Virus record (IMG/VR): IMGVR_UViG_3300029495_000074 | Direction: 5' to 3' (one strand) | DNA length: 6,070 nucleotides | From: a virus | Shown: positions 1-6,070 of the stretch, in pieces | Numbering within the stretch: the first letter of the stretch is position 1 | Layout: each line of letters begins with the position of its first letter | Notes under the pieces: model-generated | Database searches by the model: none | What the model saw: only the letters and a program-made list of their open reading frames with translations | Told to the model about the DNA's origin: nothing | Made by a program: the position numbers and the translations under genes

Positions 1-123
1 ACAAAATAGCGTAATTTGCCCCTGTAAGCCTTTCTGAGCCGTTTTAAAAATTTTTGAACGTCAGGATACAGTAACGTTTGGACGCTTTCAGGGCGCTTCT
101 CTCCCGGCTTCCAGACGTATTGC
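1..123. repeat. Terminal direct repeat, copy 1. Identical to 5948..6070. Interpreted as the assembly overlap of a circular 5947-nt genome.
   Basis: Base-by-base comparison: acaaaatagcgtaatttgcc...ccagacgtattgc occurs at both ends of the window with no mismatch. An ORF reads through the join without a stop. Confidence 0.95.
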
Positions 124-446
124 ACTTTTCGCATGATTTCACCTGTGTTTATAATCATTCCCGGTACATGGTCGTCATCATAGGTTAGTGTAATAAACCA
201 GACTTGTTCTTTTGGATAATCTCGTGCTTCCAATTCTATTCGCGTTGTCCAGTCCTCACGTTGCCTGATTCTGCACCCAATACATTGTCCGCATGGTATT
301 AGCATAATGTTTTTTTGGTACATCAAATCTTCATATTTGAGCTGTTTCCCTGACATTTCAGAAAAACGGGCGAGTGAATACACCCGCCCGCTTATATCTT
401 TGTTGTTCGGGTTGTACAGCCTTATTAATGGCTTGTAGCAACTCAT
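1..446 (-). CDS. VP4: Replication initiation protein VP4 (HUH rolling-circle Rep), N-terminal part. It continues into 5947..5374 across the circular junction. The full gene is 1020 nt (339 aa).
   Basis: Manual reverse-complement translation from ATG 446..444 has no stop: MSCYKPLIRLYNPNNKDISGRVYSLARFSEMSGKQLKYEDLMYQKNIMLIPCGQCIGCRIRQREDWTTRIELEARDYPKEQVWFITLTYDDDHVPG...LRKAYRGKLRYFV. The M-x-C-x-x-P start, CGQCIGCR and FITLTYD motifs are typical of Microviridae VP4. The ATG overlaps the VP2 TGA (ATGA) and has an AGGTGA SD-like element upstream. The frame (codon first bases at positions 2 mod 3) matches the 5374..5904 ORF when joined. It is missing from the ORF track because it runs off the window start. 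Confidence 0.9.
   Translation of the reverse strand, partial: MSCYKPLIRLYNPNNKDISGRVYSLARFSEMSGKQLKYEDLMYQKNIMLIPCGQCIGCRIRQREDWTTRIELEARDYPKEQVWFITLTYDDDHVPGMIINTGEIMRKVQYVWKPGEKRPESVQTLLYPDVQKFLKRLRKAYRGKLRYF
361..390 (-). terminator. Candidate intrinsic terminator or attenuator embedded in the 5' end of VP4, just downstream of the VP2 stop.
   Basis: The minus strand reads CGGGCGgGTG-TATT-CACtCGCCCG followed by TTTTTCT. That gives a 6-bp GC stem plus 3 more bp across one mismatch, a 4-nt loop and a T-tract. Because it lies inside the coding sequence (codons SGRVYSLARFS), its function is an inference. Confidence 0.4.
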
Positions 447-1297
447 TTTAAGTAATCACCTGGCTTTCTTTTTTCTCCGTATTTTCCGGTCTTGTCTTGT
501 GGCGCAATATAGTTTTTCTTTGTCGGTTGTTTTACTGTTGCCTTATCGATTGCCTTATCTGTGCCGCTTGCAACATCTGTTAAGGCTTTCTGAAGTCCGT
601 AAGGTGTCATGTGCGTTGTGCTAAGCATTTGCTGCCAGCTTTGTGCTGCGTTGTACCAGTCGCTTTGTGACCAGCTATAGCTTTCATATGCGTTTGGTAC
701 GAATCCTCCGCTTCTGCTTACTCCCAGTGCGCTGCTGCTTGCTAGTCCCATGCTTGCACCGCTGATTGTTCCGGCACTTCCGCCTGGTGTGCTTGCGCCA
801 CCGTTTGCAAAGGCTAAGATTGGATTAAGTCCTGCCTTGCGCATATCTTCCACTGCTCGTTGATATGCCGTGTTTGACATGTGCTCTTGCCACTCTCTGT
901 TTGCTAGTGCTTCCGCGCTGTTGTAGTTCATGGCTACGCTGTTTTCGATGTGATTATATACGCCTTGCATGATTGCTTGTAAGGTGTTATAGCCCATTTG
1001 TTTAAGCATACTTTGACTGTTGTATTTGCCTTGCATTGCTGCTTCCTGTCCTTGGTATGCGTATGCTTGTTTTAGCCACTCGTCTTCTTGTTTAATGTTT
1101 GTTCCGGCTTGGCTACCGCTTATTGAGTGCCCGCCGCCCTGGTTTATGCTACCGCCCTGGCTTTGGCTGTTACCTGTTTGTCCCCATCCGCCGAATGCTC
1201 CGGCTATGTTTTTAGCTGCTCCCGCGAATGTGCCGATTGTGTTTGCTACGTTTCCCGCTACGTTGAGCGCTGTTAAAAGTCTTGATAATCCTGTCAT
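443..1297 (-). CDS. VP2: Minor capsid / DNA pilot protein VP2 (284 aa).
   Basis: The position directly after VP1 fits gokushovirus synteny. It has a Gly/Ala-rich hydrophobic N-terminus, a G/Q/S low-complexity tract and a conserved-looking core ...HMSNTAYQRAVEDMRKAGLNPILAFANGG.... The stop TGA 443..445 overlaps the VP4 ATG. Confidence 0.8.
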   Translation of the reverse strand: MTGLSRLLTALNVAGNVANTIGTFAGAAKNIAGAFGGWGQTGNSQSQGGSINQGGGHSISGSQAGTNIKQEDEWLKQAYAYQGQEAAMQGKYNSQSMLKQMGYNTLQAIMQGVYNHIENSVAMNYNSAEALANREWQEHMSNTAYQRAVEDMRKAGLNPILAFANGGASTPGGSAGTISGASMGLASSSALGVSRSGGFVPNAYESYSWSQSDWYNAAQSWQQMLSTTHMTPYGLQKALTDVASGTDKAIDKATVKQPTKKNYIAPQDKTGKYGEKRKPGDYLK

Positions 1298-1299
1298 TT

Positions 1300-1324
1300 A
1301 AAAATAGCCCGGATTTCTCCGGGC
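1300..1324 (-). terminator. Intrinsic-terminator-like hairpin in the VP1-VP2 intergenic gap.
   Basis: The minus strand reads GCCCGGA-GAAA-TCCGGGC (1324..1307; 7-bp GC-rich stem, GAAA tetraloop) followed by TATTTTTAA and the VP2 ATG (1297). It sits between the AAAGGAGG SD and the VP2 start codon. Confidence 0.6.
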
Positions 1325-1335
1325 TTCCTCCTTTC

Positions 1336-3033
1336 TTACAGTTTGTACAAGCCCGGTACGCTGTACAAAGGTATCCGTCTTGTGGTCTTGTTTGCTACGC
1401 GGATTGCGCCAAAAAATTGCGGCTCGTCCTGTACGATGAGCGTGCGTGCAATTTCTTCTTTTCCTTCTGTCATCCATTCTTGCGACAGTGTCGGTACAGT
1501 CGAGTAGTTGTCGGCGTAGTGCCAGAAGTCCAGCGGACCTGTCGCGTTGCTTCTCATTTTGCCGGATACGCGGTTAGGCTTCATTCGATAGTCTGCCCAA
1601 GCTTCTTGGTAACCAAATGTTTCTTCGTCTGTTGCTTCTCCGGTCAACATGATTTCCTTTTTCTTCACAGGCTGTTCGCCCAAGTTTGCAAACTGAGGCA
1701 CGTAGTAGTCTAACCTGTCCGTTCTGCTCCAAAAACGTTCCAGGCCTTGCTGGTAACTGTGATTGTGTCGCACACAACAGACACCGATTACGAACCCGTG
1801 TTCCTCAAAGGACTTTGTAAAACTGCTTTCGTTGATGGGTGTTACTGACATTGCGCCAGTTTCGCCGATCGGCGTGTCTGTGTCGCTTTTCTGTCCGCTG
1901 GTTTGTACGATCTGGTTCATGTTGACGCGGTATCTGCCACCGCCCAGGTACTCCGGTACTTGTACTGTTTTATCCGAGATTACCACATCCCATAGTGCCT
2001 GTACCTGCTCACGGTATCTGCTACCACCTCTTGCCAGCGCTTCGTAATATTGCTGTACTGCTACGGCTTTTCGCAAGTCGTTGATTGTTGCGGCGGAGAC
2101 TGATGCGAGGTCTGCGCCTAGGTATACTACGCTGTGTTCCGACCCCGTTCCGTCTCCAATGGCTAAGTATGCTGATCCTGTGCCTCCATCTTCTGCGATT
2201 GCATACAGTTTGTCTTTGATATTGGTCGGGTTTGTGTTTCCGTCATGAAAGCTGTTTACATATAGAGGTGCTTTTTCGTTAAATTTGTCACTTGTGTATC
2301 CGGTTATTCTTGCATTACCTTGCATCGGCAGCATTACTTCTGGCCCGCGCTGCGGATACGGTAAGCAGCTGGTAAAGTAGTCGTGGAATTTGCTGACCGG
2401 TAAACAATAGCCCCCTTTGTATGCGTTTTTTAGTCTATTTTCAATTGTTGCTTCTTTTTCGTTTATTCCGCTTTTTGTTCCTGTGTCGTAAACCACATCT
2501 TGGCTTGCCGTTTGGATTGTTGCTGCGTTTTCAACGTTTTCGTCTCTGAAAAATTCATTCCATATTTTTACGTATGCTCTGACTGGTAGTGCGTTGATAG
2601 CGAATGTGTTCTTTATTTTTGTCGGCACTCCCATGTAGTCAAGGATAGTTCCTTCCGCTGGTTTTGGAATTCCTCCTCCTGTTACGGTTATCACAATTTT
2701 TGGTACTTTGTAATTTTTTTCTGGCATCCAAGGTGTGTCTTCTACTTCTCCCATGAATTTTTTGAAGTCATCCCATAAAATGCGGTTGGGACAATAGAAA
2801 TAATAGAAGTCAATGAATGCATCATCCATCACCGGATACTTTGGCGTGGTCATTCTTATGATTGCGCTTGTGTCTACGCTGAACGTATCGCCTGGAAGCA
2901 CTTCGTCCACGTAGAACGGAATCAGTTTGCCGGCATCAAACGTTGTTAAAATCGTCTGGTCACGGTTGAATCTTGTTCGACTTGCTTTCATTTCTGGGAT
3001 TTGGTTGAAGTGCCGTTCATTGTTTCGATTCAC
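1336..3033 (-). CDS. VP1: Major capsid protein VP1 (F-like jelly-roll), 565 aa, GTG start.
   Basis: Size and N-terminus are typical of the Microviridae MCP: ...HFNQIPEMKASRTRFNRDQTILTTFDAGKLIPFYVDEVLPGDTF.... The start codon is GTG (plus-strand cac 3031..3033) with AAGGAGG 7 nt upstream. GTGA overlaps the VP3 stop. Confidence 0.95.
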   Translation of the reverse strand: MNRNNERHFNQIPEMKASRTRFNRDQTILTTFDAGKLIPFYVDEVLPGDTFSVDTSAIIRMTTPKYPVMDDAFIDFYYFYCPNRILWDDFKKFMGEVEDTPWMPEKNYKVPKIVITVTGGGIPKPAEGTILDYMGVPTKIKNTFAINALPVRAYVKIWNEFFRDENVENAATIQTASQDVVYDTGTKSGINEKEATIENRLKNAYKGGYCLPVSKFHDYFTSCLPYPQRGPEVMLPMQGNARITGYTSDKFNEKAPLYVNSFHDGNTNPTNIKDKLYAIAEDGGTGSAYLAIGDGTGSEHSVVYLGADLASVSAATINDLRKAVAVQQYYEALARGGSRYREQVQALWDVVISDKTVQVPEYLGGGRYRVNMNQIVQTSGQKSDTDTPIGETGAMSVTPINESSFTKSFEEHGFVIGVCCVRHNHSYQQGLERFWSRTDRLDYYVPQFANLGEQPVKKKEIMLTGEATDEETFGYQEAWADYRMKPNRVSGKMRSNATGPLDFWHYADNYSTVPTLSQEWMTEGKEEIARTLIVQDEPQFFGAIRVANKTTRRIPLYSVPGLYKL

Positions 3034-3428
3034 TTTTCTCCCTCCTTTGCTTCAGGTTCTGCTTTTGTTTTTTCCGCTTCCATTTTTTTTAGCTCTTCAA
3101 GCTTCATTGCGTTTGCTTGTGCGGTTGCAATCATGCGGTGGTACTCGTGGATGTTTTGCGGAAATTCGGTAATGTCTGTGTATGTACCGTTTAATGCTCC
3201 TTCTGATAAACTTTTAAGAAACTGTGGGTCAAAACTTGCTTTTCGGACAATGCTTTTGATATCGCATTCGTCTGCATAGCTTTCGATTTCTTGTTGGATG
3301 TCGATTGGTGCAGTTTCTTGGAGTACTTCTTGTCCTTTTTCGTCTTTCGTCCAGACGTATTGCTTTCGGAATTTTTCTCCGCTTTCAGAAAAGAAGGGCT
3401 CGCGCCCTTCTTCGTATCGTTTATTCAT
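3030..3428 (-). CDS. VP3: Internal scaffolding protein VP3 (132 aa).
   Basis: It lies immediately upstream of VP1, as in gokushoviruses. It is acidic and helical with a Lys/Glu-rich C-terminus. The start was chosen at ATG 3428 because GGGAGGG lies 8 nt upstream and the ATG overlaps the VP5 stop (ATGAATAA). The longer track ORF to 3548 lacks a usable SD. Confidence 0.7.
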   Translation of the reverse strand: MNKRYEEGREPFFSESGEKFRKQYVWTKDEKGQEVLQETAPIDIQQEIESYADECDIKSIVRKASFDPQFLKSLSEGALNGTYTDITEFPQNIHEYHRMIATAQANAMKLEELKKMEAEKTKAEPEAKEGEK

Positions 3429-3660
3429 TCGGCTTGCCCTCCCATGTTTTTTCCTTTTCGTTTGTAAATTCGCCGGTTTCGTCTTCAAAAACCGCCAGCT
3501 TAAAGCCGGTATAGTCGCCTGGCGCCTGTCCAACAAACGTTTTTTCATCCTTTGCCATAACGTTGCACATTCGTGCGAATGTTGCGTTGTTCTTGCTCTC
3601 TCCTACCCATGCATAGCATTTTGCCACGCTGTCCCACAAGCCGAAATATTCATGCTTCAT
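3421..3660 (-). CDS. VP5: VP5-like nonstructural protein (79 aa).
   Basis: MKHEYFGLWDSVAKCYAWV...ATFARMCN...PGDYTGFKLAVFEDETGEF matches my recollection of the gokushovirus VP5 pattern (x-D-S-K-A-x-x-Y near the N-terminus, D-F/Y-T-L-F-E-L-G-x-F-D-x-x-T-G later). The AAAGGAGAG SD lies upstream of ATG 3660. Its position upstream of VP3 is syntenic. Confidence 0.7.
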   Translation of the reverse strand: MKHEYFGLWDSVAKCYAWVGESKNNATFARMCNVMAKDEKTFVGQAPGDYTGFKLAVFEDETGEFTNEKEKTWEGKPNE

Positions 3661-3679
3661 GTTATTTACTCTCCTTTGT

Positions 3680-3781
3680 TTACAGCCGGATGCCGCCGCG
3701 CATAGGCTTTTGGCTGAGGTTAATAGTTTTGGTTTTTCGCGCTGTCACGTTGAACATTCGCCGGTCTTTTGCTCCGCTCAT
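3680..3781 (-). CDS. VP8: Small basic DNA-binding/packaging protein, VP8/J-like (33 aa). Not in the supplied ORF track.
   Basis: Manual translation gives MSGAKDRRMFNVTARKTKTINLSQKPMRGGIRL*. It is highly basic, and the C-terminal MRGGIR(L/F) motif matches what I recall for chlamydiamicrovirus ORF8-type proteins. It fills the gap between the 75-aa ORF (stop 3786) and VP5 exactly. No clear SD is present, and the ATG lies 4 nt after the upstream stop, which may indicate coupling. Confidence 0.65.
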   Translation of the reverse strand: MSGAKDRRMFNVTARKTKTINLSQKPMRGGIRL

Positions 3782-3785
3782 TTTT

Positions 3786-4013
3786 TTACGATGTTGTGCC
3801 ATCATTATACTCCCTTCTCATTAATTCCGTTTCGATTGCGTTTGCTAAGGCTTTCATTGCCCAGATTTCATCGATTAACTTATGAGCGTCCTCGATGTTT
3901 GATACTCTTTTGAGCATTTTATACTCGCCTTCTATTTCTTTGTATTTTCGCAAGAGTAGTTCTTGCAATGCTTCTTCGGGCTGGTCTCGTATATTCCATG
4001 TTTTGTACGTCAT
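3786..4013 (-). CDS. Hypothetical protein (75 aa), predicted all-helical and acidic.
   Basis: Start taken at ATG 4013 (MTYKTWNIRDQPEE...) because AAGGAG lies 7 nt upstream and the upstream ORF stops 4 nt before it. The track ORF begins further upstream at 4067 without an SD. I recognise no family. Confidence 0.6.
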   Translation of the reverse strand: MTYKTWNIRDQPEEALQELLLRKYKEIEGEYKMLKRVSNIEDAHKLIDEIWAMKALANAIETELMRREYNDGTTS

Positions 4014-4017
4014 GATT

Positions 4018-4134
4018 TTACTCCTTTTCGTTGATGCTATCGTGCAGTGCGTGATAGATTTCGTCAAGCTTTTCGAGGATTTGCATCATAATGCGGATTG
4101 CCTGTTTGACGTCTTTGATACTGATTAGTGCCAT
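4018..4134 (-). CDS. Hypothetical small protein (38 aa). Not in the supplied ORF track.
   Basis: Manual translation gives MALISIKDVKQAIRIMMQILEKLDEIYHALHDSINEKE*. The AAGGGGG SD lies 6 nt upstream of ATG 4134. It starts 1 nt after the peptidase stop, and its own stop lies 4 nt before the next start, so it fills the gap exactly. Confidence 0.5.
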   Translation of the reverse strand: MALISIKDVKQAIRIMMQILEKLDEIYHALHDSINEKE

Positions 4135-4135
4135 T

Positions 4136-4528
4136 TTATACCCCCTTTCTGTACTTTGCATTGCGTACATCAAAATGTATCCAGTTATCGTATACGATAA
4201 TGCCGCAATTGTTTGGTACGATTTTATTTAGCTCCTTTGCTACGTCTTTTGGTGTCATGCCGTTTACTCGGATATCTGCTGCGCATCCTCTCATGTGGTA
4301 GCTGTACTTTGCACCGCCAACTTTTTTGTTGTGTTCCGGTGTCCGGTATCCGCTGGTGATGATTATCGGTTTGTTGATTGTCTGCCGCAGCATCTCTAGC
4401 AGTGTTACTAGATATTCGTCGATAAACACGATCGGGCTCCCGTCTTTGCACGCAAATTCTTTTACTTTAAAGTGGTTTGTGATTTTTACGTTTCCGTCTG
4501 TGTCTGCGAGATAGCTCTTGATGTTCAT
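4136..4528 (-). CDS. Zinc peptidoglycan peptidase, Peptidase_M15 (M15_3/M15A, LAS-fold) family. Candidate endolysin (130 aa).
   Basis: The family motifs appear in the expected order: F-K-V-K-E-F-A-C-K-D-G, then SGYRTPEHNKKVGGAKYSYHMRGCAADI (the S-x-H-x-x-G-x-A-x-D zinc-ligand motif), then WIHFDV (H-x-D). No N-terminal signal peptide or TM segment is visible. Confidence 0.85.
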   Translation of the reverse strand: MNIKSYLADTDGNVKITNHFKVKEFACKDGSPIVFIDEYLVTLLEMLRQTINKPIIITSGYRTPEHNKKVGGAKYSYHMRGCAADIRVNGMTPKDVAKELNKIVPNNCGIIVYDNWIHFDVRNAKYRKGV

Positions 4529-4534
4529 ATCCTA

Positions 4535-4759
4535 TCATCCTTTCGTTATCTTGTCAATTTCTGATGCGGGATACGTGGCGTAATCTGTGTATGTTATGGT
4601 GTTTAAGATTTGGCTGTCTCGATCGTTGCGCCCGATCAGGTACTCGTCTGTACCGTCTAAGTAATCTATAACGTATTTGTTGCCATATTTTGTCGTTCTT
4701 TTGCTTTCGCCTTTTTTTATCATGTCAATTAGGACTTTTTTTAGATCTTTTTTTCTCAT
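4535..4759 (-). CDS. Hypothetical protein (74 aa), first gene after the promoter.
   Basis: The ORF begins about 40 nt downstream of the predicted transcription start, after a purine-rich leader (GAAAGAAGTGAAAC). It has a basic N-terminus (MRKKDLKKVLIDMIKKGESKR) and a likely beta-rich remainder. Its stop lies 6 nt before the peptidase ATG. I recognise no family. Confidence 0.55.
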   Translation of the reverse strand: MRKKDLKKVLIDMIKKGESKRTTKYGNKYVIDYLDGTDEYLIGRNDRDSQILNTITYTDYATYPASEIDKITKG

Positions 4760-4807
4760 TTTGTTTCACTTCTTTCTTTTTTTTGAGGTTTCTCTCTCTC
4801 TTTTTGT

Positions 4808-4836
4808 ATTATACCACTTTATGCTTTTTTTTGCAA
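4808..4836 (-). promoter_or_regulatory. Near-consensus sigma70/sigmaA promoter with an extended -10, driving the whole minus-strand operon.
   Basis: The minus strand reads TTGCAA (4836..4831), a 17-nt spacer ending in TGG, then TATAAT (4813..4808), i.e. TGnTATAAT. It lies at the downstream edge of the noncoding region, directly upstream of the first ORF. Confidence 0.75.
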
Positions 4837-5002
4837 GTGAATGTTTTTCATCTTAGCGTTAATCGTTTTTTAGTCTTGACTTTCATAGTTTGTTCATTTT
4901 TGTTGCTGGTCTTGCTCCTTTGTTTTGAATGCGCTTTAGCGCTCTTCCGTGCGTAGCGTATGCGGAGCTCGGATAATCCATTCATTGTAAGCGCTGTGCG
5001 CG

Positions 5003-5169
5003 TTTTCAACACTTTCAACAGTTTCAACAGGTTTTCAACATAAAGTTGCACAAAGGTTTTCGTCATTTTGACGGACTTTCAACAATTCAACAAGTTTTCA
5101 ATAAAACTTTCAACAGTGTTTTTTGCTTTTTATTTACGCTTTAGCGTTAAATTTTAGTACTTTTCAACT
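5003..5169. repeat. Array of nine direct yTTTCAACA repeats (TGTTGAAAr on the coding strand): two clusters of four plus one outlier.
   Basis: The 9-mers start at 5003 TTTTCAACA, 5012 CTTTCAACA, 5021 GTTTCAACA and 5032 TTTTCAACA. After a 35-bp spacer holding a CGTCA-TTT-TGACG mini-hairpin (5061..5073), they continue at 5076 CTTTCAACA, 5084 AATTCAACA, 5095 TTTTCAATA and 5107 CTTTCAACA, with an outlier at 5161 TTTTCAACT. Spacing within clusters is 8 to 12 bp. Confidence 0.85.
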
Positions 5170-5253
5170 TTTCCACTACCTCTACTACTACTCCTACAAC
5201 AAGTTATATATTATACGGCGCTTGTGAGCTTGCGAACAATAGCGCCTAAGAGC

Positions 5254-5296
5254 CGCGCGTGCGCGCGTGCGCGCTTCGCGCGCGTGCGCACGTGCG
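5254..5296. other. GC-rich alternating pyrimidine-purine (CG/TG) inverted repeat: a 20-bp hairpin and Z-DNA-prone tract.
   Basis: 5254..5274 (21 nt) and 5277..5296 (20 nt) each alternate Py-Pu perfectly. On the plus strand 5254..5273 pairs with 5296..5277 as 17 Watson-Crick plus 3 G-T pairs with a CTT loop. On the minus strand the three wobbles become A-C mismatches. Confidence 0.8.
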
Positions 5297-5318
5297 ATAA
5301 GAGATAGCTATTTGATAG

Positions 5319-5358
5319 ACCTAGCCCAGTATCTTACTTGATAGGTACTGGGCTAGGT
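5319..5358. other. Perfect 13-bp inverted repeat (stem-loop) 16 nt downstream of the Rep stop. Candidate origin or terminator structure.
   Basis: ACCTAGCCCAGTA (5319..5331) pairs with TACTGGGCTAGGT (5346..5358). The 14-nt loop is TCTTACTTGATAGG, which can tighten to an 8-nt loop TACTTGAT through three further pairs (5332-5345 G-T wobble, 5333-5344, 5334-5343). Confidence 0.8.
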
Positions 5359-5373
5359 GACACTATGACACTG

Positions 5374-6070
5374 TTAAAGTGTCCCTCTCTTCTTCGTTTG
5401 CTTCTTGATTACTCTCTCCCTCGTTTTACACTGTTCTGCAAAGTCTGTGTTCTCATACTTTAGCCGGTTTTCTGCTATCGCTGCTTCTTGTCTGTTCTGT
5501 TTAATTCTCCACAATCTTTGTGGGTTTTCAGCTTCCATTTTCTTTTCATAGTATCGTGGTATCTGCGCGTGCTTTCCGTTTGTACACTGTATATAGCCTT
5601 GTCTCCAGATTTCTGCTTTGTGTTTTTCGTAATAGTTGTCTCCTAAACCCGGCTTTAGGCTCATACATGCAAATGGTTTTGCTTGCCCTAGCTCGTAGTA
5701 TGCGTTTGCTTTTTGACCGTCTATCTCATACATTTTTTTTGTGACGTATCCAGCAACATATCTATATGTTTCCGGCACTGCTTGTGCTATCTGTATTTGA
5801 CCCATGCCCCATAGGTCTGCTAGCCATTTACTTGTAAAGTATCCGTTGTGTTGTATCTTGTATAGGTGTTCTAGGTCTGTTGGTTGCCATCCATACAAGA
5901 TCATGTGGTAATGTGGTCTTGCTGTCTGTTCTCCGTATTCTCCCGCTACAAAATAGCGTAATTTGCCCCTGTAAGCCTTTCTGAGCCGTTTTAAAAATTT
6001 TTGAACGTCAGGATACAGTAACGTTTGGACGCTTTCAGGGCGCTTCTCTCCCGGCTTCCAGACGTATTGC
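5374..6070 (-). CDS. VP4: Replication initiation protein VP4, C-terminal part. 5948..6070 duplicates codons already listed in 1..123.
   Basis: The track ORF 5374..5904 stays open upstream to the window end: ...RYFVAGEYGEQTARPHYHMILYGW... It carries the HUH motif (HYH) and the catalytic tyrosine region YRYVAGYVTKKMY. The stop TAA is at 5374..5376. Confidence 0.9.
   Translation of the reverse strand, partial: QYVWKPGEKRPESVQTLLYPDVQKFLKRLRKAYRGKLRYFVAGEYGEQTARPHYHMILYGWQPTDLEHLYKIQHNGYFTSKWLADLWGMGQIQIAQAVPETYRYVAGYVTKKMYEIDGQKANAYYELGQAKPFACMSLKPGLGDNYYEKHKAEIWRQGYIQCTNGKHAQIPRYYEKKMEAENPQRLWRIKQNRQEAAIAENRLKYENTDFAEQCKTRERVIKKQTKKRGTL
5948..6070. repeat. Terminal direct repeat, copy 2 (redundant with 1..123).
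   Basis: Same 123-nt string as 1..123, so position 5948 is equivalent to position 1. Confidence 0.95.

Follow-up and report, generated by a model that had tools for sequence, protein, structure and literature searches.

A probably composite gene stretch between Rep and VP8 in a gut gokushovirus

Four small genes lie between Rep and VP8 in the genome of a gut gokushovirus, and the 974-nt stretch that they fill is probably (about 0.7) a composite of three layers that differ in age and mobility. One layer would be orf74, an add-on with an extended −10 promoter, a weak SD motif, and a predicted α/β protein, set just downstream of a conserved intergenic region. A second would be an M15_3 endolysin, horizontally acquired and placed upstream of older genes. 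Those older genes of the lineage, orf38 and orf75, would make up the third. All three layers presumably are read in one direction from a σA/σ70-type promoter. The first-pass annotation had taken the four genes for a single inserted cassette, a view that does not survive comparison with relatives: orf74 is sporadic; orf38 and orf75 occur without the peptidase in other clades; and the gene order of clade B is different.

Genome and gene layout

The window, a 6,070-nt stretch of virus DNA, holds a complete circular genome of 5947 nt with a terminal repeat of 123 nt, and its DNA shares 83% identity with Human gut gokushovirus SH-CHD5. A set of capsid, pilot, scaffold, Rep, and VP5 genes on a phage-sized circle places it in the Gokushovirinae (Microviridae), and the nearest records are classified Gokushovirinae. 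Pfam matches are PF02305 (6.8e-136), PF09675 (3.8e-12), and PF20577 (2.9e-9); the pilot protein matches phrog_8742 (1.7e-125). The core gene order (Rep, VP5, VP3, VP1, VP2, with VP8 directly ahead of VP5) is intact, as first described, and Rep (338 aa) runs uninterrupted through the circle junction. Of the 5947 nt, the four extra ORFs take up 974 and noncoding DNA 614; what remains, about 4.36 kb, matches the six-gene enterobacterial gokushoviruses in size (PMC7062461) and bears out the initial explanation of the extra genome size. Gokushoviruses of the EC6098 group share the core VP4, VP5, VP3, VP1, VP2, and VP8, and their variable regions include a non-coding stretch; however, at 4.3-4.7 kb they have no peptidase, and their VP8 is located elsewhere (PMC7062461).

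Table 1. Features of the region between Rep and VP5, with positions in the window
Feature	Position	Strand	Description
orf74	4535-4759	minus	74 aa
M15 peptidase	4136-4528	minus	130 aa
orf38	4018-4134	minus	38 aa
orf75	3786-4013	minus	75 aa; 3' end overlaps VP8 start by 20 nt
VP8	3680-3805	minus	41 aa, basic (pI 12), putative DNA-binding; phrog_10695 at 1.6e-11
orf74 module leader (promoter-like site and weak SD)	4760-4893	minus	common only to orf74 carriers
Promoter-like site	4808-4836	minus	TTGCAA-17-TGgTATAAT; 49 nt upstream of orf74 ATG
Post-Rep conserved intergenic region	4913-5373		bounds the 974-nt stretch, outside its gene set

The four ORFs (Table 1) agree with their first description in coordinates, SD motifs, and close spacing, the gaps from orf74 through peptidase and orf38 to orf75 being 6, 1, and 4 nt. 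SD-like motifs precede the peptidase (AAAGGA), orf38 (AAGGGGG), orf75 (AAAGGAG), and VP8 (GAAGGGAG); the motif ahead of orf74 is weaker than these. Except for the overlap of orf75 with VP8, none of the three small genes is overprinted.

The genes had also been placed downstream of a consensus promoter. A consensus-like site is indeed present upstream of orf74, with 10/12 consensus matches plus the TG in a pattern scan, but such sites are no more frequent than chance: the region has four, against 3.2 in shuffled controls, for a σ70-type consensus that may not be the host's. The site figures here as a putative promoter, on the strength of its sequence. From 3600 to 5500, the minus strand has no terminator-like site.

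The post-Rep intergenic region contains hairpins at 5319-5358 and 5254-5296, along with at least eight TTTCAACA repeats (5004-5119). Nucleotide matches to it occur in 40-88 of 89 loci, including those of clade B, where protein identity is about 37-40%. The 614 nt first labelled noncoding do contain a 72-aa ORF on the minus strand (4848-5066), which is annotated by some gene callers but has no coding signature. Its substitutions are spread evenly over codon positions, and stops interrupt 32 of 77 homologous stretches, so it was rejected as a fifth gene.

Coding evidence

All four ORFs are genuine genes under purifying selection, as had been claimed: length is kept, frames stay open, and substitutions are in excess at third positions. 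Stop-free reading frames were found in 7/7 relatives for orf74, 90/90 for the peptidase, 84/85 for orf38, and 64/65 for orf75. The respective median dN/dS values are 0.28, 0.16, 0.11, and 0.19, and substitutions at codon positions 1/2/3 number 270/165/1066 for orf38, 1175/620/1672 for orf75, and 2061/1190/4893 for the peptidase. Relatives with broken frames, or with frames free of coding constraint, would have spoken against the genes; the frames instead are open, with dN/dS of 0.11-0.28.

Distribution among relatives

Relatives were sampled through peptidase, orf38, orf75, and orf74 seeds, and do not constitute a random gokushovirus sample. Within them, the proposed co-occurrence holds for part of the stretch: in 103 of the 107 genomes of clade A, peptidase, orf38, orf75, and VP8 stand together as a block. 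It fails for orf74: among 133 relatives whose sampling made no reference to this gene, one has it, and there as a remnant. The three-gene block without orf74 is present in 100 clade-A genomes, and the four-gene pattern appears only in orf74-seeded loci.

Other clades separate the genes further. The clade B order is peptidase, VP8, orf38. Clade C (Rep 45% identical) has an orf75-like gene, orf38, and VP8 with no peptidase, and locus L146 has orf38-like and orf75-like genes and VP8, again with no peptidase. In total, orf38 and orf75 adjoin VP8 in four divergent gokushovirus clades, peptidase-less ones included; VP8 itself is present in 89/90 loci, and adjoins orf38 or orf75 in every clade. Judged by gene order, then, orf38 and orf75 travel with VP8, not with the peptidase.

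For each of orf38, orf75, and orf74, relatives exist in peptidase-less gokushoviruses. This distribution, together with the clade B order, argues against a dedicated role as peptidase partners, one of the functions originally suggested for them. The 1-nt gap between peptidase and orf38 in clade A would also suit a lysis module.

The peptidase

The peptidase matches the Peptidase_M15_3 family of LAS-type zinc peptidases (PF08291) at 1.2e-23 (83.7 bits, cut-off 23.2) over the full length of the model (1-108), and the phrog_894 endolysin at 5e-45. Zinc ligands H78, D85, and H118 (H-x6-D plus a distal H) do not vary across 87 distinct homologues; the D-Ala-D-Ala carboxypeptidase 1LBU aligns with the SxHxxGxAxD motif; and identity to annotated tailed-phage endolysins is 38-50% over about 88% of the protein. 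The protein, which lacks both a signal peptide and a transmembrane segment, is a putative endolysin that would cleave peptide links in peptidoglycan when infection ends.

Neither the enzyme nor its proposed function is new. A gut gokushovirus peptidase, with neighbouring ORFs of unassigned function as here, has been known since 2012, along with the endolysin proposal (PMC3394797). The M15_3 proteins of human-associated Microviridae belong to the same PF08291 and carry the same proposal of a horizontally acquired endolysin (PMC3394797, PMC9239249). In contrast to the present analysis, those reports do not define the small-ORF families, nor do they report their occurrence without the peptidase. 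Gene acquisition by gokushoviruses through horizontal transfer is on record, as is recombination from one microvirus family to another (PMC3394797, PMC9239249), and the peptidase region is reported to be one that recombines in this way. The cross-clade peptidase identity of 68-75%, between clades whose Rep is 37% identical, fits this reported recombination.

Tailed-phage M15 endolysins, among them those of SP6/K1E-like Escherichia and Salmonella phages and of Vibrio phages, share the LAS-type H-x6-D...H site. There, however, the enzyme is paired with a holin, and often with spanins. Here, a 19-aa Kyte-Doolittle window of at least 1.6, applied genome-wide to the stop-to-stop segments of the coding strand, detected no transmembrane ORF in any frame; the best windows are −0.12 for orf74, 0.95 for orf38, and 0.58 for orf75. 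Hence the genome offers no candidate holin: the endolysin has no membrane-protein gene beside it, and the coding-strand frames contain no transmembrane segment of the φX174 E type. An unrecognized release factor may therefore be needed, with orf38 as an unlikely candidate.

The add-on gene orf74

The three small proteins had been described as soluble-looking and as mostly helical and acidic. This fits orf38 and orf75, but not orf74, which is basic overall (pI 9.1) and has a predicted α-β4-α fold (AF2 pLDDT 83). The earlier statement that none of the three belongs to a recognized family was upheld by every search. PADLOC returned 0 matches and NCBIfam none; the best Pfam E-value was 0.055 (below thresholds) and the best PHROGs value 0.07; PDB profile searches gave E of at least 0.4; and Foldseek comparison of the AF2 models with PDB and BFVD gave no match at E of 0.001 or less. 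For orf74 the best Foldseek match, PURA repeats (E 0.4, TM about 0.5), was dismissed as not credible.

The gene is rare. It was found in 0/83 peptidase-seeded and 0/45 orf38-seeded loci, and the single occurrence outside orf74-seeded loci, in L095, is a 160-nt deletion remnant. There are nine 90%-identity clusters among 5.8 billion proteins, and about five family representatives among 1.84 billion. Even so, orf74 is present in clades A and B, with distant relatives in two peptidase-less genomes. A search for its origin returned only microvirus-sized contigs and spurious repeat proteins.

The interval between Rep and peptidase ranges from 145 to 1030 nt and hosts 32 ORF families, of which at least ten recur; orf74 is thus one among at least ten alternative small ORFs in this slot, which is empty in some relatives. 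The leader of orf74 keeps to its gene, with a blastn match in 6/89 other loci as against 55-88/89 for the remaining intergenic region. Its −35 and −10 boxes (TTGCAA-17-T(G)nTATAAT) are invariant in 7/7 orf74-bearing genomes. Travelling with its own conserved extended −10 promoter, as far as boxes and leader can tell, orf74 qualifies as a rare, moron-like accessory gene in a variable slot.

The morons known from lambdoid and other tailed phages offer a parallel: orf74, too, is one small gene that brings its own putative promoter, is flanked by conserved genes, has a patchy spread among genomes that are otherwise alike, and has left a decayed copy. Unlike them, it has no terminator of its own downstream, only 6 nt separating it from the peptidase ATG, and its carrier is a 6-kb ssDNA phage. 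Lacking that terminator, transcription of orf74 would read through into the peptidase.

The lineage genes orf38 and orf75

The orf38 product is an acidic amphipathic helix (family length 34-47 aa) with a heptad pattern, hydrophobic at 9/9 a/d positions, and a hydrophobic moment (μH) of 0.45. With a 51-aa upstream-extended ORF as query, 475 protein clusters were recovered; there are 237 IMG/VR loci. No protein of the lineage is better conserved, and it exceeds every core gene across clades: identity is 69-75% to clade C relatives and 65-75% to clade B relatives, compared with 36-46% for Rep and VP1 over the same clades (pS 0.5-0.7). Its dN/dS of 0.11 is measured at dS of about 1.15, and KX513868 encodes an identical protein even though it uses other codons at 19 of the first 32 positions. 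Conservation as a DNA or RNA element was rejected, with pS near saturation (0.5-0.96) while pN is 0.03-0.18, and with no match in Rfam. Some of the cross-clade identity of orf38 and the peptidase could stem from old recombination rather than from constraint alone; with synonymous sites saturated, the two are inseparable.

A Spo0E-type motif has the form SQELDxLIxxY. The LEKLDEIY of orf38 invites the comparison, but its spacing differs, and Pfam gives no Spo0E match at E of 1 or less.

The orf75 product is an acidic two-helix hairpin (helices 13-36 and 40-70; AF2 pLDDT 91.7) with an invariant N-terminal W-N-x-R-D motif. It has 371 protein clusters, and divergent relatives are found in peptidase-less genomes. 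As fold relatives the hairpin matched only generic helical hairpins, at E of 0.56 or more, and these were set aside.

Both proteins, orf38 as a helix of heptad repeats whose hydrophobic face is broad and orf75 as a helical hairpin, would be cytoplasmic and have no enzyme fold. They would most probably bind proteins, as homo-oligomers or in a small helical bundle, and the likeliest stage would be replication, packaging, or assembly, alongside VP8 and VP5. A role in protein binding or packaging is offered as a tentative suggestion from predicted structure and gene order. Adjacency to VP8 is the sole positive hint of a packaging or assembly role.

Alternative readings

The stretch might instead be a lysis cassette, with the peptidase as the endolysin and at least one of the small proteins (most of all orf38) replacing the holin as a release, timing, or activation factor. 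This would supply the export or timing factor left unaccounted for by a genome with no transmembrane ORF and a peptidase with no signal sequence, and orf38 is suitably amphipathic (μH 0.45) and follows the peptidase by 1 nt in 107 clade-A genomes; the gokushovirus lysis mechanism is given as unknown in PMC3394797. It is nevertheless quite unlikely, given that orf38 and orf75 have relatives in genomes with no peptidase, that VP8 stands between peptidase and orf38 in clade B, and that the small proteins have no membrane-spanning segment (best window at most 0.95). Very strong conservation, moreover, is unusual for holins and single-gene lysis proteins, and counts against such a cassette. A narrower version, in which orf38 itself is the missing lysis-timing or membrane-permeabilizing factor, acting as a homo-oligomeric amphipathic coiled coil, is a long shot. 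If true, orf38 would act alone in peptidase-less phages, and elsewhere would let a signal-less M15 endolysin reach the wall. Compatible with it are the lack of a transmembrane protein, the position of orf38 beside the peptidase in clade A, its persistence in genomes without the enzyme, and its near-unchanged sequence.

Host takeover or anti-defence, with orf38, orf75, and/or orf74 as small inhibitors of a host division, replication, transcription, or immunity factor, is likewise unlikely. The proteins are small and soluble with no enzyme fold, and orf74, which would be expressed first from the promoter, is sporadic and promoter-bearing in a variable slot with many alternative ORFs. Sporadic promoter-bearing slot genes are a typical signature of phage accessory counter-defence or exclusion genes. 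But PADLOC, Pfam, PHROGs, and structure libraries gave no matches; orf74 shows no sign of diversifying selection (dN/dS 0.28); and orf38, unlike an arms-race gene, exceeds all core genes in cross-clade conservation. Finally, the peptidase might not be a lysis enzyme at all, serving as an entry or virion-associated hydrolase or persisting as a roleless remnant, with the small ORFs held open by chance through overlapping signals. Nothing speaks for this directly, except that microviruses classically lyse without an endolysin; φX174 protein E inhibits cell-wall synthesis (summarized in PMC3394797). Purifying selection on all four genes and their third-position excess, the invariant zinc ligands in 87 sequences, and the non-coding pattern of the control ORF at 4848-5066 in the same data make it highly improbable, as does the fact that the closest non-microvirus relatives of the peptidase are annotated endolysins in tailed-phage lysis regions (PMC3394797).

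Relation to known genomes

The composite reading sets known patterns beside less familiar ones: the peptidase and the variable add-on slot fit what has been described, while orf38 and orf75 do not. The closest genomes, SH-CHD5 (KX513868 = MG945514) and 43Fra07 (KT264791, Gokushovirus WZ-2015a), are 83-84% identical in nucleotides over 82-89% of the genome and share the order Rep, peptidase, orf38, orf75, VP8, VP5, VP3, VP1, VP2. Both are without orf74 and its promoter leader; the slot in KX513868 has other small ORFs. For the orf38 protein, identity is 100% to KX513868 and 95% to KT264791, yet orf38 and orf75 are unannotated in both records. Two genes that behave like core genes across divergent clades have thus gone unannotated in GenBank, and both gene callers and those who annotate records regularly overlook these two or give them a wrong start.

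Gokushoviruses are among the commonest animal-gut phages. Both core-like, orf38 and orf75 are sensible first choices for gokushovirus study, orf38 being the most constrained protein in these genomes. If orf38 is a near-universal micropeptide of a large gut gokushovirus group, its function would be new to the subfamily. The orf74 module, for its part, suggests that accessory genes with their own promoters come and go at a fixed slot even in 6-kb ssDNA phages.

In a phage collection, relatives of orf38 and orf75 were found in gut metagenomic gokushoviruses and nowhere else. In a search for hosts through prophages, 185,579 species genomes contained no orf75 relative. On four metagenomic contigs, microvirus DNA runs into Oscillospiraceae-like or Bacteroides-like sequence; prophage integration is unproven, the contig junctions lying inside microvirus genes and the synteny with reference MAGs stopping before a checkable point. 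The leading host candidate is Oscillospiraceae/Faecalibacterium.

The "defensive hypervariable regions" of enterobacterial gokushoviruses were considered as a positional analogue of the slot and rejected: as PMC9512667 recounts it, they are located in the pilot protein VP2, not between Rep and VP5. It is the VP2 C-terminus that varies in enterobacterial gokushoviruses (PMC7062461).

Genome and gene layout

The first and last 123 nt of the window are identical, so it represents a circle of 5947 nt. Every gene is encoded on the minus strand (see table); Pfam and PHROGs matches back the identities of the core genes and the peptidase. The closest GenBank genomes are Human gut gokushovirus SH-CHD5 (KX513868; 83% identity over 89%) and Gokushovirus WZ-2015a 43Fra07 (KT264791), and the next matches are about 20 faecal microviruses from pig, monkey, and human (5.2–6.1 kb). 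The region belongs to the peptidase-bearing gut gokushoviruses, a group already known.

The first-pass annotation placed four accessory genes at the head of the operon: orf74, peptidase, orf38, and orf75. Its ORF coordinates agree with those found here, and SD motifs precede the peptidase, orf38, orf75, and VP8, as described. The spacing is tight, with gaps of 6, 1, and 4 nt, and orf75 overlaps VP8 by 20 nt. This close spacing suggests translational coupling. Moreover, its attribution of the extra length to the extra genes and spacer fits the enterobacterial gokushoviruses, which have six genes only and 4.3–4.7 kb (PMC7062461).

Longer, TTG-started forms of orf38 and orf75 each overlap the preceding gene, and orf38 relatives often are extended in public gene calls (50–77 aa). 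The conserved ATG with its SD motif, together with conserved lengths of 38/40 aa and 75 aa, argue for the short forms as likelier.

Features of the window and of related contigs. Substitutions are counts at codon positions 1/2/3 among relatives; dN/dS values are medians.
Feature	Position	Strand	Details
Rep (VP4), 338 aa	spans circle junction	minus	intact
Intergenic region, 614 nt	5373–4760		downstream of Rep
Conserved intergenic part	4913–5373 (core 5073–5213)		
Hairpin	5319–5358		16-nt arms
Hairpin, GC-rich	5254–5296		20-nt arms
Repeat TTTCAACA	5004–5119		at least 8 copies; GTTGAAA on coding strand
72-aa ORF (non-coding control)	4848–5066	minus	464/361/337
orf74 leader	4760–4893		130 nt upstream, promoter boxes included
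Promoter-like site TTGCAA-17-TGgTATAAT	4836–4808	minus	pattern match
orf74	4759–4535	minus	dN/dS 0.28
Peptidase, 130 aa	4528–4136	minus	dN/dS 0.16; 2061/1190/4893
orf38	4134–4018	minus	dN/dS 0.11; 270/165/1066
orf38, TTG-started, 51 aa	4018–4173	minus	
orf75	4013–3786	minus	dN/dS 0.19; 1175/620/1672
orf75, TTG-started, 93 aa	3786–4067	minus	
VP8	3805–3680	minus	
VP5, VP3, VP1, VP2		minus	in this order past VP8
Repeat-bearing piece	5002–5213		counterparts: L092 436–647; MT135268 842–1145; KT264784 2583–2694
orf74 remnant, L095	1163–1318		GCA_900521355.1, ULKY01022080.1 (NCBI); leader fused to C-terminal codons
Microvirus–bacterial segments	L090 9400–10282; L091 6128–7284; L093 9551–10844; L094 9475–10347		

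Coding status

Three samples of relatives were compared: 80 peptidase-seeded IMG/VR genomes (from 264 loci found); 45 further IMG/VR genomes, orf38-seeded (from 237 found); and GenBank relatives plus contigs with orf74, orf75, or orf38 homologues. The claim that the four ORFs are real genes is borne out by maintained length (orf38, 34–40 aa; orf75, 71–75; peptidase, 123–136; orf74, 73–76), by a near absence of internal stops, and by dN/dS of 0.11–0.28, inside the core-gene span of 0.07 (Rep) to 0.29 (VP2). Relatives display neither the interruption or loss of protein conservation nor the lack of coding constraint that the annotation had named as grounds for doubt. The KX513868 orf38 protein is identical to that of the window though 19 of the first 32 codons differ; the constraint therefore acts on protein rather than on a nucleic-acid element.

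The 72-aa ORF was ruled out as a gene: substitutions fall evenly over the codon positions, 32 of 77 homologous stretches are broken by stops, and its "protein" is the translated GTTGAAA repeats. Gene calls of 72–76 aa cover it in some public contigs (L087, L088, and L095).

orf38 and orf75 across clades

The proposal of a single four-gene block fared less well, since the four do not co-occur as a set in related genomes; the overall interpretation stands for genuine genes, not for their co-inheritance. Rep, peptidase, orf38, orf75, and VP8 are found in 103 of 107 clade A genomes (Rep at least 70% identical); four lack orf75. In clade B (Rep about 37% and VP1 about 40% identical), the order is peptidase, VP8, orf38 (65–75% identical), and a few members carry orf75 between peptidase and VP8. 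Clade C comprises four GenBank genomes (MG945157, KT264798, MG945135, and MG945391; Rep and VP1 about 45% identical) without the peptidase. Here an orf38 relative (69–75% identical over 32 aa) lies immediately upstream of VP8, preceded by a 68–75-aa ORF that matches the orf75 profile at 86% probability (hhalign). The more distant L146 (Rep 34%) likewise has orf38-like (50%) and orf75-like (52%) ORFs and VP8, and no peptidase.

VP8, not the peptidase, is the constant neighbour of orf38 and orf75. By sequence comparison, orf38 is the best-conserved protein across clades A, B, and C, and both it and orf75 predate the peptidase insertion. Synonymous differences in orf38 between clades are 0.5–0.7 per site, so its similarity is not explained by recent transfer.

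As the annotation had it, the three orphans belong to no recognized family: searches of Pfam, PHROG, NCBIfam, and PADLOC families gave no meaningful match, nor did those of PDB sequences and PDB/BFVD folds. In a phage collection, both families (orf38 and orf75) are confined to metagenomic gokushoviruses and mostly lack annotation; a search of 185,579 species genomes, bacterial and archaeal, found no orf75 relative. The orf38 protein is acidic and amphipathic. Its heptads, read directly, have hydrophobic residues at 9/9 a/d positions and more at e/g. This pattern suggests a coiled coil whose interface is wide, whether it forms a homo-oligomer or contributes a single helix to a bundle. This very strongly conserved 38-aa protein, a predicted coiled coil, is the region's one feature worth following up. 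The predicted orf75 structure is a confident two-helix hairpin (pLDDT 91.7), and its N-terminal motif W6-N7-x-R9-D10 is invariant.

Peptidase and working model

The peptidase matches PF08291 (Pfam, 1.2e-23) and phrog_894 'endolysin' (PHROGs, 5e-45); annotated endolysins from many tailed phages are 38–50% identical to it. Its LAS-type zinc site (H78, D85, and H118; motif aligned to 1LBU) is invariant in 87 sequences, and the enzyme lacks a signal sequence. A scan of stop-to-stop segments on the coding strand turned up no transmembrane-like stretch, so that a putative endolysin is present and a holin candidate absent.

Transcription would proceed from the promoter at about 4808–4836 through orf74, peptidase, orf38, and orf75 to VP8 and VP5. 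The peptidase, by homology, would digest peptidoglycan late in infection; orf38 and orf75 would be small cytoplasmic binders retained beside VP8. That the latter two act during replication, packaging, or assembly is a tentative reading (probability about 0.3), held with low confidence because the sole evidence is their constant adjacency and lack of dependence on the peptidase. A genome without a holin keeps alive the main rival, in which orf38 is the missing lysis partner of the peptidase; this is weakened by the clades that retain orf38 without the peptidase, and by the clade B gene order.

The peptidase layer was already known. Roux et al. (2012; PMC3394797) described five human-gut gokushoviruses with M15_3 peptidases, argued that the gene had been acquired horizontally, its nearest relatives being in Faecalibacterium, suggested that the enzyme serves as an endolysin, and mentioned neighbouring ORFs that matched nothing in databases. 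Kirchberger et al. (2022; PMC9239249) listed peptidases among lysis-associated accessory genes, and reported that a peptidase region of about 700 nt recombines between families and that small peptides (average about 65 aa) of unknown function are common to several. Three points go beyond these papers and PMC7062461: orf38 and orf75 as defined families, the fact that neither depends on the peptidase, and the promoter-bearing orf74 module.

orf74 and the variable slot

orf74 was found in none of 83 peptidase-seeded and GenBank loci and none of 45 orf38-seeded loci. A database-wide search grouped it into 9 clusters at 90% identity. Of 1.84 billion proteins, about five are true representatives, and their contigs all measure 3.9–6.0 kb. 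Where present, it lies just upstream of the peptidase in both clade A (L084, L085, L087, and L089) and clade B (L086 and L088), sometimes accompanied by extra small ORFs (56, 72, or 88 aa). Distant relatives (36–48% identity) occur in two peptidase-less gokushoviruses, L145 and L146. The protein is basic, with a predicted alpha-beta4-alpha fold (pLDDT 83).

The Rep-to-peptidase interval, or slot, ranges from 145 to 1030 nt among relatives, and contains a conserved non-coding element plus 32 ORF families, at least 10 of them recurring in two or more genomes. The orf74 leader matches only other orf74 carriers, and all seven carriers share unchanged −35 and −10 boxes. Given the sporadic presence, varying slot, carrier-only leader, and invariant boxes, orf74 resembles an accessory module that entered the slot together with its promoter; an exchangeable accessory gene is the best description. 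For the consensus promoter of the annotation there is a promoter-like site upstream of orf74; such sites are no commoner in the region than in shuffled sequence. The region's minus strand has no terminator-like site.

Promoter-like sites with a perfect extended −10, differing in sequence, also stand ahead of other slot occupants (L001, L019, L022, L032, L034, L009, and others); for example, in L019 and L032, 25 nt separate TTGACAAGCGACAAAAAAAATGATATAAT from the peptidase ATG downstream of it. The strict pattern was matched in this interval in 17 of 79 genomes. Extended −10 promoters are typical of Firmicutes. L095 holds a decayed orf74, a deletion remnant that keeps the promoter and last ~20 codons and has lost about 160 nt relative to window 4598–4757; the result is a 51-aa ORF (P0257) running through the promoter boxes.

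Intergenic region and microvirus–bacterial contigs

DNA of the conserved intergenic part is shared by 75–88 of 89 related loci, clade B included, where protein identity is only about 37–40%. It probably is a replication origin or regulatory region. The repeat-bearing piece of about 200 nt is reversed relative to the genes in some relatives, and is present in L092 as an inverted duplication.

In metagenomic contigs from several samples, microvirus genes are joined to bacterial DNA: an Oscillospiraceae-like chromosome in one set (its PNPase shares 92% identity with a Hadza gut MAG), and a Bacteroides-like GH92/GH95 locus in the other. Microvirus and bacterial DNA meet within a variable-slot ORF and within the peptidase gene, which makes these contigs either defective integrations or chimeras of assembly.

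Follow-up and report, generated by a model that had tools for sequence, protein, structure and literature searches.

A leaderless M15 peptidase of gut gokushoviruses resembles the catalytic module of tailed-prophage endolysins and may act as an accessory lysis enzyme

Across microvirus families, peptidases recur as accessory genes associated with lysis (Kirchberger et al. 2022, PMC9239249). M15_3 peptidases have been reported from 5 human-gut Gokushovirinae and 6 Alpavirinae, where they were shown to be horizontally acquired and akin to Faecalibacterium sequences, and an endolysin role was proposed for them (Roux et al. 2012, PMC3394797). Characterised phage members of this enzyme family degrade the mature wall; these are LysPM1 of Proteus phage Homer, a 116-aa M15_3 endolysin of one domain whose zinc-dependent lysis has been demonstrated, the ST79 peptidase M15A (Burkholderia) and Spp64 (Shewanella Spp001) (PMC13461873). 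Additionally, the cultured microvirus Ebor (Tainavirinae, Rhodobacter capsulatus) carries Gp7, a peptidoglycan-degrading accessory protein of about 146 aa that is zymogram-positive and occurs in trace amounts in virions. Its authors, who verified it biochemically in 2025, regard it as the first such hydrolase from an ssDNA phage to be confirmed by experiment (PMC11980548). The premise of the original prediction for the DNA studied here, that cultured microviruses do not lyse with a muralytic enzyme, has been overtaken by this protein.

The window, the whole stretch of 6,070 nt that we analysed, comes from a gut gokushovirus. Its first and last 123 nt are identical, so the genome is circular and complete, with a length of 5,947 nt. 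Every gene lies on the - strand, in an order typical of gokushoviruses (Table 1). The nearest GenBank record is Human gut gokushovirus SH-CHD5 (KX513868), with 83% identity across 89% of the genome, and further relatives of the genome come from the faeces of human, pig and monkey. Between VP4 and VP5 lies a gene for a peptidase that we call M15.

Table 1. Features of the window (positions in the 6,070-nt stretch)
Feature	Position	Strand	Description or evidence
VP1, major capsid protein	3033-1336	-	Pfam Phage_F, E 6.8e-136
VP2, DNA pilot protein	443-1297	-	PHROG 8742 'pilot protein for DNA ejection', E 1.7e-125
VP4, replication initiator, 339 aa	446, across the circle junction, to 5374	-	
Non-coding stretch, about 300 nt	after VP4, before ORF72		
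ORF72, 72 aa	4848-5066	-	very basic, pI 11.4; upstream of M15
Promoter-like site TTGCAA-17-TATAAT, extended -10 TG	4808-4836	-	consensus scan, pattern match, 10/12
ORF74, 74 aa	4535-4759	-	hydrophilic orphan; between promoter-like site and M15
M15 gene, 130 aa	4136-4528	-	ATG-to-stop ORF; Pfam Peptidase_M15_3 (M15A); pI 9.4, 14.8 kDa
ORF38 (MALISIKDVKQAIRIMMQILEKLDEIYHALHDSINEKE)	4018-4134	-	coiled-coil-like microprotein; GGGGG Shine-Dalgarno (SD) sequence before start
ORF93	3786-4067	-	probable real start gives a 75-aa product, ORF75 (4013-3786)
ORF41	3805-3680	-	basic, VP8-like
VP5	3660-3421	-	
VP3, scaffold protein	3548-3030	-	

The original prediction had recognised in this 130-aa ORF the motifs of the M15/LAS peptidases, and the profile and structure comparisons that it suggested both support that assignment. 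The motifs SGYR, SYHMRGCAADI and WIHFD are present exactly in the translation, and Peptidase_M15_3 (PF08291) matches over the whole model (1-108 of 108) with an E value of 1.2e-23 and 83.7 bits, against a cut-off of 23.2. DUF882 (PF05951, M15_2) also matches, more weakly, and PHROG 894 'endolysin' matches at E 5.4e-45. The protein consists of a single domain, with no wall-binding domain among its Pfam matches. VanX (PF01427) and VanY (PF02557) gave no Pfam match in M15 at E <= 0.01. An identity as the L,D-endopeptidase MepK (YcbK) was ruled out at 43 bits against the NCBIfam NF053624 cut-off of 185; in that comparison, a hydrophobic N-terminal segment able to serve as an export signal is absent from M15.

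The zinc D-Ala-D-Ala carboxypeptidase of Streptomyces albus G (1LBU), the M15A type enzyme, is the best PDB match of M15 by both sequence and fold and the sole solved structure detectable from its sequence. R62, H78 and D85 of M15 align with R138, H154 and D161 of 1LBU in the sequence alignment, bringing the SxHxxGxAxD zinc-binding motif and the Arg of the two proteins together. The differences are that 1LBU is secreted by a bacterium, has 213 aa and includes an N-terminal wall-binding domain, that identity is 26% over 90 aligned columns and that the TM-score is 0.47. The AlphaFold2 model of M15 (pLDDT 84, pTM 0.79) finds 1LBU best in the PDB, followed by Hedgehog-N, VanY/VanXYc, ChiX and the T5 endolysin (EndoT5), with probabilities of up to 1.0 and a TM-score of only about 0.47; the resemblance to VanY and VanXYc is distant (TM-score 0.38-0.43). 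This is the classical LAS set, and the predicted structure has the LAS fold. Among the predicted structures of BFVD, the model reaches a TM-score of 0.82 with tailed-phage M15 peptidases, and several 'Microvirus mar' peptidases also match.

The His/Asp/His triad that the original prediction relied on is retained on alignment: H78/D85/H118 is invariant in 81/81 genomes (the window and 80 IMG/VR relatives), as are R62, W116 and D120, with W116-I-H118 forming the WxH motif. Across these genomes the median pairwise dN/dS of M15 is 0.16, at a dS of ~1.07 that is near saturation. Judged by its sequence, M15 is thus an intact enzyme under selection, given the full-model Pfam match, the invariant catalytic residues and the low dN/dS, and muralytic activity is probable.

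The gene has been a known feature of gut gokushoviruses since 2012 (Roux et al. 2012, PMC3394797); the original prediction read it correctly, but the novelty that it implied does not hold. The M15_3 genes of Roux et al. in Gokushovirinae and Alpavirinae, KX513868 and the MG945xxx records share with the window the gene family, the virus clade and the position between VP4 and VP5. In the GenBank gokushovirus relatives, the M15 proteins are 73-78% identical to that of the window, with 83% identity between genomes at the nucleotide level; the gene is annotated as 'peptidase M15' in KX513868 and as 'similar to peptidase' in MG945xxx. The endolysin proposal and the affinity to Faecalibacterium/Clostridiales homologues are likewise common to the genes of Roux et al. 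and the one described here. Compared with all of these, the window has allelic differences only, plus the rare ORF74 inserted in its genome. M15-type ORFs, which had been called sporadic in microviruses, are rather well documented by these reports and by >1,200 homologous protein clusters. The contigs that carry the best 120 of these clusters are of microvirus size or shorter, and the protein names include 'MAG TPA: peptidase [Microviridae sp.]'.

M15 resembles the small tailed-phage endolysins LysPM1, ST79 and Spp64. They too consist of one Peptidase_M15_3 domain (about 116-130 aa) with an H/D/H zinc triad and a (W/F)xH motif, and their best structural match is likewise 1LBU. However, the ST79 phage lyses with a holin and LysB/LysC beside its endolysin, whereas the gokushovirus clade is without a convincing transmembrane (TM) protein in 81 genomes. 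Ebor Gp7 is also an accessory peptidoglycan hydrolase of a microvirus; Ebor belongs to a different subfamily, has a different host, encodes a 45-aa predicted membrane protein and has an enzyme whose activity was shown experimentally. The small phage phiX174 is also without a holin-endolysin cassette. Its E protein, a TM peptide encoded by overprinting, inhibits MraY, whereas the gokushovirus candidate is an enzyme and no TM peptide was found.

After circularising the genome we scanned its three coding-strand frames for TM segments, ignoring start codons, with a 19-residue Kyte-Doolittle window and a threshold of 1.6. No TM-like segment was found in any of the three frames, and the best stop-free window reached 1.13. 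M15 itself carries no signal peptide or signal-arrest-release (SAR) domain: its N-terminus, MNIKSYLADTDGNVKITNHFKVKEFACKDG, is hydrophilic and its highest window is 1.08. No holin or spanin-like protein is present in any coding-strand frame, and no short TM peptide of the phiX174 E type, overprinted ones included, occurs in the three coding-strand frames. Neither a TM holin nor a signal or SAR domain on the endolysin, the marks of a canonical holin-endolysin cassette, is therefore found here. The original prediction had noted that the enzyme is without a holin, signal peptide or TM partner, and we find that this extends to the 80 relatives. Among these M15-bearing genomes, scanned for coding-strand ORFs of at least 20 aa at the same threshold, a hydropathy of 1.6 is reached in just 3, each judged spurious: one segment is overprinted within VP1, one is a 25-aa ORF at the end of a contig and one is a run of hydrophobic ORFs on a 10.9-kb contig that we read as chimeric, with an inverted, misassembled segment. 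The Gly/Ala-rich N-terminus of VP2, with a hydropathy of 1.10, is among the most hydrophobic coding-strand segments of the window, and the VP2 N-terminus is usually the top-scoring segment in the relatives (1.1-1.59). Proteins with TM segments or signal peptides are thus missing throughout the clade (81 genomes) and their absence is not peculiar to one genome.

On the opposite strand, a hydrophobic 88-aa ORF (4690-4956, +) has no counterpart in any relative. A 57-aa antisense ORF (4128-4301, +) opposite the 3′ end of M15 is stop-free in 52/81 genomes, against 32.9 +/- 4.0 in synonymous-codon shuffles; its best hydropathy window is about 1.1 by hand calculation. A second antisense frame shows a similar excess (51 vs 25.8), and the sequences are phylogenetically related. 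We tentatively treat the stop-free excess as a compositional or phylogenetic effect.

Gokushoviruses that carry no M15 gene show what M15 can and cannot account for. Distant relatives, with a VP1 ~45% identical to that of the window, have the ORF38-ORF41-VP5-VP3 module and are without M15, and 4 of the 5 M15-less relatives examined also have no TM ORF, the exception being L133 with one 24-aa ORF. Since these viruses have neither, the lineage must have another lysis route, one independent of both M15 and TM proteins, which argues that M15 is an add-on and not a complete lysis mechanism.

The same relatives bear on the neighbour of M15. ORF38 is preceded by a good SD, starts 2 nt past the stop codon of M15 and has a heptad (coiled-coil) pattern; it is present in 76 of the 80 relatives and in 33 GenBank gokushoviruses, where it is almost never annotated. 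A translationally coupled, M15-specific partner could be suspected here; this was ruled out, as 5 gokushoviruses without M15 carry ORF38 at 66-75% identity, with a VP1 only about 45% identical. Being kept in M15-less relatives, ORF38 is a core gene of the lineage and not a partner of M15.

Upstream of M15 the arrangement is more variable. ORF74 has no Pfam, PHROG or NCBIfam match. Neither INPHARED nor any of the 80 IMG/VR relatives has it, no more than 9 protein clusters in 5.8 billion contain it, most on ~6-kb contigs, and its exact protein sequence is already on record. Confined to so narrow a lineage, it is not a general partner of M15, and we rejected it as one. ORF72 is present in 57 of the 80 relatives, has homologues on microvirus-sized contigs only and has no Pfam domain. 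It is fused in frame to M15 at 3 of 80 loci (L071, L033 and L056), and the 200-aa homologue P0087 has an ORF72-like N-terminal extension on M15, with P0101 and P0117 being of equal length. As a functional link these fusions are weak, being few, and a DNA repeat array underlies the N-terminal portion of ORF72. The internal M15 ATG retains its own SD within them, so the fusions may be incidental.

The original prediction placed M15 as the second gene after the strongest promoter. The order fits, in that the strong site at 4836-4808 is followed by the inserted ORF74 and then by M15. However, the region has 4 promoter-like sites, no more than the 4.4 expected by chance. Upstream of M15, a site of at least 10/12 is found in 70 of the 80 relatives, with a median of 30 nt from the -10 hexamer to the ATG (sigma-70/sigma-A-like).

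Bacterial homologues of M15 point to where the gene came from. The 40 cellular loci that we analysed are mostly from Lachnospiraceae, Oscillospiraceae, Faecalibacterium and Lacrimispora, at 40-50% identity; 32 of them have a same-strand TM ORF within 1.5 kb of the M15 homologue, and many of the homologues are 280-385 aa long. In these proteins M15_3 is joined to NAGPA, Phage_lysozyme or PG_binding_1 (Pfam), and the neighbours are Phage_holin_4_1 genes or small TM ORFs; in L085, a Phage_holin_4_1 gene lies immediately upstream. By sequence, then, the bacterial homologues appear to be mostly multidomain endolysins in lysis cassettes of tailed prophages. The catalytic modules of the Clostridia prophage M15_3 endolysins (L085, L096 and L111) are 40-50% identical to M15; these endolysins carry NAGPA, phage-lysozyme or PG_binding_1 and have adjacent holins, whereas the microviral gene is the M15 module alone. 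Because its homologues are multidomain and holin-adjacent, the microviral gene is read as a captured bare catalytic module of a tailed-prophage endolysin, without holin and accessory domains, and Clostridia prophage endolysins are the likely donor pool. No integrated gokushovirus prophage with a close M15 was found in the scan of genome contigs, where the best match was 50% identical.

M15 similarity alone gives an ambiguous host, since Vibrio phage endolysins are 51% identical to M15 vs 44-50% for Clostridia/Faecalibacterium homologues. Several genes, among them VP1, VP5, ORF38, ORF41 and ORF75, have SD sequences before them, and this argues against a Bacteroidetes host. Of the cellular M15 homologues found, most belong to Clostridia. 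CRISPR spacers predict Clostridiales hosts for gut 'Gokushoviridae' (Shah et al. 2023, PMC10159846), and on these published predictions the host group would be monoderm Clostridia. For endolysins from Gram-negative hosts, a single domain is typical (PMC13461873). The single domain of M15, set against a monoderm host group, and the equal closeness of the Vibrio phage enzymes, which leaves homology-based host inference ambiguous, are both observations that speak against a role of M15 as accessory lysis enzyme.

On balance we lean towards that role: M15, an M15A peptidase predicted to be functional and zinc-dependent, would derive from a captured tailed-phage endolysin module and assist lysis as an accessory enzyme late in infection. 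An ancestor of the gut gokushovirus clade would have captured M15 horizontally, leaving behind the donor's holin, wall-binding and second catalytic domains, and the gene would since have been inherited under purifying selection. During infection M15 would build up in the cytoplasm until the lineage's own lysis function, which would be independent of TM proteins, breaches the cytoplasmic membrane. The enzyme would then cut murein peptide stems or cross-links, and wall breakdown and virion release would be accelerated or completed. Candidate sources of the membrane damage, by inference only, are VP2 and two small conserved proteins, ORF38 and ORF75, and the timing of M15 action would be at exit. 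That no export route is encoded, so that access to the wall depends on a separate lysis function, is a point against accessory lysis. The original prediction had found the route of M15 to the murein unexplained, and we agree: in the literature searched we found no experimental study of it, nor of leaderless M15 action in a clade without membrane proteins.

M15 could also act at the other end of the cycle, in or on the virion, opening the peptidoglycan locally so that the VP2 pilot protein delivers the DNA. A holin would be unnecessary, and the role would matter most for a thick-walled monoderm Clostridium, Clostridiales being the predicted host group (PMC10159846). Traces of Gp7 in Ebor virions (PMC11980548) favour such an enzyme, as do the M15A domains of large virion or tail proteins of tailed phages and, among the BFVD matches, Gp5 OB-fold proteins, a 1,191-aa cell-wall hydrolase and the phiM12 'murein endopeptidase K'. 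The fusion of M15 to the basic ORF72 (pI 11.4) in a few relatives can be read similarly, as ORF72 might bind DNA and be co-packaged, although the M15 SD kept inside the fusions suggests that they may be incidental. We nevertheless consider an entry role unlikely. M15 is not fused to VP1 or VP2 in any of the 81 genomes or in the best 120 homologues (117-200 aa) of >1,200, its nearest homologues are lysis-cassette endolysins and not tail lysins, and the genome, which at 5,947 nt comes close to the largest sizes seen among its relatives, leaves little internal capsid volume. Additionally, the M15-less relatives of the broader lineage must enter their hosts without the enzyme.

Two further explanations keep M15 at lysis and dispense with a holin. 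As an enzymatic 'amurin', cytoplasmic M15 would trim or cleave precursors of peptidoglycan, be it D-Ala-D-Ala, UDP-MurNAc-pentapeptide or lipid I/II (inner leaflet); transpeptidation would be starved and growing cells would autolyse. M15 would then be a protein antibiotic like phiX174 E, Qbeta A2 and LysM, but a catalytic one. The absence of an export route in 81 genomes is in keeping with this, 1LBU, the nearest solved structure, was deposited as a muramoyl-pentapeptide carboxypeptidase, the precursor-acting VanY and VanXY are among the fold matches and blocking wall synthesis is typical of small-phage lysis. We regard precursor cleavage as quite improbable, as neither VanY (PF02557) nor VanX (PF01427) matches M15 in Pfam at E <= 0.01, the characterised phage members LysPM1, ST79 and Spp64 act on the mature wall (PMC13461873), and the homologues are multidomain muralytic enzymes in holin-endolysin cassettes, from which the microviral copies are indistinguishable in sequence. 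A sole lysis protein exported by an unrecognised holin-independent route, either through host-mediated leaderless secretion or by attack on neighbours, is less probable again. In the latter version early-lysing cells would release the enzyme and monoderm neighbours would be hit from outside, their wall being exposed to an external enzyme if the Clostridiales prediction holds (PMC10159846). Endolysin export without a holin is documented in tailed phages (PMC7143992, PMC8541568), and in most relatives M15 is immediately preceded by a strong promoter-like site. However, M15 has no signal, SAR or TM segment and no wall-binding domain to hold it on target cells, and the M15-less relatives without TM proteins must lyse their hosts too.

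Existing knowledge of the M15 gene is unchanged by these results, which add several points that narrow the experiments needed. TM proteins are absent across 81 genomes, and the Clostridia prophage donors have holins, with the catalytic module alone having been kept. There are M15-less relatives that are also without membrane proteins, so M15 cannot be the whole lysis mechanism, and directly downstream of it lies a strongly conserved, essentially unannotated 38-aa protein. Gokushoviruses are among the most abundant viruses of the human gut, and M15, as their only recognisable lysis-related function, provides a concrete experimental starting point.

We observed that ORF38, which follows the 130-aa Peptidase_M15_3 gene (M15), is 66-75% identical in gokushoviruses whose major capsid protein, VP1, is only about 45% identical, and it is thus better conserved than the capsid. 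It is present in 33 GenBank records, nearly all of which carry no annotation for it, and its homologues fall into only 19 representative clusters. In 18 of these the protein is 30-74 aa long; the weakest match is a 452-aa protein. Upstream of M15 lies ORF74, whose relatives form 9 clusters at 70-100% identity, mostly on ~6-kb contigs, and which was not found in any of the 80 close relatives carrying M15. ORF74 is a genuine orphan with a very narrow distribution.

Features of the window and of compared contigs
Feature	Location	Strand	Remarks
ORF38	4018-4134	-	38-aa heptad-patterned microprotein, coupled to M15 stop codon
Antisense frame	4128-4301	+	57 codons, opposite M15 3′ end
ORF74	4535-4759	-	orphan, inserted between promoter-like site and M15
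TGTTGAAA array	5004-5169	-	iteron-like; 6 exact and 3 one-mismatch copies
Non-coding region after VP4	5253-5385	-	two perfect hairpins and CGCGC-rich tract
Perfect hairpin CCTAGCCCAGTA...TACTGGGCTAGG	about 5320-5356		in non-coding region after VP4
Perfect hairpin GACACT-TTAAC-AGTGTC	about 5367-5383		in non-coding region after VP4
ORF72-M15 in-frame fusions	L071 4374-5024; L033 54-620; L056 1-543		also proteins P0087, P0101, P0117
M15_3 + NAGPA endolysins	L083, L085, L087, L100		Clostridia MAG contigs

The next gene upstream, the basic ORF72, is joined in frame to M15 in a minority of relatives, yielding products of ~180-216 aa. Within these fusions the internal M15 ATG keeps its own Shine-Dalgarno sequence. 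In Clostridia prophages, M15_3 together with NAGPA (phosphodiester glycosidase) is a recurrent bicatalytic architecture of endolysins, with the two domains occurring in either order.

Hydrophobic ORFs were observed in other microvirus contigs. Among the five M15-less genomes examined, the only transmembrane-like candidate is a 24-aa coding-strand ORF in L133 (KT264799, 3972-4046), whose strongly hydrophobic segment MVDVIQSIAIMLLSIAVII has a hydropathy of 2.42. A long run of hydrophobic coding-strand ORFs also occupies about 600-4050 of the 10.9-kb 'microvirus' contig L011 (IMGVR_UViG_3300045988_007630); this run is likely an inverted, misassembled segment that makes the contig a chimera. Opposite the M15 3′ end, the antisense frame is stop-free in 52 of the 81 M15-carrying genomes, against 32.9 +/- 4.0 expected from synonymous-codon shuffles, and the same comparison gives a similar excess in a second antisense frame. 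The product of the first frame has no transmembrane-like character, and composition or phylogeny probably accounts for the stop-free excess.

All exact TGTTGAAA copies of the window fall inside the array, the span of which includes the ORF72 start codon, so that the repeats encode the N-terminus of ORF72 (VENLLKLLKVLKT). This clustering is conserved, with at least 4 exact copies inside a 200-nt stretch in 50/81 related genomes, and the array could be a set of binding sites for Rep or a regulator. The window's ends (1-123 and 5948-6070) are identical, and this exact 123-nt terminal overlap shows that the assembly is circular, with a length of 5,947 nt. VP4 (339 aa) is absent from the ORF listing because its gene crosses the circle junction. 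In the non-coding region after VP4, an unusual CGCGC-rich tract (about 5253-5296) lies past both hairpins in a strand that is elsewhere A-rich, and this region may be a replication origin or a terminator region.

Follow-up and report, generated by a model that had tools for sequence, protein, structure and literature searches.

A candidate composite origin with a host-type unwinding module in the gene-free region of a gut gokushovirus

Microviruses are the textbook example of replication with only a phage nickase and host elongation enzymes. In rolling-circle replication, Rep together with host helicase and polymerase suffices, and to our knowledge no microvirus needs DnaA. P1 oriR, F, pSC101 and R6K are origins or control regions of mobile elements with DnaA boxes; as far as we know, elements of this type have a few canonical boxes and iterons of their own, without a complete box-trio module. 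CS-6 of ssoA origins is TAGCGT in a hairpin loop of the displaced strand, in a fixed orientation. Kirchberger and Ochman reportedly described in 2020 dif-like XerCD sites in lysogenic enterobacterial gokushoviruses, and we know of no lysogeny in gut gokushoviruses. The basal unwinding system of oriC is said to have been described by Richardson in 2016 and 2019. This system, which is composed of boxes, trios and an AT-rich element, was defined in Bacillus subtilis and is found across bacteria (Pelliciari 2021, PMC8287927). Its published search criteria are three or more trios (3'-NAN-5', consensus 3'-GAT-5') within 0-16 bp of a box that has no more than two mismatches, box and trios having a fixed orientation to each other (PMC8287927). 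In Firmicutes, a DnaD recognition element requires two or more 5'-TnnT-3' motifs, located opposite the trios on the other strand (PMC10201434). A non-origin role of DnaA boxes is reported for the injection-stop region of phage T5 (bioRxiv 866236).

The DNA analyzed here (the window, 6,070 nt, IMG/VR record IMGVR_UViG_3300029495_000074) is the circular genome, 5,947 nt long and read with a 123-nt terminal overlap, of a gokushovirus, a small ssDNA gut phage. All recognizable genes are on the minus strand, including those for VP3, VP5 and a 41-aa basic protein in addition to the genes in Table 1, and several overlap at start and stop codons, as a sequence-only reading of this DNA had described. 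That reading had also pointed out an oversized noncoding region of about 10% of the genome; 4760-5373 is indeed 614 nt, 10.3% of 5,947 nt, and lies exactly between the Rep stop codon (5374-5376) and the ATG at 4759. It had seen no convincing ORF there, and we agree. The sole sizeable ORF, 5066->4848 (72 aa), has neither a Shine-Dalgarno sequence nor a family match, and it decays among 61 relatives (ATG in 50 of the 61, length 13-96 aa, frameshifts past about residue 26). This ORF is annotated by some depositors and gene callers; we reject it as a hidden gene because frame, start and length are not maintained. An Rfam scan (E <= 1) gave no match in the region, and a scan for tRNA and tmRNA found none in it.

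Every element of the ordered series that had been listed (promoter, palindromes, repeat array, G-free tract, hairpins and GACACT repeats) was located in the region, and the proposal that this is no mere spacer but a composite region controlling replication, priming or regulation is supported by the conservation of 4906-5373 without a conserved frame. Alignment to relatives, the test set beforehand, revealed conserved blocks and no kept coding frame, so neither a shared protein frame nor a general lack of conservation was seen. Only 4906-5373 is conserved among 60 close relatives. The left 145 nt (4760-4905) have no blastn match in 61 relatives whose Rep is 88-96% identical, and their column identity in a MAFFT alignment is low. 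The predicted promoter was found there by a consensus scan (10 of 12 consensus matches, extended -10); it sits in this non-conserved part and is not conserved in relatives. The TAGCGT palindromes are present as described, on the plus strand at 4854, 4954 and 5142, the strand antisense to the genes. One of these three copies falls inside the non-conserved spacer, and the hexamer itself is statistically unremarkable (five observed genome-wide vs 2.9 expected; 31 of 200 shuffles reach five). The segment 4906-5002 contains the mini-palindrome GCGCTTTAGCGC (4931-4942), TAGCGT (4954-4959) and GGATAATCC.

Table 1. Coordinates of genes and of elements in the gene-free region of the window
Feature	Position	Strand	Remark
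Rep/VP4	446->1 joined to 5947->5374	-	Pfam PF23343, phrog_942; HUH motif RPHYHMILYG
VP2	1297->443	-	
VP1	3033->1336	-	
M15 peptidase	4528->4136	-	
74-aa ORF	4759->4535	-	
Lineage-specific spacer, 5' leader of 74-aa ORF and promoter region	4760..4905		Outside conserved module
Candidate sigma-70-like promoter, TTGCAA-17 nt-TGgTATAAT	4808..4836	-	Faces gene operon; consensus only
Segment conserved only in close Rep group	4906..5002		Identity 0.80; missing from distant groups, whose matches begin at ~5002
DnaA-box-like cluster I, four direct (T/C/G)TTTCAACA boxes	5003..5040	+	9-10 bp spacing
Inter-cluster element: AAAGTTGCAC, then perfect palindrome CGTCA-TTT-TGACG	5042..5073		Palindrome at 5061-5073
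DnaA-box-like cluster II, four direct boxes	5076..5115	+	Exact 5077, 5108; one-mismatch 5085, 5096
Mini-palindrome ACGCT-TT-AGCGT	5136..5147		Between box clusters and unwinding module
Two tandem boxes TTTTCAAC-TTTTCCACT	5161..5177	+	Second box TTTTCCACT 5169-5177
4-nt spacer ACCT, last box to trios	5178..5181		Hosts GCCC or CCCC
Five DnaA-trios, 3'-GAT GAT GAT GAG GAT-5'	5182..5196	-	+ strand CTA CTA CTA CTC CTA
CAACAAG heptamer	5197..5203	+	Phage-specific, near-invariant
AT-rich element TTATATATTATAC, presumed DNA-unwinding element	5204..5216		13 bp A/T with one C
Optional insert GGCGCT...AGCGCC	5217..5246		Indel; in about half of close relatives
GC-rich alternating purine-pyrimidine palindrome, (CGCGCGTG)n as inverted repeat	5254..5296		Cruciform/Z-DNA-prone
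Stem-loop, candidate Rep nick origin; sense loop CCTATCAAGTAAGA	5319..5358	-	13-16 bp arms
GTGTCA/GACACT repeats, candidate Rep-binding site	5359..5383	-	Flank hairpin, overlap Rep stop codon
Rep/VP4, 3' part	5374..5947	-	Rest at 446->1 beyond circular junction

The nine-copy repeat array was recovered as six exact and three one-mismatch copies of TTTCAACA, all on the plus strand within 5004-5169; no exact copy was found elsewhere in the genome. Altogether, ten TTTCAACA-type boxes lie on one strand at 5003-5177. This box type departs from the relaxed consensus TTWTNCACA, which is derived from E. coli, at the usually conserved C6; in the block, only three sites fit this consensus when one mismatch is allowed. 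Canonical DnaA-box scoring alone misses the array, and the link to DnaA emerged only via the same repeat in host origins. Elements around the boxes recur as well. The inter-cluster element is kept in close relatives and in KX513876/MT121961-type phages, its palindrome forms a hairpin with z -3.6, and AAAGTTGCAC is also present in the Ruminococcus flavefaciens origin. At the place equivalent to that of the mini-palindrome between the box clusters and the module, host origins have a palindrome of 12-14 bp, for example GTCCATATATGGAC and GGCTATATACAGCC, and TAGCGTTAAATT is common to the window and to the host origin L162.

The array ends in the layout of the basal unwinding system. The last box TTTTCCACT, the 4-nt spacer and the five trios agree with the definitions given above and have host-like orientation; the ten same-strand boxes (5003-5177) form a host-type cluster, and the AT-rich element is distal to the trios (5204-5216). 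On the plus strand, CTACTACTACTCCTAC holds four overlapping 5'-TnnT-3' motifs opposite the trios, which agrees with the definition of the DnaD recognition element. The G-free tract and the AT-rich element of the earlier description are found here, the former at 5158-5202 of the plus strand and followed by AT-rich GTTATATATTATA. The spacer contains the most variable module columns in phages and has the same length as in L162. In contrast to the oriC system, whose same-strand tandem boxes, short spacer, at least three trios (3'-GAT-5'), AT-rich element and opposite TnnT motifs it shares, the phage module has a short AT-rich element, CAACAAG between the trios and the AT-rich run, and a GC-rich alternating palindrome after it. 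CAACAAG is 0.99 conserved across 138 blocks and is absent from host origins and from a copy of the module in a tailed phage. Because this invariant heptamer is absent from hosts, the module is no plain copy and may have an additional or a different, phage-specific function. The AT-rich element is always AT-rich in the 138 blocks, its sequence varies (0.76), and it is shorter than the host run. As a counterpoint to a DnaA origin, this element is hemmed by GC-rich hairpins in addition to its shortness (13 bp). The optional GGCGCT...AGCGCC insert folds no better than shuffles. The module differs from oriC also in its carrier, a 5.9-kb rolling-circle ssDNA phage. It adjoins Rep in a phage noncoding region and is not next to dnaA or dnaN, and we therefore class it as an oriC look-alike, not as oriC.

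A scan with a three-box pattern revealed, among the matches listed, dense arrays in genomes of Ruminococcus, Oscillospiraceae and Acutalibacteraceae, and at least 21 of these host arrays adjoin dnaA and/or dnaN. Fifteen dnaA-dnaN intergenic regions (13.3 kb) contain 299 copies of TTTCAACA, 45 of TTTCCACA and only two of the canonical TTATCCACA, and the 33.7 kb of flanking coding DNA at those loci contains five of TTTCAACA. From this genomic context in uncultured genomes, we infer that the TTTCAACA-type box is the host DnaA box; the putative box (T/C)TTTCAACA, which is non-canonical, would then dominate the origins of Ruminococcus/Oscillospiraceae. The host origins end with two boxes, CCCC, (CTA)4-5 and an AT-rich run. 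In the type and spacing of its boxes, in the length of its spacer and in its trios, the phage module is identical to Ruminococcus origins. Within 5159-5196, the window and R. flavefaciens have in common the 18-mer ACTTTTCAACTTTTCCAC (18/18, just upstream of dnaN in the host), a 4-nt spacer and trios. With a profile built from 17 host origins only, the best genome-wide match was 5156-5210 of the window (E 1.5e-5). The host origin L207 has CGCGCGCGCGTG after its AT-rich element. The window resembles each sampled host origin in motifs, with 62-70% identity over repeats, and no long high-identity stretch was found between them. Recent capture from a sampled host is rejected on this identity; convergence and old capture both fit motif-level similarity and cannot be separated. 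A scan for canonical tandem TTATCCACA boxes in microviruses of other hosts matched at least 120 viral contigs, and none of those listed was a microvirus by tblastn. Taken as a whole, the comparison suggests that the module is a look-alike of the chromosome origin of the probable, Ruminococcus-type host, and that it points to this host.

Selection acts on the conserved part, whose conservation is above that of synonymous Rep sites. Identity to the window at 4990-5216 is 0.876 vs 0.724 at Rep third codon positions (60 relatives). The module was found in at least about 140 microvirus genomes, whose Rep is 39-96% identical to that of the window, and it is retained where Rep is only 39-56% identical. 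Per column, over 138 distinct phage blocks among the matches listed, conservation is 0.91 in boxes, 0.92 in trios and 0.72 between boxes. Its orientation and position are free. Among the matches listed, 102 genomes have it on the antisense strand of the genes and 37 on the sense strand; in six of the latter, Rep is at least 90% identical to that of the window. The four-fold sites of VP1 show a strong A>>T asymmetry of the same sign in all groups, regardless of block orientation. Of 121 genomes among the matches listed, 104 have the hairpin at the Rep gene end downstream of the AT-rich element and six have it on the opposite side, and in KT264784/MT121961-type genomes the module is directly upstream of the Rep start. 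Since the module can point either way with respect to the genes, it probably works on duplex DNA by way of a host factor; the two orientations also speak against a structural role on the single strand that is packaged. Its retention alongside distant Reps and its presence in a tailed phage likewise point to a host factor as the target. No match to the block was found among the plasmids of PLSDB.

To the right of the module, both hairpins of the earlier description, a CG/TG hairpin and a 13-bp hairpin, fold strongly as ssDNA. The GC-rich alternating palindrome reaches -27.7 kcal/mol on the plus strand (z -4.8), and 94 of 141 phage genomes among the matches listed have a comparable run, of varying sequence, after the AT-rich element. 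For the stem-loop at 5319-5358, z is roughly -5.5 to -6 whichever strand is folded. It is ~99% identical among close relatives. Among the matches listed, 118 of 160 genomes have it with GGTGTCA on its 5' side; its stem exists in 35 distinct versions, all perfectly paired, and its conserved loop motif CAAG[T/G]AAG is always on the Rep-sense strand. The GACACT set is also confirmed, with three copies at 5359-5383, and GGTGTCA(C/A) is found 5' of the hairpin in every Rep lineage. A covarying stem with a conserved loop and short repeats near Rep is what HUH-Rep double-strand origins (phiX174 gene A, pMV158, pT181, CRESS-DNA) have. Because gene orientation is kept, the stem has 35 compensating variants, the loop is conserved and GTGTCA repeats are present, this hairpin is likely the nick origin of Rep. 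Unlike in phiX174, the candidate origin is outside the Rep gene and does not match the 30-nt origin. The phiX174 18-nt origin core found no match with up to three mismatches, and a phiX174-type origin (30-nt CAACTTGATATTAATAACACTATAGACCAC) is thus rejected. The 8-mer ACTTGATA in the antisense loop was considered as a phiX-like signal and also rejected, since it is not conserved in other groups.

We consider it probable that the conserved part is a composite origin, which recruits host DnaA and also contains the phage's own rolling-circle origin. The conserved part (4906-5383) would be a two-part replication control region. In its first part (5003-5216), the phage would carry a look-alike of its host's chromosome origin, with the basal unwinding layout at the array end. 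Host DnaA would bind the boxes on the double-stranded replicative form, oligomerize on the trio strand and open the AT-rich element. The opened site would let host helicase and primosome load (DnaD, DnaB, DnaI and DnaC in Firmicutes), and replication or priming of the replicative form would depend on DnaA. The second part (5319-5383) would be the rolling-circle origin at the Rep gene end, where the HUH Rep probably binds and nicks. The GC-rich alternating palindrome would separate the two parts, and the left 145 nt would be a lineage-specific spacer with the operon promoter. In having host boxes in the noncoding control region of a mobile element, the phage is like DnaA-box plasmids and phages, reportedly including T5 (bioRxiv 866236). 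It is unlike P1, F, pSC101 and R6K in that it has a whole host-type module, and its only encoded initiator is an HUH nickase.

The strongest competitor, which we regard as unlikely, is that the boxes bind DnaA without firing an origin. The high-copy replicative form might soak up DnaA and thereby block initiation in the host, or transcription of Rep or of the operon might be tuned by how far the boxes are occupied by DnaA. All evidence on host-type boxes applies equally to such a sink or regulator, the module of KT264784/MT121961-type genomes is directly upstream of the Rep start, and other phages use DnaA boxes outside origins, reportedly T5 among them (bioRxiv 866236). However, boxes alone would suffice for titration or regulation, yet trios (0.92), spacer and AT-rich layout are kept equally strictly and the module geometry is identical to that of the hosts. 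Furthermore, distance and orientation to promoters are not conserved.

DnaA could also assist nicking by Rep. Melting by DnaA would then give the HUH Rep a single-stranded substrate, the free top strand with CAACAAG and the AT-rich run, and the real or a second nick site would be at CAACAAG/TTAT, with CAACAAGTTATAT and CTACAACAAGTTATAT as candidate cleavage sequences alternative to the hairpin loop. CAACAAG is conserved (0.99) in phages and missing from hosts and the tailed phage, has CAAG(T) in common with the hairpin loop, and loosely resembles what we take to be the phiX174 site, CAACTTG followed by ATATTAATAAC. From the geometry of the filament, the heptamer would be on the strand free of DnaA (PMC10201434). 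This reading is nevertheless improbable: the module flips relative to the genes whereas the VP1 four-fold A>>T asymmetry does not, the genome has no phiX-type origin sequence, and the hairpin with GTGTCA repeats, which keeps gene polarity, is a more conventional rolling-circle origin.

Direct repeats near a stem-loop in a replicon that encodes Rep might be iterons for this Rep, comparable to those of rolling-circle plasmids and CRESS-DNA viruses. We think this very improbable for TTTCAACA, because the repeat stays the same where Rep is only 39-56% identical, dominates host origins and occurs in a tailed phage without such a Rep; its distance and orientation to the hairpin vary, and GTGTCA repeats already flank the hairpin. 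Still less credible is a complementary-strand origin, in which folded repeats and palindromes on the packaged strand would recruit RNA polymerase, primase or PriA with TAGCGT as CS-6-like signals: the genome must have an origin of this kind somewhere, strong ssDNA hairpins (5254-5296, 5319-5358) and three TAGCGT are at hand, and the near-palindromic GC hairpin forms on either strand, but the box-trio block consists of direct repeats found in both orientations, which argues against that block and not against the GC palindrome, and TAGCGT is unenriched, on the antisense strand and in one copy within the non-conserved spacer. In having noncoding DNA with strong hairpins and TAGCGT mini-palindromes, the locus is like ssoA (RSB and CS-6) of Gram-positive rolling-circle plasmids; the ssoA/CS-6 reading of TAGCGT is rejected because the hexamer is not enriched and is antisense, and the block, unlike ssoA, has no fixed orientation.

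An attachment site was a further candidate. Like dif-bearing gokushoviruses, the window has an AT-rich core in its noncoding region, and TATATATTAT matches what is presumably the centre of the Firmicutes dif consensus, whose flanking arms do not match. Exact VP1 was found only on ~6-kb contigs and host loci contained no microvirus genes, so that no integrated copies were seen. A dif/XerCD site is rejected on both grounds, unmatched arms and lack of integrated copies, in which the window differs from dif-bearing gokushoviruses.

Returning to the composite origin, a conserved, host-identical DnaA module would add the host initiator to microvirus replication. A further step, which we take only tentatively, is that this large clade of gut gokushoviruses acquired a working host unwinding module and that its replicative form has two origins, one fired by DnaA and one by Rep. 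If so, a lytic-type phage without integrase could replicate like a minichromosome, in a plasmid-like carrier state synchronized with the host, and the module would offer a persistence mechanism for abundant gut gokushoviruses; another possibility is that the invariant CAACAAG becomes accessible to Rep when DnaA melts the duplex. The question of which hosts these gut microviruses infect dates back at least to Roux et al. 2012 (PMC3394797). The module would give a sequence-based host assignment (Ruminococcus/Oscillospiraceae, Gram-positive) for a microvirus clade of human and pig gut, and origin mimicry could be a general host-prediction signal for phages. An unrelated 39-kb tailed phage, which has no such Rep, carries the same host-type module; if the two-origin reading is true, origin mimicry would be a general strategy in phages of these bacteria. 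The Clostridioides difficile trio CACCTACTACTATTACTACTATGA is of the same type as the trios of the window.

The window is the genome of a gokushovirus-like microvirus, a 5,947-nt circle presented as 6,070 bases including a 123-nt overlap. Since the exact terminal repeat is the overlap of a circular assembly, the two parts of Rep lie at opposite ends of the window. All recognisable genes are carried on the minus strand. The longest form of the scaffold ORF encodes 172 aa, while callers on identical contigs give 132 aa and the PHROG match of the protein starts only at residue 41; an internal ATG is probably the true start. In GenBank, the nearest relatives are gokushoviruses of the human and pig gut (~83% identity), and an identical capsid protein was found only on ~6.0-kb contigs, all from human-gut samples.

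Features of the window
Feature	Position	Strand	Remarks
Exact terminal repeat	1-123 and 5948-6070		123 nt; circular-assembly overlap
Rep/VP4	446->1 joined to 5947->5374	-	HUH motif
VP1 capsid protein	1336-3033	-	Phage_F match, E 7e-136
VP2		-	pilot protein
Scaffold protein	3030-3548	-	Chlamydia-phage type
Further genes		-	ORF5-like protein, 41-aa basic protein, M15 peptidase, three small ORFs
Noncoding region	4760-5373		between Rep stop and 74-aa ORF
Box/trio module	5003-5216		ten DnaA-box-like repeats, 4-nt spacer, five CTA units, AT-rich element
CAACAAG	5197-5203		between trios and AT-rich run
GC palindrome	5254-5296
Hairpin	5319-5358	-	candidate Rep nick origin

The noncoding region is the sole large gene-free stretch (614 nt, 10.3% of the genome), as the sequence-only reading had claimed, and each element of the ordered series described there, from promoter to hairpins, was found in its place. 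Two elements carry a qualification: the hexamer TAGCGT is present but not enriched (5 observed vs 2.9 expected), and the promoter site exists but is a consensus match only, with no counterpart in relatives. The region gave no match to tRNA or Rfam models. The view that it holds no convincing ORF was borne out. A 72-aa ORF, annotated as a gene by some depositors, lacks a ribosome-binding site and is not maintained among 61 relatives; its ATG is lost in 11 of the 61, the frame shifts past about residue 26 and the length ranges from 13 to 96 aa. Its conserved N-terminus is the repeat array in translation.

DNA downstream of Rep was compared across 80 genomes from IMG/VR, all with a Rep 88-96% identical to that of the window. 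The proposed alignment to related microviruses showed that 4906-5360 is kept in nearly all of these relatives, among which the hairpin is ~99% identical. The suggested check of ssDNA folding showed that the hairpin folds far better than shuffles (z ~-5.5). Identity to the window is 0.876 over 4990-5216 vs 0.724 at Rep third codon positions, and the former exceeds the latter in 55 of 60 genomes. This indicates that the noncoding block is under purifying selection. Conservation of 4906-5002 and of the central palindrome CGTCATTTTGACG is confined to sub-groups. No counterpart of 4535-4905, which contains the 74-aa ORF and the promoter region, was found in any of 61 close relatives; this stretch resembles a slot for variable cassettes, with the conserved origin block on one side and the peptidase gene on the other.

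A sensitive search against phages in GenBank gave 56 records matching the region, many over 5002-5215 only. In KT264784, MT121961 and KX513876, the block lies between VP2 and Rep and its orientation to the genes is reversed relative to the window; their Rep is only 39% identical to that of the window. That the block is retained across such divergent initiators, whichever way it faces, speaks for a host factor that acts on duplex DNA. Boxes and trios of the unwinding system are defined in PMC8287927. TTTTCAACA is similar to a DnaA box, and CTACTACTACTCCTAC to the DnaA-trio element of Firmicutes origins, which in C. difficile reads CACCTACTACTATTACTACTATGA (PMC7561715). A three-box pattern matched more than 120 viral contigs, nearly all of them 5-6 kb long. 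The module of two boxes, spacer, trios and AT-rich element is present in 139 of 160 small genomes, and the Rep of these 139 is 45-96% identical to that of the window. It runs antisense to the genes in 102 of them and in the sense direction in 37, six of which have a Rep at least 90% identical to that of the window. Five close relatives missed by the pattern still carry the block, which contig ends had cut. Over 138 distinct blocks, conservation was 0.91 for boxes, 0.92 for trios and 0.72 for inter-box DNA, and was lowest for the box-trio spacer. This is the pattern expected if boxes and trios are functional units.

The same boxes occur in bacterial chromosome origins. When each GTDB species, represented by one genome, was scanned for runs of three boxes, at least 120 loci were obtained, with strong enrichment for Ruminococcus, Oscillospiraceae and Acutalibacteraceae. 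Microvirus VP1, VP2 and Rep were searched for in loci L088-L167, which encode none of them. Among the matches listed, L193 (CALBJK010000280.1, 'Prevotella' MAG) alone had a VP1 match and is a complete ~5.8-kb gokushovirus. L115 (CAYWPN010000018.1, 'Alistipes' MAG) encodes a DnaA with 71% identity to that of Ruminococcus. Both loci appear to be in the wrong bin, and a host assignment based on them would be misleading.

The arrays adjoin dnaA and/or dnaN in at least 21 loci. In a Ruminococcus flavefaciens genome they occupy the 1.5-kb dnaA-dnaN spacer with rnpA and yidD upstream, which is the canonical context of an origin. Fifteen such spacers (L162:5367-6850 and those of L092, L096, L111, L120, L133, L134, L138, L156, L169, L177, L182, L203, L205 and L207; 13.3 kb) contain 299 copies of TTTCAACA (248 in dnaN sense), 45 of TTTCCACA and just 2 of canonical TTATCCACA; the flanking coding DNA (33.7 kb) contains 5 TTTCAACA. 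The boxes of these Ruminococcus/Oscillospiraceae origins are almost wholly (T/C)TTTCAACA, and we know of no description of this DnaA-box variant. At its dnaN-proximal end, each spacer carries a pair of tandem boxes, then CCCC, (CTA)4-5 and an AT-rich run. In R. flavefaciens this end is ACTTTTCAACTTTTCCAC-AGCCC-CTACTACTACTACTA, which has the 18-mer, 4-nt spacer and trios in common with window 5159-5196. A profile that drew on 17 host origins and nothing else had its best match in the phage genome at 5156-5210 (E 1.5e-5), with box cluster I second. Smaller motifs common to the window and host origins are AAAGTTGCAC, TAGCGTTAAATT and a short palindrome that precedes the final pair of boxes. The host origin L207 has CGCGCGCGCGTG beyond its AT-rich element.

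The hairpin is always in gene orientation and always at one end of Rep. Between lineages there are 35 stem variants, all perfectly paired with fully compensated changes, while the sense-strand loop CAAG[T/G]AAG and the 5' GGTGTCA are conserved. These features are a signature of a putative rolling-circle origin with a candidate Rep-binding repeat. A phiX174-type origin was rejected, as the hairpin does not resemble it. Four-fold degenerate VP1 sites in the close group are ~48% A and 11% T on the sense strand, an extreme bias and the reverse of phiX174, whose viral strand is T-rich. The bias has the same sign for both block orientations, so that the hairpin, rather than the block, fits as the setter of strand polarity. 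The hairpin lies 40-170 nt past the AT-rich element in most genomes and on the other side of the array in six, so hairpin and module are not in a rigid geometry. After the AT-rich element, 94 of 141 genomes carry a GC-rich alternating purine-pyrimidine inverted repeat of varying sequence. It could be a boundary of the unwound region, an absorber of superhelical stress or, because it forms on either strand, an ssDNA priming hairpin. The 8,781-nt contig L005 (IMGVR_UViG_3300045988_086966) carries microvirus genes from peptidase through Rep and hairpin, directly followed by tailed-phage head-morphogenesis, portal and terminase genes, and lacks boxes. An assembly chimera is probable; the junction, however, is the exact point where the GC palindrome would start.

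Architecture, conservation, identity with host origins, orientation independence and hairpin covariation are established in sequence, and the module is very likely DnaA-targeted and origin-like. From the Firmicutes initiation model (PMC8287927, PMC6669920, PMC10201434), we infer that DnaA would bind the boxes on the replicative form, extend onto the trio strand and open the AT-rich element; DnaD would recognise the opposite strand, and helicase would then be loaded. Function as a firing origin, or as a helicase/primosome loading site, appears to be the single most likely role. A DnaA sink or regulator is a serious alternative. Another is that DnaA helps to expose a Rep site at CAACAAG. In phages this motif is the best conserved of the whole noncoding region (0.99 over the 138 blocks); it has CAAG(T) in common with the hairpin loop and is absent from the host origins.

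Our search of full-text literature found no paper tying microviruses to DnaA boxes or origin-like elements. A DnaA-dependent origin module is a known kind of element; the microvirus setting and the phage-specific additions are new. Roux et al. 2012 took the M15 peptidase as grounds for speculating that Clostridiales are hosts of some gut gokushoviruses (PMC3394797), and the present result independently supports this. A host-type module was also observed in L243 (IMGVR_UViG_3300045988_134603), a 39-kb tailed-phage contig with tape measure, Dit, minor tail and head proteins. Its reverse strand at ~6690-6900 has about ten boxes followed by a pair of boxes, GCCCC, CTACTACTA and an AT-rich run; CAACAAG is absent from this module. 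The 10.7-kb contig L038 (IMGVR_UViG_3300045988_004182) bears two unwinding modules, one per strand and each of a different sub-type, and may be a dimer or chimera of two microviruses.

Follow-up and report, generated by a model that had tools for sequence, protein, structure and literature searches.

A candidate DnaA-box, DnaA-trio and AT-rich cassette in gut gokushoviruses resembles the unwinding module of Oscillospirales chromosome origins

The window analysed here, the whole stretch of 6,070 nucleotides from IMG/VR virus record IMGVR_UViG_3300029495_000074, comprises a circular genome of 5,947 nt, its first 123 nt being the same as its last 123 nt (assembly overlap). The closest GenBank relatives are gokushoviruses of the human and pig gut (about 83% identity), and the window virus is itself a gut gokushovirus. 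All genes of the window are carried by the minus strand (Table 1), and the packaged strand is presumed, from knowledge of the family, to be the gene-sense strand. An array of direct repeats is placed between the VP4 stop codon and the promoter of the downstream operon, about 170–330 bp upstream of the latter, as originally predicted.

Table 1 Genes, repeats and other features of the window
Feature	Coordinates	Strand	Remark
VP1	3033..1336	-	
VP2 (pilot protein)	1297..443	-	
VP4/Rep, 339 aa	446..1 then 5947..5374	-	
Main noncoding region and small ORFs	between VP4 and M15 peptidase in gene order		
M15 peptidase	4528..4136	-	
VP5-like protein	3660..3421	-	
VP3	3548..3030	-	
Sigma-70-like promoter of downstream operon, TTGCAA-17-TGgTATAAT	4836-4808	-	strong promoter
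Whole cassette, ~215 bp	5003..5219	+	behaves as one exchangeable unit
Putative DnaA-box cluster I, four head-to-tail: TTTTCAACA, CTTTCAACA, GTTTCAACA, TTTTCAACA	5003..5040	+	
35-bp spacer between clusters, with conserved GTTGCACAA and palindrome CGTCATTTTGACG (5062-5074)	5041..5075		
Putative DnaA-box cluster II: CTTTCAACA, (A)ATTCAACA, TTTTCAATA, CTTTCAACA	5076..5115	+	
Variable 45-bp linker with small palindrome ACGCTTTAGCGT (5136-5147)	5116..5160		low sequence conservation
Putative proximal tandem box pair, TTTTCAACT (5161-5169) and TTTTCCACT (5169-5177), one-base overlap	5161..5177	+	
C-rich spacer ACCT, boxes to trios	5178..5181	+	CCCC, TACC or CCA in hosts
Putative DnaA-trios, + strand CTA CTA CTA CTC CTA (CAA CAA)	5182..5202	-	box/trio rule match
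Candidate DNA unwinding element, AT-rich, GTTATATATTATAC	5203..5216		duplex stability
Hairpin by VP4 stop codon, candidate Rep nick site (rolling-circle origin)	5319..5358	-	fold, loop conservation

The array is composed of ten 9-mers, all on the plus strand, within positions 5003–5177. The copies of cluster I start at 5003, 5012, 5021 and 5032 (spacings of 9, 9 and 11), and those of cluster II at 5076, 5084/5 (AATTCAACA, a weaker copy), 5095 (TTTTCAATA) and 5107 (spacings of 8–9, 10–11 and 12). The positions read from the sequence thus agree with the original prediction of two four-copy clusters around a 35-bp spacer and a further copy downstream. The nine-copy array that it described is real and exceeds what shuffled sequences give, but the tenth copy, TTTTCCACT, was overlooked, and the proposed helical-turn spacing holds only in part: the spacing is indeed 8–12 bp, but several copies are directly abutting 9-mers, so that the phasing is not strictly helical. 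With at most one mismatch allowed, YTTTCAACA matches the window 11 times, 8 of these on the plus strand at 5003–5169, and 11 matches were reached in none of 200 dinucleotide shuffles. When boxes are instead counted as having at most one mismatch to TTTTCAACA or TTTTCCACA, nine are found on one strand within 180 nt, against a mean of 1.2 and a maximum of 3 in 2,000 dinucleotide shuffles. The gene-sense reading of the repeats is TGTTGAAAR. As the original prediction had noted, TTTTCAACA departs from the Escherichia coli DnaA-box consensus TTWTNCACA at one position, position 6, which is normally strict; most copies are one mismatch away from this consensus. In relatives, exact canonical TTTTCCACA boxes stand in for some of the copies.

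The only ORF across the repeats (4848–5066, minus strand, 72 aa) overlaps boxes 1–4 alone. Because this ORF gave no family match, includes the operon promoter and is broken where the cassette is inverted (type B genomes, below), we consider the repeats to be noncoding. A tandem repeat within a protein-coding gene was also considered and was rejected, as no conserved ORF spans the copies. An Rfam scan of positions 4700–5500 at permissive thresholds returned a single chance-level microRNA match and no known RNA family.

The proximal box pair is followed by a distinctive core, which reads TTTTCAACT TTTCCACT ACCT CTA CTA CTA CTC CTA CAA CAA G TTATATATTATAC. On the minus strand, which is the strand that DnaA would bind as single-stranded DNA, positions 5182–5196 form five trios (3'-GAT GAT GAT GAG GAT-5'), four of which are 3'-GAT-5', and the first trio (5182) lies 12 nt from the upstream box of the pair. 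In the basal unwinding system of bacteria, a DnaA box, which most often occurs as a tandem pair, is separated by no more than 16 bp (mode about 13) from a run of three or more DnaA-trios, most commonly 3'-GAT-5' (PMC8287927). The trio motif is given as 3'-G/AAT-5' (PMC10797057), and next to the unwinding site lies AT-rich DNA of low stability (PMC8287927; PMC10797057; PMC6669920). The window trios match both this motif and the experimentally supported trio of Clostridioides difficile oriC2, CACCTACTACTATTACTACTATGA (PMC7561715). A box followed by (CTA)3 within 16 nt occurred in 0 of 2,000 shuffles. Directly at the end of the trios, AAGTTATATATTATAC (5201–5216) has the lowest duplex stability of all 6,054 16-mers in the window. 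This AT-rich element is short in comparison with chromosomal elements (about 14–16 bp), and GC-rich DNA lies beyond it.

A sensitive DNA search with positions 4900–5230 retrieved the segment from 45 GenBank gokushovirus records, several of which align to the window nowhere outside it; the weakest of these matches keep only 5161–5215. Among 80 IMG/VR loci with Rep proteins 88–96% identical to that of the window, the array adjoins VP4 in all complete genomes. The same boxes are also present in viruses whose Rep (37–56% identical) and VP1 (41–56% identical) have diverged from those of the window to the point where coding DNA no longer aligns, whereas the cassette still does. Across 74 aligned cassettes, conservation is highest in the core formed by the box pair, trios and AT-rich stretch; the boxes are also near-invariant, including those of cluster I, whereas the linkers vary. 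The strict rule for a basal unwinding system was passed by 77 of 89 viral loci, and in all relatives and hosts the trios are followed by an AT-rich stretch. KT264799, the smallest genome, keeps nothing of the cassette except the box pair, trios and AT-rich stretch. A relative with a near-identical Rep protein and no repeats, which the original prediction had named as a refuting case, was encountered only as L005 (Rep 94% identical). We rejected it as a counter-example: this contig is chimeric, with tailed-phage portal, head-morphogenesis and terminase-like genes joined directly after the VP4 hairpin.

The cassette occurs in three arrangements. In the window and the large majority of relatives it is downstream of VP4 and antisense to the genes (A); in others it is downstream of VP4 in the sense orientation (B), or between VP2 and VP4, again in sense (C). 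In six of the 80 IMG/VR loci (L025, L040, L043, L063, L065 and L072), the segment 5002/3–5213/19 is exactly inverted relative to both flanks. These inverted cassettes are 76–79% identical to that of the window, compared with 82–96% for cassettes in the same orientation. The VP4 phylogeny does not track orientation, with genes of type B scattered among those of type A; L025 and L014, for instance, have VP4 genes with 96.8% nucleotide identity but cassettes in opposite orientation and of different sequence types. As the inverted cassette is a distinct type while the VP4 genes are intermingled, the cassette appears to be exchanged as a module by recombination. In every arrangement it is bracketed by GC-rich quasi-palindromes (GTGCGCG / CGCGCAC), which we infer could serve as the recombination substrate. 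Type B and type C viruses retain the spacer palindrome in the form GTCATAATGAC or CGTCAAAATGACG, and the linker palindrome of relatives is at the same place with a different sequence.

Single-strand folding of the cassette was not significant on either strand (z = -0.57 and -1.40), which makes a hairpin-based complementary-strand origin within it unlikely. Given also its freedom of orientation, the simplest view is that the cassette acts on duplex DNA. Neither a DnaA-box cluster nor a trio run is present in the cultured gokushoviruses phiMH2K, Chp2 and SpV4, and the module is therefore not needed for basic microvirus replication. Rather than being family-wide, it appears to be an accessory acquisition of the gut clade, the genomes of which measure 5.2–6.1 kb, against 4.4–4.6 kb for the cultured gokushoviruses.

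A separate element next to VP4 is the better candidate for a Rep origin, judging by its fold and conservation. The hairpin beside the VP4 stop codon folds significantly as single-stranded DNA (z = -5.47). The stem sequences of different viruses show no relation to one another (ACCTAGCCCAGTA, TGGCGCAAG, CAGTGGGCCTAATCCT, ACCGGCACAAG), whereas the loop is kept as (T)ATCAAG(T/A)A or ATAGACAAG(T/G)AAG. The hairpin is always on the gene-sense strand and always adjoins VP4, immediately following the stop codon (arrangements A and B) or immediately preceding the start codon (C). Relative to the cassette, the hairpin is on the unwinding side in A and C and on the opposite side in B. Because the unwinding end of type B cassettes thus points away from the hairpin, helping Rep cannot be the general role of the cassette.

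Counterparts of the array were found in bacterial chromosomes. We scanned one genome per species for three spaced TTCAACA copies and obtained at least 120 loci. Among the matches listed are Oscillospiraceae, Ruminococcus, Ruminococcaceae and Clostridiales contigs with TTTTCAACA arrays mixed with TTTTCCACA. In at least four contigs (L108, L125, L130 and L157; all from Oscillospiraceae, Ruminococcus or Clostridiales among the matches listed), the arrays fill the dnaA–dnaN intergenic region. The flanking DnaA and DnaN were confirmed by Pfam and tblastn in all four, and rnpA and yidD lie upstream. This gap is the position described for oriC2-type origins in Clostridia (PMC7561715). In L157, all 22 copies of TTTCAACA in the contig are concentrated within this 860-nt region, from which the canonical box is absent; we infer that TTTTCAACA is what DnaA recognizes there. 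L108 and L125 carry a mixture of the motif and TTTTCCACA. From this location and abundance, TTTTCAACA would be the DnaA box of these hosts. The recognition helix of their DnaA reads DHSTIVYA in all four contigs, compared with DHTTV(I/L)HA in the solved E. coli, Bacillus subtilis and Aquifex proteins, the changes being T435S and H439Y (E. coli numbering). Positions 435 and 439 are among those that contact the bases of the DnaA box, and the helix is consistent with a shifted box specificity, although it does not prove one.

The resemblance extends to the end of the origin. That of L108 reads TTTTCAACA G TTTCAACA CCCC CTA CTA CTA CTA CTA, followed by AT-rich DNA, and the other three follow the same plan. 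Virus and hosts thus have in common tandem boxes, a C-rich spacer of 3–5 nt, a (CTA)n run and an AT-rich stretch, with the trios in the same orientation relative to the boxes. The window accordingly contains every part of a basal unwinding system: a host-type box, the expected box–trio distance, at least three oriented trios and an unstable AT-rich element. Neither dnaA nor dnaN is present in the phage genome, so the chromosomal dnaA/dnaN context is missing; the cassette would work like, or copy, an origin module and is not a chromosomal oriC. Because the cassette appears to copy their dnaA–dnaN origin, Oscillospirales (gut Clostridia) are the likely hosts, an assignment drawn from the motif match. 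No VP1 or VP4 was encoded by any of the at least 120 bacterial loci among the matches listed, and these loci therefore contain no integrated copy and offer no direct host link. A search of PLSDB plasmids with the cassette gave no match.

On balance, we think it probable that the repeats are host-type DnaA boxes and that, together with the trios and the AT-rich stretch (5161–5216), they copy the basal unwinding system of Oscillospirales dnaA–dnaN origins. DnaA binding, melting and all that would follow from them are predicted from these sequence matches. The mechanism we propose would act on the double-stranded replicative form, where host DnaA-ATP would occupy all ten head-to-tail boxes; starting at the proximal pair, a DnaA oligomer would spread over the 3'-GAT-5' trios, and the adjacent AT-rich element at 5203–5216 would melt. 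The virus would thereby have a place, distinct from the Rep nick site, at which unwinding or initiation depends on DnaA. It may serve for loading the host helicase, with Rep-independent theta-type copying of the replicative form or its maintenance as an episome, or for priming; in the common arrangement, it may also help to expose the nearby Rep hairpin.

The original prediction had offered three readings of the array: iterons bound by Rep, sites for recruiting or titrating host DnaA, and a transcription-factor array. Clustered direct repeats near rep that co-vary with the Rep protein are the hallmark of iterons in iteron plasmids, pMV158-type plasmids and CRESS-DNA viruses, and in some rolling-circle plasmids, such as pMV158, direct repeats are the bind locus of Rep. 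The array, too, consists of clustered direct repeats in the main noncoding region by the rep gene. Binding by VP4 is nevertheless highly improbable, and the iteron claim falls: the 9-mer is unchanged across Rep proteins only 37–56% identical, and the position of the repeats is not fixed, as the cassette occurs in both orientations, may precede or follow VP4, and has been swapped between lineages independently of it. Identical motifs in the same layout are present in bacterial chromosome origins without microvirus genes, whereas it is the sense-strand hairpin with its conserved loop that tracks VP4. Co-variation of the repeats, which had been suggested as a check, proved negative for Rep and positive for the host motif. 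The variable position and orientation of the cassette also mean that a transcription-factor array fits poorly. An inverton that flips a promoter or regulatory segment in a phase-variable manner could explain why exactly 5002/3–5213/19 is inverted in some relatives, and GC-rich quasi-palindromic motifs and a short inverted repeat (I15) bracket the segment. However, the flanks hold only these short quasi-palindromes; orientation goes with a distinct cassette sequence type, which flipping in place would not produce; the genome has no recombinase gene and the cassette no conserved promoter; and a third arrangement puts the cassette between VP2 and VP4. This makes an inverton the least probable of the explanations we weighed.

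The case for host DnaA, by contrast, is strongly supported by the match to the likely-host origins and by the unwinding layout, and the question becomes what DnaA would do at the boxes. Another host factor that shares the origin region, such as a Spo0A-like protein or a direct-repeat-binding response regulator, could instead couple phage development with sporulation or the growth state. In its favour, the array consists of direct repeats at 8–12 bp spacing, the 0A box of Spo0A (TGTCGAA) is one base from TGTTGAA, and phi29 provides a precedent in its use of Spo0A sites. We regard this as improbable, because the repeats lack the CG core of the 0A box, TTTTCCACA replaces some copies in relatives, the tandem pair is at the canonical distance from the trios, and the dnaA–dnaN region of L157 has 22 copies of the motif in the absence of a canonical DnaA box. 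The main rival is that the boxes bind host DnaA with nothing being initiated there. As a sink, numerous replicative-form molecules would sequester DnaA and block or retune host initiation and DnaA-controlled genes; as a sensor, the array would couple phage gene expression to the level of host DnaA-ATP. Titration loci that lie away from the origin and hold many DnaA molecules are known, including datA, which titrates DnaA in E. coli, and DnaA-box clusters in B. subtilis, where plasmid-borne clusters disturb initiation. Either variant would suit a genome with ten boxes, a replicative form present in many copies and the location of the array 170–330 bp upstream of the operon promoter, and T5-like phages have eight organized DnaA boxes in a region thought not to be an origin (bioRxiv 10.1101/866236). 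Against it, titration loci lack trios and an unwinding element, which are superfluous for titration and yet are the best-conserved part of the cassette and, with the box pair, all that KT264799 keeps; in addition, the position of the cassette relative to promoters differs among arrangements A, B and C. We therefore consider a sink or sensor rather unlikely as the whole explanation, although it may operate alongside unwinding. Since the trio/AT-rich core is the most constrained part and the sole remnant in KT264799, we favour real unwinding or initiation over pure titration.

If the repeats are host-type DnaA boxes of an unwinding module, the nearest known relatives are bacterial basal unwinding systems: the incC boxes 6/7 and trios of B. 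subtilis, C. difficile oriC2 and the four host origins described above. Order and relative orientation are the same, with an upstream box cluster, a tandem proximal pair, a C-rich spacer, 3'-GAT-5' trios and AT-rich DNA of the lowest stability; with the Oscillospirales origins, the cassette also shares the box variant. Unlike these systems, it is found away from dnaA, in a single-stranded DNA phage of 5.9 kb; its boxes all point one way, its AT-rich element is short, and it takes either orientation relative to the genes. In the plasmid origins P1 oriR, pSC101, F and R6K, host DnaA is recruited next to an AT-rich region, as proposed for the cassette, with one to a few DnaA boxes assisting a plasmid Rep bound to its own iterons. 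In the cassette, by contrast, the repeats themselves would be the DnaA boxes and are accompanied by putative trios, and the viral Rep, a rolling-circle nuclease, has its candidate site elsewhere. Isolated DnaA boxes are also known in plasmid and phage origins. A further parallel is the injection-stop region of T5-like phages, a noncoding region with about eight organized DnaA boxes that its authors found reminiscent of oriC and that includes boxes with A at position 6 (TTATCAACA), like those of the cassette (bioRxiv 10.1101/866236). T5 differs in being a large double-stranded DNA phage whose boxes form pairs in inverted repeats; the description of this region mentions neither trios nor an unwinding element, and its proposed role is membrane tethering during injection (bioRxiv 10.1101/866236). 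Our literature search found no report linking Microviridae or gokushoviruses with DnaA boxes or trios. What is new is thus not the kind of element, which is well known in bacteria, but that an apparently full chromosomal-type unwinding module is carried and exchanged by single-stranded DNA phages.

Textbook microviruses replicate with their own rolling-circle nuclease and host elongation factors, and DnaA has no role. If our reading is correct, a conserved and exchangeable module matched to the host in more than 100 gut gokushovirus genomes would add a DnaA-dependent step to this scheme, be it in initiation, persistence or takeover. We would tentatively extend this to a fuller picture, possible but so far the less secure part of our account, in which the gut gokushovirus clade acquired a working host-origin unwinding module that is traded by recombination, the replicative form is opened and copied by host DnaA like a minichromosome, the episomal persistence of a tiny, lytic-type single-stranded DNA phage is independent of Rep and coupled to the cell cycle, and the box variant reveals the host. 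Such a module would give abundant gut phages that lack an integrase a mechanism for persistence. It would also provide a sequence-only host predictor for phages that are hard to culture, the box variant and trio layout pointing to Oscillospirales, and would flag TTTTCAACA, with the DHSTIVYA helix, as the probable lineage-specific DnaA box of major gut Clostridia.

At the two ends of the record, 123 nt are identical (1-123 = 5948-6070); the genome is therefore circular and 5947 nt long, and the record contains an assembly overlap. Naive wrap-around of the record counts 41 residues of VP4, the Rep protein, twice. Genomes of this clade are longer than those of the classical gokushoviruses (4.4-4.6 kb), and the difference is made up by the 74-aa and 93-aa ORFs, the M15 peptidase and the cassette (the DnaA-box-like 9-mers with their DnaA-trios and AT-rich stretch). 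The basic 72-aa ORF is probably not a gene, because no family match was found for it and it is interrupted in type B genomes, in which the cassette lies downstream of VP4 in the sense of the genes (Table).

Features within and around the cassette, with coordinates in the window unless a locus is named
Feature	Position	Strand	Remarks
93-aa ORF	3786-4067	minus	no Pfam or PHROG match
74-aa ORF	4535-4759	minus	no Pfam or PHROG match
72-aa basic ORF	4848-5066	minus	overlaps boxes 1-4 and the operon promoter
Block CGCGCACAGCGCTTACAATGAATGG...GCGCTAAAGCGC (gene sense)	4908-5002		between cassette and promoter
Spacer, 35 bp, conserved	5041-5075		between the two box clusters; contains GTTGCACAA and palindrome CGTCATTTTGACG
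GC-rich quasi-palindrome	5254-5296		alternating CG/CA, central GCGAAGC
CTATCAAAT	5310-5318		noted together with the VP4-side hairpin
VP4-side hairpin	5319-5358	minus	adjoins VP4 stop codon; z = -5.47 folded as single-stranded DNA
Inverted canonical box, cassette 5' edge	L204 ~3785-3815
Inverted canonical box, cassette 5' edge	L205 ~1310-1335
Inverted canonical box, cassette 5' edge	L208 ~2903-2930
Inverted canonical box, cassette 5' edge	L209 ~5360-5388

A candidate Rep nick site lies outside the cassette, in the hairpin beside VP4. Its stem shows covariation among the viruses; the loop sequence (T)ATCAAG(T/A)A is kept. We regard this hairpin as a putative nick site because in every case it adjoins VP4 and lies on the gene-sense strand. 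The reverse complement of the hairpin contains ACTTGATA, the sequence that in phiX174 surrounds the gene A cleavage site and forms the origin core; this phiX174-like element would fall on the antisense strand.

The block between cassette and promoter is conserved in type B and type A genomes alike (the latter with the cassette antisense to the genes), and its orientation is fixed. GC-rich blocks like the quasi-palindrome, which itself folds at -20.9 kcal/mol, no better than shuffles, border the cassette in all arrangements and may act as the substrate on which the cassette is inverted or exchanged, or as a signal in single-stranded DNA. Within the cassette, even viruses whose Rep is at 37% identity retain the spacer palindrome, as GTCATAATGAC or CGTCAAAATGACG, a pattern of sequence conservation that suggests a second, dimeric binding factor. 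Several sense-oriented cassettes also have an inverted canonical box at their 5' edge, turned towards the first one (TGTGGAAAAC-ttga-GTTTTCAACA). As a single strand, such facing boxes could pair with each other to give a hairpin that includes a double-stranded DnaA box.

L005, from IMG/VR, was rejected as a relative lacking the repeats, being a chimeric assembly: at 6280-8781 the gokushovirus is fused to tailed-phage portal, head-morphogenesis and terminase-like genes, with the junction just past the VP4 hairpin. Additional motif clusters are present in L028 (10.9 kb) and in L038 (8.5 kb of a 10.7-kb contig), where they comprise a second copy of the cassette; both contigs have the appearance of concatemers or chimeras.

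The main DnaA box of the bacteria behind four Oscillospirales contigs (L108, L125, L130 and L157), in which the same 9-mer fills the dnaA-dnaN intergenic region, appears to be TTTTCAACA. Their DnaA proteins read DHSTIVYA, whereas solved DnaA structures have DHTTV(I/L)HA. Box and DHSTIVYA helix probably constitute a lineage-specific box/recognition-helix pair in abundant gut Clostridia.

Follow-up and report, generated by a model that had tools for sequence, protein, structure and literature searches.

A strand-specific (YG)n hairpin next to a putative nick site in a gut gokushovirus, and its possible role as a complementary-strand signal

The window analyzed here is the whole 6,070-nucleotide stretch of the IMG/VR virus record IMGVR_UViG_3300029495_000074, numbered from its first letter. 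It contains the complete, circular genome of a gokushovirus (Microviridae), which measures 5947 nt after removal of a 123-nt terminal repeat. The direct repeat is exact (window 1-123 equals 5948-6070) and is the overlap from circular assembly. Its nucleotide identity with the human gut gokushoviruses KX513868 and KT264791 is 83-84%. The genome has the composition of a member of the Gokushovirinae, with a Phage_F major capsid protein, a Chlamy_scaf VP3, an ORF5/VP5 and an HUH VP4 as seen in Pfam, and its length is within the range of about 4.5-6 kb. The coding strand of every gene is the minus strand of the window, and the plus strand is referred to below also as the antisense strand. The genes comprise VP2 (443-1297), VP1 (1336-3033; Phage_F, 7e-136), VP3 (3030-3548), VP5 (3421-3660) and an M15 peptidase gene (4136-4528; Peptidase_M15_3, 1.2e-23), all on the minus strand. 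The peptidase gene, which is common to related gut gokushoviruses, is located between the small ORFs and VP5/VP3, and its product is probably a lysis enzyme. The VP4 gene is split by the terminal repeat and reads 446..124 joined to 6070..5374 on the minus strand, with its 3' part in 5374..6070; the start of the gene and the stop of VP2 overlap. Its product is an HUH initiator of rolling-circle replication that resembles phiX174 A (PF23343 match, 3e-17), with the HUH motif PHYHMILY and the two-tyrosine motif RYVAGYVTKK, which corresponds to FYVAKYVNKK in phiX A. We looked for a host in 185,579 species genomes, using the nick-hairpin pattern described below and the VP1 protein as queries, and there was no match to either.

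The main non-coding region extends from the VP4 stop (5374) to the next gene (5066), and houses an alternating CG/TG tract that is termed the (YG)n tract here. Several other elements were found around it. On the plus strand, 5004..5120 is occupied by an array in which TTTCAACA (read as TGTTGAAA from the gene strand) is repeated 6-8 times, and which is conserved across both clades of relatives considered in this study; the repeats are possibly iterons or promoter elements, and we take their variants TTTTCCAC(A) to resemble a relaxed DnaA box. Because the array extends into the 5' end of ORF 5066..4848, the annotated start of this ORF may be too far upstream. A small hairpin, ACGC-TTTA-GCGT, at 5136-5147 covaries in relatives (ACGT/ACGT; CGTAGCTACG; CGTATCTACG). 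The TAGCGT at 5143-5148 in this small hairpin, outside the (YG)n hairpin, resembles the CS-6 motif of ssoA. Directly 5' of the hairpin module there is a conserved block, CTACTACTACTCCTACAACAAGTTATATATTATAC, written also CTACTACTAC..CTACAACAAGTTATATATTATA (5182..5216, plus strand), which is present in both clades and contains a perfect TATAAT on the gene (minus) strand and four copies of the triplet CTA, at which the DnaG primases of Firmicutes prefer to initiate. This block and the TTTCAACA array may belong to the same module as the hairpins. Between the AT-rich block and the (YG)n hairpin, an accessory hairpin, GGCGCTTG...CAATAGCGCC (5217..5246, plus strand), is found in only part of the clade. 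At the other end of the region, a small hairpin GACAC...GTGTC (5359..5383, plus strand) overlaps the VP4 stop codon, and a hairpin at 5367-5383 on the plus strand, downstream of the tract, is weakly terminator-like and has a tail rich in T. A search of Rfam 15 over 4800-5500 returned only two chance-level matches (E 0.67 and 0.96), neither of which was on the tract.

The (YG)n hairpin itself consists of a left arm, CGCGCGTGCGCGCGTGCGCG (5254..5273), a loop, CTT (5274..5276), and a right arm, CGCGCGCGTGCGCACGTGCG (5277..5296), all given on the plus strand. The first-pass annotation, made from the letters of the window, had described a GC-rich island in a much less GC-rich genome, and this was borne out by a G+C content of 84% in the tract compared to 44% in the genome. 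Its alternating pyrimidine-purine runs of 21 nt (5254-5274) and 20 nt (5277-5296), parted by TT (5275-5276), were as described in both coordinates and sequence. They are the longest such runs in the genome, where the next longest has 12 nt, and they exceed the minimum of about 12 bp of alternating, mainly CG sequence that is taken to characterize a Z-DNA run. The two 20-nt arms (5254-5273 and 5277-5296) are inverted repeats that are 85% Watson-Crick and 3 nt apart, and they do pair on the plus strand through 17 Watson-Crick and 3 G·T pairs, as had been stated. The same annotation supposed that the palindromes of the tract are motifs that small phages usually avoid. General avoidance was not seen in this genome, because CpG observed/expected was 1.12 outside the tract and GCGC and CGCG occurred 26 and 13 times elsewhere; only the 6-mers GCGCGC, CGCGCG and CACGTG were confined to the tract.

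The claim that one strand folds better than the other was confirmed by folding both strands as ssDNA. The plus strand formed an unbroken 20-bp stem of -27.7 kcal/mol (z = -4.76), and none of 200 dinucleotide shuffles was as good. The gene-sense (minus) strand contained three internal A·C mismatches and reached -20.9 kcal/mol (z = -1.25). Folded as RNA, the tract gave -43.5 kcal/mol in the plus sense versus -33.1 kcal/mol in the minus sense. A 20-bp stem in the main intergenic region, as defined above, is the kind of extensive secondary structure that a single-strand origin has. The strand asymmetry noted at first therefore stands, but it had been overlooked that the favored strand is antisense to every gene and that the tract has a putative nick-site hairpin as its neighbor, which would account for its location. 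No promoter-like or primosome-site sequence was recognized in or next to the (YG)n stem. Scans of the tract for sigma-70 promoters and intrinsic terminators called neither, and there is no T run after the stem on either strand, as an intrinsic terminator would have.

The neighboring origin-like hairpin (5319..5358, plus strand) has a 16-bp stem with one T·G pair and the loop TACTTGAT (5335-5342, 8 nt between the arms). The loop carries the conserved motif ACTTGATAG at 5336-5344 on the plus strand. It matches the nick site CTTG^ATA, as seen in the annotated viral-strand origin of phiX174, CAACTTG^ATATTAATAAC (rep_origin 4305/4306), and the same string is the conserved origin string of the pC194/pUB110 plasmids (PMC5031790). 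By this homology, the 5319-5358 hairpin is the putative nick site of VP4, with a predicted cut between G5340 and A5341 on the plus strand. The core of the hairpin was invariant in 92 IMG/VR contigs, which had been found by searching for it. In a distant clade, the stem differs (CTCAGCCAAGTAGC/GTTACTTGGCTGAG) and covaries while the loop is conserved, and the single non-Watson-Crick pairs in clean stems of this clade are G·T on the antisense strand. The (YG)n hairpin and the ACTTGATAG-loop hairpin share the antisense strand, and the former was always located 25-110 nt 5' of the latter on the same strand.

A second, unpaired nick-like motif, CTATTTGATAGAC, is found at 5307..5319 on the plus strand. 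It has the form CTA(C/T)TTGATAGAC, and many relatives have exactly CTACTTGATAGAC. A function in Rep binding or in termination is conceivable for this copy, which directly precedes the origin hairpin on the 5' side. Compared with most close relatives, the window has a deletion of about 35 nt (GACTGAATAGACTGATACATGGAGTCTTTAGACGACAA) at ~5319, also directly 5' of this hairpin. The origin hairpin and its flank are tandemly duplicated in two contigs, L160 (antisense strand, near the start) and L091; this is either a true origin duplication or an assembly wrap-around.

The first-pass annotation had asked whether homologous genomes keep a GC hairpin at the same position through compensatory changes, and they do. 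A (YG)n hairpin with CG/TG/CA alternation was present at the same place in all six of the aligned GenBank relatives, with differing sequences. With the neighboring invariant hairpin as a probe, we retrieved the 92 IMG/VR contigs mentioned above, which brought the total to 99 loci. The tract was present in 97 of these 99 related gut gokushovirus loci, the left arm included, and was represented by 73 distinct sequences, 70 of which each folded as one stem of 15-22 bp (mode 20), closed by a T-rich loop of 3-4 nt such as TTT, CTT, CTAT or TCTA. The purine-pyrimidine alternation was kept in all relatives, and transitions alone were seen. A second clade, with VP1 about 53% identical, has a (YG)n hairpin in most of its genomes, 35-40 nt from its own nick-motif hairpin. 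A few clade members (L148, L097, L050, L023, L143 and L152) have a truncated or absent version, in which case the hairpin may be dispensable or may have collapsed in the assembly.

To characterize the pairing, we counted pairs in register at every stem position on the strand antisense to the genes, in 87 distinct hairpins. The first set of 70 hairpins contained 1027 G-C, 122 A-T, 273 G·T, 4 A·C and 8 other pairs. The 17 hairpins of the second clade contained 218 G-C, 37 A-T and 71 G·T pairs, with neither A·C nor other pairs. Pooled, the 87 hairpins had 1245 G-C, 159 A-T, 344 G·T and 4 A·C pairs on the antisense strand. Of 126 adenines counted in the first set alone, 122 were opposite a thymine. 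The antisense strand was the more stable one in 86 of the 87 hairpins, by 5-6 kcal/mol (69/70 in the first set, with a mean of 5.4 kcal/mol, and 17/17 in the second clade). Such a preference for one strand, with 344 G·T versus 4 A·C and 86 of 87 hairpins on the same side, is the strand specificity that characterizes a single-strand origin.

Covariation was counted in 23 hairpins of equal length, among which 99.5% of the cells were paired on the antisense strand in the true register, compared to 88-93.5% in registers shifted by +/-2. On the gene-sense strand, about 83% of the cells would pair, as derived from the same table. Both sides had changed at five stem pairs (14 cells), a result that was reached in 0 of 500 shuffles. 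The bias of C-to-T over G-to-A changes on the plus strand is about 4:1, as estimated from 4-fold sites on the assumption that T-to-C and A-to-G changes are about equally frequent. The ratio observed is 86:1, so that the wobble asymmetry cannot be put down to mutation bias alone. Because G·T is tolerated and A·C is excluded, selection must concern the single-stranded fold of the antisense (plus) strand. If the structure were one of the duplex (Z-DNA, a cruciform, a palindromic site for a protein), both transitions would be penalized equally. Thus, the selected object is the single-stranded fold, and selection acts on the hairpin of the antisense strand rather than on a cruciform or Z-DNA.

Nearly all Gokushovirinae have a hairpin whose loop contains (T/C)ACTTGAT, and its orientation relative to the genes differs among them. 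In Chlamydia phage Chp2 (AJ270057), the homologous hairpin CTAGCGTATAACAGTCTACTTGATCTGTTATACGCTAG (2904-2941) is on the coding strand, and GGTGA comes after it in both Chp2 and the window. We used VP1 to orient 77 environmental gokushoviruses, of which 49 had a CTTGAT-loop stem-loop on the coding strand and one clean case, L221, had it on the antisense strand. In the window's own clade, by comparison, the nick hairpin was antisense in 59 of the 66 VP1-oriented genomes; one genome had it on both strands, and in the other 6 it was not detected. The occurrences of CTTGATA in SpV4 and phiMH2K were not in convincing hairpin loops. As the nick hairpin is antisense in 59/66 genomes of this clade versus coding in Chp2 and the 49 environmental genomes, the putative origin is inverted relative to the genes in the window's clade, and it shares its strand with the (YG)n hairpin. 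In one environmental gokushovirus, L227, the coding strand carries both a similar (YG)n hairpin (3351-3396; TTT loop; 4 G·T and 0 A·C) and, about 2.6 kb away, the nick-motif hairpin. It fits the idea that (YG)n hairpins follow the nick strand, although as a single case it is anecdotal.

The base composition was also inspected with respect to strand polarity. At the 4-fold sites, the plus strand of the window has T 52%, C 20%, G 17% and A 11% (coding strand A 52, G 20, C 17 and T 11), which is similar to the virion strand of phiX174 with T 61%, C 21%, G 11% and A 7%. C-to-T pressure on ssDNA has been documented (PMC3278643). The skew would thus favor the plus strand as the packaged strand, but this support is weak because many gokushoviruses with the nick hairpin on the coding strand also have an excess of A over T on that strand, of up to +0.30. 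The extreme, A-rich synonymous skew of the coding strand in the window runs counter to the preference for NNT that has been reported in ssDNA phages. Across the 77 environmental gokushoviruses, AT and GC skews were anticorrelated (r = -0.40), with two main classes. When their hairpins were grouped by the AT-skew class of the genome, the G·T/A·C counts were 24/11, 31/35 and 34/36, in a comparison with few wobbles per genome and with composition as a confounder.

Rolling-circle replication displaces the nicked strand, which is the one that Microviridae package. We consider the chances about even that the (YG)n hairpin is a single-strand-origin, or complementary-strand, signal in the origin region that would act on the displaced strand. 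This reading is based on the structure being selected on one strand only, just 5' of the nick motif. The first-pass annotation had listed a complementary-strand priming signal, a packaging or recognition hairpin and a supercoil-dependent switch as possible roles; among these, priming is the best fit. In the proposed scheme, VP4 would nick the plus strand at CTTG^ATA, and rolling-circle synthesis would displace this strand. The 20-bp, G+C-rich stem would persist on the displaced ssDNA coated with SSB, where it would mark the start of the complementary strand for the priming machinery of the host, whether RNA polymerase, primase or a PriA-type primosome. The (CG/TG)n composition would give the stem maximal stability and allow the arms to pair in any even register, and a C-to-T change would be tolerated as a G·T wobble on the plus strand only. 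Homology with phiX174 and pC194 suggests that the nick motif may be the true origin and the plus strand the ssDNA or virion strand. Single-strand origins of plasmids are orientation-specific and active on the displaced strand only, as large folded ssDNA recognized by RNA polymerase, primase or a primosome (PMC5703833; PMC4595007). Conserved intergenic hairpins have been proposed, without proof, as priming signals in other microviruses (PMC9865509).

A broader proposal, which we put forward tentatively and hold somewhat short of an even chance, is that in the widespread clade from human and pig gut the origin is inverted and the strand complementary to the mRNA is encapsidated. These would then be negative-sense Microviridae in which the (YG)n hairpin serves as a dedicated complementary-strand origin. 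Microviridae are described as positive-sense, and on the textbook view the antisense strand is not the virion strand. Because the hairpin is selected on the antisense strand, and shares it with the nick motif, the clade may nevertheless package the non-coding strand.

Other readings of the hairpin have to be weighed against a single-strand origin. It could act in plus-sense RNA, either as a primer on a gene-sense virion strand or in an antisense or regulatory transcript that spans the origin. G·U pairs are well tolerated in RNA, and pairs of the G·T type stabilize RNA more than DNA; the tract folds better as plus-sense than as minus-sense RNA (-43.5 versus -33.1 kcal/mol). The textbook packaging of the positive-sense strand would be kept, and the weakly terminator-like hairpin at 5367-5383 (plus strand) lies downstream. 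However, we found neither a promoter-like site on the plus strand upstream of the tract nor an Rfam match, and the known priming systems of ssDNA phages select structure on the template DNA and not on the primer. The nick motif on the same strand, inverted compared to other gokushoviruses, would be left unexplained as well. We regard the RNA reading as unlikely.

A supercoil-dependent Z-DNA or cruciform structure in the RF might instead absorb or redistribute superhelical stress and, for example, modulate nicking by VP4 or transcription. The two perfect alternating purine-pyrimidine runs of 20-21 bp, mostly CG, would suit this role, as would the preservation of the alternation in all relatives by transitions only and the position next to the nick-site hairpin. 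By a crude estimate for the 5.9-kb circle, the B-Z transition would take place at a sigma of about -0.036, and a cruciform would be extruded between -0.03 and -0.05. A strand-symmetric duplex, however, predicts TG in a similar number to CA, even when the bias of about 4:1 is allowed for, and gives no reason for an A opposite a T; the 344 G·T versus 4 A·C, together with the 122 of 126 adenines (first set only) opposite thymine, do not support the switch, one of the possible roles in the first-pass annotation, as the selected feature. In a cruciform, the arm on the gene strand would hold about 19% A·C mismatches. Z-DNA, for its part, needs neither a constant layout of two arms with a T-rich spacer of 3-4 nt nor covariation that is specific to the register. 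The tract may well flip or extrude in supercoiled RF, as this estimate would have it, though selection visibly maintains something else, and we consider a Z-DNA or cruciform function quite improbable.

Termination of a long gene-sense transcript after VP4, or insulation of the promoter region downstream, seems very doubtful to us. The tract lies between the VP4 stop (5374) and the repeat and TATAAT region that precedes the next minus-strand genes, and the stem of the minus-sense RNA is still stable at -33.1 kcal/mol; yet there is no U-run after the stem on the minus strand, the terminator scan was negative, and pairing is kept on the opposite strand, with A·C mismatches at about 19% of the stem positions on the mRNA-sense strand. 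The extreme composition of the tract relative to the genome, the error-prone assembly of palindromes and the truncated versions in a few relatives might suggest an artefact (of assembly, or a chimera) or a low-complexity island that arose by chance. Both can be dismissed because equivalent hairpins occur in independently sequenced GenBank genomes (human, pig and monkey) and in IMG/VR metagenome contigs from many samples, with sequences that differ and carry compensatory changes.

We searched the literature for the gokushovirus origin, the ACTTGAT-loop or (YG)n hairpin and the polarity of the packaged strand, and found no specific description. As far as we could find, the origins and complementary-strand priming signals of Gokushovirinae, the dominant ssDNA phages of the gut, are seemingly undefined so far. 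We propose a two-element origin module, in which a nick-site hairpin is combined with a strand-specific (YG)n hairpin, and this module is directly testable. The ratio of 86:1 between G·T and A·C is an unusually clean in-silico readout of the ssDNA strand, and it points opposite to the genes. If virion DNA confirms this polarity, the description of Microviridae as positive-sense would need qualifying. If the reading is true, thousands of ssDNA genomes from metagenomes could have their packaged strand assigned from the orientation of the nick motif together with the asymmetry of hairpin wobbles.

Compared to known systems, the (YG)n hairpin is similar to the n'/PriA hairpin of phiX174, the ori-c stem-loops of G4 and the minus-strand origins of M13/f1, in that it is a stable non-coding hairpin in a small circular ssDNA phage. 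Like these complementary-strand origins, it is kept by compensatory change and is proposed to work in single-stranded form, on one strand only. The primosome hairpin of phiX174, which sets the precedent in the family, has been summarized, and such hairpins have been proposed as needed by all microviruses (PMC9865509). In contrast to the origins of phiX174, G4 and M13, the (YG)n hairpin has no sequence similarity to them, forms a single 20-bp CG/TG stem in which no promoter-like or CTG-type features were recognized, and is antisense to the genes, directly 5' of the putative nick site. The conserved CTA-rich block of the window is 5' of the hairpin and not 3' as in G4.

The hairpin also resembles the single-strand origins of plasmids (ssoA, ssoU, ssoT and ssoW), which are orientation-specific and structured only on the displaced strand; in the window, the displaced strand is a putative one. 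Plasmid origins of this kind are about 130-300 nt long with several stem-loops and RSB/CS-6 motifs, whereas the window has one simple repeat hairpin. In ssoA-type origins, RSB and CS-6 (a TAGCGT-type loop) are contained in a structure of about 160 nt. A further likeness is the Rep of the phiX A/pC194 type with the nick site CTTG^ATA (PMC5703833; PMC4595007; PMC5031790). With d(CG)n/d(TG)n tracts that form Z-DNA and with origin cruciforms such as IR-II of pT181, the (YG)n tract shares perfect alternation, inverted symmetry and a nick site (a putative one in the window) as neighbor, and it is predicted, by the crude estimate above, to flip at moderate negative supercoiling. It differs from them in that G·T is tolerated and A·C excluded, on one strand only. 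The 5319-5358 hairpin, finally, is comparable to the phiX174 ori, the pC194 dso and the nonanucleotide stem-loop of CRESS-DNA viruses, with a CTTGATA loop, a covarying stem and an adjacent Rep gene. The phiX174 ori, however, is inside gene A and requires no hairpin, whereas the motif in the window's clade is on the non-coding strand.
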